Shown here: positions 1 to 64,000 of the stretch, in pieces
Numbering within the stretch: position 1 is the stretch's first letter
How the letters are laid out: the number at the start of each line of letters is the position of its first letter
NCBI RefSeq assembly: GCF_000142905.1
Contig: NW_013657615.1
Span: 124,001 to 188,000, forward strand
Direction: 5' to 3'
DNA from: Thecamonas trahens ATCC 50062
Lineage: Eukaryota > Protista > Apusomonadida
Length of the DNA: 64,000 bases
Program-made: the position numbers and the translations under genes
Notes under the pieces: generated by a model
Told to the model about the DNA's origin: nothing
The model's input: the letters and a program-made list of their open reading frames with translations, nothing else
Database searches by the model: none

Positions 1-2580
1 GGGGAAGAGAGGCTTGCGGCGTGTGGATCCCGGTGCCGAGACCTGTGGCGGCGGCGAGGCGCCAGTTAGCGCCGATGGCACGTAGGCAGCCGATGAGCGA
101 GAATGTGGCGAGGCATGCGGCGAGCGGGCCATGTGGTGCGAGCGCTCCTGGACCGAGCGGACAACTCCGGCGGGCGCGCCGCGAGTGAACATGTCAATGG
201 CGTCCTGTAGCGAAGGCCGGCGGGTGAACGGACGGACTTGTTCGGCGGCGCCGGACTCTGCGGCGTGCTTGGAGCCAAAGTCCTCGGCGAGGACAACAGC
301 CTGCTCGCCGCCGGCAATGACGTACGAGTCGCCGGGAGCGAGGACGAGGGTGCCGTCGTCGATAACAATGCCGAGCAGGGCGACTTCGTAGGTAAAGTAC
401 ATGGAGATAAAGGCGCGCGAGAACGACAGGTAGCGCATGGACATAGGAAGGGTGATCTCGTAGAGCTCGACGCGGGCGCCGGTGCAATACTCACGGAGCC
501 AGAGCGGCTCCGACGAGGCGTTGTCAGCAAAGGCATCGGACGAGCGCAGGATGTTGGAAAGGAGCGCCGGCACGCCCGGCGCGCGGTAGCCCTGCAGCAG
601 GCACTTGAACTTGAGTTCGCGCGGGCACAGGGTGTAGTCTGCGGCACCAGACTCTTGCAGAGCGGCGTTAGCGGTCGAAACGAGCTGGGTGAGGACCCGA
701 ACATCGCGGGTCTTGTTGTTGTAGCTCTTGAGCGAGATGGACGAGAGGATGGCTTGCTTGTCGGCCTGCTTGCGGTCCTCAATGCCAAGCGCCGAGTAGT
801 GGGACGAGAGGACAAAGCAGGCTTCGGTGTCCTCAAGAGCAGCGCGGCCGAGGTCTTGGTCGTGGAGGACCGAGCCCTTGAGAAAGGTGACCCGACCCTC
901 GACGGCCTCGGACTTGATGAGGTTGTACGTCTCGGCCGACGGCTCCTCTGGGTGAAGGAGGATGACGTCGATGTCGTCGTTCTCTGGGTGATCGTCGCAG
1001 AAGAGCTCCGAGAGCAGATCCTGCAGCTGGGCGGTTGTGTAGGTGCCGGTGACGAGGATATGGCGCTTGTAGCGGCCCGAGTACGCCCGGTCGTGAGCCT
1101 TGAACTTGGTAAAGACGGCAACGAGGTTGGAGAGCTGGAGCGGGACGAGGATGACGGTGATGAAGATGAGACCGATGGTGACAAAGCGGCCGAGCGGTGT
1201 CTCGGGCGTGACGTCGCCAAAGCCGACGGTGGAAAAGGTGACGACGACAAAGTACAGCGCATCATGCCAGGCGATGACCGGCGAGGTGCCGGCAAAGCCT
1301 GGATCGTTGAACAGCTGCAGAAGCGACGCCGAGCAGTAGAGGAGCGAGACAAGGGTGAAGAGGAGGACCACTAGCTCGCGCTTGCGCTCGTCGATGGTGA
1401 CCGAGAACAGCCGATAGGTGCGGAGAATGCGAAAGACACGGAGGATGCGGACAATGCGAAGGAAGCCTAAGTCAACTTGGTTGACAAGCACGAGCTGGAC
1501 GACGACAGGGAGAATGGTGATCAGGTCGACAATGCTCATGGGCGAGACCAGAAACTTGAGCCGCGACTTTGAGGCGATAAAGTGAATAACAAAGTCGACA
1601 GCAAAGGCGGCGGCGAGGAAGATTTCGATGACGAGAAAGCCAAGAGGTATGCGGTTGCGGCCACCGTCGGTGTAGTAGCTCTCGACTACATAGAGAATGG
1701 CGGCAATGATGGAGAGGAGAACCTGGACGGTGTCCATGGCGTGACCCAGCGTTGACTTGCGGAGCCAGTGGGCGAGGTTGTCACGCAGCGTGAGCGACGA
1801 CCGGTACGACCGGCGGGCGACAGGCGTGTAGTGCTCGGGCGGTGGGGTAGGCGGGACAGCCGGTGAGGCGAGGACATCCTCGATGAACATCATCCGAGCT
1901 TGCTCGCCAAAGTGCTGCAGGCCGGGCGCCGGTGCCGGCGCCGGGGTGTACGAATCCTCAGAGTCACCGGTAGACATGACGTCAGAGGTGTCGCTCCCGT
2001 CGAGCTCACTCGATGAGTGGTACCCGCCATCGCCGTCGCCGCCACCGCCACCGCCACCGCCACCGCCCGCAGCGTCCGACACGTCCGAGGAGGGCCAGTC
2101 CGAGGCCAGCGGCATGCTGTTGCCGCCCGACCTGGACCAAAGACTATTCCGGCTCGGCGACAGCACATCGACAGAGTCTGGCGAGTGTTCAGCTCGTCTG
2201 ATCCAGCCAGAAGCGCGGGACGAGGAAGCCGAGGCGGCCGAGCCTGTACGGTACAAGCGGGAGGAAGTCGGGCGGAGCGATGTGGTTGCAGGCGATGACG
2301 AGGCAGTGGAGGCTATACGAGCGTGGTGATTGGAGCGGACTCGCGAGGTTATTTGCCGCCATCGGGCGGATGCAGCATTTGGATAGCGAGTCCGTGGTTG
2401 AGGCGGCGGCGGCGGAATGTGCGAGGTTGGCGGGAGCGGAGGAGGGAGGCGGGCATGGATGCCAGCGGGAGGCAGCGGCGGTGGCTGTGGCACACGAGTA
2501 CCAGCCGAGACAGGGGAAAGTGGTGGTGGCGGTGGTGGTGGTAGTGTGGGGCCCCAGTGTGGGTGGCTACTCGCTGACAT
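1..2580 (-). CDS. Slo/BK-type K+ channel (6TM + RCK); 3' end runs off the window
   Basis: Hand translation of a minus frame absent from the ORF track because it has no stop in the window. ATG at 2580, in-frame stop upstream at 2671. S4 FLRIVRILRVFRILRTYRL, pore ALYFVVVTFSTVGFGDVTP, RCK-like HILVTG...VTFLKGSVLHDQDLGRA...ACFVL. Confidence 0.9.
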   Translation of the reverse strand, partial: MSASSHPHWGPTLPPPPPPPLSPVSAGTRVPQPPPLPPAGIHARLPPPLPPTSHIPPPPPQPRTRYPNAASARWRQITSRVRSNHHARIASTASSSPATTSLRPTSSRLYRTGSAASASSSRASGWIRRAEHSPDSVDVLSPSRNSLWSRSGGNSMPLASDWPSSDVSDAAGGGGGGGGGGDGDGGYHSSSELDGSDTSDVMSTGDSEDSYTPAPAPAPGLQHFGEQARMMFIEDVLASPAVPPTPPPEHYTPVARRSYRSSLTLRDNLAHWLRKSTLGHAMDTVQVLLSIIAAILYVVESYYTDGGRNRIPLGFLVIEIFLAAAFAVDFVIHFIASKSRLKFLVSPMSIVDLITILPVVVQLVLVNQVDLGFLRIVRILRVFRILRTYRLFSVTIDERKRELVVLLFTLVSLLYCSASLLQLFNDPGFAGTSPVIAWHDALYFVVVTFSTVGFGDVTPETPLGRFVTIGLIFITVILVPLQLSNLVAVFTKFKAHDRAYSGRYKRHILVTGTYTTAQLQDLLSELFCDDHPENDDIDVILLHPEEPSAETYNLIKSEAVEGRVTFLKGSVLHDQDLGRAALEDTEACFVLSSHYSALGIEDRKQADKQAILSSISLKSYNNKTRDVRVLTQLVSTANAALQESGAADYTLCPRELKFKCLLQGYRAPGVPALLSNILRSSDAFADNASSEPLWLREYCTGARVELYEITLPMSMRYLSFSRAFISMYFTYEVALLGIVIDDGTLVLAPGDSYVIAGGEQAVVLAEDFGSKHAAESGAAEQVRPFTRRPSLQDAIDMFTRGAPAGVVRSVQERSHHMARSPHASPHSRSSAAYVPSALTGASPPPQVSAPGSTRRKPLFP

Positions 2581-2751
2581 GCCACGAGAGCAGGTGCAGA
2601 TGAGCGTCACAGAGAGAGGTGCTGCTCGTTTGCAAGCGGGCTGGCTGGCTGGCAGGCGGCTTGATGGCCGTCACGGCAACGTTTCGTGGCTACTGGGCGA
2701 GTGGCGACTGGGTGTTATTGTGCAGATGGGAGTGGAGTGAACGTGGAGCCG

Positions 2752-2782
<31 letters not shown>

Positions 2783-2799
2783 CGTGTGTGTGGTGGCGG

Positions 2800-3450
2800 C
2801 TACTCGTGCGAAGACATGGCGATCGAGTCAGCCGAGGCGTCCGAGTGGATAGGGCGGCCACCTTCGACAGAGGCCATGGCAGCAGAGCGAGCGGCAAAGG
2901 TCTCGCGGCGACGAGCCTCCTCTTCCTCCTTCTCACGAATGGCGTGATCGATGTAGTACTGATACTTGGGCGCGGTGATGCCCGTGACGTGGGCGATGGT
3001 TCCGCCGAGCCAGTCTGCGCCCTTGTACGTCTTCCACGCTGCCCACCGAAGGTAGCCCCAGGTGGAGTAGTCCTCGGCGAGCTCGGCCTCCCACGCGATC
3101 TGCTCCTCGCTCGGCCCGCGGTTCATCTCCTCCTCGGCCTCCTTGAGGAACTTGAGGATGCGGATGGTGGTCGGCGCAAGCGAGTCCGGCAGGCCACGGG
3201 TAAACGAGTCGGATCCCGAGCCCGAGCCTGAGCCCGAGCCCGAGCCCGAGTCTGAGTCTGAGTCTGAGGCCATACCAGCAGCTTCGACATCGGCACGACG
3301 GCGACGGCGGGTAGGGACGACGCCTGCACCCGAAGCAGAGGAAGAGGAGGAGCTTCCACCACCGGCAGCGGTAACCTCTTCGTAGGCCGAGTACTCTTCG
3401 TAGGCATACTCGTACTCGCTCTTGCCCTTGCCAGGTCTAGCCATTGGCAT
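2800..3450 (-). CDS. FAM177: FAM177-family protein
   Basis: WGYLRWAAWKTYKGADWLGGTIAHVTGITAPKYQYYIDHAIREKEEEE matches the FAM177A1 core (DFLGEKIASVLGISTPKYQYAIDEY). The start is close to the gap, so it is uncertain. Confidence 0.75.
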   Translation of the reverse strand: MPMARPGKGKSEYEYAYEEYSAYEEVTAAGGGSSSSSSASGAGVVPTRRRRRADVEAAGMASDSDSDSGSGSGSGSGSGSDSFTRGLPDSLAPTTIRILKFLKEAEEEMNRGPSEEQIAWEAELAEDYSTWGYLRWAAWKTYKGADWLGGTIAHVTGITAPKYQYYIDHAIREKEEEEARRRETFAARSAAMASVEGGRPIHSDASADSIAMSSHE

Positions 3451-3536
3451 GTGTGTGTATGTGTGTGGAGGGGGAGGGAGGGGGGGGGGGGGGAGGGTGA
3501 GGTGGTAAGAACACAGGTCAGTGGGTGGTGGTCGGC

Positions 3537-4351
3537 NNNNNNNNNNNNNNNNNNNNNNNNNNNNNNNNNNNNNNNNNNNNNNNNNNNNNNNNNNNNNNNN
3601 NNNNNNNNNNNNNNNNNNNNNNNNNNNNNNNNNNNNNNNNNNNNNNNNNNNNNNNNNNNNNNNNNNNNNNNNNNNNNNNNNNNNNNNNNNNNNNNNNNNN
3701 NNNNNNNNNNNNNNNNNNNNNNNNNNNNNNNNNNNNNNNNNNNNNNNNNNNNNNNNNNNNNNNNNNNNNNNNNNNNNNNNNNNNNNNNNNNNNNNNNNNN
3801 NNNNNNNNNNNNNNNNNNNNNNNNNNNNNNNNNNNNNNNNNNNNNNNNNNNNNNNNNNNNNNNNNNNNNNNNNNNNNNNNNNNNNNNNNNNNNNNNNNNN
3901 NNNNNNNNNNNNNNNNNNNNNNNNNNNNNNNNNNNNNNNNNNNNNNNNNNNNNNNNNNNNNNNNNNNNNNNNNNNNNNNNNNNNNNNNNNNNNNNNNNNN
4001 NNNNNNNNNNNNNNNNNNNNNNNNNNNNNNNNNNNNNNNNNNNNNNNNNNNNNNNNNNNNNNNNNNNNNNNNNNNNNNNNNNNNNNNNNNNNNNNNNNNN
4101 NNNNNNNNNNNNNNNNNNNNNNNNNNNNNNNNNNNNNNNNNNNNNNNNNNNNNNNNNNNNNNNNNNNNNNNNNNNNNNNNNNNNNNNNNNNNNNNNNNNN
4201 NNNNNNNNNNNNNNNNNNNNNNNNNNNNNNNNNNNNNNNNNNNNNNNNNNNNNNNNNNNNNNNNNNNNNNNNNNNNNNNNNNNNNNNNNNNNNNNNNNNN
4301 NNNNNNNNNNNNNNNNNNNNNNNNNNNNNNNNNNNNNNNNNNNNNNNNNNN
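3537..4351. other. Assembly gap (815 N)
   Basis: Run of N flanked by G-rich tracts. Confidence 1.
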
Positions 4352-4531
4352 GGGGGGAGGAGGGGGGAGGGAGGGGGATGGTGGCACGGTGCTGTACTTA
4401 TGTCCTTCTTTCTCTCTCTGTGGATGGTGTGTGTTCGGGCGGGCGGTGGGGTGGGGGCGGTGGGGGCGGTGGGGGGGGGGGTGGGGGGGGGGGGGGGGGG
4501 GGGCGGGACAGTGGTCCGTGAGGTCCACCCC

Positions 4532-6019
4532 ATGGCCATGCGGTCAAAGGAGATGCGCGAGCTGACGACCAATCTACTGGCGTGGATGTCGACGTACACT
4601 CGGCGTAGGGATAACAATGCTATTCGGGATCCGGCAACAGACTGCTCAAACGGTGTGCTGATGTTCTGGCTGCTGGAAGAGCTGACCGGTGCTCAGATCG
4701 CGAGGTACAACCCAGAGGCTCTGTCGGACCGTGCACAGCTGGAAAACCTCTCGGTCTTGTGTCTCGCGCTGCAGCGGCTGGACGTACAGCCAGTGGGCGA
4801 CGGTGGATGGACACCGATGCTGTTGTACGAGGGCAACACCATTGCGTGGTGGTCTCTCTGCGTCTCGCTCGCGCTGCGGTTCAACTGCGACCGAGTCATC
4901 CGCCCCTCGGTCTTCCTCGCCACCAAGCTGCTGCAGTATCGCGAGAAGGAGTCGATGCCGTATGTGGAGAAGACGGTCCGCACCATTCTTACGCCGAGCC
5001 AAGAAGAGATGGACGCCATCCGCACCGAGTACGGCCGCAAGTACGGGTTTGCCGTCGCCCAGCCACTCAAGAGCTACGACAACGCCAGTCACATCGAGCT
5101 TGTGGCGTGGATCAACTCGTACCTCTCGCAGCGCGGGCTCTCTGTATCGGCGTCGGAGCCGCGCCTGTTTGGCGAGGGCATCAAGTTTCTCGCCCTGCTC
5201 GAGGTCCTCACTGGCATGACCGTGGAGCAGGTACTTGGAGAGGCAACCATCGACCCGGTGAATAGCGAGACCGACGCACGGGCCAACATCGATATGGCCT
5301 TTGCGTTTATGGAGAACCTCGGCATCGACCATCACAACACAGAGACCGACGACATCCTGGACGCCGCACTGCAGCCGGTCCTCCGCCTCGTGGACTCGCT
5401 CCGTGCCTTTGACTTTTCCGCCATTCAGGCCTCGGCGCTCGACGCTGTCACAGCGCTCCACGAGGACGACTCGTTTGTCGATTCGCAGCGCGCTGCCATC
5501 CAGGCCCAGATGGCCGCCGCCGGTGGCACCGCCGGCCCGGCCGCCACCATTGCCACCGCCGCTGCTGCCATCGCCGACGACCACGACCGGCCCGACGACG
5601 CTCCACCCATGTACGCAGACATGGAGGATCCCAACGCCGACTTTCCGCCCGACGTCTTCGACAAGCTCTTTGCCGCAGATGTCTCCAAGCTCAACTCGGT
5701 CAAGCAGTCGATGCTCGCCTTTGTCAACTCGCATCTCGCTGCCGTCTCGGTCACCGTCTTGGACCTCACCACCGACTTTACAGACGGCGTTCTTCTCATC
5801 GCCCTCGTCTCCATCCTCAACAACGCGTACATCGAGCCAAAGTTCTACCACCTCTCGCCAAAGTCGCAGGCCGAGAAGATCGACAACCTCAAGTTCCTCA
5901 TCGCCCGCGTCCTCGAGCTCGGCGTGGACATTCCGCAAGTCTCCTCCACCAAGCTCCTCTCCGGCGACCTCAAGACCATCCTCCGTCTCCTCTATGTCCT
6001 CCACCGCAAGTACCGATGA
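4532..6019 (+). CDS. PARV: Parvin with three calponin-homology domains (a 5' exon may lie in the gap)
   Basis: C-terminal DVFDKLF...VKQSMLAFVNSHL...DFTDGVLLIAL...GDLKTILRLLYVLHRKYR matches parvin CH2. N-terminal ELTTNLLAWM...WTP...SLALRF matches CH1. An extra CH (ELVAWINSYL...GIKFLALLEVLTG...NIDMAFAFM) lies between them. Confidence 0.85.
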   Translation: MAMRSKEMRELTTNLLAWMSTYTRRRDNNAIRDPATDCSNGVLMFWLLEELTGAQIARYNPEALSDRAQLENLSVLCLALQRLDVQPVGDGGWTPMLLYEGNTIAWWSLCVSLALRFNCDRVIRPSVFLATKLLQYREKESMPYVEKTVRTILTPSQEEMDAIRTEYGRKYGFAVAQPLKSYDNASHIELVAWINSYLSQRGLSVSASEPRLFGEGIKFLALLEVLTGMTVEQVLGEATIDPVNSETDARANIDMAFAFMENLGIDHHNTETDDILDAALQPVLRLVDSLRAFDFSAIQASALDAVTALHEDDSFVDSQRAAIQAQMAAAGGTAGPAATIATAAAAIADDHDRPDDAPPMYADMEDPNADFPPDVFDKLFAADVSKLNSVKQSMLAFVNSHLAAVSVTVLDLTTDFTDGVLLIALVSILNNAYIEPKFYHLSPKSQAEKIDNLKFLIARVLELGVDIPQVSSTKLLSGDLKTILRLLYVLHRKYR

Positions 6020-6162
6020 GTACGAGTAACAATGCGTGGTAGCCATCGCCTCCCTCTCGACTCGCATCACCGCCCGCCCGGTAGCCAGCCAGCCAGCTAG
6101 CCGACAGGTAGCCAGCCAGAGCCGAAGCCTGAGCCACGCCACTCCGCACCCCCCCCCCACAC

Positions 6163-6165
6163 CCA

Positions 6166-6242
<77 letters not shown>

Positions 6243-6244
6243 AC
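6163..6244. repeat. (AC)n microsatellite
   Basis: Imperfect AC run immediately 5' of the PPP1R21 ATG. Confidence 0.95.
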
Positions 6245-6251
6245 GCATACC

Positions 6252-8699
6252 ATGTCCACCCCGACCGAGGAGGGGGGCAGCATGGAGAGCAAGTACAAGC
6301 GACTTGTTGCCGAGTACGCGCGGGTCAAGGGCCACAACGCGGTGCTGAAGAAGGCTGTGGTGGAGGAACAGGAGAACTCGGCGAGGCTCTCTGGTGCACT
6401 CAATCTCCTTCGGCAGAAGAACAGGAGTTTATTGAAGGACAACGATGTGCTGGCATTCAACAACAAGCGCTTGACACAACGTGTTGCTGTCCTCACCGCA
6501 GACACAGCCATCGCTCCATCTTTGTCATCATCGCTTCCGTCCTCGTCATCGTCCTCGTCCCATCCTGCTGGATCCGCTACTCAGGGTCTGGCCATCTCCT
6601 CGCCATCGAGGAGATCCCGCAATGGCTCATCGTCCGGAAAGTCGTCAGGACTCGCCTCGTGGTGGTCCGGCTCGTCGGCAAAGCAGGTCCGTATCGATGA
6701 GCTGGAGGCGCATGTTCACGTGCTGGAGGAGCAACTGGCTCACGCCATTGCCCAGGCCGAAGTCTTTGGCTCGGAGAAGTTTGAGGCTCAGCGGGCGCAT
6801 GCCGAGGAGGTGGCGACGCTCAACGGCCATGTCAAGGCTCTGGAGGCCTCGCTGGTGGCAAAGTCGGACGAGCTGACCGCAGCGGCGGTGGCGGCCGACG
6901 ACGCCGCTGCGGACGCGCAGGCCAAGATCGAGACCCTCGAGTCGGCACTCGCCGCAGTCACAGCCTCGTACGAAGCAACGCTTGCCAAGCTCGCCTCGCT
7001 ACAGGGTGAGGTCTCGACCTCGCTTCGCAAGCTCAACGACTCTCACTTTGGCGGCGTCGCCCCGTTTTACTACCCGCTCCTCTCCGAGTCCGAGTCGGAC
7101 ACGTCGGGCCTAGCGCCGCCAGCGTCGCCGATTCCACATGCCCGCGATGGCTCCGAGGCCCCGGACTCGCCGCTGGACCTCCGCCTCCTCCTCGCCCGCT
7201 CCGCCGCCGCTGTCGCCGCCGGCGCCAGCCACAGCCTCTCGCTACCCGAGCTGGAGGACGCTGTCGACTCGCTGGTCTCGGGCCTCGAGTCGTCATTTAT
7301 GGCATTCCAAGCCTCGGCCATCGCCCTCGCCACCCCCGACCGAACAGCCGTGCGCGAGAGGGCCGGCAGTGCCGCCCCGCAAGCCGCCGAGCCTCGCCAG
7401 GCTCTCACCTTTGCAGACGACTCGCTCCTCGCCTCGGCCGCCAAACCCGTGCGGGCAAGCGCTCCGCTCTCGCCGCTCGAGTGCCAGCGCGCGGTCCAGC
7501 ACGCGTGCGAGCGCGGCGCCGCTCTTGCTCGCGCCCTTGGTCGTGCCATGCAGCTCCGGGCCGCCGGTCGCGGCGCTTCGCCCAAGCTCGCCACTCTTGC
7601 CGGCCAGTGCTTCACCACGCTCTCGGCCATTGCCGCCCAGCTCGGTGAGGCGAGCTCGTGGTCGGCCGACGACGCCGTCGAGCCTCAGACCGGCGCCCTA
7701 ACAGGCACCGCGGTTTCCGCCGGTCGCGCACTTTCGGGCGCGTTCAAGAAGCTCCTCCCGTACATGCTCGCATACCTCCGGGTCGACCACCAGGTTGTCT
7801 CGGACGTCGCGCCCGAGCTCAAGGGTGTCAACAATGCGCTAGGCCCGCTGTTCGCCACTGTGGCGGCGGCCGTCGATGCGCTCGTCGCCGTGGACTCGGT
7901 CAGCAAGCTCGGGTACGCGTCCCACATCGAGCCGCTCGTCGGCGCCGTTGCCCAGCTTGAAGTCTGCCTCCGGCGCAACTATGAGATTCGCGACGCGGTC
8001 ATCGCTCCTGCGCCAGACCTCTCGGCTGCCTGCGCAGACGTCCTCACCATCGGCAACGAGCTGCGCATGGCCCTCTCCCGCCTCGCCTTTACACCTCCTT
8101 CTCCCGGCTCAGAGGCTCCGCCGTCGTCGACGCTCCTCACGCCAGCTACGCCTGCTACGCCTGCTCCGCCGTCGACGCCGTCGAATCGCCCGCCGCGCCT
8201 TGCTGTGGCCTCGCCGCTCGTCGCCTCGCCGCTGGCCTCGCCCATGGTCCACTCAACGGTCCAGCGGTACATCGACTCGGACGCCGCCGACGTCATCGCC
8301 AAGCTCCAGCGCGCGCTGGCGGCAAAGACTGCTCAGCTCGAGGCCATTGTCCGCGAACGCGGGACAGTCGTTGTTCTCGACACAGCGGCGCCCGGCCCGC
8401 GCGACGAGACCAAGCTCCGCATGCGGCTACACTACGAGGACAAGGTGTCGTCGCTCGAGCGGCTGCTCACCGCCGCAGACGCCCGCGCCGGTGAGATGTA
8501 TCAGGCCGCGCTCGCTGCCAAGCACGAGCTCAAAGACATGCAAGGCACGCTGGACGAGACGTTGCACTCGGTCTCGGATCGGGACATCGCGCTCGCCGCC
8601 GCTCGCGATGAGCTCGAGACCACCCGTCGCAACTACGAGGAGCAGCTCAACACGCTCACCAACCACATCTGCTCGCTCCAGGCTGCGCGCCGTCCGTAG
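6252..8699 (+). CDS. PPP1R21: PPP1R21-like coiled-coil protein (FERRY complex scaffold)
   Basis: N-terminal KYKRLVAEYARVKGHNAVLKKAVVEEQ...LAFNNKRL (KLRAQ domain) and C-terminal ELETTRRNYEEQLNTLTNHI (TTKRSYEDQ domain). Confidence 0.85.
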   Translation: MSTPTEEGGSMESKYKRLVAEYARVKGHNAVLKKAVVEEQENSARLSGALNLLRQKNRSLLKDNDVLAFNNKRLTQRVAVLTADTAIAPSLSSSLPSSSSSSSHPAGSATQGLAISSPSRRSRNGSSSGKSSGLASWWSGSSAKQVRIDELEAHVHVLEEQLAHAIAQAEVFGSEKFEAQRAHAEEVATLNGHVKALEASLVAKSDELTAAAVAADDAAADAQAKIETLESALAAVTASYEATLAKLASLQGEVSTSLRKLNDSHFGGVAPFYYPLLSESESDTSGLAPPASPIPHARDGSEAPDSPLDLRLLLARSAAAVAAGASHSLSLPELEDAVDSLVSGLESSFMAFQASAIALATPDRTAVRERAGSAAPQAAEPRQALTFADDSLLASAAKPVRASAPLSPLECQRAVQHACERGAALARALGRAMQLRAAGRGASPKLATLAGQCFTTLSAIAAQLGEASSWSADDAVEPQTGALTGTAVSAGRALSGAFKKLLPYMLAYLRVDHQVVSDVAPELKGVNNALGPLFATVAAAVDALVAVDSVSKLGYASHIEPLVGAVAQLEVCLRRNYEIRDAVIAPAPDLSAACADVLTIGNELRMALSRLAFTPPSPGSEAPPSSTLLTPATPATPAPPSTPSNRPPRLAVASPLVASPLASPMVHSTVQRYIDSDAADVIAKLQRALAAKTAQLEAIVRERGTVVVLDTAAPGPRDETKLRMRLHYEDKVSSLERLLTAADARAGEMYQAALAAKHELKDMQGTLDETLHSVSDRDIALAAARDELETTRRNYEEQLNTLTNHICSLQAARRP

Positions 8700-8712
8700 G
8701 CCCCGATGCCAG

Positions 8713-9243
8713 TCACAGCGATGCCTTGATCTGCGCCGACGATGCGCACCATTGCAGCCAGCCGCCGAGCAGGCGCCGCGGCGAGTACATGAGGGCAGCC
8801 TTGGCCGAGTGAAACGGGCCGACAAAGACGTGGAGGTGGAGGTGATTGATCGAGTTGAATGGAGGGACGTGGAAGACGGTGTACACGTCGGAGCTTGTGA
8901 GTTCGTAGCCAGCCTCGCGCAGCAACTCCTTCCCAACCTCCTCCATGTGGCTCACCAGCCCGGAGCCGTCGTCGACCGCGGCCAGATCGTTGACCGTCCC
9001 CACGTGCTCGAGCGGAACAATGAGCATGTGCTCGGTCGCTTCGGGAGATCGCGGATAAAAGACCGCCACGCGATGATCTCTGAAAAAGATCGGCGTCAGC
9101 TCGTCGCCGTCGAAATTCCGAAATGCTCGGCAGTGCTCGCGCGAGGCCACGTTGTCCTGGTGGACAAAGTTGCAGAAGAGGCAGTCTTCGATGGTTCCGT
9201 CAGCCGACCTGCGGACGCCCTTGGTGGAGAGCATGTGGCCCAT
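8713..9243 (-). CDS. HINT3: HIT-family nucleotide hydrolase, HINT3-like
   Basis: DCLFC, PEATEHMLIVPLEH and FHVPPFNSINHLHLHV histidine triad. Confidence 0.85.
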   Translation of the reverse strand: MGHMLSTKGVRRSADGTIEDCLFCNFVHQDNVASREHCRAFRNFDGDELTPIFFRDHRVAVFYPRSPEATEHMLIVPLEHVGTVNDLAAVDDGSGLVSHMEEVGKELLREAGYELTSSDVYTVFHVPPFNSINHLHLHVFVGPFHSAKAALMYSPRRLLGGWLQWCASSAQIKASL

Positions 9244-9440
9244 GGTGGTGTGGCTTTCGGGAGGCTGGCGAAAGGTGCGAGGGAGGAGAGGCGTGCTGTT
9301 GCCGCGAAGCGTGAGCCGTCCTGACCTCACTGCAGGTGTGGGCGATGACGATTCGGGGGAGCGGGGACGCGCGGCAGGATAGGTGACAACACCATGATGA
9401 GAGGGGGGGGGGGGGGGGGGGGGATCGAGCGCAAGGGCAG

Positions 9441-9920
9441 CTGATCACCATCATGGCTGTGGCTGATCACCATCATGGCTGTAACTGATCACCATCATGG
9501 CTGTACATGATCATCGTAGGAGACAGCTATGGCTGTGGCTGATCACCATCATGGCTGTGGCTGATCACCATCATGGCTGTGGCTGATCACCATCATGGCT
9601 GTGGCTGATCACCATCATGGCTGTGGCTGATCACCATCATGGCTGTGGCTGATCACCATCATGGCTGTGGCTGATCACCATCATGGCTGTGGCTGATCAC
9701 CATCATGGCTGTAACTGATCACCATCATGGCTGTACATGATCATCGTAGGAGACAGCTATGGCTGTGGCTGATCACCATCATGGCTGTGGCTGATCACCA
9801 TCATGGCTGTGGCTGATCACCATCATGGCTGTGGTTGATCACCATCATGGCTGTACATCATCACCATCATGGCTGTACATGATCATCGTAGGAGACAGCT
9901 ATGGCTGTACCTGATCATCG
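9441..9920. repeat. 22-bp minisatellite with interspersed 32-bp variant
   Basis: About 16 copies of ATGGCTGTGGCTGATCACCATC (some variant), plus ATGGCTGTACATGATCATCGTAGGAGACAGCT at 9497, 9727 and 9869. Confidence 0.95.
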
Positions 9921-10069
9921 CCACGGCTGTGCCTGATCATCCCCATCCCCATCCCCATCTCTCCAACTATCACCCTCACATCGTCGGCACAGACAAGCGA
10001 GAGACGCCAAGCGAGGTCGAGCGGTCCACACTCATCGCCAGCTAGAGGCCAGGCCCCGAGGGGGAAGAC

Positions 10070-12061
10070 ATGCGCTGGTCGAGCCAAAAATGGAGTCCGG
10101 CGGAGGTGGCGGCGGTCATGGCGATGGCGGTGGTGGTGGTCACCTGTGCTGCGGTGGTGTGGTGGCCAGCAGCAGACGGCTCGTTCACCTTTGATGACAA
10201 CTCGGCCATTGTCCACTCGCCGGTCCTTGGCAGCATGCGCAAGCCGCAAACCTCGGCCATATATGCCTCTCGATTTGATGCATGGCGCGCCATCGGCTAC
10301 ACAGACTTTTGGGGCTCTCGCATGGACCATCCCTCATCTCATCGCTCCTATCGGCCGATCACCGTCGCCTCTTTTGCCCTGCAAACTCTCGCCGATCCCG
10401 CGCATCTCCCCAACCCGCGGCCCTTCCTCATCGCCAACATTGCCCTGCATCTGGCTGCTTCGCTCCTGGCTGGCGTTGCCCTCGCCGCTACGCTTGGTGA
10501 GCTCGTTGCCTTCCATCCGGACGACCGCGCATGGATCCCTCATCTTGCAGCCGCCGTTGCCCTCGTCTTTGCCCTGCACCCGCTCCACACCGAGGCCGTT
10601 GCCTCGGTCGTCGGCCGCGCCGAGAGTCTGGCGGCGATCGGTATGTTTGGCTCAGCGACTGCCGCCACTGCTCATCGCCACAGCCTCGCCATCGGTCTCG
10701 GCCTCGCCGGCGCACTCGCCAAGGAGTCGGGCGTGATGGTCCTGGCCCTCAACGCTGCGCTCGCGCTGTGGCGTCGTGAGCGATGGCTATCCATCGCTGC
10801 TCATATTGCAGCGGCAGCAGCCATGGTTGTGCTCACCCGAGTGGTGTTGCCGGGGAGCGCCGCCCGCGAGCACGGCCTGCTTGCCGGGCCTCCGCTGGCG
10901 TTCATCGACAACCCGATCGCCTTTGAATCGTCGGTCATCCGGCGGACACTGTCGTACATGTATATCCATGCGCGCTACTTGGCGCTGATGGTCGCACCGG
11001 TCACGCTCTCAGCCGACTACTCGTACAACGTAATTCCGCCGGTGGCTCCAACCGAGGCGCGAGCGGCGGTGGGTGTGGCCGTCTATGCCGCGCTTGCCGC
11101 GATGTCGGCGTGGGTGCTGGTCCTTGTCCTTCCGCGCCGTCGCTTGTCAATCGCCGACGCGGGACTCGTCGTTGGTCTTGGGTGGCTCGTTGTCCCGTTT
11201 CTGCCCGCGTCGTCGGCGGTGGCCACCCTAGCGACGGTCATCGGGGAGCGACTGGCATACACGCCGCTTGCCGGGTTTCTTCTCCTTGCAGCCTCTGTAG
11301 CGCTCCGACTGCGGCGGTCGCCGATCATGCTCTGGACGCTGGTCGTCGTTGCGGTGGCGCTATGCGTGCCGCGGACACGGACCCGCATCGCCGACTGGCG
11401 CGACAATCGTGCCGTTTTCAGCTCGGTCGTCCGCGAGTATCCCGCCGCCGCCAAGGCGCTGCTCTCACTCGGCGTGGTCGAGGTGCAGGCTGGCAATCGC
11501 ACCGCAGCGCGCCCACTGTTCGAAGCAGCCATCAAGGTCTATGCCAACTACTCGGAGGCCCACTACTGCCTCGGCAAGCTTGCGCTGGAGCTCGGCGACG
11601 TCGCTATTGGTCAGCGTCATCTCGAGCGCGCGCTGGCCATCGAGCGGACCCACGCCGGTGCGCTCTTCGAGTACGGCACCATGCTGGCCGGCCAGGCGCA
11701 GAGCGCCATGACGAGCGCGCCCGCGCGCGGCAAGGAGCTCCTGGAGCAAGCCAAGACCGTGCTCCGCCGTGCCATCAAGGCCCGGCCGTCGCTCGCCGAC
11801 GGGTACGTCAACCTCGCGACGGCCGAGCTCCTTGGAGGCGATGCTGCCGCCGCCGTTCCGCTCTACCGTCAGGCCCTTGTCCGCGATCCGCTCTCTGTCT
11901 CTGCCCACGTTCATCTCGCTCTTGCGCTCGTCTCGCTCCCGGCCAACGATGCTGCCGAGGCCTGCACACTCGCGGCGTCGATCCCTCGTCTCCCTGGCTG
12001 GTCGTTCTCGCGGCGGCTGTACGAAGCGTCCTACCAGGTAGTCGTTGCCCGCTGTGGGTAG
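10070..12061 (+). CDS. TMTC: TMTC-family protein O-mannosyltransferase (GT-C TM domain + TPRs)
   Basis: FTFDD, DFWG...SHRSYRPIT, FALHPLHTEAV...VGRAE, KESG, DNP, LSADYS, GERLAY motifs, followed by C-terminal TPRs. Confidence 0.9.
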   Translation: MRWSSQKWSPAEVAAVMAMAVVVVTCAAVVWWPAADGSFTFDDNSAIVHSPVLGSMRKPQTSAIYASRFDAWRAIGYTDFWGSRMDHPSSHRSYRPITVASFALQTLADPAHLPNPRPFLIANIALHLAASLLAGVALAATLGELVAFHPDDRAWIPHLAAAVALVFALHPLHTEAVASVVGRAESLAAIGMFGSATAATAHRHSLAIGLGLAGALAKESGVMVLALNAALALWRRERWLSIAAHIAAAAAMVVLTRVVLPGSAAREHGLLAGPPLAFIDNPIAFESSVIRRTLSYMYIHARYLALMVAPVTLSADYSYNVIPPVAPTEARAAVGVAVYAALAAMSAWVLVLVLPRRRLSIADAGLVVGLGWLVVPFLPASSAVATLATVIGERLAYTPLAGFLLLAASVALRLRRSPIMLWTLVVVAVALCVPRTRTRIADWRDNRAVFSSVVREYPAAAKALLSLGVVEVQAGNRTAARPLFEAAIKVYANYSEAHYCLGKLALELGDVAIGQRHLERALAIERTHAGALFEYGTMLAGQAQSAMTSAPARGKELLEQAKTVLRRAIKARPSLADGYVNLATAELLGGDAAAAVPLYRQALVRDPLSVSAHVHLALALVSLPANDAAEACTLAASIPRLPGWSFSRRLYEASYQVVVARCG

Positions 12062-12085
12062 TTTACAGTAAGCAGCAAGCTGCCA

Positions 12086-13414
12086 TCACACAATCCCCGA
12101 GTCCGAGCCCGAGCCCGAGCCCGAACCCGAGCCCGACTTTGACCTCGACGCGATCGAGTCCGCTGCAGATGCCGAGGTCGAACCCGACGGCGCCGCCGGC
12201 GGCGTGATGACGCCCGAGCCGACCGGAGTCAGCCGCGCCACGTCGCCGCTCGAGCTCGCGCTCGAGTGAGCAACAACAACAGAGATAAAACGAGTGTGGA
12301 CTTCTTGGGCTTGCAGCATGTACTCCCCGTACGACGGCGAGAACGAGTGGTAGGTGTCGGCAATGACGTCGCCAATGCAAAAGACGTCCAGAAACGCCGA
12401 TCCGAGCCGCTGGCCGTAGTCGGGCGCGCAGCAGCAAATGCAGCGGCAGCAGCGGCAGAGCGTGCCCAGCTCCTCCGCCACCACCAGCGCCTCCTCGTCG
12501 TCGAGCTCCGAGTAGCCGCCCGAGCCAGCGCCAGCGCCAAGACCGGCGGCCGAGCCGTCGCCGTTCCCACGGTCGCTGCCGGCGCTAGCGCCGCCATCGC
12601 GAAACTCGGTGTAGGAAAAGGCGAACCAGTGGACAAAGGCAAAGAGCAGCATCTCGACGCAGAGGATAAAGTTGTCCCACGCCTCGGCATCCTCCTTGGG
12701 CACGGGCAGCAGCGCAACAGCGAGCGACTGCCAATAGGTGAGGAAGACGACCGATTTGACGGCGACAAACTTGCGGATGGGGTGGTGCGGAGCAAGATGG
12801 AGGCGGGTGCCGAGGTAGAACAGATACAGTTCGTAGAGGGCGTATGTGAACGAGATGTTGTAGACAACAAGCAGGCCGGCCTGGTAGGCCGTGCTCTCGT
12901 AGTAGCCGAGGACTAGCATGGCGAGCGAGAGGGCGGCGCAGACGGGCTTGACAATGACAAACTGGATGACGCCCTGCTTGCATGCACGGAGAAAGGTGGA
13001 CGATCCAACATTGATGGGCTTGAGCCAGCAGAGTGGCCATGGATGGCGCATCTCTCCGGGACTCACCCGCATGGCAAGGACAATGGCCGAGTCACCGCCG
13101 CCGTAGCCAATCATGAGGTGGAGGAAGCAGTAGAGGACCCACGCCTCGTACAGGTCGCGAACAGTTGCAAAGTACAGGGCGTAGTTGGGATACAGCAGCG
13201 ATAGCAACGATCCGAGGGCAAAGACAGGCACAATCAACAGAATGCGGACAGAGTATCGTTGCAGTGCCTTGTGTGTGTAGTGGTGGAGGTGAAGGAACGA
13301 ATGGACGAGCGAGACCACAATGCCAAGCGCCGCAGCACACACCGCAATGCCCACAGCCGTCGAGCTCCCGGCAAAGCTCTCCACCTCTTCTACGCTCACC
13401 CCTACACTCACCAT
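12086..13414 (-). CDS. TMEM184: TMEM184/OST-alpha family membrane protein
   Basis: QRYSVRILLIVPVFA, RDLYEAWVLYCF, QFVIVKP, PIRKFVAVKSVVFLTYWQ, NFILCVEM. Confidence 0.9.
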   Translation of the reverse strand: MVSVGVSVEEVESFAGSSTAVGIAVCAAALGIVVSLVHSFLHLHHYTHKALQRYSVRILLIVPVFALGSLLSLLYPNYALYFATVRDLYEAWVLYCFLHLMIGYGGGDSAIVLAMRVSPGEMRHPWPLCWLKPINVGSSTFLRACKQGVIQFVIVKPVCAALSLAMLVLGYYESTAYQAGLLVVYNISFTYALYELYLFYLGTRLHLAPHHPIRKFVAVKSVVFLTYWQSLAVALLPVPKEDAEAWDNFILCVEMLLFAFVHWFAFSYTEFRDGGASAGSDRGNGDGSAAGLGAGAGSGGYSELDDEEALVVAEELGTLCRCCRCICCCAPDYGQRLGSAFLDVFCIGDVIADTYHSFSPSYGEYMLQAQEVHTRFISVVVAHSSASSSGDVARLTPVGSGVITPPAAPSGSTSASAADSIASRSKSGSGSGSGSGSDSGIV

Positions 13415-13666
13415 CTCTCTGTCCTGCGAGTCAGCTGTTGCCGGTCCCCCCCCCCCCCCTCTTCATGGCTGCCCGTCTTGCCTTCCCCGAGCGCGCCAGA
13501 TCAGACCCATGCACCGTGATCACCCACGTTTTTGCCGTTTCCAGCTAAAAGCCGCGAAAACTCAACGATCACATTACCCTCCCGCCGCTGGCCTCTGCTT
13601 CCACCACACGCACACCCCGCTCACCACAGGCACCACTCGACGTCGAGCACGACGCCCTGGCACTTT

Positions 13667-14733
13667 ATGCAAACGTCGGGCGCCATCAACGCGCTTGCGC
13701 TTCCCAAGGGCTCCAAGCTTGCATGCGAGCTCTGCGGCGAGGCAGCGCGCGTGCTCTGCCCCTGTGCAAGGTCACCTCGTACTGCTGCATGGAACACCAG
13801 GAGACCGACTGGGTGGGCATCCACGGGAAGATCTGCGGCCTCCTTGCTGCGCTTCGGTCTCCGCCGGGCTTTCTGGGCTCGGAGGAGGAACGTGCGGCGC
13901 GTGCGGCTGAGGAGGATGAGCTCAAGCACGAGCTGCTGGCGGTGGCGCGGCGGGAGGGCCACCGGCTGCTGTACGAGGGCCACAACGAGCGGGCCATGCC
14001 GGCAGCACTGCACTCGCTCCGCTTTGCCATCGAAATCTATGGCCCGGACCACATCGATCTTGTGCCGTCGTACCTGCTGCTAGGTGAGGCCTCGATCGGG
14101 CTCGACCGGTTCTCGGCCGGCGAGCGGTACCTCTCGCTCGCCCGTTGGGCTGTCCTCAAGACGCCCGACTGCCCCAAGATCATTCTTGCCCAGCTTCACC
14201 GCAACTTTGGTCTCCTCTACGCCGCCCAGGGCAAGCACGGCGAGGCGCTCAAGGAGCTCGCAGAGGACGTGTACTACTCGTCGAGCGTGTTTGGGCCCAA
14301 GCACATCAACGCCACCACCGGCCACTTTCAGATGGGCAACGTCTTCCTGCAGCTCAACAAGCAGCCGGCCGCGCTCGCCGTCTTTGAGCTGGTCACCTCG
14401 GTCTGGCGCACCTATCTCACGGCTGCCTTTAACGATCCGGCCTTCCTCGCCGCCAACCCCATCGACGAGGCCAAGCAGGCCGAGGCCATGCAGATGCTTC
14501 TCCGCATCGCCGCTGTTCGTGAGGACATCTTTGGCCCGCACGCCGAGCCGTTTGGCGAGCTCAACTTTGTCCTCGCCCTCCTCCACCACTTTCTCGGCAA
14601 CCTCGCCAAGGCCGCTACCTACGCCTCCACAGCCCTCCAGGTCTACCACGCCCAGGAGAAGGTCTCCGCCGACGTCACCGACGAGATCGAGGCCCTCATC
14701 GCCGCCATTGACGACGAGATTGCCGCCGCTTAG
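13667..14733 (+). CDS. ZMYND12: ZMYND12 (MYND finger + TPR-like), apparent 1-nt deletion at 13759-13762
   Basis: Frame 1 INALALPKGSKLACELCGEAARVLCP joins frame 2 LCKVTSYCCMEHQETDWVGIHGKIC...PAALHSLRF...LVPSYLLLGEA...LHRNFGLLY if the C4 run is C5. Confidence 0.85.
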
Positions 14734-14873
14734 TCACCGTCTCTTGCCCTCCCGACAAACGCCACAATCCGCAGCCATGCTAGCCGCCCACCACAGCCCA
14801 AGCCATAGCTAGAGCCAGAGGCTGAGCAGACTGCCGTCGCCGACGGCCACACCCGTCTCTGCCCTCACCCACC

Positions 14874-15375
14874 ATGTCCCAGTCCACGGCATCACCGGTC
14901 GACCCGCTCCTTGCGGTCCCTGAGGAGGTTCCCGAGAACGACGAGATGAAGGACGACCTTGCTGAGCTTCTCAACATGCTCGCCATGATGATGGGCGCAT
15001 CCGGTCTCATGATGCGGGTACGTGGCGGTGGTGGTGGCATCCCCGACTTTGGCGCTGGCCCGTTGCTCTTGGCCGGACGGCTGGTCTATGGGCTATGGGT
15101 GAGAGCAGCAGACATGACATATGGAATGAGAGAGAGAGGGTGTGTGCAGGGGAAGGAGGGTATGTGGTTGCACAGGGCGTGTACTCATGGGTGGCTGTGT
15201 ACCGGTGGAGAAACAGTGGAAGTGGATGTGCTGGGGCTCGCTCTTCGCATGCGTCTACAACCTCTGCAACGCGCGCAAGATCGACTACAAGAACACCCTT
15301 ATGCAGCTCATGTTTGCCCTCGCCGGCCTCTTCATCAACTACCTTGCGCCGCCGCCGCCGCAAAAGGCCGCATGA
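14874..15375 (+). CDS. WDR83OS: Asterix/PAT10 (PAT complex subunit); exons 14874-15017, 15217-15375
   Basis: Spliced product LLNMLAMMMGASGLMMR|WKWMCWGSLFACVYNLCNAR...LMQLMFALAGLFINYL. Phase-0 intron GTACGT..AAACAG. Confidence 0.8.
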
Positions 15376-15562
15376 TCCATCCATCGGCCTCCCCCCCCCC
15401 CCCCCCCCCCCCGTCCCCCCCCTCGCTTGCCACCTCCACCTCCACCTCACCGATCTCCCCTCATCATCTCCCCATCGTCATCGCTCTCCTGCACCATCTC
15501 GTGCTCTCCGAGACGATTCTCTGTAAAGATCTCTCGTGCGCCTCTCGACGTTTACAGGCGAT

Positions 15563-16103
15563 TCAGATCCGAGCGGTCTTCATCAGCAGGCGGCCCTGGC
15601 GGTACTTGAGCTGGCCGACGACCTCCTCCAGAGCCTGGATGCGATCCAGTAGCTCCTTGCGGAGAGTCATGAGGTCCTCCATCGAGACCGGCTCCTCGGC
15701 CAGGTTCTGCATGCCAGCCAGCGGATCGACCGCCACTGATCCAGTCCGCCCGAGATCGTGGGCTTCCTCCGGCAGCTCGGCTCCGGCCGCATTGGCAGCC
15801 TCGATCTTCTCCTTCAGCTTGAGCAGCGCTTCGTGGTCCTTGCGCGAAAAGTACTCGTTCTGCATCCGAAAGTTGTCCCCATGTAGGAAGATGTGGTGAG
15901 TGTGCGTCATGGCTTGCAGCAAATTTTTACCTCCCACCCCCACCCGCACACATCCCCCCTCCCGAACATACCTCAATGGAACGCTCACGCTTTCTGAAGG
16001 CACCGCTGGTGTCAAAGCGGACGAGGGCAGCTGGTGCAGCAGAGCGCATCGCGCCAGCGGTGGCGGCAGCAAGGCGGGAGGCAACGAGAGTGGAGCGAAG
16101 CAT
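15563..16103 (-). CDS. ATPIF1: Mitochondrial ATPase inhibitor IF1-like; exons 16103-15972, 15859-15563
   Basis: Presequence-like MLRSTLVASRLAAA, then GAFRKRERSIE|NEYFSRKDHEALLKLKEK (IF1 GAFxKRExAxExxYFR motif). Phase-0 intron GTATGT..TGCAG. Confidence 0.8.
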
Positions 16104-16269
16104 GATCAGAGGATGTGTTTGCGTGTGTGTACGGGGGAGATGTGGTCCGCGAGTCGTGTGACAAAGCCATTCTCAGAGACTGCGTGTAACCAACGCTGGT
16201 TTTGTGGCCACCGCAGCTGGGTCAGTTTGGGACAGCCGGCGGCTGGGTCTGCTGCGTTGAGACGAGGGC

Positions 16270-18296
16270 TTATAGCAGGCGGGCGGTGTCGGGAACGTCA
16301 GCGAGGGCCTCGCCGAGGGTCGTGGCCTCGGCGGGGGTGGCGGCGTCGTCAAGATCACTGCTGTTGTCGGACCAGCGCGAGGCGTCGATGAGGCCAGCGG
16401 CGTCGTCGGACGATGCGGACGAGCTGGCTTGTGACGACAGAGGGAGGAGCGAGACGACGGCGAGGCCAAGCTTGAATCGCGCGAGTGCCGCGTGGGCTAC
16501 AAAGCCGTCTGCGTCGGTGGCCGGGCTCGGTCGCGCCGGCATTGCCAGGACCACAAACTCGAGCGACCGCGCCACGTCACCGTTGGCCTTGTACTCGAAC
16601 GCCGGGATGGTCGAGGAAACGCGCGGGCGGGCGCGGGTGATCGGCGGGGCGGCCGGCGCAGAGAGTAGCGGGACGACCTCATCGCTTGCACTAGCAGCGT
16701 CGCTGTTGGGAGCGGCGTCGGCGTCGGCGGCGGGAGCCGCGCCTGGATGCGGCGCAGCGAGGGTCTTGGCCGCCGGCGCCAGCACCGGGTTGAGCACCGC
16801 ACCAGAGGCGGCGTCGAGGTGGACGACAAACCACTCGATGTCTTCGGGCGAAAACCGCCGCGCGGCGCGCTGTCGGGCGATGACTCGCATCAGTGCGAAC
16901 CGCCGCATCGTCGCCTGCGAGGTGACCAGCTGGACGGTGACAAGGCACATGCAGACAAGAAAGAGGGCAATGAGGACAGCAAAGAAGAGAGTGATGACAG
17001 CCACCATGGCTGGCGGCTGGGCGTCGGTGGCGCCGGCGGACACACCAGCATGAACCACGTTGTGTTGCCGCGGCCGTACGTCGGCTGCCGATACGAGACA
17101 CCAGAGCGGGCGACGCTCGGCAGAGTGCCGGGGAGCAGAGGCACCACCGCGCCGGCGGCGACGTCCGGCTCGTCCACGGCCTCGGGCTCGTCCCAGCACG
17201 AGCCAACGCGCGAGGCGTTGGTCAAGCCCGGAAAGACCATGCACGGCTGCGGGAGAATGCGCGAGAAGGTCTGGACGGTGGCGGGGCGGAAGAGGTCAAA
17301 GACGTTTGAGGCGTTGACGACAATGGACTCGGGCGCGTCGCACGAGTACTGGTCGCACGGAGTCGAGCCGGCCTGGAAGGGGCCGTACTCGGGGTCCAGC
17401 GTCATGCCGGGATCGGCCATCTCGCAGTAGGTGCCGACGCGGCCGGGCTGGCACAGGCACGTCCGCGAGGACATGATGCACTGGCCGGCGTAGAAGCAGT
17501 TGAACGGACACGGTGAAAAGGTGAAGGAGAGCTGGAAGCCGCGGTCGGCCATGGCCTCGTCCGAGACAAAGACAACGGCGAGAGCGCCCGAGGTGGAGAC
17601 CAGGGCATCCGGAGTGTACATGCCCGAGTACATGCCCACCAGCGGAGCATCGTCCAGCCCGTTTCCGATCTCGTAGACATAGACAAAGTCCCATCCGCAC
17701 TCGAGCGCAATCATATGAAAGTAGAGAGTGAGGAAGAGCTCGGGCGGCGAGCCGTCTTCTCCGACGAGCGCCCCGGGCGAGGTGATGTGCCACACGCACG
17801 TCATCATGTTCCCGTAATCGCCCGATCCGTCACTGATCATGCCCGACTGCTGATTGAGGACGACCGGTTCACCGTTGCAGGCATTGCCATCTGCCGCCTT
17901 GCCACCGCCCGCCACCGCCCACTCTCTCGGCAGCTGCTGCGGGGCGACCGGGCGACGACCGTGGCGGGCGGAGTGTGGAAGGTCGGCTTGCGGCGGGGAG
18001 TGAGCCGTGTTGGTGCGAGGAAGACGATCATGTACCCGAGTGGGTGCAAGAAGAGGATCATTTCCATGACTGTATGTTCCCTGAACTCTTTCATGAGTAT
18101 ACCCCAGGCCAACAGAGCCTTGAGAAGGTGGAGGTGGCGCAAGGTGGCCAGCCTCTCCACGGTCACCACTCTGCACGGCCATGGCCACCGCGGCGAGTAC
18201 GGCGACGACAGCAAGGCGCACAAGCCACAGCGGATGCACAGCGACATGCATGTGGTGCTGCTGTGGGCTGTCTGCCCTCGCCATACCCACAGGCAT
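16270..18296 (-). CDS. CUB + EGF single-pass membrane protein with attractin-like tail; apparent 1-nt deletion near 17001
   Basis: Signal peptide, CUB (SGMISDGSGDYGNMMTCVWHI...LECGWDFVYVY...LAVVFVSD...GF) and EGF (CPFNCFYAGQC...CLCQPGRVGTYC) in one frame. TM AVITLFFAVLIALFLVCMCLV and the tail are in the adjacent frame. Start may be 18296, 18284 or 18251. Confidence 0.7.
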
Positions 18297-18323
18297 GGGC
18301 TTACAGATGCGTGTGGTCACCTG

Positions 18324-18633
18324 TCCCACTTTTCCCCTCCCTTGACTGCGGCTCGTGCCGACGATGGGGACAGCAACGAGGGGAAGGGGAGGGGGCACAG
18401 AGCAGCCGATCCCCATCCCCATCATCACCAGGCACCCCCCATCCCCCATCCCCATCATCACCAAGGCACCCCCATCCCCCATCCCCATCATCCCACTTTT
18501 CCCCTCCCTTGACTGCGGCTCGTGCCGACGATGGGGACAGCAACGAGGGGAAGGGGAGGGGGCACAGAGCAGCCGATCCCCATCCCCATCATCACCAGGC
18601 ACCCCCCATCCCCCATCCCCATCATCACCAAGG
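18324..18633. repeat. Direct duplication with 167-bp period
   Basis: TCCCACTTTTCCCCTCCCTTGACTGCGG...CATCACCAAGG starts at 18324 and again at 18491. Confidence 0.9.
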
Positions 18634-18837
18634 TACCCCTCATCCACCATGATAACGTATCTGATGACGACTATTTGTCACCCCCACCTGTCCTTTGGGC
18701 TAGTGATCAAGAACCACTCCTACGAAGACTGCTAATTATTGCTGCTACCGACGCAGTTTGACACTACCACTCTCCAGGACCACGACTACGTCCAAGTCCC
18801 ACTCGCGGTATTCGAAGTTTATCAAACTCGACCAGTG

Positions 18838-18937
18838 NNNNNNNNNNNNNNNNNNNNNNNNNNNNNNNNNNNNNNNNNNNNNNNNNNNNNNNNNNNNNNN
18901 NNNNNNNNNNNNNNNNNNNNNNNNNNNNNNNNNNNNN
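18838..18937. other. Assembly gap (100 N)
   Basis: Run of N. Confidence 1.
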
Positions 18938-19186
18938 CCCCACTCCCACTCCCCACTCCCCACTCCCCACTCCCCATCCCCATCCCCCCCCCCCATCTAC
19001 AATGTGATGCGATGCAATGTCTCGGCCTGCCACCCATCCTTGCCCTTCCACCACGTGGCCGAGTGGCCGTCAGCCAGAGAGAGTTCATGACGTCGGCGAA
19101 GAGGTCAGCGAAGACGACAACGACGACGACGACGACGACAACGACGACGGCTGTGCGGTAGAGCAGCACACCGCACTCACCTCAGC

Positions 19187-21490
19187 ATGACGGACATGCT
19201 GCGGCCATACCTCTTTGCCTCTGCGGCAGGAGTAGGGTACCTTGCCTGGGAACTGGGCCCTGTTCTGGTGGCCACCACCTCGGCCATGACGTCGTCGTCG
19301 TTGTCGTCGGTGACTGCCACAGCAGCGGCTGCCTCGTCAGGGATGGGAGGGAGTGCAAGTGGTACCAGCATGATTGGTGTGATCATTTCTGCTGTCGTCG
19401 GCTTTGCCTTTTCCTCGGCCACCAATCTCATGATCTCTCTCAATACCATCATTCTCGCCATGGTTGTCTCCTCGTTGATCCTGGCTCGCTTGGTCTTTGG
19501 CACTGTCTCGGGTGCAGAGCATGCCAGAGCCATGGATTATCTGTGGAACTTTATCGTGGCAAAGATCATCATGGTCGCCGCTGTTGCAGTGGTCGATGCC
19601 AAGGAACTCGCCGCCTGGTTGGTCTGGTTCTCTCTCCTGGCAAGCATGCGCGTCTTTGCTGTCCTCGCCAAGGAGCGCTACGGCGTCATGGCCGCTCGCG
19701 GCGCCTCCTCTGCCCAGCATTCAAAGCTCATCGCTCTCCTGCTCACCATGGTTGTGGCCGCTACAGGCCTCCTGCTTGTTGCCCGCGCTGTGCTGGAGCC
19801 TGAGGGCATCGGATTTGTTATTCTGTTTACCTTTGAGTGCGTGGCTGTGGTCATCGCTTCCTCGCAGACGCTCCTCAAGTACGCGGTCGATCTGTACGCC
19901 TCGTCGCAGCCGCCCGGCTGGGAGCTCCGCGACCACTACGTGTACCTGGTCGAGTACGGCACCGACGTGTCGCTCCTTGGTCTCACTCTCCTCCATTATG
20001 TCCACATTCTCATTATCGACGGCTTTTCGTTCTCCATCGTCGACTTTATCATCCTCTACTCGCTCCGCTCGGTGTGGACCCGGCTGCGAGCCACCCGCGA
20101 CCGCTACGCTGCCTATCGCGACGCCTCGCACCGGCTCAACCAGCTCATTCCCGACGCCACTCCGGCCGAGCTGGCCGAGACCGACGACGTCTGCGCCATC
20201 TGCCGCGACGCCATGACCTCGGCCAAAAAGCTTCCCTGCGGCCACCTCATGCACTTTGCCTGCCTCCGCCGCTGGCTGCAGGAGAACCCGACGTGCCCTA
20301 CGTGCCGTCGACCCATCGGCGGCAACGACAACGGTGCGGCCGGTGGCGGTGGTGGTGGCGGCGGCGGTGGTGGTGGTGGTGGCGGCGGCGGTGGCGCGCC
20401 GCCTCAGCCGCACAACCATGGCCACACTCACACCCATACCCACGGCCACGTTCACGGTCATGGCCACGGCCACGGCCCGCCGCCGCCACCCTCGGGCGCT
20501 GCGGCGCACACCCACACCCACGGCCCTGGCGTTCAGCACACTCGCCGGACACTTGGCGGAGGCTGGCTGCCGAGCATCTCCATCGACACGGTGACGACCG
20601 CTCACGGTGGGACGTACACCATGGGGCTCGGCGGAGGGGCCAATCTGGCCAACGTGGTCAACACCATGTTTGGCGGCGGCGCGCCACCGCCATCTGCCGG
20701 CGGGGCTGCGGCACCTCCTCCGCCGTCTTCGCCTGCCGCGCGTGAGCTCGACGCCCTCGTCGCCCGCGTCATTGAGATTTGCCCACAGGCTGACCCAGAT
20801 GCTGTTCGCGAGGACCTGCTCGTCACCCGCTCGGTCGAGATTACCATCGAAAACGTGCTCTCGGGCGTTGTGCGCGCTCGTGCGCCGACTCCCCCACAGA
20901 CTGCTACGCCTGCGCCTGCGCCTGCGCCCGTACCTGCGCCGCCCCCCTCATCCGCGCCGCAGGCATCATCGGCGTCACGGCCTGTTGGCACCTCGGCGCG
21001 GTCATCGCCACCGCCGCTTCCCGACCTGCCGCTGGCATCTCAGGCGCCATCTGGCTCGGGAGCATCGGCCTTTGAGGCCCGCGCGCAGTTCCTTCGCGAG
21101 ACGGCTCGTGCGCTTTATCTCCGGCGACTGCACCGCGAGTCGGACTTTGACGTTGCCGACACAGCAACGACGACGACAACGACCACTACAACAACATCGA
21201 CGACGACGACGACAGCACAGGCGCCAAGCCCGGATGCGTCGCGCGCGATAGCGCCACCTGTGGACCCAGCGGGATCTCCGCCGGCCCGCCCGACCATCGA
21301 CCTCCCGCCCAATTACGACGAGGCGACACTGGCAGGCCCGGCATCCCCGGCATCCCCGGCATCCCCGGCATCCCCGCTCTCTGGCGACGGGTCGGACGCA
21401 CCAACCCGGTCCGAGCTCCGGAGTCGGATGTTGCAGGCCGCACTTGCGCGGCACTCGCCGACCGGGGCCTCGTCAGGCTCATCTCCGTAG
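19187..21490 (+). CDS. AMFR: gp78/AMFR-type ERAD E3 ligase (TM + RING-H2 + CUE + G2BR-like + VIM-like)
   Basis: CAICRDAMTSAKKLPCGHLMHFACLRRWLQENPTCPTCR (RING-H2); EICPQADPDAVREDLLVTRSVEITIENVL (CUE); RSRMLQAALAR (VIM-like). Confidence 0.88.
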   Translation: MTDMLRPYLFASAAGVGYLAWELGPVLVATTSAMTSSSLSSVTATAAAASSGMGGSASGTSMIGVIISAVVGFAFSSATNLMISLNTIILAMVVSSLILARLVFGTVSGAEHARAMDYLWNFIVAKIIMVAAVAVVDAKELAAWLVWFSLLASMRVFAVLAKERYGVMAARGASSAQHSKLIALLLTMVVAATGLLLVARAVLEPEGIGFVILFTFECVAVVIASSQTLLKYAVDLYASSQPPGWELRDHYVYLVEYGTDVSLLGLTLLHYVHILIIDGFSFSIVDFIILYSLRSVWTRLRATRDRYAAYRDASHRLNQLIPDATPAELAETDDVCAICRDAMTSAKKLPCGHLMHFACLRRWLQENPTCPTCRRPIGGNDNGAAGGGGGGGGGGGGGGGGGGAPPQPHNHGHTHTHTHGHVHGHGHGHGPPPPPSGAAAHTHTHGPGVQHTRRTLGGGWLPSISIDTVTTAHGGTYTMGLGGGANLANVVNTMFGGGAPPPSAGGAAAPPPPSSPAARELDALVARVIEICPQADPDAVREDLLVTRSVEITIENVLSGVVRARAPTPPQTATPAPAPAPVPAPPPSSAPQASSASRPVGTSARSSPPPLPDLPLASQAPSGSGASAFEARAQFLRETARALYLRRLHRESDFDVADTATTTTTTTTTTSTTTTTAQAPSPDASRAIAPPVDPAGSPPARPTIDLPPNYDEATLAGPASPASPASPASPLSGDGSDAPTRSELRSRMLQAALARHSPTGASSGSSP

Positions 21491-21500
21491 TTTGCATCGA

Positions 21501-23204
21501 CTACGTCCACCCACACGCAACGACGACGTCGGCAGCGGCGTCGTCTATCTCGTCCACGAACGCATCGAGCGAGCCGACCTCGGTTAGGCCGGCCGAGTCG
21601 AGGCGCAGAATGCGGGAGAGCTCGAGGGCGCGGAGAAAAGCAAGCGAGTGCGAAACGACGACAACAGTGCCGGCAAACTCGTTGAGGGTGGCAATGACCT
21701 CGTCTACCGCCTCCTCGTCGAGATGGTTCGTTGGCTCGTCGAGAATGAGCGTGTTGACCTTGCGCATGGAGAAGCTCGCCAGCAGCGCGCGGACACGGGC
21801 GCCCGGATTCAGCTCACCGATGGGGCAGTCGACCTGTCGGCGAGTCAGCCCGTACCGCAGCAGCCGAGCGCCTGTCCGGGTCCGCGGCTCGCCGGTCAGA
21901 TCCATAAAGTGTGCTCGGGGAGAGACGTGGCGCGGCAGGCTCTCGTGCTCCTGGGTCAAGTTGCCGATGCACAGCTCGCGGCCGATGACTGCGCGGCCTT
22001 CCACTGGCGGCTGAGTCTTGATTAGCGTCCGCAGCAGGGTCGACTTGCCGACACCATTGAAGCCGACGAGGGCGACTCGCTCGCCAAAGTCCACCCGAAG
22101 CGAGAGCGGAGGCAGCGGTAGCCGGGCGTCGCCGTAGCCGATGACGGCCTCCTCGAGCATGAGCGACGAGTCAAAACCGGCGCCCAGCGGCTCGATGTCG
22201 ATGGAGAGCGGTGAGCGGAGGACAAGTTTGTCGAGTTTGCCCCCGCCGTCGCGGAGCTTCTCGACAGCCTTGGCCTTGCGACCGGATCGGCCGGCGCGAT
22301 CGCGCTTAAAGTCGCGCTGCAGCTTGTCCTTGTCCTTGCCGGCAAACCGCTGTCCCGACGCGGCAGCCTGCTTCAGCTTGTCGGCAGCGGCGGTGAGCTT
22401 CTTGTGGCGCTTCTCCTGCGCTTCAAAGGCGGCGATGTGCTGCTCGCGAGCCAGGTCCTCGGCGCGGCGAAAGTCCGAGTAGGAGGCGCCCGAGACGGCC
22501 AAGCTGCCCGAGTCAGCATCGACGGCCCACACGTGGTCGCAGACGGCATCGAGAAAGGCGGCGTCGTGCGAGACGACAAGCACGGTCTTGCCGCTCGCTA
22601 CCAGTGCCTTTTGCAGCCACATGATGCTCGGCAGGTCAAGATGGTTGGTTGGCTCGTCAAGGATGAGCAGCTGGATGCCGTACCGGTAGATGGCGATGGC
22701 GAGGTAGGCCCGCATGGCGCAGCCTGGCGAGAGCTCTGCGATGGGAGTCTCATCGTAGCCGGCCGTCCGCCACTCGAGCACCTCGTGCGCGGCGACGCAG
22801 ACCCGGCGCCAGCCATCAGCATCGTCCAGCGCTGTCTCGCTTCCCTCGGCCGCCGCCCACTCGATGGCATCGGCCACAGGCAGGGCCACCAGATCAGCCT
22901 CGTCGCCGGCACCAAGCAGCGTCCGCCACTGCAGCGCATCCTGCTCCACCAGCACAGCCGATCCAGCCGCGCACTGTCCGCCATCGATGGTTCCGGCGCC
23001 GATGACGTAGTACGGCGGTGCCTCGGGCTCACACGGGACGCCAGCAACCGCCGCGGCCACCGCTCGCAGCAGCGTCGACTTGCCGCACCCGTTGCGACCG
23101 ACTAGCGCCACTCGCTGGCCACTCGCCGCATGGGCCGATACCGAGTCTAACAGAACACTCGAGCCAACAGAGAGCGAGAGGTTCTCAATGGTCAGATGCG
23201 CCAT
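21501..23204 (-). CDS. ABC-F ATPase (two NBDs, no TM), bacterial-like
   Basis: GRNGCGKST / LSPG / LILDEPTNHLD / VSHD and GFNGVGKST / LNPG / LILDEPTNHLD / VSH. Alternative start at 23252. The ORF-track N-terminal extension looks spurious. Confidence 0.88.
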   Translation of the reverse strand: MAHLTIENLSLSVGSSVLLDSVSAHAASGQRVALVGRNGCGKSTLLRAVAAAVAGVPCEPEAPPYYVIGAGTIDGGQCAAGSAVLVEQDALQWRTLLGAGDEADLVALPVADAIEWAAAEGSETALDDADGWRRVCVAAHEVLEWRTAGYDETPIAELSPGCAMRAYLAIAIYRYGIQLLILDEPTNHLDLPSIMWLQKALVASGKTVLVVSHDAAFLDAVCDHVWAVDADSGSLAVSGASYSDFRRAEDLAREQHIAAFEAQEKRHKKLTAAADKLKQAAASGQRFAGKDKDKLQRDFKRDRAGRSGRKAKAVEKLRDGGGKLDKLVLRSPLSIDIEPLGAGFDSSLMLEEAVIGYGDARLPLPPLSLRVDFGERVALVGFNGVGKSTLLRTLIKTQPPVEGRAVIGRELCIGNLTQEHESLPRHVSPRAHFMDLTGEPRTRTGARLLRYGLTRRQVDCPIGELNPGARVRALLASFSMRKVNTLILDEPTNHLDEEAVDEVIATLNEFAGTVVVVSHSLAFLRALELSRILRLDSAGLTEVGSLDAFVDEIDDAAADVVVACGWT

Positions 23205-23374
23205 GGGCGTCGTAGATAAGTCTGGGATGGGCTGAGTCGGTCGCGGTGACATGGCCTCGGTCGTCGTCGTTTTTGGCACGGTCTCGTCGCCGCCACAGCC
23301 GAGCCAGACGAGCCTACGGTCGAGCCGATCCGAACCTAGCACATCATAGTCTGAGAGCGGAATCATGTGGACAT

Positions 23375-23472
23375 ATGATGATGATGATGATGACCATGAC
23401 CATGATGACCATGACCATGATGATGGGAGTGATGATGATGACCATGACCATGACCATGACGATAATGATGAT
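23375..23472. repeat. GAT/GAC/CAT trinucleotide-type low-complexity tract
   Basis: (GAT)n and (GACCAT)n runs between divergent genes. Confidence 0.85.
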
Positions 23473-23802
23473 TGTGGCTTGTCGCTGCCGTCATGGTCAC
23501 AAGACGTTGGCAGGCGTGCGGGCAAGGTTGATGATGGCATTCCCAATAGCGCCGGTTGCTGATGCTGCGATACTGCAGTGGCGATACCATTCCGCATGCA
23601 ATGCCCTCTTGCGTAGACTCCCCATCTGCTGCAGGTGGCCACCACGTGAATGATCATGAAGGCAGTCCAAGTGCCCAAAAAAAAAGAAAGTGGAATGGCG
23701 GCGTTGAGGTCAGCGCCGCTGATGTGTTGAGGCAAGTCGGAAGGCGAGGTAGGGGGCGCGAGTGGCATACCCGTCTCGAGCGCGACAGGAGAGGGAGAGC
23801 AG

Positions 23803-25439
23803 ATGCAACGACGCCTGGCTATGGCGGTGGCTGTGGCGCTGGTGGTGCTGGTGGGCGTGGTGGGCATGGCGGGCGTGGCGAGGGCCGCCGAGTCGGTTGC
23901 GCAGGCGCAGAATGACCGACGAGGCGATGACGGGAGGGCAGCGGCGAGTGGCGGTGCGGTGGATGCGTTCAATCTGCGTGATGTGGTACAGATCAAGTTT
24001 GTGGAGGGTAAGCAGACGGTTGCGGCTCGGCATCCGCCGGATGTGGAGATGCAGTGTGTGGGCGGGACGTCCGGCTGCGCCGTGGGCCTGCGTCCGACTT
24101 GGGCGCTCTGCACCAACATCGGCTTTGACGGACGCGATGTCCGCTGGGAGTGCGAGAGTGATGTGCCCGAGACTGCGACTATTGTCGATACGCTGGTCCT
24201 CTGCGAGGGCTACACCGCCGACAACGACCTGCTCTCGCTGATGGGCTCGTGCTCGCTCAAGTACATCCTCGACTCGGAGTGGACGCCGCAGCCGGTGGTG
24301 CTGTCCGAGACGGCGTCGCTCAAGCTCTCTTCTCACGCCACGGCCTCATCGCTTCACTCGCGGCGTCGCAAGCAGATGATCTACGTCGGCTCGGACGCTA
24401 CTGTCACTCCCGACGCGCTGCCGACAAGCATCGAGTGCTTCAACACCGGGTTCAACGCCGACGGCTCGATCCGCTGGCGCTGCCAGGCCGCACTCAACCC
24501 GAACCTCAACCTCGGCGCGACGCTCATCTCGTGCGAGCCGTTCCCTGGCGACGAGAGCCGAAAGATGGTCATCGACGGCTCGTGCGTCATCCAGTACGAT
24601 GTGATCAAGGAGACGTCCGACGAGGAGGCTTCGCTCCCGTTCAACTGGGAGCCGTTCACCGTCGAGGCCGGGACGTACATTGACCTCCCGCACATCACAA
24701 CCGGCCCGGTCCATATGCTTGCCTGCAACGAGCCATGCCTCCTCGACGCCGACGATCCGGCGCTCCCGGTCTCGGCCACGTGCGCGTTTAACGAGTTCCG
24801 CGAGCTGCAGTGCGAGATGACGCCCGAGCTGGCTGCGCACACACCGCCGCTGGTCGCCACCGACCTCTCGATCACCTGCGCCGGCTTTTCGGCGGCAGCG
24901 ACCCCTACAAGATCCCCGGCTCGTGCTGCGTCAACTACACGCTCGTGACGCTCGCCCATCACGAGGCTGCGACCGCCGCCGCCGCCGCTGCTGCCGCCAA
25001 CGCAGCGCAGCTCGAGGCCGTCACTGTCTTGCTCCTTCCACCGGAGGAGCGCCAGCCGGTCTCAGACACGGCCTCGTTTGTCGCCGACGATGTTGACGCC
25101 GACGAAGATGGCGAATACGCTGAGCTTGCCGAGCCCGAGCCTTTTGATCCGATGCAGTCGCCGGTAGTTCTTGCCGCCGGCGTGGTCGCCCTCGCCCTCG
25201 TCGCGTACGTCTACCTCCAGAATCCTGCTACTGGAAGCGGTGCATCTGGCTCGGCCTCGGGTGCAGCCGCCACTGCCGCTACCGCCGCCACCGCCGCCAC
25301 CACGCCGGCATCGTCCGCCTCTTCCGCTGGTCCGTCCCCAATCTCCGCCGTCGTCGTCGGGATTAAAGCCACACAACCCAGCTGTCACAGGCATTTCCAT
25401 CACCATGCATTGCTTGGCCTCTGCAGCCGACCCGATTGA
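23803..25439 (+). CDS. SARAF (TMEM66)-like protein with three tandem luminal domains; apparent 1-nt deletion near 24886-24892
   Basis: Repeat 1 LRDV...MQCVGGTSGC...CTNIGFDGRDVRWEC...LCEGY...MGSCSLKYIL matches SARAF, and two further copies follow. Repeat 3 ends DPYKIPGSCCVNYTL and the TM follows in the -1 frame. The true stop may be 25366. Confidence 0.8.
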
Positions 25440-25807
25440 CCTCTGTCGAGGCGTCCATGCCCATCCCTGCCATCTCCCACCCCTTGAACTTGCCCGATCG
25501 GAGGAGTCAAGGGCGGCGTATGATCACCACAGCGGCGGCATCGGCGCGATGGACAACGGCAATTGCCATCACACTACTAGCAATCGCCATACATCACTTG
25601 CTCCCCCCCTTGCCCCACCTGATCACCGCCTGTCGCTCGCCGGCACGGCGGTTTTGGCGCAAAACCAAGGGATCCCTCGCGAGGGACCGAGTGGGGAGGG
25701 AGGGGACGGGCGAGGGTGGCTAAGGGACGATACTCGACTCGCAGAGGTGCGGAATTTTGCAGGGAGGTAGTCAAGGACACGAGCAGGTAGTGGGTCAAGT
25801 TTGAGGC

Positions 25808-26599
25808 ATGAGCAGAAAGGGAGCAAGCGGGTACACGGTGCCCATTCCCGACTCCATCATCCGGCTGGTCGACGACGGCCTGCTCTCCTGGGACTCGATC
25901 GAGGACGCCCTGACGTCAACCTTCCAAGCTCTGGCTGACGCTTCATGGGCACGTGCCCTTCTCTCGCGACATGTCGAGCTCCTTGCCTCGCTTGCTGCAC
26001 ACATCCCGGCTTCCGCTCGCTCTGCGCGCCCTGCTGCCCCGGGCGACGATGCGGCTCCAGCCGATGCGAGTGCCATCATCGACGGCCTCGTCGCCATCTG
26101 GCTCGAGCACGCTGCGAGACTTGATGCTCTGCCGCGGACAGACATGGCGCTGCTGGTGGCCGAGGTGGTGGGCCTGGCGGCCGCCGCGGCGCGGACTGCT
26201 CCGCTGCACGATGACGTCTCACCAAACGACTGGGCCCGCCATGTGGGCATCCTCGTCCATGCGCTAATGGACATTCTGTTTGATGGTGCGGTCTCGCTTG
26301 TCGGGCCTGGGCCTGGCGCTGAGGCGCCCGATGGTGCCCTCCCGCCGCTTGTGACTCACGGTATCGTCTCGTCGGTCTCCCGCGGCGATGGCGTCGCCCC
26401 GTGTCTCGTTGCCATTGGACCCGGCGAGTCGCACGCTGCTGCCGCCGCTCTCGTCGACGCCCTTGCTGCTGTATCGCCTTCGCTATCCGATAGTTATGTC
26501 GATGCGCCCATCCTCGCCTTTGCTGTCTCTGCCACCGGCGCCATCGCCGGTTCGGCCCCGCTCCCAGCTGACCAGGAGCCGTCGTCAACAAACGCATAG
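25808..26599 (+). CDS. Hypothetical protein (263 aa)
   Basis: ATG-started ORF with codon usage like its neighbours; no motif recognised. Confidence 0.55.
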   Translation: MSRKGASGYTVPIPDSIIRLVDDGLLSWDSIEDALTSTFQALADASWARALLSRHVELLASLAAHIPASARSARPAAPGDDAAPADASAIIDGLVAIWLEHAARLDALPRTDMALLVAEVVGLAAAAARTAPLHDDVSPNDWARHVGILVHALMDILFDGAVSLVGPGPGAEAPDGALPPLVTHGIVSSVSRGDGVAPCLVAIGPGESHAAAAALVDALAAVSPSLSDSYVDAPILAFAVSATGAIAGSAPLPADQEPSSTNA

Positions 26600-26838
26600 C
26601 CTCACCGCTCGCCTCACCTCGACGTCTCAACACATGAGACGCCCCTCCCCCGAGCAGAACTACCCGATCGAATGGCCCATCCACGCCGCCGATTCCCTCG
26701 CGCTGCGCTTATCGGTCCCACTGCAGCAAACTCTTCTCTGCTCGGCGTTGAGAAGCGTTTCGAACTTTGTCGAACCTTCGATTTCTGTCTTTTTCTTCCC
26801 AACTTGTTCACGCAGCGATGCACCCGCAGCACGCAGGT

Positions 26839-27876
26839 ATGACGACGATGACGCCGCTTGGACGCAGAGAGATGCCTGGCGAAGAAGTGTGGTTGGATGA
26901 GGCAGTTGCGTCGGCGGGTGAGGGCCTGGCGCAGTTTGAGCTCTCGCTTGAGGAGATGTACGCCGGTGCCGGCTCGGGCGGATGCGCCGAGGTGAGCACG
27001 AGCATGACGGGCGGCCTGCGGGTCCGCTCTCGTTCGCCTTCGCGGCTTGCGACGATTTGACGTGCTTTGATTGAGGGCCAGCCCCCGATTGAGTACAAGG
27101 CGTCGTCGAGCCTCGAGGCGATGCTGCTGACACCGCGGATCGGTGCGGCGTCGGGAGCCGAGTTGGGCGAAGGGCCGAGCGAGGAGGCCCGTATCCGACG
27201 GCTGGCCTTTCCGCGACGACTGCATGCGGTGGCGTGTTCGCCGATGTGGCCGGCTGTCTGCTTTGCCGCCGATGGCCAGGCACTGGCTGTGGCTACCGAC
27301 GGCAACTTTGGCCCGCTCACCTCGCGATCGGCGCTCGTCCGGCGGCTCTCCGACTACGGCTTCCGCAAGCAGCGCGGCGTGGACGAGTGGCGGCATCCTG
27401 CGTTCAACGCAGCGGAGCCTGACTTTGCAGCGATTGTGCGGCGCGGAGTGCGGCAAGGTTCGGCCGAGGCTGCGAGCGCAGGCGATGTGGCTGTGGCGGC
27501 CGACGCGACCGAGTGCGATGCGCTGCGACGCTCGCTGGTGGTGCTCAAGCGCAAGGGCGACGAGCTCACACGAGCGAGCGCGGCTAAGCGGGCGCGGCTG
27601 CTGCGGCTCGAGAGCGAGCAAGCTGTGCTGCGGACTACGATGAGCGCGATCCGAACGGCTGTGGCGCGGGTTGAGGCTCTGATGGCGCAGGTGGCGCCTG
27701 CTGCAAGGGTAGTGTTTGTTGGGGGGACGGCCGGGGCATCAGCGCGATCAGCCGAGGAAGTTGACGACAACAAGGTGGAGAATGACGTTGCAGAGGACAA
27801 AGTCTGCGTACGCGCGCTCGACCGAGATGGCATAGTTGTTGGACGGAGTGACCTGGATGCGGAGGCAGACCAGTAG
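26839..27876 (+). CDS. HSF-type DNA-binding domain + coiled-coil protein; probable intron 26992-27081
   Basis: FPRRLH...[13 protein letters not shown]...EWRHPAF resembles the HSF DBD, followed by a heptad region. The in-frame TGA at 27058 lies inside a phase-0 GTGAGC..CAG 90-nt intron. Start uncertain (26818, 26839 or 26872). Confidence 0.65.
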
Positions 27877-28741
27877 AATTGCCGAGCCGACGGCCGAGAA
27901 GAAGCCTGCCAAGAACGAGTTGAACGGGAAGGTGCCGACGAGCATGCAGTACACAAACTGGACCACAGCCTGTAGACACAGTATGCATCACCCCGCGCCA
28001 ACCGTGCCGACCACGCGCCGATGAGTTCGACCACGCGCCGCCGATGAGTACGACCACACATGGACCACAACCATGCCGACCACGCGCCGATGAGTACGAC
28101 CACAACCATGCCGACCACGCGCCGATGAGTACAACCACAACCATGCCGACCACGCGCCGATGAGTACAACCACAACCATGCCGACCACGCGCCGATGAGT
28201 ACGACCACAACCATGCCGACCACGCGCCGATGAGTACAACCACAACCATGCCGACCACAGCGATCACATGCATCACATCCATGCCGACCAGTACCCCCGC
28301 AGCCACAGCCAACGATTCCGCCCACTCCCGACCAACGATAAGTCCCCTTGTTGCCAATCCCTTCCATACCCCCACCCCCTTCCACCCCCACAATCCCGCA
28401 TCCCCCCCACCCCCACCTGCACCCCATGCCCTTGACCACCTCCACACCCACTCTGCGCATCCCCGTCCCCCACCCCCCACCCCCCCATACACCAGGTGGT
28501 CACAGCCAGGTTGCGCAGCGGGAAATTTTGCCTCTTCGCCGTCACCCTCTCCCTCGGCAGGAAGGGGATGGGGATGGGGATGGGGATGGGGATGGACCCC
28601 CCCCTCCCCCCCCTTCCCCCCTCATACACACACACGTACAGTCAACACAGCAGTGACAAGGAAGGCATCAATGACCTTCAGCCGCTGGGCAGTCTTCTCG
28701 TACTCCTCCACAAACTCGGTGGCAATGGCAAGCAGGCTCAT
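27748..28741 (-). CDS. DAD1: DAD1/OST2 oligosaccharyltransferase subunit; exons 28741-28640, 27969-27748
   Basis: [15 protein letters not shown]|[23 protein letters not shown]...CLRIQ...ERAYADF...[10 protein letters not shown]. Intron GTACGT..TACAG. Confidence 0.93.
28005..28258. repeat. 35-bp minisatellite inside the DAD1 intron
   Basis: CCATGCCGACCACGCGCCGATGAGTACRACCACAA at 28071, 28106, 28141, 28176 and 28211, with partial or degenerate flanking copies. Confidence 0.92.
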
Positions 28742-28928
28742 GGTGCGGCAAGCAGAGTTGGGTGGTGACCGACGTGGGGCGATGGGGGGGGGGGGGGGGG
28801 GGGTGATGCTGGTGATCTGGCTGGCGCCAATCTCTCCCTATTCTTGCATCATCTGACATCTGATGGCCATGGTGTACAGCGAGTGGCTGGAGCACATGGT
28901 GGGCGGTGCTGGTGTTTGTTTGTTGGCA

Positions 28929-29909
28929 CTACGCATTCGCGATGCAGGTCGGGCAGAACCACGAGCCAGAGGGGATGACCGCTACCTTGACGCAGGAGAG
29001 ATGATACCACTTGGTGACACAGTCTGGACCGTCGCATCCGATCCACTTGTCGGTCACCTTGCCGTTGCACACGCACCAACCCTCGGCGGCTCCAGTGCTC
29101 GCGGCGGCTCCGGTGCTCGCGGCGATTCCGGTGCTCGCGCTGCCGGCAGTGCTGGCGGCGGCGGCGGACACTGTGCTCGCAGTCGAGCTGGTGACCATCG
29201 GCACCACGTCTGCCGCCGGCTTGCTCGGCGGTGGCATGACGCCGACCGGCGACGGCTTCTTGGACAGAAGCTCGATTTTCATCGGTTGCGGGCCGGCGCC
29301 CGAGCGCGCGGCGGCGAGCTCTGTCAGGCGCTCGTTGCGGCGACGGGCGTACTCCTCCTTGGAGAGGATGTCAACCGACGATCCGGGCTTTCCTTCGGCT
29401 TTTGCAGCCTCGATGGCAGCCACAGCGCGGCCACCATCGTCGGCAACGAGGACACCGGCTTTCCACGCGCCGGAAGCGACGCCAATGCCATGGTTGAACT
29501 TGCGGACGGTCTCGATCTCCTCCAGCGAGGCCGGGTGCCAGCCGCGGTACTCTGACAAGTTCTGGCGACCAAGTAGGCGCTGCGTCTTGACTCTCAGCTG
29601 CTGATTGGTCCACCCGGGCAGCAAGTCCTTGATCATGGACGTGTATCCGCCCACGCCATACTGCATCAGCCCAGCGATGAGCAGCGCACGCTCATTGGCG
29701 CCCCACTTATGACTCTTCTGCGTATCCATGTGCTCATCCCAATCCTTCTTGGACGGACGAAAGTAGTTCTGCCGCAGCCGACCATCGGCCTCGATCACCT
29801 CCTTTGGCGAGAACAGCAGCCGCAGTCGCCGCGCATACTCCTGCTTGGCCGCCTCGCTCTCCAGCGGGCTGTCCCCAATGCGCTCCGCCCCCTCACCGCC
29901 ACCTCCCAT
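28929..29909 (-). CDS. p2-like subunit of the MTA1/AMT1 6mA methyltransferase complex fused to a C-terminal PHD finger
   Basis: QEYARRLRLLFS...DGRLRQNYF...KWGANERALLIAGLMQYGVG...LRVKTQRLLGRQNLSEYRG...RKFNHGIG follows the p2 pattern (YAxxxRxxxS...DG...YF...W...L..G...FGVG...LG...EY.G). PHD is WCVC..WIGCDGPDC..KWYHLSC..WFCPTC. The start could be 29965 if the C4 run at 29929 is C5. Confidence 0.75.
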   Translation of the reverse strand: MGGGGEGAERIGDSPLESEAAKQEYARRLRLLFSPKEVIEADGRLRQNYFRPSKKDWDEHMDTQKSHKWGANERALLIAGLMQYGVGGYTSMIKDLLPGWTNQQLRVKTQRLLGRQNLSEYRGWHPASLEEIETVRKFNHGIGVASGAWKAGVLVADDGGRAVAAIEAAKAEGKPGSSVDILSKEEYARRRNERLTELAAARSGAGPQPMKIELLSKKPSPVGVMPPPSKPAADVVPMVTSSTASTVSAAAASTAGSASTGIAASTGAAASTGAAEGWCVCNGKVTDKWIGCDGPDCVTKWYHLSCVKVAVIPSGSWFCPTCIANA

Positions 29910-30171
29910 ACCCTCTCCGCTCGCACCACCCCTCCCGTTGCCACCGTCTTCTCGCTTTCAGCCATGTCGCCGTCCCTCGTCTTGTCGCGCCCTTCCTCCG
30001 TCGCCTGCTCTGGAGTCGAGTCGTGTGGTCTGCCAAGCCGTGGCCCGACTCCTCCGAATCGCCGCCCGACATGACCCGACTCCCGCTCTGGTCTCCCCCA
30101 CCCATCGGCGCCTTGATGGGGCAAGGCTCTCTTCTCGCAGCTGTTCTGGTTTATCTCCTTGTTCCGCTTTG

Positions 30172-31374
30172 TCACCGGTGCCAGCGCCGGCGGCGGACGT
30201 TGGAAGAGCGGACGGCGCCCTCGGCACCGATGCGGCGGCGGGCGCGAGCAGCTTCGCGCTCCTCGGCGCGTTTGCGGGCCTCGTCGGCAGCCTTGGCCTC
30301 GGCACGGACAACTGCGAGTTGGGCACGGATGGCCTGGATGTCGTCGACGCGGTCTTGGATGATGCGCGAGGCCGACTCGGTGGAGAGGCCGAGCTTGGGA
30401 ATGCCAAACTTGGCCTCGGCCGGGTTGTCGGAGAGCTCGATGTCGACAACAACGCCGCACTGCGCTGCGTCCTCAAGCCACTCGCCCTCAAGCATTTTGT
30501 TCTTGGAGACAAAGTACCATCGGCCGGGCCCATCCTTGACGTCATGCGACCACGAGCCTTCAAAGACGTCGCCGTTAGCAAAGAAGGCCTTGCCAAAGCC
30601 GGACCGCTCGTCGTCGCGCCACTCGCCCTCGTACCGCAGTCCATCGGCGGCGTAGACCATGGTGCCCCAGCCAGAGCGGCGGCCGTGGGCCCACTCGCCC
30701 TCGTACACGTTGCCGCTGGGCCAGTAGCGGGTCCCGAGACCGTGGCGAGCGTCGGCCAGCCATCCGCCCGAGTACTCGAGAAACAGCTCCTCGATGCCGG
30801 CGGTCTCGCCCCTGGCGGCAGCCTCTTCGGCAGCCTTGGCCTCGACGACCTGGCCATCACTGTCGACGATGACCATTCTCCAAAAGGTGCCGCGACCCTG
30901 GCGCATGTCGTCCTCAAACTCGCCCTCGTAGCGATCGCCGTTGGCCCAGATCTCGACGCCATGGCCATGCCTCAGATCCTTCCGCCACTCTCCGGTATAC
31001 TCGGATCCATCGACCGCATACACCGTGTTCCGCTCACCATGTCGCCAAGCCAAGGGGTACGTCGTCACGTCTTCTCCAAACGGTCCCGCCCGAGTATGCT
31101 CATCGCCACCATTAACCGTCCTCGGCCGTCCTGTCGCTCTCCGCCCTCCCACCCGTCCGCCTGTCCCTGTGCTTGTCCGCCCGCTGCTGTTGCCGGCCCG
31201 TTTGCGCCTCGTGCCCGACACAGCTGCCTTGACCGTCTTCCGCATCTGCCGTCCCCCATGGTGCTGCCGAGCGCCATGCCGACCACCACCACCACCACCC
31301 TCTCGACCGCCCTGGTACGACTGCCGTGTGCTCACCGAGCTGAACGACGACTCGGAACACGTCTCCGCACTCAT
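30172..31374 (-). CDS. MORN3: MORN-repeat protein, MORN3-like
   Basis: VYAVDGSEYTGEW..., repeated YEGEW..G.G units, and terminal EGEWLEDAAQCG...FGIPKL as in MORN3. Confidence 0.82.
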   Translation of the reverse strand: MSAETCSESSFSSVSTRQSYQGGREGGGGGGRHGARQHHGGRQMRKTVKAAVSGTRRKRAGNSSGRTSTGTGGRVGGRRATGRPRTVNGGDEHTRAGPFGEDVTTYPLAWRHGERNTVYAVDGSEYTGEWRKDLRHGHGVEIWANGDRYEGEFEDDMRQGRGTFWRMVIVDSDGQVVEAKAAEEAAARGETAGIEELFLEYSGGWLADARHGLGTRYWPSGNVYEGEWAHGRRSGWGTMVYAADGLRYEGEWRDDERSGFGKAFFANGDVFEGSWSHDVKDGPGRWYFVSKNKMLEGEWLEDAAQCGVVVDIELSDNPAEAKFGIPKLGLSTESASRIIQDRVDDIQAIRAQLAVVRAEAKAADEARKRAEEREAARARRRIGAEGAVRSSNVRRRRWHR

Positions 31375-31532
31375 CGTCGACCGTTTGCTTGCTTGGTCGA
31401 GTCTGGAGAAGAGTGGTCCTTGACGCCGTTGTCCACTGCCGCCTCCCTCTCCCCCTTCTCCGCGTCGCTCTCGGTGCTGTCGTCCTGCCGTTTGCCGTTG
31501 CTGGTTCGTTCGAGCGTTCGTTGGCTGCCACC

Positions 31533-32209
31533 CCAACAATCGTTACCCACTCCAACAATCATTGTCTTGTCCAACTAATCGTTACTCACTCCAACAATCA
31601 TTCTCTTGTCCAACTAATCGTCACTCCAACAATCATTCTCTTGTCCAACTAATCGTTACCCACTCCAACAATCATTCTCTTGTCCAACTAATCGTTACCC
31701 ACTCCAACAATCATTCTCTTGTCCAACTAATCGTTACCCACTCCAACAATCATTCTCTTGTCCAACTAATCGTTACCCACTCCAACAATCATTCTCTTGT
31801 CCAACTAATCGTTACTCACTCCAACAATCATTCTCTTGTCCAACTAATCGTTACCCACTCCAACAATCATTCTCTTGTCCAACTAATCGTTACTCACTCC
31901 AACAATCATTCTCTTGTCCAACTAATCGTTACCCACTCCAACAATCATTCTCTTGTCCAACTAATCGTTACCCACTCCAACAATCATTCTCTTGTCCAAC
32001 TAATCGTTACTCACTCCAACAATCATTCTCTTGTCCAACTAATCGTTACCCACTCCAACAATCATTCTCTTGTCCAACTAATCGTTACCCACTCCAACAA
32101 TCATTCTCTTGTCCAACTAATCGTTACCCACTCCAACAATCATTCTCTTGTCCAACTAATCGTTACTCACTCCAACAATCATTCTCTTGTCCAACTAATC
32201 GTTACCCAC
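31533..32209. repeat. 39-bp AT-richer minisatellite, about 17 copies
   Basis: CCAACTAATCGTTACYCACTCCAACAATCATTCTCTTGT head to tail with no spacers; one copy near 31620 has a short deletion. Confidence 0.97.
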
Positions 32210-32225
32210 CTGGCTCCACCCCACA

Positions 32226-33854
32226 ATGGCCGTCACACTCTCCCGTGCAGGCAAGGAGACGTTCTCGGTCTCACTGCAACTCTCCATAGAGCCACTGGCC
32301 TTGCCAACGCCAACCTCTCCCGCTGTCCGCCCCTTCTCGGTCACCCTCTCCACCCATGGCTCGCCAGCAGCCAACGCCCCGCTCCTCGCCCCGACCGTCG
32401 ATGGGGCCATGCTCCGCTGCGCATGGCCCGCCCCGCTCGAGATCACCACAAAGATGCTGCTGGCAAAGGACGGCCGCTCCCTGAGGGCAAAGCCGGCCCG
32501 CATCTCATTGATGCAGGCCAAGAAGATCGGCTCGCGGAGAATCCGCCCGGTCGCCGTCGCAGACATCGATCTCGCCGCCTACCATTCTGCACCGGCTCGC
32601 GATCTGGTCTTGCCCATGGTCCTGACGGGCGCCGGGAGCAAGGTGTTTGCCTCGGTCCAGGCCGTCATTTCTGTTGCTGTTACTGACGCGCCTGACGACG
32701 ACAACAGCGTGGTCGATGGCAGGGCCGGCCCGCGGTCGCGCGAGGAGCTTCTCTGTGCGCCGCACGCACTCATTGTGGCGACGACAAAGCCCGGCGTCCT
32801 TGTCGAGACCATCATCGAAGGCCGCCATCAGAAGGCTACGCCCGGCGGAGGAAGCGGCAAGGACAAAGCCAAGGCCAAGGGCAAAGCCAAGGCGCCGTCG
32901 ACGGTTGTTGAGCTGGCAACCGTCGATCCGGCGAGTCTGCCCATGGGCGACGTGTTTGTTGACGCTGCACCGCGGACCGGCTTTGCCGGCATCGTTGTCC
33001 TCGGCTCGTCACTTGCTATCTTCCTCTTTGCTGTCTCGTCGTACGAGCAGCTGATGGAGGCGCTGCGACAGGCGACGTTCTCAACCTCGATGTTCCGCTT
33101 TGCGGGCGTCCACCTCTCGGGCCGCATTCCGGGCCTTGCGCTTGAACCAGTCCGCGAAGCTGCGCTTCTTGTTCCGCTCTCGATCAATGGCCGCATCGGT
33201 GAGCTCTCGCGGCGAATGCTTGGCCTCGCCTCGCCGCCGCTGGCCGACGAGCAAGCGCGGCTGTTTGGCGCGCGGCTTCTTGCGCTGCAGACACTGAGCA
33301 ACGGCTTTCCGATCAGCATCAACGACGCCGACGTCGCTGCCTACGCCGCTGCCCTCCCCGACTACCGCCGTGTCGACGCCGAGCGCTGGGCATCGGCCGC
33401 AGCGCGGCGCGAAAACATGTCGCGCGACGACCTGGTCGCCGAGGCCGCCGCCGCCGGCGCCACCGCCGCCGCCGCCGTTGCCCACGCAGCCCAGCTCGCA
33501 GCCTCGCTCACGGCGGCCGACTCACGGATGGAGACTGCCGAGCTCTCTGTCCGCGCCCTCCGCGCCACGCTCACCAACGAGCGCGACGAGCGTGCTGCTG
33601 AGGCCGCCGCCGCCGACGCCCGGGAAGCTAAGCTCAACGTTGCTATCGACGAGGCCCACGCCGCACTTGATCGCGAGCGTGCCGCCCGCACCGCCCTTGC
33701 TGCCGAAAACACCGCCCTTGCCGCCGAGCTCGAAGCCACCCAACTCGAGCTGGCTCAGCTCAAGGCCGATTTTGCCAACCAGAGCGTCAAGCTCGCCGAC
33801 ACTGCCTACCGCGCCGAGCAAGCCGAGCTTGTTGCCCGATCCCGCCGGGCGTAG
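32226..33854 (+). CDS. NT-C2 (EEIG1/EHBP1-type) domain + coiled-coil protein
   Basis: AWPAPLEITTKM...KPARISL...VAVADIDLAAY pattern, then an Ala/Glu-rich C-terminal coiled coil. Confidence 0.6.
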   Translation: MAVTLSRAGKETFSVSLQLSIEPLALPTPTSPAVRPFSVTLSTHGSPAANAPLLAPTVDGAMLRCAWPAPLEITTKMLLAKDGRSLRAKPARISLMQAKKIGSRRIRPVAVADIDLAAYHSAPARDLVLPMVLTGAGSKVFASVQAVISVAVTDAPDDDNSVVDGRAGPRSREELLCAPHALIVATTKPGVLVETIIEGRHQKATPGGGSGKDKAKAKGKAKAPSTVVELATVDPASLPMGDVFVDAAPRTGFAGIVVLGSSLAIFLFAVSSYEQLMEALRQATFSTSMFRFAGVHLSGRIPGLALEPVREAALLVPLSINGRIGELSRRMLGLASPPLADEQARLFGARLLALQTLSNGFPISINDADVAAYAAALPDYRRVDAERWASAAARRENMSRDDLVAEAAAAGATAAAAVAHAAQLAASLTAADSRMETAELSVRALRATLTNERDERAAEAAAADAREAKLNVAIDEAHAALDRERAARTALAAENTALAAELEATQLELAQLKADFANQSVKLADTAYRAEQAELVARSRRA

Positions 33855-33872
33855 CCCCCCCCCCCCCCCCCC

Positions 33873-35030
33873 ATGGCGGAATCGCTGTCATCAAACCCCC
33901 CCCAACCCCTCAACCCCCACACTCCCCAAGCTGATCAGACGAGCCGGCCGGTCGGATGGCCACCGCTCTCGCCTGCCGTCCAACCAATGTTCGCTGTGCG
34001 AGGAGGAACATGCATGGCCAGGCGAATGAGACCCATGGCAGAGGCAGTGGCAGCCGCTGCCGGCATGCCATGGGCATACAAGGCAAGGATGATGTCAAGT
34101 GGCTCGAATGGCCTTCTCGAGGTGCCTGGACCGCTTACCGGTGGCGTGCTCAACCGATTCCTCACCCTCGAGCTGACGCTAACTCCTTCTGCGGCAGACG
34201 GTATTCCCGATGACACGGCTGCCGACATCTTTGCCGCTGCCGCAGAGGCATGGATGGCTGCCGGCGTTCGATCTGTCCTGCTCACCCTTCCTGCTTCTGC
34301 TGCGCGTCTTGTTCCGCTCGCCCAAGCTGCTCAGCTTCCTTCTGCCCTCGCATCGTCATCATCATCGCCGTCGTCGTCATCGGTCGCACCACCGCTGTTC
34401 AAGCTTCACCATGCATCACCGGAGAACAACACCATCACGCTTGGGGCATGGCTCCGGGACTCGCCTAACTCGCTCCCGCTCTATGCTACACACTCGGTTG
34501 GGTGCGGCGGGCTGGTACTCGGACCGGATGAGACGCTGCTGGTGGTGCGGGAGCATGGCGATCTGCGCGACGGTCCCGATGCTCGGCCATCGCAGTGGAA
34601 GTTGCCTGGGGGTGCGGCAGACGTGGGCGAGGATCTACATGCTGCTGCTGTCCGCGAGGTCTACGAGGAGACCGGCGTCGAGACCGAGCCTGTTGGCCTC
34701 ATGGCTGTTCGCCAACTCCACGGCTTCCGCTTTGGCATCGGCGACATTTACTTTGTCTTTGCACTGCGACTCAAGGACGCGAATGCCAGCCTCGACGCCC
34801 ACCAGCCGCTACCGTGTCCGAACGAGCTGTACGACGCTGCGTGGCTTCCCATCCGTGACTACGCCGCCATTGAGAGCCTCTCGCCGATGAACCGCGCCGT
34901 GGCCGACGCGCTGGTCGCGGCGCTCGACACTGACTCGCTCAACGTGTGGGAGCTCTCGCGGCTGCACTACACACAGCCACCGGTCTCTGGCGCCGCACGG
35001 TCGTCGATCATGTTCATGGCATCGCTCTAG
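33873..35030 (+). CDS. NUDT6: Nudix hydrolase, NUDT6-like
   Basis: LPLYATHSVGCGGLV, WKLPGGAADVGEDLHAAAVREVYEETGV (Nudix box), RQLHGFRFGIGDIYFV. A downstream ATG may be the real start. Confidence 0.85.
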   Translation: MAESLSSNPPQPLNPHTPQADQTSRPVGWPPLSPAVQPMFAVRGGTCMARRMRPMAEAVAAAAGMPWAYKARMMSSGSNGLLEVPGPLTGGVLNRFLTLELTLTPSAADGIPDDTAADIFAAAAEAWMAAGVRSVLLTLPASAARLVPLAQAAQLPSALASSSSSPSSSSVAPPLFKLHHASPENNTITLGAWLRDSPNSLPLYATHSVGCGGLVLGPDETLLVVREHGDLRDGPDARPSQWKLPGGAADVGEDLHAAAVREVYEETGVETEPVGLMAVRQLHGFRFGIGDIYFVFALRLKDANASLDAHQPLPCPNELYDAAWLPIRDYAAIESLSPMNRAVADALVAALDTDSLNVWELSRLHYTQPPVSGAARSSIMFMASL

Positions 35031-36241
35031 ACCGGCGCGCTCCACGTCCGCACCACCTTGTCGTACCCGCCCGAGGCGAGGCAGCCGGCAGAGGCATCCC
35101 ACGCCAAGTCGCGGATGGTGTGCTCGTGGGCACCCAGGACTGCCATCTGCTCGCCGGTGCCGAGATCAAAGGCGTAGATGGAGCGGTCCTGTGAAGTGAC
35201 TGCAAAGTACCGTTGGGTAAAGACCGACGCCGGGAGGGCGTATCCGTTGTTGGCCGGCCCGCGCATGTGCCGCACTGGCCCGCCGGGCGTCCGCACGTCA
35301 AACAGCAGGCTCTTGGACTTGTCAGTGGTGGCCATGACCAAGAACGACTCGTCGTGGCACGGAACCGCCAGATCCAAAACCGAGTAGTCTGCCCAGGCAT
35401 CGCCGAGCGGGTTCATGTTGTAGCTCGTCACCGTCCCGCTGGCAACGTCAATGAGGCTGAGCGCCGGCGACTCGCGCGGCGCCGCCACAAGTGTCTCGGG
35501 TGCGCCCGAGGTTGTGGGCAGGAACACCACGCCCTCGATGTTGGCGTCAAAGCTGGCGCGATGGACAACGGCGCCGTCGCGGAGGAGCGCGACCGTGTGG
35601 TCGTAGCTCGCTGACGCCGCCACCGATCCGTCGCGAGCCATCGCCACGGTACAGACCGGCCCGCTGTGAGCAGCAATCTTTGATGCTACCACAAGGCCAC
35701 CATCATCGGTCTCGGCTACCAGCGCCACGCCGCCAGCCATGTCAGAGACGATGACGCTCGGGCCGCTAGTAGCCTCGCACGCCGCGTCCATGGCGACGAC
35801 CGGGCCGGCGAGAACGCTCGCAAGGGTGGCGACCGGCTCGTCGCGCGACTCATTCGGCGCCCACAGGCGCAGCGTCGAGTCGACGCATCCGCTCAGCAAC
35901 CGGCCCGGGCCGAGATAGGCGAGGCTGGTGACGTTTGCCGGGTGAGGCAGCGGCGCGAGTTGATGGGCGGCGGGAGCATCGACAAAGGCAATGTCGCCAG
36001 CAGGCAGACCCGCCATCAGTACAGCATCATCCGAGTCGGGATCGGCAGCAAGTGTCGGCTCGACCACATCCAGAAGCGCCGCCAGTCGTGCCAGCGAGCG
36101 GATGAGCATCTGCGGCTCGCCCGATGGAGCGTACTCACGGCCTACCTCGCGCTCGAGCTCAAGGAGGGTGCCATGGAGACCACGCTCGAACAGATACTGC
36201 ATGACCATGTCCTCGACGGCAGATGTGCTGGGGGCAGACAT
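35027..36241 (-). CDS. LisH + WD40-repeat protein
   Basis: MVMQYLFERGLHGTLLELERE (LisH); WD units LLSGCVDSTLRLW, ASASYDHTV, LASGGYDKVVRTW. Confidence 0.82.
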   Translation of the reverse strand: MSAPSTSAVEDMVMQYLFERGLHGTLLELEREVGREYAPSGEPQMLIRSLARLAALLDVVEPTLAADPDSDDAVLMAGLPAGDIAFVDAPAAHQLAPLPHPANVTSLAYLGPGRLLSGCVDSTLRLWAPNESRDEPVATLASVLAGPVVAMDAACEATSGPSVIVSDMAGGVALVAETDDGGLVVASKIAAHSGPVCTVAMARDGSVAASASYDHTVALLRDGAVVHRASFDANIEGVVFLPTTSGAPETLVAAPRESPALSLIDVASGTVTSYNMNPLGDAWADYSVLDLAVPCHDESFLVMATTDKSKSLLFDVRTPGGPVRHMRGPANNGYALPASVFTQRYFAVTSQDRSIYAFDLGTGEQMAVLGAHEHTIRDLAWDASAGCLASGGYDKVVRTWSAPV

Positions 36242-36435
36242 GGTGTGGGTATGGGTGTGGGTTGGGGTGGGGTGTATGGCTGTGTATGGGCTCGAGGGGG
36301 GTAAGAGGCTGGCTACTGTTCCTGGCTGCCCAGGATGATCCTAGCTGACGGGCGCGTCCAACCAACCCCACACCAGTTTACCATGCAGATGTCAAAACGG
36401 GCGGATGCGTGCTCACACGAGCACACACACACACA

Positions 36436-38990
36436 CTACTGCTGCCACTGGCCGCCAGTGCCGGCACCTGCGGGTGCCTGCTGGTAGCCACCCTGGCCAA
36501 AGGCGGCCTGCGGGTTGTACTGGCCGAGGCCAGCGCCGGCGCCGCCGTACATGAACGACGGGTTGCCGAGCGGGTTGACGCCGAGGTTGGCCTGGTCATA
36601 ACCGCCCTGGGCACCAGCAGCGGCAGCGTCCTGGCCGGCGCCGGGGAGGAAGGACTCGGGGGTGCCGGCCTGCTGGCCAGCGGCGTCACCGCCAGCGGCG
36701 GCGCCAAAGGCCTGGCCGCCGTACATGTTCTGCGCAAACTGCGGGGCCATGTACGCGGGCTGCTTGTACGCGCCGGGCGGGTACATGTACGAGCCGGGGT
36801 AGTAGCCGGGCATCGGCATGTGCATGCCGAACATCGGCTGCTGGGCGCCGTCTGCGGCGTCACCCTGGCCGGCGTCGCCAGCCTGGCCCGCCTGGCCGGC
36901 GGCACCAAAGGCCGAGGCGTCCATGCCGGGCGCGGCCGCGCCGTGCATGCCAGGCATGCCGGGCATACCCATGCCCATACCGGGCATACCCATGCCCATG
37001 CCGGGCATACCCATGCCCATGCCGGGCATGCCCATGCCGCCGGAGAGGTCGCCACCGGCGCCGGCCGGAACGCCATACGCCGACGGGTCGTAGCCGCCAA
37101 ACTGCTGCTGCTGCTGCTGCGGCATGCCACCCTGTGCGGCGGCAGCCTTGTCATCACCACCCTCGGCGCCCTGCTGCGCACCCTGCTGCGGCATGCCGCC
37201 GTAGCCACCCATGCCGAGCGACGGCATGCCCATCATCGAGCCGAACGGCGCACCCGAACGCGCAAACATGGCCTGCTGGCCGAGCGGCTGCTGGCCGAGC
37301 GGCATGCCAGCCATGCCAGCCATCGGCATGCCAGCCATGCCGGGGAGGCCGCCCATGCCGGCACCCGGGAACTGCTGGCCCTGGGCCGGGGCCTGGGCCG
37401 CCTCACCCTGGGTCGCCTCGCCACCCTGCGGGAAGAGGCCGTACGAGCCGAGCGGCTGGATCGGCGCGCCCGGAGCGGCAGCCTCGGGCATGATGGCCCG
37501 GGCGTCACCCTGGACCGGCGCCGGCGCCGGCGCGGCGGCGGCGGCGGCGGCGGCGGCGGGAGCGTCCGCCGCACCCGCGGCCTTGCCACCTGCACCTGCA
37601 CCCTCGCCGTCACCCTTGCGGCGTCCGCCACGCTTGCGGCGCGGGCGCTTCGCGCGCTTCTCCTCGTCGGCGGCGCCGCTCGCGTCTCCGGCCGCAGCAG
37701 GGCGGTCCGAGCCGGGCGCGCCCGCCTGACGGGCTCCCTGTCCAGGTGCAGCGTCGGCAGCAGAGCCAGGCGCAGAACCCGTCTTGTTGGCGGCAGCCGC
37801 CGGCGCAGGCGCCGCCGGCTTCACAGCCTTGCGTGCACCCGCAGACGCCATCGCCGCATACGACATGCCCGACGAGACGGCACGCACAGGTGCGGGCGCA
37901 GGCGCCGCAACCTCACCGTCGTACTCGGGCACTGCCGGGGCCGCAACTGGTGCCGGTGCCGGCGCCGGCGCCGGGGCTGCAGCCACCGGCGGCCGCCCGC
38001 GCCCGTTGGCACCGAGCATCGGCCGGCCACCCTCGCGCCGGCCGCCTTCGCGCCGGCCACCCTCGCGCTGTCCACCCTCGCGGCGACCACCGTCACGACG
38101 GCCGCCATCACGCCGGCCGCCGTCACGCCCGTCGCGCCGGGAGCCGCGCCCGCGGCCCTGGCGGCGGTTGCGCCGCTCCTGCTCTGCGCGCTCGGCCTTC
38201 TTCTTCTGCTTCTTGGTCTTCTTGTCCTCGACCTGCGACCACGAGTTGGCGTCTGTGTGTATCTCCGAGACCATGCCTCCTGCGTGAGTCGTCTGGCGGC
38301 TGGCGCACTCGCACACGCTGGCCCGCTCACGCTGGCCAAAAAAGGTCGCAATCACACCAGGAGCGCCTCCCGCCCACTCTCCCCGCCCCCCCCCCCCCCC
38401 CCTCGTCACCATGTCTGCCCTTGCTCGTGGCTCGGCGGCCCGGGCAACAGGCGTGTTGTGTGCAAGACCCATACGTGGAATACGTGCCACTTGTTGCTAC
38501 CGTGCCAGCCGACCGCGAGTGTGACCTCCCTGGGCGGAAGGCGGGGGAAAGGGGGCGAGCGCGGGAGCGGGTTTGGTTTGGCCATGTCAGCGACCGACCG
38601 AGTCGCGTTCGTTTTGGCAAGTGGGAGCTCAAGGTTGGACGAGGCCTACCGGGCGGATACGGAAGGGCAGAAGGACGGGAATTGGGGGAGAACAGTAGAG
38701 GCAATGTTGTGGAGGCTGGTAGGAGGGAGGGAGGGTGGGGAGGTGACAGAGAGGGGGGAGGGAGGGGGGAGGAGGGGGTGTGAGGAAGGACCAATTTTTT
38801 GGCCGCCCATCCACTCGTTGGTGGTGACTGTATTGGAAGACGTACGCTCGAGGAGGTAGGTGACGGCCTGCTCCTTGTCGCCGTTGGCGTAGGAGAGTGC
38901 GTATGCAATGTCTTCGTCTGCGTGGCCCGGGAGAATGCTCCGGAGCTGCTTGACCTTGGCCGCCGTTCGCGGCGATGTAGGCGTCGCCAT
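36436..38990 (-). CDS. UBA/CUE + RGG + G/Q/M/Y low-complexity protein (UBAP2/Lingerer/Def1-like); exons 38990-38846, 38252-36436
   Basis: KVKQLRSILPGHADEDIAYALSYANGDKEQAVTYLLE|HANSWSQVEDKK, then RGG/REGG repeats and a prion-like tail. Phase-1 intron GTACGT..CACAG. Confidence 0.72.
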
Positions 38991-39089
38991 CTGTATATGT
39001 GTGTGGGGTGTGGAGACGTGTGCCCTCTGTCGACTGCGAGGCACCCGGCACGAACGAGCAAGCGGACCATCAAAGTCTGAAGACACAGT

Positions 39090-39170
39090 TGAACGAACGA
39101 ACGAACGAACGAACGAACGAATAAACGTATGAATGAATGATGGAATGGAAGGAAGGAAGGAAAGAAGGAA
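39090..39170. repeat. Compound (GAAC)n/(GAAT)n/(GAAG)n microsatellite
   Basis: Read directly from sequence. Confidence 0.85.
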
Positions 39171-39587
39171 TGGCGCCAGCCGTGCGAGTGCTTCCATCAT
39201 TGGCGATTGATGCAAGGGCCAGGGGCGAGTCATAGTCATGAAGTGCAAGCACGAGCGAGGCGATGGTCCACGAAAACAAATGCCCCGCATGAGGATGGAG
39301 GGGTACGCCGTGGCAACCTGTTCTGGGTGGCTTATCAATGGCTTGTGACCCAAATGCGCCTCGATGAAATCTGCTCGCGACCAGGCGACCAGGCGACCAG
39401 CATCAGCCAACGCCATTCGAGTTGATAAGGGAAGTGACGAGATCGGCACACCTCACTCGAGCACGAGCCACACGGACTCGAGACCCAGACTCGAGACCCA
39501 GACTCGGAGCAAGGCATACCTTTGTCAACACACGTGGAGGCAGCTCGACGTGACTCTGTTGAATCTTGACCGTCCACCGATCTCAGC

Positions 39588-40610
39588 ATGGAGCTCCCAG
39601 ACGTGGGTGAGCAGTGCACATGGCCCGAGTGCCGGCAGCTCGACTTCCTTCCGATCATCTGCCGGCACTGCTCGCAGCCGTTCTGCAACCTCCACTTCAA
39701 GACGAGCGAGCATCGGTGCCCCGATGCAGTGATTGTCAACAAGACTGTGCCACAGTGCCCGCTCTGCGAGGCGTACATCGTGTTTGACACCGGCGAGGAC
39801 ATCTCGGTCACCATCGATCGGCACATCGCGTCGGCGTGCACCTCGGACATCTTGGACGTCTCGCCGAAAAAGTCAAAGTACAACGACAAGTGTGGCGTCC
39901 GCAAGTGCAAGAACAAGCGCGAGACGGTGGCCAAGTGCCCGTACTGCTCCGGTGCCTACTGCCTCACACATCTGCGGTTCAAGCATGACTGCCCCAACTC
40001 GCCCACCGCCGCCCGCCGCGCTGATGCCCGTGCCCGGTGGACCGCCCCGCGGAACACTGGTCGTTCAGCAGCGGCCACCCATGCGGCAATAGCTGCAGAA
40101 CGCCGTGCCCGGGCCGCAGCTGCAGCCGCGCCCAAGCCGCAGTCGAAGCTGCAGTCTGCGCCCACCCCTGCGCCAGCCCCTCTGCTGGCTCCAGCTCGGT
40201 CCTCCGTGCCACAGCCGGCCGCGCCGCCGGCGCAGGTTGTTACCCTCGCTCGACTGCAGCGCGAGGCTCAGGGCGATGCTGCCATTCCAGACCATCGGCG
40301 GTTCTACCTCTACGTCCACTTGCCGGCCGCCCTCGAGCTCCCGTTCGGCGTTGCGGTCTTTGTGTCGCGCGAGGGCACCCCAACCGACATTGTCGCTGCT
40401 GTAGCCGACGTCGTCGGCGGCTCTGCCGACAGCGATCTCGAGCTGGGCGTCTTCCGCATCACCTCCAAGGCCGAGCGGCTTGCGCCTGAGCTTCCGCTCG
40501 AGTACATGGCCGGCTTTGTCGACTCTGGTGCGGCCGTCATTGTCGACTGGGTCCCGCCAGCCACCGATGCGCTCCCTCCCGACCTCTGCCGTGCACACGG
40601 CCTTCCGTAG
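39588..40610 (+). CDS. AN1-type zinc finger protein (ZFAND2/ZFAND1/Cuz1-like)
   Basis: GEQC..PECRQLDFLP..C..C..PFC..H....H.C, CPLC...DRHI...C, a second AN1 finger, and a C-terminal AQGDAAIPDHRRFYLYV ubiquitin-like region. Confidence 0.85.
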   Translation: MELPDVGEQCTWPECRQLDFLPIICRHCSQPFCNLHFKTSEHRCPDAVIVNKTVPQCPLCEAYIVFDTGEDISVTIDRHIASACTSDILDVSPKKSKYNDKCGVRKCKNKRETVAKCPYCSGAYCLTHLRFKHDCPNSPTAARRADARARWTAPRNTGRSAAATHAAIAAERRARAAAAAAPKPQSKLQSAPTPAPAPLLAPARSSVPQPAAPPAQVVTLARLQREAQGDAAIPDHRRFYLYVHLPAALELPFGVAVFVSREGTPTDIVAAVADVVGGSADSDLELGVFRITSKAERLAPELPLEYMAGFVDSGAAVIVDWVPPATDALPPDLCRAHGLP

Positions 40611-40846
40611 CCGTGATGGATGCACCTGGTGTGATCGCCGGACGACGTGGCAGCCACGGTCACACCGCCAACCATCGCTACTCGACTACCTGCCCAACAA
40701 ACCATCATTGCACACTCGCCGGACTCGCCCGAATCAACGGACACCTCACTCAACAACGACTGCCATGGCCACCCCCACAGCGTACGCCGCTCCCCGACCC
40801 CTTCCCCTTCCCCCCTCACACCCATGCACCACATACATTCACACTC

Positions 40847-42771
40847 ATGCCTACTGTCAACAGTCGCTCCACCTCCCCGGTGCCAGAGGAGGAGGCTGCG
40901 CTGATGGCCATGCTGGCAGCGGCAGAGGTGCGGACGGTGAGCGAAGGCGAACGAGCGACAGGAGGAGGGAGACAACCGCTGGAGGGAGAGACACCACCGC
41001 AGACGCCTATGACTCCATCGCCGCTCGCCTCTCCGAGTTCGGCCCGCGGTGGTACGCCGTCGGCCGTCCCGGACTTTTATCGCGCTCCGCTGGATGCCTC
41101 GGGCGGCGCGTGGTACTCGGCCAAGGGTCACGATCTGGAGGCCGACGTCGAGCTCTTTGCCACACATGGCAAGTTTGGCCACTCGCCGGTTGTGGCCGTC
41201 TTTGGTGCTGATCGTCCCGGTGGCGAGTCGGCCGACGACGTGCCCATATTTTCCGACTCGACTCGCGCAAAGTCGGCCTTTCCCTCGCGAACCGAGTTGC
41301 AGTCGCGGCTGCGGTCAGAGTCGCCGAGTGCACACGAGCACGATCGGTCTTCCCGCAGCGACCATGACCAAAAGCCTACCGCTCGGGTCTCGGCTTCGCT
41401 CTTTGGCGATCTGGAGCAAGAGACACGTCAGTTTGCGGTGGCTGGCATCGGCTCGCCGCGCGCCGAGTCGCTCTTTGACGCCTCATCCATCACCGCGGCT
41501 GCTTCCTCTGCCGCGGTTGCTCCGCCGTTGGCATCCAGCTCGTCCCCGCGCGCAGCTGCAGCGAGTCTGTTTCATGACAGATCGCCGCATCAACCGACTC
41601 CCGTCCCGGACCGCGCGTTGTCTCCGCCGCCTAACTCGTCCATGTTTAGCACCGACGCGCCGCTCCGGTCGTCGGCGGCAACCATGCCGATGCCCAAGCC
41701 GCCGGTGCCGTCAGCAGCGATTCCGCGCCCGCGCCTGCACCCACCAGCAGCCTCTCCTACGCCGCATCCCGCAAGCCTTTTGCTGGACTCGGCGCCGCGC
41801 GGGCGCCGGCAACGTCGTCAGGCATGCTCGCGTCGAGCCGGCTGAGCGGAATGCGACCGCGGAGAACAGCACCAGCGCCAGTGGCCGGTGTGCGCTCGTC
41901 GCCGTCGCTCCTCTCGCCGTCGCGGCTGTTCACGAGCTCTGCCTCTGCCAGCCCACTCTCGATCTCGAGCGCATCTCCGTCCCGGCTATCGGCCATGTCG
42001 ACTCGGCGGGCGTCGGTCTCATCGCTCTTCTCGCCGCCCAAGGTCCCATCGCCGCCGACCATGGCGTTTGGCCCGTCGCGGCTGCGGGCGCCAGCGCCAG
42101 CAACCTGGATCCGTGAGACGACGGCAGCTGCTGCCGCAAGCCGCACTCCGCCGCCTGCCCGCGGCATCGCGCCGCTCTCGGCGCACACCACCTCGCCCAA
42201 CTTTCCGTTCCCATCCGGTCCATCGACCGGTTCGGCCTCGATCCCGCTCCCGCCGTCAATGACCACGACGTACGGAAGCGGCTCGTCGCTCAACCGCAAC
42301 TCGATCTCCAACCTCTTCCACACCGCCCACGCTCAGCAGGATCTCGGGCTCCGCAGCGTGCCGCCGCCCGCACTTGCGCCGCACGTCCCTGTCAGCCACC
42401 ATACCCACGTCGAGCAACGTCCTGTCGCCGCACCAATGTCTTCAGCACCGGCGCCACCAGCAGCGCCGGCCTCGCCGCCGCTACGGACCCAGCCGAGTGT
42501 CGTCAACGTGGCACCGTCGCCGTCGCTCGTCGCCGCCCGCCCGCTCCAGCCGGCTGCCCTCGCCCACTCGTCTGGCCCGGAACTTGTGGCCTTTCCATCG
42601 CTCGAGGAGCTCATGTCCGCCCGCGGCATCTCGCTCTCGTCACCGGCAGCTCCCTCACGGGCCAGCATCGCCACCGCCACGCCACCGCCCCCGGCCCCGG
42701 CCCCGGCCTCCCCGCCCCCGCCGCCCGATCCGTCCGACTCGCCCGCCGGCGGCGAGACACGGCGCGAGTAG
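40847..42771 (+). CDS. Pro/Ser-rich hypothetical protein, apparent -1 frame switch between 41650 and 41845
   Basis: Two overlapping ORFs of the same composition (ending 41845 and 42771); the second frame is open from 41650. Confidence 0.5.
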
Positions 42772-42931
42772 CTGCTGTTGTTGGCACCAACCAATACACG
42801 ACGCCCAAACTGAGTAGCAACAAAATGATACATGCTGTGGTCTCAGCTCGTCCAGGCCAGCCAGCAAGCCGCCCGTGCCCGTCTCCCGCGTCTGCCCACA
42901 CCACCTGACTCTCCGCTACCTCGTCCACACC

Positions 42932-43822
42932 ATGGGCAAGACAATCGAGGTGGATGCAGCCAGTGTGACTGACGGCACTCTCCGCGACATGGACCTCAAC
43001 AAGCTTCTTGTCCGCCAACTCAAGGCCATTCTCGACGTCCGCGGCATTGGCTATGGCCCCCGCGACCGCAAGGCCCAGCTCGTCAACCTCCTCTCTGCTG
43101 CCGTCAACACCGGCGAGTCCGGCCCGGCTGAGCCAGCTGAGCCGGCTGAGCCTGCCAAGTCGACCGCCAAGCGCAAGCGAAGCAGCAGCAACAACAGCAA
43201 CGGCAACAGTGGTCCGGCGGGTGATGCTCGCAATGCAGGCGATGCGGGCGATGACACGCCGGCCGCCAAGCGGTCAAAGGGTCTGGCGGCCGAGGAGGCG
43301 GACGCAAAGAGCTCGCCTGCTGGCAGCTCGGGTAGCACGGGTGCGTCTGCGCAAGGGGAGGATGCGGATGAAGTGGGGACGGTGCTGCGTGTGGTCGGTG
43401 TGGACGATGCGGGCGTCGGGCTTGTGATGCGGGTCTTGCGATCGCGGCCGGTGCGGAGCGTGTGGAAGTCTGAGCTGTTCCCAGACCTGTCACGGGTGCT
43501 GGTGGCCGACTACGCCGCGAGCGACGACGCGGCGGCAATGGCGAGCCTGCTGCAGCAGGAGAAGCATGCGGCGCTGCCGCTCGGTGAGGTAGTTCATGAG
43601 ACTGGGCGTGGGACACGGGCGGTCATCGCCGAGTGCGGGCAGAGCCTCCAGACGGCGCGGGCAGCAAGCGCGGCGCTGGCCAAGACCGCCGGAGCGGCAA
43701 CAATGGCCAACGCTGACGTGTACCTCGTGACCAAGACTCAGCCTCCGCTGCGCTGGCTGCCGCTCTCGGACGAGCTCGTCGCCGTCAAGAATACGCTCCG
43801 GCTGCAGTCGCGCCGTCGATGA
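42932..43822 (+). CDS. HeH/LEM/SAP-like domain protein
   Basis: DLNKLLVRQLKAILDVRGIGY...RKAQLVNLL helix-extension-helix pattern; basic NLS-like KRKR. Confidence 0.6.
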   Translation: MGKTIEVDAASVTDGTLRDMDLNKLLVRQLKAILDVRGIGYGPRDRKAQLVNLLSAAVNTGESGPAEPAEPAEPAKSTAKRKRSSSNNSNGNSGPAGDARNAGDAGDDTPAAKRSKGLAAEEADAKSSPAGSSGSTGASAQGEDADEVGTVLRVVGVDDAGVGLVMRVLRSRPVRSVWKSELFPDLSRVLVADYAASDDAAAMASLLQQEKHAALPLGEVVHETGRGTRAVIAECGQSLQTARAASAALAKTAGAATMANADVYLVTKTQPPLRWLPLSDELVAVKNTLRLQSRRR

Positions 43823-43924
43823 ATGGCAGGTATGAAAGAGTCGGGATTTAGTGGCGCTGCCTGCCGAGACAGAGGGAGGCAAGCGGAAGAGAGAGTTGAG
43901 AAAGAGTGCGGGGAGGGAGCCTGC

Positions 43925-45238
43925 TCAAAAGTCGGCGTCGAGGGTGAAGATCTGCTCCTCGCGGCTCGACATGACGCCGGCCTTCTGGTAGTCGGAGACG
44001 CGGCGCTCGAAAAAGTTGTTCTTGCTCTGGAGCGAGATGAGCTCCATCCAGTTGAACGGGTTTGCGACGTTGTACAGCTTGGACGCACCCAGCTCGACGA
44101 GGAGACGGTCCGCGCAGAAGCGGACATAGTCGGCCATGAGGTCCGAGTTCATGCCGATGAGCGAGACCGGGATGGCCTCGCACACAAACTCGATCTCGAT
44201 GTCGACGGCCTCGGTGACGATGGCGTGGAGGCGCTCCTCGGAGAGCTTGTTGTTGAGGTGAGCGTAGAGGAGGCAGGCAAAGTCGGTGTGCAGGCCCTCG
44301 TCGCGCGAGATGAGCTCGTTGGAGAAGCAGAGGCCGGGCATGCCGACGCCGCGCTTCTTGAGCCAGAAGATGGCGGCAAAGGAGGAGGAGAAGAAGATGC
44401 CCTCGACGCAGGCAAAGGCCACCAGCCGCTCGGCAAACACCTCCGAGCCGTCGAGCCAGGTCATGGCCCACTCGGCCTTCTTCTGCACGCACGGGATGGT
44501 GTCGATGGCCTGGAACAGCCGGGTCCGCTCACTCGGCTCCTTGATGAGCGTGTCGATGAGGAGCGAGTACACCTCCGAGTGCACGCCCTCCATGAAGATC
44601 TGGCACTGGTAGAAGCACCGCGCCTCGGCAATCTGCACATCGCCCATGAACCGGAGCGCCGCGTTCTCCACCACAATCCCATCCGACGCAGCAAAGAACG
44701 CCAGCACGTGCTTGAGGAACCGCTGCTCGTCCTCGGAGAGCTTCTCAAAGTCGCGCGAGTCGGTCGCCATGTCCACTTCCTCGGCGGTCCAGAAGCATGC
44801 CACAGACTTCTTATAGCTGCGGGGCGTTGTGAGATGTGGGTGGGGATGGGGGAGGGGGGGCCGGAGGGAAAAAAAAAGAAAAAGGCATGCGCCGAAATTG
44901 CCCGCCATGGCTCACAAATATAGAATCTACTACAGCCGGCCATGGCCGACAGGCGACAGGAGCGGGAGACTTGCGGGAAGAGGAGGGCGGGGGAAGCGGG
45001 TTGGAGGAGGGGGGAGGGGGGGGGGGGGGGCAGGAGCGAGTACGTACAACTGCCAGATGTCATCGTATTGGATGGGGAAGAGGACGAACCGGTTGGGGCT
45101 CGGCGTGAGGATAGGCTCCAGGGCGGCGGTGGAGGCGGTGGTGGCGGGAGCGGGAGCGTCAGACCTATCAAAGTCATGCGGTGGATTGCAAGGTCGCCCA
45201 TGGTATGTAGCGGGTGTTTTGTGAGTGTAGCGCGACAT
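43925..45238 (-). CDS. RRM2: Ribonucleotide reductase small subunit; intron 45047-44817
   Basis: [22 protein letters not shown]|[44 protein letters not shown]-terminal FTLDADF. Start uncertain. Confidence 0.95.
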
Positions 45239-45848
45239 GAGCAGGTAGGAGGGATTGTGATAAACTTAACCATGTGGGTGGCATGCGTGGGGGGGGGAGA
45301 AGACATGGTCCGTACATAGGCTTTAGTGATGGTGTCCAGAGACGGGTGTGTCGTCAGTCGGCCACTCCCGCTCTATCCACCACCGTCGCCGCCACTAGAA
45401 TCTACCGCACGAGAGCGGCAGACGCTGTCACGCATGCATCACCCTCGGCTGCTTCAAGTCGCCCCGTCCTGTCGAGATGGCCACAAGAGCGGAGGCGGGG
45501 TGAGTACAGGTCCTTTTGGTGCATGCTTAGCAGGCAGCGGTAGGGTCACTCTGAGCGCGGCAGCTGGCTGCAAACGCGCCAAGCGCTGCTCCCCCCTCTC
45601 TCTCCCGACGTCGCCAGGATGCTGCAAACACAGCGCACACCTGATGAAACTTACATGGTGTGCCCTTTGCCTGTGCTTGTGTGACGATGCCCTCGCTAGC
45701 TGCCCGCATTGCCCTTAGACCGGCGAAGGCAGCTCGTGGCGGCGACTCAAACTACGACCTTTTTTGGGTTCACTTGGCCGCACGTCGCAGGGCGGGCGGC
45801 GGTCGGGCGACGACGGTGACGGGCAGACTCGACGCTACGGCGGTGGAG

Positions 45849-47111
45849 ATGGAAAGCGGGACGGGCGGGGCAAGCAAGCCGTCGTCGCAGCGAAAGGGAC
45901 CGCAGTCTGCCATTGACGCGCTCAACGCGCTGCAGCTGTGCGGGCTTGCAGCCGCGGCCGGGAGCGGGGAGCTGGTGACGGCGCTGGCCGGGAGCGGGGT
46001 GACGACGGTGGAGGGCGTGCTGACGCAGTCTGTGCAGGACCTGGTGCGGAAGGCGAAGAGCCGACATGTCAACGTGAGCGAAGACGAGGTGCACGACTTT
46101 GTGGCCAAGGTGTCGGAGGCTGTGGTGGCTGCTGCGGTGCCGCTGGCGGATGCGAAGCGGCTGCGGGCGCCGACGGCGCTGACCCTTGCCTCTGATCCGG
46201 GCTCGTACGTGCGGCTGTCTGTGGGCGATCCTGGGCTGGACCAGTTTCTCGGCGGCGGGCTGGTGCCTGGAACGGTGGTGGAGGTGTGCGGCGAGTCTGC
46301 GACGGGCAAGACGCAGCTGGTGCTCCAGGCCGCGCTCCATGTCCAGCTGCCGGTCGAAGTGGGCGGGCTCGACGCGCACGCGCTGTACATCGGGACGGAG
46401 GACGCGTTTCCTGGAGCACGGTTGGCCCAGCTCCTGGAGGCGTACGCGGTCAAGTACCCGTTTACGCGTGATGTGGATATGGGCGCAAACGTGTTTGTCG
46501 AGTCTGCGCGGTCGTACGACGAGCTGTGGCGGCTGCTTACGACGACGGTGCCGGCGCTGATGGCGTCGCGGCCGCTGCGGCTCATCGTCATCGACTCGAT
46601 TGCCGGCATTTTCCGCAACGAGTACGACTGGAACACTGAGACGGTGACGCGGGCCCGCGACTTTTTCCGTGTGGCGCAGCAGCTCCGCTGGCTGGCGGCC
46701 AACCTCGACGTCGTCGTCCTTGTTGTTAATCAGGTCTCCGACTACTTTGAGCCCGAGGACGGCAGCGGCGCGGGGCCGTCACGGGCAGGTGTGCGGGTAC
46801 GGGCGATGGGCAAGCCAGCGCCGGATGCCATCGGCATGCCAGGGATCCCGCACCCGCTCGTCCTCAACCGGTCGCTCCCAGTCTCGTCGTACAAGCGTGT
46901 GCAGCCTGCGCTTGGCCTCGCGTGGTCGGCGTGCGTGACGACCCGGCTTGTGCTCACGCGGCGTGACACCATCTTGCCGGACCCGAGTGCGGCGAGCGGG
47001 TACGCCGAGACCATTCTGCGCGAGCTCGCTGTGGTCTTTGCGCCGCATCTGGCGCCGAGCTCTATCCGATTCCGGGTCGAGGCGGCGGGGCTGGTGGCAG
47101 ACGAGGGCTGA
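45849..47111 (+). CDS. XRCC3: RAD51 paralog, XRCC3-like
   Basis: GESATGKTQL, LYIGTEDAFPGARL, LIVIDSIA, VVNQV, PALGLAWSACVTTRLVL. Confidence 0.85.
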   Translation: MESGTGGASKPSSQRKGPQSAIDALNALQLCGLAAAAGSGELVTALAGSGVTTVEGVLTQSVQDLVRKAKSRHVNVSEDEVHDFVAKVSEAVVAAAVPLADAKRLRAPTALTLASDPGSYVRLSVGDPGLDQFLGGGLVPGTVVEVCGESATGKTQLVLQAALHVQLPVEVGGLDAHALYIGTEDAFPGARLAQLLEAYAVKYPFTRDVDMGANVFVESARSYDELWRLLTTTVPALMASRPLRLIVIDSIAGIFRNEYDWNTETVTRARDFFRVAQQLRWLAANLDVVVLVVNQVSDYFEPEDGSGAGPSRAGVRVRAMGKPAPDAIGMPGIPHPLVLNRSLPVSSYKRVQPALGLAWSACVTTRLVLTRRDTILPDPSAASGYAETILRELAVVFAPHLAPSSIRFRVEAAGLVADEG

Positions 47112-47184
47112 TGTGCTTTTGTGAGTGGGCTGCTGGCTGGCTGGCTGCTGGTTGGTTGGTTGGTGTTTGATAGGGTGTGGCAAA

Positions 47185-48341
47185 TCAGCGCTTGCGGCGA
47201 CGGCCGACCTGTGCTTGGAAACCGGAGGAAATGGTGGAGACGGCGCGGCGGGACTGACACGAGCCACACTCGATCATGGTCAGGCGCTGCTCCTTGGCGA
47301 GCTGAGTGTTGGACGACTTGCAGTTAAAGCAGAGGACGTAGGTGGTGATGTAGCGGCGGAGCACGTTCTCGATGTGCTTGACCTGGAAGCGGCCCTTGAT
47401 GGTGAGGCGGCCGTTGCCGGAGAAGGTACCGGTGGTACCCAGCTCGGCGAGCATGAACGAGAGGACGTGCTGCGGCGAGCGGTTGATGGACTCGCAGATG
47501 GAGAGCATGTTGACAAAGCCGGTCTTCTTGGTGCCGACACGCATGAGGACGGGCGCCTCGAGCTGGAGCTGCTTGTTACCAGACTCGATGTTCGGGTTGA
47601 GCTTGCGCATGGTGGCAAAGGCGCGTGAGAGCAGAGTGCCGTACTCGTACTCCTCGCCGGTCGCCGCCACAAAGGTGCCCTGGTCCTTGTCGCCGCCAGC
47701 AGCGCCGTCGTCGGCGCCGTTGTCGGCGCCGTCGGCAGCCTCCGAGTCTGCGCTCGGCTTCTTCTTCCGGCGCTTCTTACGCTTGGACGGAAGACCGAGC
47801 GAGGGCATGGCATCGTTACCAGCGGTATCCGCCTCGTCTGCGGCAGGCGTTGCGGCCGCCGAGCCGGTCTTGCGCTTCTTCTTGCCCTTCTTCTTGGCGG
47901 GGAGGCTGAGCTCCGGAACCTGTTCCACACCACGACCGAAGGGGAGGGGGGGGACGAGGTACGGGGGGGAGAGAGAGAGAGCAGGTAAGAACACGCAGCA
48001 TTCGATTCACCCACAGAGACAGCAGCCCACACCCCCACACCCCCACACATGTCTACATTGCTCTTGCTCTGGCGTCTCTCGCCATTCGAGGCTGTGCCCA
48101 TCCCCGTCACCCGCACCGCCACCATGCCCAGCGGGTGGTGGGATGGACTTTGTCGAAATTAACGAGTCAGCCTCGTCGAAGAGAACCACCACAGCCATTG
48201 CGGGAAGGAGGAGGGGGAGGGGGGGGGGGGGGAGGGGGGGAGGGAAGGGAGGGAGTGTGTGTTGGTGAAGGGGGTGGGGATGGTGGTGGTGGTGGTGGTG
48301 GTGGTGGTGGTGGCGGGGGGATGACGTACTGGCTCTGACAT
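47185..48341 (-). CDS. EIF2S2: Translation initiation factor eIF2 beta; coding exons 48341-48330 (MSEP), 47919-47185
   Basis: Lys boxes, YEYGTLLSRAF, GTKKT, FMLAELGTTG, IKGRF, CFNC..CGSC zinc ribbon. Phase-0 intron GTACGT..AACAG. Confidence 0.92.
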
Positions 48342-48748
48342 AGTCGGTGCTGGAGTTGAGTGGTGGTGTATGTTGGTAACATGGTTGATTCATTGATGAT
48401 TGAATGGTGGGGTATGTGATGTGGGTGGAGACATGCGTCCATGGCATGGTCGCTTGGTGGAAGTGGAAGTCGTCTGTGGTGGTGATGGTGGAGGGGGGGA
48501 GGGGGGAGGGAGGGAGGGGGGGGGGGGGGAGTGGGATTGGGACAAGGTGGCAGACTGGTGCCGAGATAGTCAGACCCATGACGACCGTGCCATACCCGCA
48601 CCCAACCGCCCCGCCCCACCCTGTCCCCCACTCACACCCACCCACAGAGCCACACACACCACACCACACGCACCGTACACAGGTCACACTCATCTCGTCT
48701 CCTGCCCGTCTCTCCCACGCTCACCCTCATTCCATCCACCACCACCTT

Positions 48749-48749
<1 letters not shown>

Positions 48750-48792
<43 letters not shown>
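48750..48792. repeat. (AC)n microsatellite
   Basis: Read directly; lies just 5' of the ATG at 48804. Confidence 0.95.
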
Positions 48793-48803
48793 GCGCGCGC
48801 GCC

Positions 48804-49366
48804 ATGTTCCGGACACCCCTCACTCGCCTGTCGACGTACGCTACCTCCCGTCCTGCCTCTACCGCTGCCCGCTGCCCCTGTCCCTGCCACCACTACCACA
48901 CTCACAGGTTCGTCGGGGGGAGGAGATGGACAGCCAATGCATGACACGGGCGGTGTCGGGAAGGCCGGTGCCGAAGCGGGTGCGGCAGCTGCGTGACGCC
49001 TCGCCGTCGTCGCGGGTACCGGTGAGCGACTCGTCGTGGTTCTCCTTTGGCTCGGCAGTGAGTCATGCGCTGGCCGTGGTGGCCGGCATGGGCATTATGG
49101 TATGGTATGACTCGCTCGCCCCGGAGGCCTCGTTGCCGGAACAGATGAAGGGCATCCTTCCGCGACTGCTGGATCGGGACACGTTGGGCGATGATGGCTT
49201 TGAGTCGGACTCGGTCCTCAACTCGGCGTTCAAGACGTACATTCCCTCAGTCTTTGACGACGATGAGGAAAACGAGGCCCACGAGGCTGTCCGCGACCGC
49301 CTCAAGGCACATATGCCGCGCTTCTTCCACGACGACGACGACGACGATGACGACGATGACGATTAG
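48804..49366 (+). CDS. Small putative mitochondrial single-pass protein with poly-Asp tail; exons 48804-48835, 48934-49366
   Basis: MFRTPLTRLST|QCMTR presequence-like start, phase-2 intron GTACGC..GACAG, hydrophobic HALAVVAGMGIMVWY, ends FFHDDDDDDDDDD. Confidence 0.55.
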
Positions 49367-50102
49367 TGACGCTACAGACGGAGCAAGTGGGTAGCGGCAA
49401 GGGTGGCGCGATTGATGACAAGTTTCTCGATTACCATCCCATTTGCCAGCTACCTAGGACGCACGTTCGGTGCTCATTGGTCCATACGTAAAGCGGCAGG
49501 GTGGGAGGGAGGCAAAAGCGCGGCAGCATGTGTGAGAGCCTTGACTTCCTCTTTGATCTCCGATCGAAAAACCAGCTCATGCGTATGTTTCTCTTCCCGC
49601 TCACCACGACCTGCGCTCTCGCCACCCTTTCAACACCGGCTCCTCAACATGCGCTTCACCATCGCTTTCGCTGCAGCCTTTCGCTGTCCGCGCTTATGGG
49701 CCCAGCATTTCTAAATCGCCCTCTCCTCCTCCCTCCCTCCGCTGCTTGATCGTCCGGCTGGGCAAACTCAACCACCCAGTGCATTGGCTAGGCCACTTTC
49801 CCTGACTCGATCTCCTTCCGCCACTCTATGTATAGCCACCATTGCCCAGCCAAGCCCCGATGCATGGGCCATCACGGGGAGGCGTGAGCTAGGCTGGATA
49901 GGCAAGAGGAAAGCAAGGGCGTCAGTCGGGAGCAGAGTTGGTTGGGGAAGAAAATAGCAAACGCCCTCTCCCGAAAAAAAACGCTACCAATGCGCATCAG
50001 TAACGGCCACCGAAGGAAAAAGGCTGGCAGGCGTTTGTGGGGGGGGAGGGAGGGAGGGACGAGCATACCGCACTCTTTTTCGAGGAGAGAGTTCTGAAGA
50101 CT

Positions 50103-52424
50103 ATGTCTACCACGTCTGGCACTGACTCGTCAAACTCGTATGGCTCTGACGCTAGCTCGGAGTATGTGTCCGACTCGTACTCGTCGTCTGCGGCTTCGGC
50201 GTCGGGCGACAACTTTCCGCCCGACGGCAAGCCGCATCGCTCGCCGCTGCTTGGGCCCGACGACGAGCTCATCACTCGCCCTGCCCAGTACCCGGATGTT
50301 GAGACCACCCATGACGCGTTCATGACTTCGGTGGCGGCCCGCCCGGATGCGCCCTTCCTCGGCAGCCGCAAACTCATCTCGCCCGGTCGCGCGCCTGCGG
50401 CTGCCGCCTCGTCTGGCACTGGCACTGGCTCATCGTCGGGAAGCTCGTCGAGCTCGTCGAGCGGATCGGAGCAGGCCGAGGCAGCGGACGAGGGCGAGGC
50501 GGCCGAGTTTGGACCGTTTGAGTGGAAGAGCTATGGCGAGGTTGCGGAGCTCGTGCGGCACTTTGGCTCTGCGCTGGTCAAGATCAAGATGGGCAAGGTG
50601 CTTGGGTTGTACATGGACAACTGCGAGGAGTGGGTGATTGCGCAGCTTGCGGCCAACGCGATGGGCAAGGCTGTGGGCGGGATGTACGACACGCTTGGCG
50701 AGGAGGCGCTGCGGTACTGCATCGACATGGCGGAGATGAGCGTGGTGGTGGCGTCGGGTAAGAACCTGCCGCGGATCCTGGCGGTGGCAGAGGATACGCC
50801 GACGCTCAAGTACGTGGTCTACCCGAACGGGTCTGTGGACAAGAAGGCGGCGCGTGCGGCCAAGAAGACGGCCAAGGCGCGCGGGATCAAGCTTTACTCG
50901 TTTGACGAGATGTACGCGCTCGGGGCCAAGGGCAAGGTGCATAAGTTTGCCTCGCAGCGCAAGCTCAACGCGTCGACGCTCAACACACTCTGTTTCACCT
51001 CGGGCACGACAGGCCTGCCCAAGGCGGTCAAGCTGACGCATGGCAATCTGGTGGCCAACCTGGCGGGCGGGATGGCGTCCGGGCTGAAGCTCGAGCGCTT
51101 TGGCGAGGTCCATCTCTCGTACCTCCCGCTGCCGCACGTCTTTGAGCGGCTCATCCAGCTTGGGGTGACGGTGACGGGCGGGGCCATCGGGTTCTTTACC
51201 GGTGACGTGCGGAACTTGCTGGCGGATGTCAAGGAGCTGCGGCCGACGATTTTCCCGGCGGTCCCTCGGGTGCTCAATCGGATCTACTCCAAGGTGATGG
51301 GCGACGTGGAGGCGACGGGCGGGACAAAGGCCATGCTGTTCCGGCGGGCGTACAAGACGAAGCTCAAGAACATGCGCAAGGGCGGGTGCTGCTGCTGCTG
51401 TCGCGGGTGCTGCAAGAAGCCGAACAACACGCACATGGTGTGGGACCGGCTGGTGTTCAAGAAGACCAAGGCTGCGCTCGGTGGGCGAGTCAAGATCATG
51501 GTCACGGGCTCGGCGCCGCTCTCATCGGACGTCATGGAGTTCCTCCGCATCGCCTTTGCCTGCACCGTCCTTGAAGGCTACGGCCAGACCGAGTGCACGG
51601 CGGCAGCAACGCTGACCGACGCCAAGGACTTTACCGTCGGCCACGTCGGCTTCCCGGTCCCATGCGGCGAGATCGCGCTCGCTTCGGTGCCCGACATGGG
51701 CTACTACCCGGACGACGTCGAGGTGCCGCGCAAGGCGCGCAAGGCCGGCAACATCAAGGTAGGCGGCGAGATCTGCCTCCGCGGCCCGCACGTCATGTCG
51801 GGCTACTACAAGAATGCCGAGAAGACGGCCGAGACCATCGACTCGGAGGGCTGGCTCCACACTGGCGACATTGGCATGTGGCTGCCCGACGGCCAGCTCA
51901 AGATCATCGACCGCAAGAAGGCACTCTTCAAGCTCTCGCAGGGTGAGTACGTCGCGCCTGACAAGTGCGAGGGCGTGCTCGCACTCTCGCCGCTTGTCGC
52001 GCAGGTCTTTGTTCACGGCGACTCGCTCCAGCCGCGGGTGGTGGCCGTTGTTGTCCCCGACGCCGACGCCGCCGCCGCCTGGGCCGAGGAGAACGCCGAC
52101 AAGCTTCGCAAGGGCAAGGGCAAGGGCAAGGGCAAGGGCAAGGGCAAGGGCAAGGGCAAGGATAAGGCCTCGCTCTATTCGTCGCCTGACTTCCGCAAGG
52201 CCATTCTCGCCTCGATGGTGGCCGAGGGCCGCGCCGCAGGCCAGGACGGCCACCCGAAGCTCCGTGGCTTTGAGATCCCCATCAACGTCTACCTCCACCC
52301 GCGTGAGTTTGGCGACGACGAGCTGACGACACCGACGCAGAAGCTCAAGCGCTCGGTCGCTGCTGAGTTCTTTGCCGACGAGATCGAGGCCATGTACGAG
52401 GAGGGGGCCATCCTTGACAAGTAG
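50103..52424 (+). CDS. ACSL: Long-chain fatty acyl-CoA synthetase
   Basis: CFTSGTTGLPKAV, SYLPLPHVFER, EGYGQTE, GWLHTGDIG, IIDRKKALFKLSQGEYVAP, TPTQKLKR. Confidence 0.95.
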   Translation: MSTTSGTDSSNSYGSDASSEYVSDSYSSSAASASGDNFPPDGKPHRSPLLGPDDELITRPAQYPDVETTHDAFMTSVAARPDAPFLGSRKLISPGRAPAAAASSGTGTGSSSGSSSSSSSGSEQAEAADEGEAAEFGPFEWKSYGEVAELVRHFGSALVKIKMGKVLGLYMDNCEEWVIAQLAANAMGKAVGGMYDTLGEEALRYCIDMAEMSVVVASGKNLPRILAVAEDTPTLKYVVYPNGSVDKKAARAAKKTAKARGIKLYSFDEMYALGAKGKVHKFASQRKLNASTLNTLCFTSGTTGLPKAVKLTHGNLVANLAGGMASGLKLERFGEVHLSYLPLPHVFERLIQLGVTVTGGAIGFFTGDVRNLLADVKELRPTIFPAVPRVLNRIYSKVMGDVEATGGTKAMLFRRAYKTKLKNMRKGGCCCCCRGCCKKPNNTHMVWDRLVFKKTKAALGGRVKIMVTGSAPLSSDVMEFLRIAFACTVLEGYGQTECTAAATLTDAKDFTVGHVGFPVPCGEIALASVPDMGYYPDDVEVPRKARKAGNIKVGGEICLRGPHVMSGYYKNAEKTAETIDSEGWLHTGDIGMWLPDGQLKIIDRKKALFKLSQGEYVAPDKCEGVLALSPLVAQVFVHGDSLQPRVVAVVVPDADAAAAWAEENADKLRKGKGKGKGKGKGKGKGKDKASLYSSPDFRKAILASMVAEGRAAGQDGHPKLRGFEIPINVYLHPREFGDDELTTPTQKLKRSVAAEFFADEIEAMYEEGAILDK

Positions 52425-52615
52425 TCGGCGCGTCGTAAAGTGGTGTTTGTGAATGGGTGTGCGTTTGTGTGTGTGCGTATGAGAGTGTGTGTGTGTGAGG
52501 GGGAGGGGGGTGGGGTGGGGTGGATATGGAGCAATCCGCGCGCGACAGGGCTTGGCATCAGCGCCAACGCCACCTGCGGGCTGCGGTGTGGTGGAGAACA
52601 GCTGAAAACAAGCCA

Positions 52616-53573
52616 TCAGCTGATGATGCAGCAGCACTGGCTTGAGTTAGGCTCCGGATCGGGGGCTTCCTTGGGATCGGTGGCGTTCTGGCGCGGCTCG
52701 GGACGGGCGAGGATGGCCTCGTAGGCCGGAAAGTCAGCGTCGTACTGGGAAAAGATGGAAAAGTAAAAGGCGTCAAAGTCGTCGTAGGTGACAGCGTCCG
52801 GGTTGTACATGGTCTGGCGCATCTCGACGAGGATGACCTTTTCTCTGATATTGAGAAAGTAGGCGAGGCGTGTGGCGAGGTCTGCGGTGGTGATCTGGAC
52901 CGAGTCGAGGCGGAGCATGCGCCAGATAGCGCTCGAGTGGCGGAACCAGAACTTTGTCAGAACCTTGCCGTAGGCAGAGAGCGCAATGGCGATAAAGATG
53001 AAGACCTGCTCAAAGTACAGCTCGCCCTGATCTTCCACGTCCAGGTAGTCGAGCCAGTCGAGAAGCTGATGATCGGTCAGCTGAGTCACCTCGCGACCAA
53101 ACAGCACAAACTCGTCCTCTCCAAAGGTCAGCACCGATGATGCGCCCACCAGCTTTTTTGTCGCACGGAGAGAGAACCAGTACTGCAAGCCGGCGAGGCC
53201 TTCGGTTGTGTACATCGAGTCGTACAGCCGAGCCGCCTCGGCACGTGCGTCCACGTTGAGTTTGTTCGACTAGGGGAGGGGGGAGGAAGGGGGGGGGGGT
53301 GAGTGGAGGGGGGAGGGGGGAGGGGGAGGGCGCATGGTGGTGGCGTGGTGGCTTGGTGGCATGGTGTGGCGTGGTGGTGTGGTGGCGTGGTGGCGTGGCC
53401 TGGCGGGAGGAGGGGAGGAGGAGGAGGAGGAGGAAGAGGAGGTGACATTGTGTGCGTGCGTGTGTATGGGTAGGAGGGGGGGGTGTAGGTGAGGGGTGGC
53501 ATACGTGTTCGCTTTGGCTCTGTGCGCTCTGTCGGAAGAGGATGTCGCGTAGGAGCACCACGTCGACCCGCAT
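52616..53573 (-). CDS. EFCAB9: EFCAB9-like EF-hand protein with CaaX tail; exons 53573-53505, 53269-52616
   Basis: EVTQLT..Q...LDYLDVEDQGELYFEQ...FWFRHS..IWRML...FLNI...YDDF aligns with EFCAB9 (VTDLK..Q..FDMLD...GEIDFE...FMYRHS). Phase-0 intron GTATGC..CTAG. Ends CCCIIS. Confidence 0.72.
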
Positions 53574-53742
53574 GGCGTGTCGGCTACCGGTGGTGCCTCG
53601 GCCAATTGGGGGAGTGGAATGAATGATTGGTTGTTGGCTTGGGTAAGAGAAGGGGGGTGGGTGGCTGCCAACCGCTGAATGTTCCATGGCGAAAACGGCG
53701 CGAGACGGTCGACACAAGGCAGTGAGGAGGGCGGGGGGACAT

Positions 53743-56700
53743 TTACAGCCGCGGCTGAGCGGGTACGGGGCGGGCCGGGATGGGCTCGGTGTAGTTGTAG
53801 GGGAAGACGCCTTCGGCGCCAGTGGCGAGGGCACCGAGCGCCCAGCCGTCGTCGTAGATGGCAAAGATGGAGAGCTTGTCGCCGCGGGCAAAGGAGAGCT
53901 CGTCGGCCGACGAGCCGTGGAAGGGATAGCGAGCGACAACAACTTCGAGGACGACGCGAGCGGCCTCGGCGGCGGCGGCAGCGCCGACGTCGGTGCTGAG
54001 CGTTGCTGGCGCTGGATCGTACGAGTCGTAGGTGTCGAGGCCGGGCTTGGTCACCATCGAGCTGTCGCTGGCCATGATGACCGAGAGCTCGGTACCGGGC
54101 TGGGCCGCGGTGGTGGCAAACGAGTCGAAAAAGTCTGTGGCATCGGCGTTGCGCCGGCGAACGACGAGGACGATGACAACGGCGGCGACGAGGACGACGA
54201 CGCCTGCGCCAGCGGCGATGAAAATCCACATTGACAGGCCGCCGATGCCTGACGATGACGGCGGCGACGGCGTGTTGGACGCCGCAACCGACGCGTCGAG
54301 CGCATCCTGGTTGCCCTCGATCGCCATGAATGCGACTGACGTCGCCACCGAGGTGTCGATCCACACATACATCTCCGACAGCGCGCGGGTCTCCAGCACA
54401 GTGTACGAGACCTGCTGGCCGCCGGCCGACGCCGACGCCGCACCGAGGTCGACGGCGCCCGAGTTACCGGTCCTGATTGTCAGCCGCGCACCGGGCGCGT
54501 CCGGCACTGCGGCAACGGTCATCGGCCCAGTCATCTCGCCGAGCGCTATGCGGACAAAAACGGGTGACGTCGGGTTCGCGCGGTCACCGACCTGCACCAG
54601 CGTGCCCGAGTACGAGACCGAGTGCACCATTTTGGCCACGCAGGTGTTGGTGGCGCTCACCTCCTCACCCCAGCCGCAAGAGGCGGGCGTGACGGATGGA
54701 GGCGGGGCGGGGGTGGGGGTCGGCGTGGGGGTGGGAGTTGGGGTAGGCGGCGACGGCGGTGATCCGGGGGCCGGGGTGGGGGCCGGGGTGGGAGATGGAG
54801 TCGGGCCTGGAGTGGGGGCCGGGGTGGGGGCCGGGGTTGGGCCTGGAGTGGGGGCCGGGGTGGGGGCCGGGGTGGGGGCCGGGGTTGGACCGGGAGTGGG
54901 AGCTGGGGTTGGGCCTGGCGTGGGCGATGGAGTCGGGGCCGGGGTTGGGCCTGGCGTGGGCGATGGAGTCGGGGCCGGGGTGGGGGCCGGAGTCGGGGCC
55001 GGAGTCGGGGCCGGAGTCGGGGCCGGAGTCGGGGCCGGAGTCGGGGCCGGAGTCGGGGCCGGAGTCGGGGCCGGAGTCGGGGCCGGGGTGGGGGCCGGAG
55101 TCGGGGCCGGAGTCGGGGCCGGAGTGCAGATGTTGCCAACTCGGTACATCGACTTGGAGGTGCCTCCAGTGGTGTCGGGGATGTGCGAGTAGATGCCGAC
55201 CTGATCTAGGAGGTACGACTGGAAGAGGTTGGGCGCGGACCCGGAAAAGCCAGTGGAGCAGAGGAAGAAGCGGTTGGCGGAGCGAGCACCCGAGGCGGCA
55301 AAGCCGAGCTCGGTGAGCGGGATGCGGACCAGGGTCCATGCCTCGCGCGTCACGGCACCGTTGTGAAAGTGTGAAGCATCGAGCCAGACCTTGCCGAAGC
55401 GGGAGCCGTCGGTGTAGCGAACGTCGGCAAAGATCTTGACGGCGGTCGGGTTGGTGTCAACGCGCCGCATCCAGAACTGAAAGTACCGCGAGCTGGAGGG
55501 GATGCTGTAGGTGTTGGGCGAGTTGGCGGTGAAGCGGAGGCACGAGGACTCGCCAAACTTGTAGTAGTACGACGAGGTGCCGCACCGCTCGTCGGCCGAG
55601 TAGCCCTTGTTTTCGTCGGCGTCGTACGGGCCGTACGAAGAGTCGACGCAGCCGGGCTCGGTATCGCCGTCCTTGTAAAAGGTGAGGTCACCGTCGCCGC
55701 ACGGAACCGCCGGCTCGGGCGTGGAGGTCGGCGCCGAGCACGAGCCGTCGTGGCATCCGATGCGGGCAACTAGGGCCGGGCTATGTGCCGCAGTCGAGAG
55801 CGCAACCTCGTACTCACCGGCCCACAGCGACTCGTGCTGGACCCAGGCGAGCTGGAGGCCACCTTCCCACGGTGCAGCGAGCGTGCCGAGGTCGCGGATG
55901 ATGTTGCTCGGGTTGCCGCGCTCGCGGATGACCGCTGACGTGATGCCGACCAGCGAGGTCTCGATGTTCCAGTGGACGGTGCCGAGCGCCGGAAAGTACT
56001 CAAACCAGGCGGTACCTGAAGCCGTCGAAGATGAGCCGGCCTGGCAGGCCTGGAGGTCGCCGCGGTAGGTGTCGTACGACCACGGCATGTCTGCCGGCAG
56101 CGCTGGGTTGCCGGCGGCGCAATTGCCACCGCACGACGCCTGGATGTCAATCGAGGCGGTGCCCTCGGACGTGGTAAAGCCAAACAGGTCCCAGTTCGCG
56201 TCGCCAATCTCCTGCACAAACACGTGCAGCCAGCGGCCCTCAAAGATCCATGGGTTGTCGTAGGAGAGCTGGGCGCGCGATGCCGCGGCAGGCATAGCTG
56301 TTCCAGAGCGTGTGATGGTAAAAGTGGTCCCGGTCGGGTAGGGGAAGGCGACGGTGTACCACGAGAGGTCAGGCGCGTAGTGGTGGTACGGGCGAAGGAA
56401 AGGCGGAGTGTTGTGCGGGAAGCGCATGGCATAGGCGCGGCGCGGCACAACATTGAGTTTGTACTCCCGCGGGTCGATGCCGCGGCCGTCTCCAGTGGTG
56501 ATGCCGGCAGCGCCGTTGGAGAGCGCGTAAAAGGTGCCGCGGACGTGGTCGGTGTTGGAGCCGTAGTTTGTACCGGGCACGTTCTCGTTATCGATGCGGA
56601 GCGAAGCGACACCACCCGGGAACGAGGGACAGACGCGGAGGCCACCGTCTGAGCCCCAGTCAGGGTGCGAGACGCAGCCGGTTGAGGGCATGTTGGCTCG

Positions 56701-58637
56701 GATAAGCGGCTCGTCGGTGAAAATCCAGCCGCCGACGTGGCCGGTGAGGGTGCCGTCGACGTCGCGGACGGCCATGCGGACGGCGTTTTCGGAGATGGGC
56801 GAGCAGAACTTGATAAAGGCCGGCTGCGAGTTGTCGAGGACTGGGCCGAGGTTGCCGCGACCGCGGATCTTGTTGCTCGCAGTGTGCGAGTTGGGCGCGC
56901 AAATGTGCTGGCTCACGGCGCCGGCTGGGCGGAAGGCATCCGAGGTGTAGCCAACGGCACGGAAGCCGTCGAGGTAGGCCGGCCCGTCGTTGTCGTACTG
57001 CTGAAAGGCGGCGACAGGCTCTGAGGTCGACGACGGCGAGGCGAGGGAGCGGCCGGCGGAGATCTCGAGTGGAGTCCGCGGCTCGCCGACGTTGGGCGTG
57101 TTCTCAAAGGCGAGGAGGTCCTCGATGATGTTGAACGAGCCGACAACGTTGACGCCAGCCTTGCAGTTGGCAATGACTGGGCGGAGAAAGCGGAAGCGGC
57201 GGCCGCGCGACCAGATGCCGAGGTTGGTGCACTTGTAGGCGACAATGTCTGAGATGACGGTGTCGACCATGGAGCGGGTCGAGTATGACGACGCGTCCCA
57301 CGGACCGGGCCGTGGCTTGAACACCGCCTGCTCGATCGAGTTGTCGGGCCGCGGGCCAAAGTCGAACATGAGGCCGTCGCGGCACGAGTGGACGGTGCAG
57401 GAGCGGAGCGAGGTCAGCGGCATCTGGCGCGGGTAGATGTCGGAGGAGGCGTACTTGGCCTGGGAGAGGCCGATGACCCGCTCGGAGAGGGCGACCCAGA
57501 TACCGGTGTCAAAGCCGGCGACGGCGCAGTTCTCGACGGTGTTCTGAGCGTTCGCGAGCCAGATGCCCGACGGCTTGTTGTCGTGTGGAAGGAGCGAGCC
57601 GTCACGGCCAGTGACGACCAGGTTGTTGGTGATGACGTTGTCGGTCTCGGGCCCGTCCTCAAGAAAGATGGCGTGGCCGACAATGTCGTAGCAGACGTTG
57701 CCGTCGACAGTGAGCGAGCGGGTGTCGTGGAGCACGATGCACCGCTGGTACGAGCGGTGGATAGACGAGTCGCGGATGTACGAGCCGAGGGCGGTGACAT
57801 CCTGCGAGAGGTGAAAGTGGACCGGGTAGCGGCCGAGAAAGTTGCGCTGGCCGGCGCGGGTGATCTCGACTGCAGTGAGGCGGACGGTGGCCTCGTTGTG
57901 GATGATCTGGACGCCAAACTCGGAGGACTCAGACGAGGCGTCGCCTTGGATCTTGATGTTGCGCGAGAGGAGGCCAACCTCGCCGACCTCGTAGCCGTCG
58001 CCGTAGTGCATGTGCGCGAGCGGGGTGGCAAAGTGCAGCCGGCGGTTCCCGTTTGACCGCGAAGTGATGGTGCGGACCTCGGTCTGGTCGGCGTAAAAGT
58101 CAGTGGTGACAATGACAATCTCGTCGCCCGGGTTCCAGCCTGACGCCGAGGCCTCGAGGTCGACGTAGGTCCGCCCGGCCGGCGCGGTGGCGGCAAGGCG
58201 GGTCCATGTCCGAGCAGGCGACGAGCCATGGAGCTCGAGCGTGCCGCCGGTGTGTGTGCCAATGCCCTTGGAGCCGAGCCCGTTGCCGAGGTTGTCGATC
58301 GATGACGCGGCGCCAGCAAAGGTAAAACAATGTCTGCCGTGAGGCGACAGTCGGGCGAGCCGCCAATGAGGGCGCCGCCCGAGTCGATGCGGATGTGGTT
58401 GATGTCGATGTTCATGGCGGTGTTGTCCAGAATGACCGTACCACCATTGCGAATACGCAACGAAGAGAGACTCACCGAGGTGTCCAGCAGAATGGTGGTG
58501 GTGATCGACGGCGAGCTACCGGCTGGCGGGTTGGTCGACCACCGGTTCGTAACGCTTGCGTGCGGACAAGCGGCAGTCACCGGTGGCGCCCAGAGCACGG
58601 ACGCGAGGAGGAGCGCAAGCGTCAGGTGCCACAACAT
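53743..58637 (-). CDS. CEMIP/TMEM2/fibrocystin-like G8 + beta-helix protein with CHRD-like, CBM-like, PT stalk, TM and cytoplasmic SH3; apparent 1-nt deletion at 58324-58327
   Basis: Signal peptide; G8 ([27 protein letters not shown]); [13 protein letters not shown]; GRYPVHFH; GHAIFLEDG; [28 protein letters not shown]; SH3 ARYPF...DELSF..GD...GW...GVFPYNY. Confidence 0.88.
54708..55125 (-). repeat. 12-bp coding repeat encoding a (PTPA/G/S)n stalk
   Basis: GGAGTCGGGGCC-type units on the plus strand. Confidence 0.92.
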
Positions 58638-58896
58638 ACTGTACAGAGGGGAAGGAAGTTGGAGGGCCACGGCTGTGAGTAGGTGGAGGCGTGGTCGTGC
58701 AGGTGCATGGGCAGGAGGTGGAGGAGGAGGGAGGGAAGGGCTTGCAAGGGTGGTAAGGCGATGTACATTTTTTTTCTGCGGGGAGAGGGTGCGGCAGAGA
58801 CGAATGGAAGGCAAATAAGTGATGAACGGCTTGATTGATGGTTTGTCGGGTGAGGGCTGACTTTTTCGGGTGGGCCACGCGCGTGGAGCATGACGA

Positions 58897-61800
58897 CTAC
58901 TGCGTCGGCGTGTGTGTCGGGCGCGAGTTGCGACGGGGTCGGTCGTGGGAGCGGGGGCGGTCGCGCGAGCGTGGGTGGGGCGGAAAGCCAGCGGTCGAGG
59001 GTGATGGCGAAGGTGATGGCGAGGGTGATGGCGAGGGTGAGTGCAAGTGCTCTGAGGGCGCGACGCGGGACTTGTTACGGTGGCGGACCGGCGAGACCGA
59101 GGCGTGTGAGGCGCGGCGGACCGGGAGGAGATGGGCCGAGTGCGAGGTTTTGAGCTTGGGCGTGGGTAGCGGCGGGTCGGAGCCTTGGCGGTCGCGGGAT
59201 GGTTGCTGGTTGTGGAGGGCGCGGATGATGGGCGAGTTGCGGGCGGTGCGCGAGCCGCGGCGCGGCTGAGACGCCGAGCGTTCGTTCGAGGCGAGGCTGC
59301 GGCTCGTGGCAGCCGAACGTGACGAGGCTGGCTTGCGGACGCGGGCCATAAGGTCGGCGGTCTTGGGCGAGGGCGGCTCAGACCCGTTCGAGTCGCGGCG
59401 GCCGCCGCGGGCCATGAGGGCGAGGCCCGGCGAGGAGCGAGCCATGCAAGTGAGCGAGTCGTCCGAGGTCAGGCCGCTCGCATCGCGGTGGTCGGCGCGT
59501 GAGTCTAGCATTGACGAGCTCGACGAGCCAAGGATGGCGGGTGAGATGGTGACGACAACCTCGTCGCCCAAGGCGGAGGATGCGGACGACGACGATGAGG
59601 CTGCGGACGCGACCAAGGCTGCGCCGCGGCCCGAGACGACCGAGCTGAGCGCGGTCTTGAGCGACGGGCTGGAGACGTCAGCATAGTGGGCGTTGAGCAT
59701 AGAGACGAGCATGACGTCATGGGCGGCAGTAAGAGTGTGGCCAGAGCTCGAGGGCTTGCGGAGGCGCTCGGAGACTTCGGCGATGGCGGACGACGCGAGG
59801 AAGATGACGGCGGTGACGATGACGGCAACGGCGACGCCAACGACGACCCAGAACGAGGCGCGGTTTGGCCAGTCGTCGGCCCAGAAGAGGATGCCACAGA
59901 GAATGAGAGCGACGATGCAGATGTTGAGTCTCGTCTCGAGCCGGTTATGGGCAGGGGCGTAGAACGGGTAGGCGCGGAGCTGGTGAATGAGGAAAGCAAG
60001 GAAGACGGTCATGAGGCCGGAGAAGAGCCATACGGTGATGTTGGAGAAGAAGAGCGAGGCGACAACGATAAAGAGCCGCTGCACGAGGAGGGCCACCTCG
60101 TACCAGTAGTAGTGGCGGCGGTAGGTGTTGTAGATGGAGCCAAAGCGGAGGAGGGTTGTGGGGTCTTCGAGCGAGTTGCGCGAGCGGTAGAGCATGGCGG
60201 CAAAGTAGGTGGGCATGAAGAGAACGTAGACGACAAAGCCGGCGATGGCGAGCGGGAGGTAGCGCCACCACGAGGGCGAGAAGCAGGCTTCGGAGAGCTC
60301 GGCATCGAGGTAGTAGCCGCCGTCGGGCAGCTGCGTGCAGTCAAAGTAGACGAGGGTGGCGCGGCAGAGCGGGATGTACATGATGGGGCCAAAGGTGAAG
60401 AGGAGGCGCTCGGCAATGGCGCGCGTGGGGACGGCGGCGATGATGGCGAGCTTGCGGAAGGCGCAGAGGTGCGGAACTAGCTTGACGATGGCAATCATGG
60501 CGGCGATGGTGACGATCATGGCAGCGGGAAGGGCGAGCGAGAGCGAGTAGCGGGCCACAAACGACGAGAGGGTACAGTCTGTGGCAAAGATGGAGAGGTC
60601 GACGTTGGCGACATTGGCGGCCTCGAGGATTTGCTTGATAGGCGGGGTCGGCCAGTTGAACGGAGCCGAGGCCAGGATGCCGAGGACTTGTAGGAAGATA
60701 AGGGTGACGGTGACGGCGTGAGGCACCAGCTTGTGGCGCGCGGCAAAAGCAGTCTCGCTCACGTCGCCCTCACCAAAGACGGTGTCGGCGCCGGAAAAGA
60801 TGTGGACGGCAGTGAAGAGAACGGCGGCAAAGGCGACGATGGAGCCAATGATGACAATGATGACGAGGACAAAGAAGAGCGCGGTCGACGAGCCCGGGCA
60901 CGGGCGGCAGGTCCGATCCTGACGGCGGTAAAAGCCGCGAGCACAGTCCTTGCACATGAACGAGTCGGCCACGTACGAGGCGGCGCAGGAGCCGGCGCCG
61001 AGGCAGGCCTCGGGCACCGGGCAGCGGGCAAACTTGCCCGAGGTTGGCGGGCCAGTGGGATACCATTCCGGGCGGGCAACAGGGAGCGAAGAGCGGCCAG
61101 CGCAGGTTGCACCAGCCGGACACTCGAGGCAGGCGACGTCGGGAGCAGCGGTCGGTGTCCAGAAGCCCAGGTCACAAACGCAGACGCTGAGCTCACCAGT
61201 GACGTTGTGGACGGATCTGACGGTGTTTGCCGGGCAGGACGAGCATGCGCCGTCGACAAAGTCCTCACCACTGTCGCATGTCGGGACCGGGGTGCACGCC
61301 GCGGTCGAGGTGTTGGACGAAAAGGTGAACGGCGGACAGCGGACGCAGAGGAGCGGCGCGTCCGACAGAGAGTTTGAGCCGTAGTTTGGTCCGCACTGGG
61401 CGACGGCGACGGCGAGCGAAAGCGCGGGCGGGGCAAAGGTGCCGGCGCGGCGCAGCTCGATGGCGACGAGCGGATCGCCGGCGTCCCACAGCGCTTCAGT
61501 CCACACTACGGCAGTGACAGCAAGATTGGTGAGGGCGATTTGACCGGTGGCGGGGTCGATGAGCGCACCCGCGATGCCGGCAGCGGCAAAGACGGTGGGC
61601 TGGTCGACGGTCGGGGCGAGGGCGATGGAGTTGTCGCGGACTAGCGCACCGTAGCCGTCATAGACGGCGACAGCGCCGGCACCAAAAGCGACGCCTGACA
61701 TGACTGATGACGGCACTGGGAGTTCGAGAGCGAGCGATGCTGTCGAGGTGGCGCGATTCGGACCATAGCCCGCAGTGGTGGGCGGCGAGGGTGAGGCCGT

Positions 61801-64000
61801 CAGTGGGTCGGCGAGCCAGGCGTCGTTGTGGGGAAAGCAGAAAAAGGCAAAGCCGCCACCCACGGCGGCGTGGGAGGAGCCGGTGATCACAGCGTGCTCG
61901 GCATCGATGGTCGACTCGCAGGCAAAAAAGGTGCCGCCGTAGTCTGCAAACGAGTTTGCAATGCCGGTGTTGAGAAGGGCAACACGACCACCGGGAGCAG
62001 TACTATCGGTGCCATACATGGAGCGGGCCGAGAGGACCAGGGCGGTGCGCGTGGCAGCAATAGCGCCACCCCAGACGGCCGAGTTTCCATCAAGCGACGA
62101 GCTCACGATGTCGAGGGTGGCGAGGCCGACGAGCGCGACGCCACCGCCCATACCGCCGGCAGTGTTGCCGAGTAGGGTCGAGTTTGTGACGCGGAGCGTG
62201 TTGGCAGAGCCAGTGAGCGCCAGGGAGAGGGCACCGCCAGAGCTCGCGGTTGCGAGGTTAGCGGAAAACGTCGAGGCGGTGATGGCGAGGGAGACGTCAA
62301 AGCCAGAGATGGCGATGGCGCCGCCGCCGATGCCGGAGCCAAAGGCGCCGAGCGCAGTGTTGGCGTCAAAAGTGACCGAATCGAGATGGAGAGCGGCGGA
62401 GCCAGAGACGGCGAGGGCGCCGCCGGACGAGGCGGCAGTGTTGGCGCGGAAGACGACGTGGACGAGGTCGACAACGGCGCCAGAGTGGAGGGTGAGTGCA
62501 CCGCCATGACCGGCGAGCGCCTGCTGCGGAGCGGCTTCTGCGTTTGAGCACTCGGCCACAGTAGCGTTGCGGAGGGTGAGGACGGCGGAGGAGCCGACGA
62601 AGATGCCTGATGGGTATGGGAGCGAAAAGTGAGCCTGTGAGGTGCCGTAGATGGAGACGCCATCGAGAGTGAGAGCGCCACCGTCGCGGAGAGCAAATAG
62701 AGTGCCGCCACCTGCGGTGCGGCAATCGAAGCGGGCACCGTGGGAGGAGACGATGGAGACGCGCTTGCCGACGACTGCGAGCGGCGGGGTGTGGGCAAGC
62801 GGCGGAACGCATCCGGTGATAGCGAGTGGGCCGATGTCGATGACGGCGTTGCGAGTGCAGGGCGAGAAGCGAGCGAGGGCAGCAGCAACGCAGGTCATGG
62901 TCTGGAAGACTCCGGCGCACTCGGGGAGGGCGTCGAGAGTGACCGGGGCCGAGGAGACCGTCGGGGTAGCAAAGCCCGGGCGTTGCTTGTGAAGCGAGAT
63001 GCCTGCGTCGTGGGCGAGGAGCACATCGTAGTAGCCATCGTAGTTGAGGTCGGCGACGGCGAGGGCGAAGCGGCCGCTGACAGCGCCGCCGACGGCGACG
63101 CGTGTGCCAAAGACGGTGCCATCACGGGCATTGAGCCAGACCTGCGTGACAGAAGCGGACGAGACGATGAGGTCGCTTCGGCCGTCGGAGGAGATGTCGA
63201 GAGCGACGAGGCACGTGATGGGCAGCGAGCCGGCGAGTGTGTAGCTGACGGGAGCCGAGGGAAAGGTGGCGGTCGCGTCCGGGTTGTTGACAACGTACAC
63301 GCTGCCGGCCAGGGTGGCAAATGTCAGATCGAGAGACTCGTCCTCGCCGGAGAGGCGGCCGTACGCAAGGGCGGAGACGCCGGCTGCGAGGCCTGCGGTG
63401 CTGGCTATCGGGATCGGGGGATCAAAGGTGCCCGGGCCGGAGGCGGCGACGTAGAAGAGCGTGGAGGCGGCAGCATCGGCATAGACAAAGTGGGATGGCG
63501 TCGAGTAGCTAGCGAGGCGGGAGTGTGCGGTGAAGGGAGCGGCGACGACAGCAGTGATGTCTGTGGCCGAGGTAGTGAGTGTAACCGAGGCAGCAAAGTC
63601 GGGGCCAAAGACGACGACGAGAGTTGTGTCTGAAAAGAGGGCAATGTCGGGATTGATGTCTGCATTGGCGGAGCAACCAACCAGGCCGCGTGGAGGTCCG
63701 GCGAGGGCGGGGACGGGGACGATGAGTGGGACAGCAGCGTCAAAGCGGCCCTCGCCGAGATTGGCGGCGATGTACAGGTCTGACGACGAGTTGAAGACAG
63801 CGACGAGATCGAGGAGAGTGTCGCCGGTGGCATCGAGGGCGAGCAGACCGACTGAGTAACCGGGGGAGGTTGCGAGGACGGTGATGGCGCCACCCGAGAC
63901 AAAGCCAGAAGCCAGATTGTTGGCCCAGAGAACGAGCGGGTTGCCCGGTTCGGCGGCGCCGACAACGACGTCGAGAAAGGCATCGCCGGTCAAGTCTGCG
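58897..64000 (-). CDS. Large mosaic membrane protein: FG-GAP repeats + Pmp-like beta-helix + Cys-rich GCC2/3-like repeats + multi-pass TM; 5' end off the window
   Basis: DLTGDAFLDVVV, DISSDGRSDLIV, DLNYDGYYDVLL; FxxN/GGAI repeats; CVRCPPFTFS, CLECPAGATC; hydrophobic C-terminal block with RFGSIYNTYR..YYWYE. The frame is open to the window end. Confidence 0.85.
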   Translation of the reverse strand, partial: ADLTGDAFLDVVVGAAEPGNPLVLWANNLASGFVSGGAITVLATSPGYSVGLLALDATGDTLLDLVAVFNSSSDLYIAANLGEGRFDAAVPLIVPVPALAGPPRGLVGCSANADINPDIALFSDTTLVVVFGPDFAASVTLTTSATDITAVVAAPFTAHSRLASYSTPSHFVYADAAASTLFYVAASGPGTFDPPIPIASTAGLAAGVSALAYGRLSGEDESLDLTFATLAGSVYVVNNPDATATFPSAPVSYTLAGSLPITCLVALDISSDGRSDLIVSSASVTQVWLNARDGTVFGTRVAVGGAVSGRFALAVADLNYDGYYDVLLAHDAGISLHKQRPGFATPTVSSAPVTLDALPECAGVFQTMTCVAAALARFSPCTRNAVIDIGPLAITGCVPPLAHTPPLAVVGKRVSIVSSHGARFDCRTAGGGTLFALRDGGALTLDGVSIYGTSQAHFSLPYPSGIFVGSSAVLTLRNATVAECSNAEAAPQQALAGHGGALTLHSGAVVDLVHVVFRANTAASSGGALAVSGSAALHLDSVTFDANTALGAFGSGIGGGAIAISGFDVSLAITASTFSANLATASSGGALSLALTGSANTLRVTNSTLLGNTAGGMGGGVALVGLATLDIVSSSLDGNSAVWGGAIAATRTALVLSARSMYGTDSTAPGGRVALLNTGIANSFADYGGTFFACESTIDAEHAVITGSSHAAVGGGFAFFCFPHNDAWLADPLTASPSPPTTAGYGPNRATSTASLALELPVPSSVMSGVAFGAGAVAVYDGYGALVRDNSIALAPTVDQPTVFAAAGIAGALIDPATGQIALTNLAVTAVVWTEALWDAGDPLVAIELRRAGTFAPPALSLAVAVAQCGPNYGSNSLSDAPLLCVRCPPFTFSSNTSTAACTPVPTCDSGEDFVDGACSSCPANTVRSVHNVTGELSVCVCDLGFWTPTAAPDVACLECPAGATCAGRSSLPVARPEWYPTGPPTSGKFARCPVPEACLGAGSCAASYVADSFMCKDCARGFYRRQDRTCRPCPGSSTALFFVLVIIVIIGSIVAFAAVLFTAVHIFSGADTVFGEGDVSETAFAARHKLVPHAVTVTLIFLQVLGILASAPFNWPTPPIKQILEAANVANVDLSIFATDCTLSSFVARYSLSLALPAAMIVTIAAMIAIVKLVPHLCAFRKLAIIAAVPTRAIAERLLFTFGPIMYIPLCRATLVYFDCTQLPDGGYYLDAELSEACFSPSWWRYLPLAIAGFVVYVLFMPTYFAAMLYRSRNSLEDPTTLLRFGSIYNTYRRHYYWYEVALLVQRLFIVVASLFFSNITVWLFSGLMTVFLAFLIHQLRAYPFYAPAHNRLETRLNICIVALILCGILFWADDWPNRASFWVVVGVAVAVIVTAVIFLASSAIAEVSERLRKPSSSGHTLTAAHDVMLVSMLNAHYADVSSPSLKTALSSVVSGRGAALVASAASSSSSASSALGDEVVVTISPAILGSSSSSMLDSRADHRDASGLTSDDSLTCMARSSPGLALMARGGRRDSNGSEPPSPKTADLMARVRKPASSRSAATSRSLASNERSASQPRRGSRTARNSPIIRALHNQQPSRDRQGSDPPLPTPKLKTSHSAHLLPVRRASHASVSPVRHRNKSRVAPSEHLHSPSPSPSPSPSPSPSTAGFPPHPRSRDRPRSHDRPRRNSRPTHTPTQ

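Follow-up and report, generated by a model that had tools for sequence, protein, structure and literature searches.

The eukaryotic DNA N6-adenine methyltransferase complex consists of AMT1/MTA1, AMT6/7/MTA9, p1 and p2, with p1 as the DNA-binding subunit. In Tetrahymena, p2 is required for MTA1 to bind SAM (PMC9174199). Tetrahymena AMTP2/p2 and Paramecium Ptep2 (PDB 7F4L, 7F4T, 7YI8, 8XYL, 9O6K), subunits of the MTA1c/AMT1 complex, are 128–142 residues long; they begin with a helix-loop, continue with a homeobox/Myb-like core and end in a C-terminal segment, with no further domain. In many unicellular eukaryotes 6mA lies directly downstream of transcription start sites, beside H3K4me3 nucleosomes, and how the AMT1 complex gets aimed at these post-TSS sites is the question that we address. 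The literature points both ways: Acanthamoeba can do without H3K4me3 for its 6mA, while PHD-bearing p1 orthologues in ichthyosporeans hint at direct reading. For the latter, a possible H3K4me3 link was proposed by the authors who described them (Romero Charria et al., Nat Genet 2025, PMC12695648, Supplementary Fig. 5).

Here, we describe a gene of the apusomonad Thecamonas trahens ATCC 50062, a marine flagellate, that joins a p2-family domain to an ING-type PHD finger. On balance, and with limited confidence, we read it as the Thecamonas p2/AMTP2 orthologue whose PHD ties the AMT1 complex to methylated H3K4. The window is the 64,000-nt stretch of contig NW_013657615.1 (124,001–188,000) that contains the gene, and all coordinates are positions in that stretch.

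Results

The p2-PHD gene and its domains are laid out as follows.

28929..29909, minus strand: p2-PHD gene, a complete intron-less ORF of 326 amino acids encoding a p2/AMTP2-family domain, a flexible linker and an ING-type PHD
29760..29855, minus strand: p2 N-terminal domain, residues 19–50, a helix with R30 and S34 followed by Y49-F50; predicted AMT1-docking and SAM-pocket switch element
29535..29714, minus strand: homeobox/Myb-like three-helix core, residues 66–125, KWGANERALLIAGLMQYGVGGY...LRVKTQRLLGRQNLSEYRGW, aligned to the p2 and p1 HD (AF2 pLDDT >95)
29430..29534, minus strand: p2 C-terminal domain, residues 126–160, with the family motif G-x-W-K-x-G-x-L-V-x-D-D-x-G (AF2 pLDDT >94)
29304..29429, minus strand: two extra helices, residues 161–202 (AF2 helices 161–172 and 184–202, pLDDT 84–96)
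29082..29303, minus strand: disordered Ala/Ser/Pro/Thr-rich tether of ~74 residues (203–276), from AF2 pLDDT <55 and composition
28938..29081, minus strand: ING-type C4HC3 PHD finger, residues 277–324, from phmmer and PF00628, with cage positions W278/V285/W289/W301 and with D293 and K300

The initial annotation had described a single uninterrupted ORF, and 28929..29909 is one ATG-to-stop frame. The motifs it quoted (QEYARRLRLLFS, DGRLRQNYF, YGVG and LRVKTQRLLGRQNLSEYRG) are all present in the protein, and its limits for the N-terminal domain (29850–29445) and the PHD (29078–28944) are right to within a few codons.

Transcript support comes entirely from assembled contigs. Metatranscriptome contigs match exactly at the PHD end (28797–29003) and the p2 end (29483–29913) of the ORF, and none of the runs mapped covers the intergenic positions 29914–30004. 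An 802-nt contig, X9, from a run whose kind is not on record, spans 28858–29659 with zero gaps or mismatches and joins the two ends. These matches count against a gene-model artefact, in which the PHD would fall outside the mature p2 protein through a cryptic intron, use of an alternative 3' end or misassembly of the repeat-encoded linker. Such an artefact could explain why the exact 326-residue sequence has no match in a 15-billion-protein collection that does hold the sequence of p1, and it would draw further on the 18-bp tandem repeat (29084–29162) that encodes the last part of the tether, immediately before the PHD. At 59% identity, the protein on Tara Oceans contig L007 is the closest relative found; it likewise stops without a PHD, within the corresponding low-complexity region, and the reader domain of Diphylleia p2, a zf-CW, is present in one isoform and missing from another. 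The continuous reading frame, the position of the PHD at the extreme C-terminus, as in ING proteins, and an identical 326-residue sequence in the ESM Atlas all argue the other way, and we consider an artefact highly improbable.

The N-terminal domain, which is covered by no Pfam family, had been proposed to be p2-like, and both sequence profile and fold place it with p2 ahead of p1 and far ahead of generic Myb/SANT domains. A profile built from 44 homologues assigns residues 19–160 to the p2/AMTP2 family: it matched Paramecium Ptep2 with an E-value of 5.1e-28 (profile 24–151 on chain positions 5–127 of 128) and Tetrahymena AMTP2 with 4e-27 over nearly its full length, compared with 1.7e-11 for p1 and 9e-9 or weaker for SNAPC4/TRF Myb domains. 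Single-sequence phmmer searches of the PDB gave the same two proteins over residues 20–144, at 1.3e-4 (Paramecium) and 4.3e-4 (Tetrahymena). In the AF2 model, residues 20–200 have pLDDT >90, and the best seven Foldseek matches are p2 chains (E 2.8e-5 to 1.6e-3, TM 0.62–0.66 by target), followed by p1 chains at ranks 8–9, with generic Myb/SANT matches at E >2. A generic Myb/SANT-PHD protein was rejected on the family-profile E-values and the Foldseek ranking.

Identity to ciliate p2 is only ~25%, yet key positions are conserved. In Tetrahymena p2 the MTA1-contacting residues are Arg22, Ser26, Asn27, Tyr41 and Thr44 (PMC9174199). Across the p2 family alignment R30 is invariant and F50 nearly so; these align to Tetrahymena R22 and F42, and Y49 therefore aligns to Y41. 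Arg22, Ser26 and Tyr41 are thus retained as R30, S34 and Y49, while Asn27 and Thr44 are replaced by Pro35 and Pro52. Proline is the majority residue at both positions in the non-ciliate family, and the Thr44–MTA1 contact runs through the main chain (PMC9174199). The Thecamonas protein differs from ciliate p2 in having the two extra helices, the tether and the PHD. The helices at 161–202 are common to the nearest relative (alignment to P0001) and absent from ciliate p2.

The genome also encodes the other subunits whose presence the initial annotation had wanted checked: AMT1, AMT6/7 and p1, together with an AMT2/5-like ZZ protein. The AMT1 exon carrying DPPW matches TthMTA1 at 4e-71 versus 2e-38 for METTL3, and at least one intron interrupts the AMT1 gene (L001). 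An MTA9/AMT7-like gene was found at 3e-17, and p1 is AMSG_04752 (exact match), at 3e-33 and without a PHD. A published table lists AMT1, AMT6/7 and AMT2/5 in Thecamonas as 1/1/1, with METTL3, METTL14 and METTL4 absent. Searching the genome with the p2-family profile returned the p2-PHD locus (1e-54), p1 (3e-11), a generic Myb (7e-4) and nothing else, so that no second p2 gene was found by this search. One weak third match, L006 (E 0.14), was considered as a second p2 and dismissed as noise.

Co-folding of p2-PHD residues 15–165 with AMT1 gave a score of 0.62, the best control scoring 0.02; among solved complexes 51 of 78 attain this mark, and among mismatched pairs 2 of 108. The co-fold used the last AMT1 exon only, leaving out the helical N-terminal part of AMT1 that binds the p2 core in ciliates. 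Across runs at least 45% of contacts agree, with a partner pLDDT no lower than 72. On the p2 side the predicted interface consists of residues 15–17, 22, 25–26, 28–30, 32–35, 38, 45 and 50, and is centered on the N-terminal helix. On the AMT1 side it involves exon residues 175, 180–183 and 189; by alignment ranges, residue 175 corresponds to Tetrahymena R358 and 189 to L372. In this prediction the p2 part docks on the AMT1 catalytic domain much as ciliate p2 does, using the N-terminal helix that also serves in the solved ciliate complex. The model's memory of that solved complex may have contributed to the score.

These results also bear on whether the protein could have left the methyltransferase complex to become a free Myb-PHD chromatin factor, with its likeness to p2 reflecting ancestry only. 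We judge this improbable, since the gene is the sole member of the p2 family in a genome that retains AMT1, AMT6/7 and p1, since the Tetrahymena enzyme depends on p2 for its cofactor (PMC9174199), and since the contact residues are conserved and the co-fold scores far above its best control. What speaks for such a factor is the weakness of the single-sequence match to ciliate p2 (1e-4) and the lack of a Pfam family for the N-terminal domain.

At the other end of the protein, the initial annotation had recognized an ING-type C4HC3 PHD finger, and the zinc ligands and PDB matches bear this out. The finger, CVCNGKVTDKWIGCDGPDCVTKWYHLSCVKVAVIPSGSWFCPTC (residues 279–322, nt 28944–29075), is ligated by C279, C281, C292, C297, H303, C306, C319 and C322. 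By phmmer against the PDB, the ING5 PHD matched at 6.9e-12 over 48 residues without gaps (~50% identity), and the 19 best matches are all ING/Yng/Pho23/Png2 PHDs (6.9e-12 to 8e-7), the next families following at 1e-5 and weaker. PF00628 scored 21.5 bits on the whole protein, against a cut-off of 24 bits, and 25.4 bits in the genome scan. The AF2 model leaves the PHD unmodelled (pLDDT <50) because the alignment holds no sequences in that region. A 53-residue PHD query retrieved only itself from the Thecamonas genome, a search of low sensitivity, given the 28 sites that the Pfam PHD model reports there. Feature matches in the ESM Atlas (Oomycota PHD/SANT clusters, score 0.82) fell below a meaningful level and were set aside.

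The finger resembles the PHDs of ING1–5, Yng1/2 and Pho23 in its C4HC3 spacing, its extreme C-terminal position and its conserved cage Trp and Asp. Unlike ING proteins, the p2-PHD protein has no match to the ING N-terminal domain (PF12998) and terminates four residues past the last PHD cysteine, without an ING-like polybasic tail. Because PF12998 is absent and the single canonical ING gene of the genome, whose PHD is split by an intron, lies at another locus (L009, C31), the protein is, judged from its sequence, a carrier of an ING-type PHD and not a member of the ING family.

In ING2 and ING4 structures the cage is formed by Tyr, Ser, Met and Trp, and the R2 pocket by Asp and Glu. Aligned with ING5, the three tryptophans (W278, W289 and W301) and the retained Asp (D293) that had been reported for this finger stand; two substitutions, Ser to V285 and Glu to K300, had gone unmentioned. 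Trp, Val and Trp thus stand in for cage Tyr, Ser and Met, and Lys for the R2-contacting Glu that precedes the cage Trp, a charge reversal, leaving a cage that is still aromatic beside an altered R2 pocket. As a consequence of V285 and K300, specificity could differ from that of ING PHDs.

A genuine AMT1-complex p2 might therefore carry a PHD that reads something other than H3K4me3, be it H3K4 in an unmodified or lower-methylated state, a different methyl-lysine or a partner that is not a histone; the fusion would then tune the complex differently, for instance by exclusion or allosteric control. The departures from ING at V285, W289 and K300 and the missing polybasic tail would fit such a finger. 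We nonetheless think it unlikely: three aromatic cage residues and the conserved Asp are retained, every one of the top sequence matches is an ING PHD that reads H3K4me3, and the independent fusion in Diphylleia carries a zf-CW that among solved structures best matches MORC3 CW chains. PHDs of the BPTF type, which read H3K4me3, have a fully aromatic cage in which the position of the ING Met is also aromatic, which also weighs against another ligand. The H3 tail encoded in the Thecamonas genome is canonical (ARTKQTARKS). The N-SET domain (PF11764) had no match in this genome nor in any control genome and is hence uninformative on SET1.

Reader domains also occur on p2 relatives elsewhere. Diphylleia p2 bears a MORC3-like zf-CW (1.2e-18; best solved matches, the MORC3 CW chains, at 1.9e-10), and Thecamoeba p2 bears a BET bromodomain. 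The CW domain of MORC3 reads H3K4me3. From the PHD-less closest relative it follows that the Thecamonas fusion is young or was lost in that relative, and that the PHD is dispensable for p2 function. A metagenome search for loci related to the p2-PHD gene found no relatives. Separately, by eye the C-terminal region of P0154/P0030 resembles a Tudor domain; searches of Pfam, the PDB and the Atlas gave no match for it, and AF2 models it as three low-confidence strands.

The initial annotation knew of no described fusion of this kind. This holds for a PHD on p2, while a PHD on another AMT1 partner, p1, had already been published (PMC12695648). The ichthyosporean case is similar in that one of the accessory subunits of AMT1 bears a PHD; in Thecamonas, an apusomonad, the finger sits on p2 and p1 (AMSG_04752) lacks it, whereas the ichthyosporean fusion, with its p1 assignment as published, belongs to Holozoa. 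What is new is the PHD on p2, together with the zf-CW on Diphylleia p2 and the bromodomain on Thecamoeba p2; the concept itself is not unprecedented.

Discussion

Every part of the initial interpretation that could be tested computationally came out in its favour. In the mechanism that we propose, the p2 N-terminal helix and Tyr-Phe loop would clamp the AMT1 catalytic domain at its C-terminal loops, as in ciliates, and this clamping would open the SAM pocket. The ~74-residue tether would link the p2 part to the ING-type PHD with its three-tryptophan cage, which may bind the methylated H3K4 tail on promoter-proximal nucleosomes. Binding would hold the methyltransferase beside those nucleosomes and lead to methylation of ApT sites in the neighbouring linker DNA. 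We infer H3K4me3 reading and recruitment, as well as the existence of 6mA in Thecamonas; no paper among those searched combines Thecamonas and 6mA.

Histone readers also guide cytosine methyltransferases, as with the ADD and PWWP domains of DNMT3 and the chromodomain of plant CMT3. By analogy, a mark reader physically coupled to a DNA methyltransferase would set the site of methylation in Thecamonas. Unlike DNMT3 and CMT3, the enzyme here is an MT-A70 adenine N6 methyltransferase, the candidate mark is one of active chromatin, and the reader is carried not by the enzyme but by an accessory subunit that is non-catalytic.

More tentatively, histone-mark readers may have joined AMT1 accessory subunits at least four separate times, in Thecamonas (p2-PHD, Apusomonadida), Diphylleia (p2-zf-CW, CRuMs), Thecamoeba (p2-bromodomain, Amoebozoa) and ichthyosporeans (p1-PHD), and direct mark reading could be a general, ancestral means of 6mA targeting, a reading that we find possible and would not bet on. 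If it is true, promoter marks (H3K4me3, acetyl-lysine) would be read directly to aim 6mA at post-TSS linker DNA, a separate adaptor protein would do the targeting in most species, and p2, which makes no DNA contact, would be the hub for reader attachment.

Thecamonas, with its small sequenced genome and a p2 that is physically linked to a reader of the H3K4me3 type, offers a clean test case for how 6mA is placed. The zf-CW and bromodomain on p2 relatives in other supergroups turn a single oddity into a pattern, one that points to p2 as a targeting adaptor.

A p2 domain and an ING-type PHD finger in one reading frame

We identified an uninterrupted 326-aa open reading frame at window 28929-29909 (minus strand; window G+C averages ~64%), the single frame that the initial annotation had described. 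All of the motifs quoted there lie within it, and its proposed C-terminal PHD corresponds to a C4HC3 finger, CVCNGKVTDKWIGCDGPDCVTKWYHLSCVKVAVIPSGSWFCPTC, with the stop codon four residues beyond. The surrounding features are as follows.

27748-27966, minus strand: last exon of DAD1 (PF02109, 4.4e-29)
28064-28258: 35-bp repeat (5.6 copies, 98% matches) in the spacer between the p2-PHD gene and DAD1
29084-29162: 18-bp tandem repeat (4.4 copies) encoding the Ala/Ser/Thr/Gly end of the linker, just upstream of the PHD
30172-31539, minus strand: MORN-repeat protein (PF02493, 7.5e-29)

We saw no functional link between the MORN or DAD1 neighbors and the p2-PHD gene.

Transcript evidence consists of assembled contigs. 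Exact contigs from a seawater metatranscriptome (run X1) match 28797-29003, spanning the 3'UTR and PHD, and 29483-29913, which takes in the p2 domain as far as the start codon. A gap-free 802-nt contig from run X9 (kind not on record) covers 28858-29659, joining the PHD through the linker to half of the p2 domain; none of the runs compared covers 29914-30004, between the p2-PHD and MORN genes. The pattern fits the single transcript that the initial annotation proposed to confirm, here one mRNA of ~1.1 kb, but falls short of proof. No exact match to the 326-aa translation occurs in a 15-billion-protein collection in which the genome's p1 is present under an NCBI accession, and the ESM Atlas contains an identical sequence, letter for letter; the public annotation of this interval may carry a different gene model.

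The N-terminal domain is p2

When the whole protein was compared with PDB sequences by phmmer, residues 20-144 matched p2 of Paramecium (1.3e-4) and AMTP2 of Tetrahymena (4.3e-4), and a p1 match (1.4e-3) was restricted to the Myb core (residues 66-125). An exhaustive HMMER search with residues 1-155 recovered 212 proteins at E ≤1e-3 (69 at ≤1e-10), mostly 130-210 aa long. A profile of 44 of these homologues matched nearly the full chains of Paramecium Ptep2 (5.1e-28) and AMTP2 (4e-27), compared with 1.7e-11 for p1 and 9e-9 for the best unrelated Myb, SNAPC4. An AF2 model built from a 65-sequence alignment placed residues 20-200 at pLDDT >90; the PHD received no model because the alignment lacked depth there. 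Using Foldseek against the PDB, the top seven matches were p2 chains (best E 2.8e-5, TM 0.66 by target), followed by p1 chains at ranks 8-9, with generic Myb/SANT at E >2. Because profile and Foldseek rankings both favor p2 over p1 and generic Myb/SANT, the domain is p2, as initially proposed, and not a generic Myb.

In crystal structures, p2 contacts the MTA1 methyltransferase domain through Arg22, Ser26, Asn27 and Tyr41, and Tyr41 and Thr44 hold Arg358 and Leu372, opening the SAM pocket (PMC9174199). Our alignments equate the family-invariant R30 with Tetrahymena R22 and the nearly invariant F50 with F42, and S34 therefore corresponds to S26 and Y49 to Y41. The positions of Asn27 and Thr44 are prolines here (Pro35 and Pro52), the majority residue at both positions in the non-ciliate family.

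Predicted docking on AMT1

Co-folding, a check suggested by the initial annotation, was performed with p2-PHD residues 15-165 and the AMT1 last-exon ORF, which does not include the helical N-terminal part of AMT1. The score was 0.62, whereas the highest-scoring of three controls gave 0.02; runs agreed in at least 45% of contacts, and partner pLDDT was at least 72. Among solved complexes 51 of 78 attain this mark, and among mismatched pairs 2 of 108 do. The confident interface comprises p2-PHD residues 15-17, 22, 25-26, 28-30, 32-35, 38, 45 and 50 and AMT1 exon residues 1-4, 14-19, 131, 165-167, 175, 180-183 and 189, of which 175 and 189 correspond to Tetrahymena Arg358 and Leu372 (alignment ranges 15-189 versus 197-372). 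The predicted interface resembles the published p2-MTA1 interface, a result that indicates likeness rather than proof since the ciliate complex is already solved.

Other AMT1 complex subunits in the genome

In the T. trahens assembly (28.7 Mb, 131 contigs), an MT-A70 model identified three loci. L001 contains an exon ORF with DPPW that matches Tetrahymena MTA1 (4e-71) more strongly than METTL3 (2e-38), and on these grounds is AMT1. L003 encodes 545 aa without DPPW and matches MTA9/AMT7 (3e-17). The third is:

L002:37-2817, plus strand (G000:C31 ~271110-273890): MT-A70 protein in which ZZ-type zinc fingers come after an intact DPPW

These fingers (PF00569, 5e-12) are similar to the histone-H3-binding ZZ of HERC2, and L002 could be an additional writer that brings an H3-tail reader along. 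In a published tree and table, L001, L003 and L002 are AMSG_05730, AMSG_10222 and AMSG_07188 (PMC12695648 supplements); AMSG_07188 groups with AMT2/5 (PMC12695648), and Thecamonas is listed with one AMT1, one AMT6/7 and one AMT2/5, with METTL3, METTL14 and METTL4 absent (PMC12695648 supplements).

The genome's second Myb-like paralogue, at L005, is p1 (223 aa, 3e-33 to Tetrahymena p1, no PHD), identical letter for letter to AMSG_04752. The MTA1/AMT1, MTA9 and p1 genes that the initial annotation had thought worth seeking are thus found at L001, L003 and L005. Across the whole genome, matches to the p2 family profile were limited to the window locus (1e-54), to p1 (3e-11) and to a single generic stretch of Myb type (7e-4); a possible second p2, a weak third match in a single-sequence genome search, proved to be noise. 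Judged by these searches, the window gene is the only recognizable p2 in a genome that also encodes the other complex members.

The PHD finger

The 19 best PDB matches to the PHD are all ING-family, as the ING-type assignment predicted: ING5 is first (6.9e-12; 48 residues aligned gap-free), then Pho23, ING4, ING3, ING2, ING1, Yng2, Png2 and Yng1, with matches beyond the family at 1e-5 and weaker. The protein was found to contain no ING N-terminal domain. The single canonical ING gene lies elsewhere (L009, G000:C31:378128-381418), and its PHD (YCYCRRVSYGEMVGCEN...) is split by an intron; the p2 PHD has no intron and, across the first 17 residues, is just ~40% identical to the ING one, so it is no recent duplicate.

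In ING2 and ING4 the cage pattern is Tyr, Ser at +7, Met at +11, Asp at +15, Glu at +22 and Trp at +23. Laid on the p2 PHD, the corresponding residues are W278, V285, W289, D293, K300 and W301, bearing out the three tryptophans and conserved Asp noted from the sequence. Aromatic character is thus preserved in the cage, and H3K4me3 readers of the BPTF type are an example of cages that are aromatic throughout. The Asp is retained relative to ING PHDs, but Lys takes the place of the R2-contacting Glu, a charge reversal. The H3 tail encoded by T. trahens is the canonical ARTKQTARKS. The main rival reading, that the PHD has a specificity other than H3K4me3, is unlikely in our judgment. We somewhat favor the step from PHD presence to H3K4me3, in which the PHD on p2 would recruit 6mA deposition to nucleosomes carrying this mark.

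Age of the fusion and readers on related proteins

The closest relative found, P0001/P0152, is 59% identical and is encoded by a contig from Tara Oceans (L007); it has no PHD in any frame and ends in a low-complexity tail. On L007 a DAD1 exon lies within 12 bp of the p2 stop on the opposite strand; the convergent p2-DAD1 order is common to L007 and the window (27748-29909), with spacers of 12 bp and ~960 bp respectively. Because this relative lacks the PHD, the finger is lineage-specific, either gained in T. trahens or lost in the relative, and is dispensable for core p2 function.

The survey of protist p2-PHD fusions that the initial annotation had in mind yielded no other PHD among the 150 best p2-family representatives, and two of these carry readers of other types. 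Diphylleia rotans P0153 joins a p2 domain (Ptep2, 2.8e-11) to a C-terminal zf-CW (Pfam, 1.2e-18), for which the strongest matches among solved structures are to CW chains of MORC3 (1.9e-10); MORC3 CW is an H3K4me3 reader. Its sister isoform P0013 is without zf-CW, and Diphylleia is listed among AMT1 encoders. Thecamoeba quadrilineata P0018 begins with a bromodomain of the BET type (Pfam, 6.8e-14; BRD4, 2e-25), followed by a p2-family domain (2.4e-20 to the window protein N-terminus). Both are EukProt transcripts from Trinity transcriptomes, and so may be chimeric assemblies. Separately, the p2-family metagenome proteins P0154/P0030 (JGI and Logan; AMTP2, 6.6e-10) have a C-terminal stretch, VGQRVAVWFSD...YWILWDSD, with three low-confidence predicted beta strands and no Pfam, PDB or Atlas matches, which could be a Tudor/SH3-like reader.

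The observation itself is confirmed, and its interpretation has support to the extent that sequence, fold and in silico docking can provide it. Previous work has established the AMT1 complex, p2 and ING PHDs, and a PHD on p1, an AMT1 partner, has been noted in ichthyosporeans (PMC12695648). The initial annotation knew of no fusion of this kind; our literature search turned up neither an account of a p2 bearing a reader domain nor 6mA work on Thecamonas. By the literature found, a reader on p2 is the new element relative to p1-PHD, and p2 is a sensible place to hang a tethered reader. Together with the ichthyosporean p1-PHD, the readers in T. trahens, Diphylleia and Thecamoeba suggest that the AMT1 complex has been coupled repeatedly and independently to active-chromatin marks.
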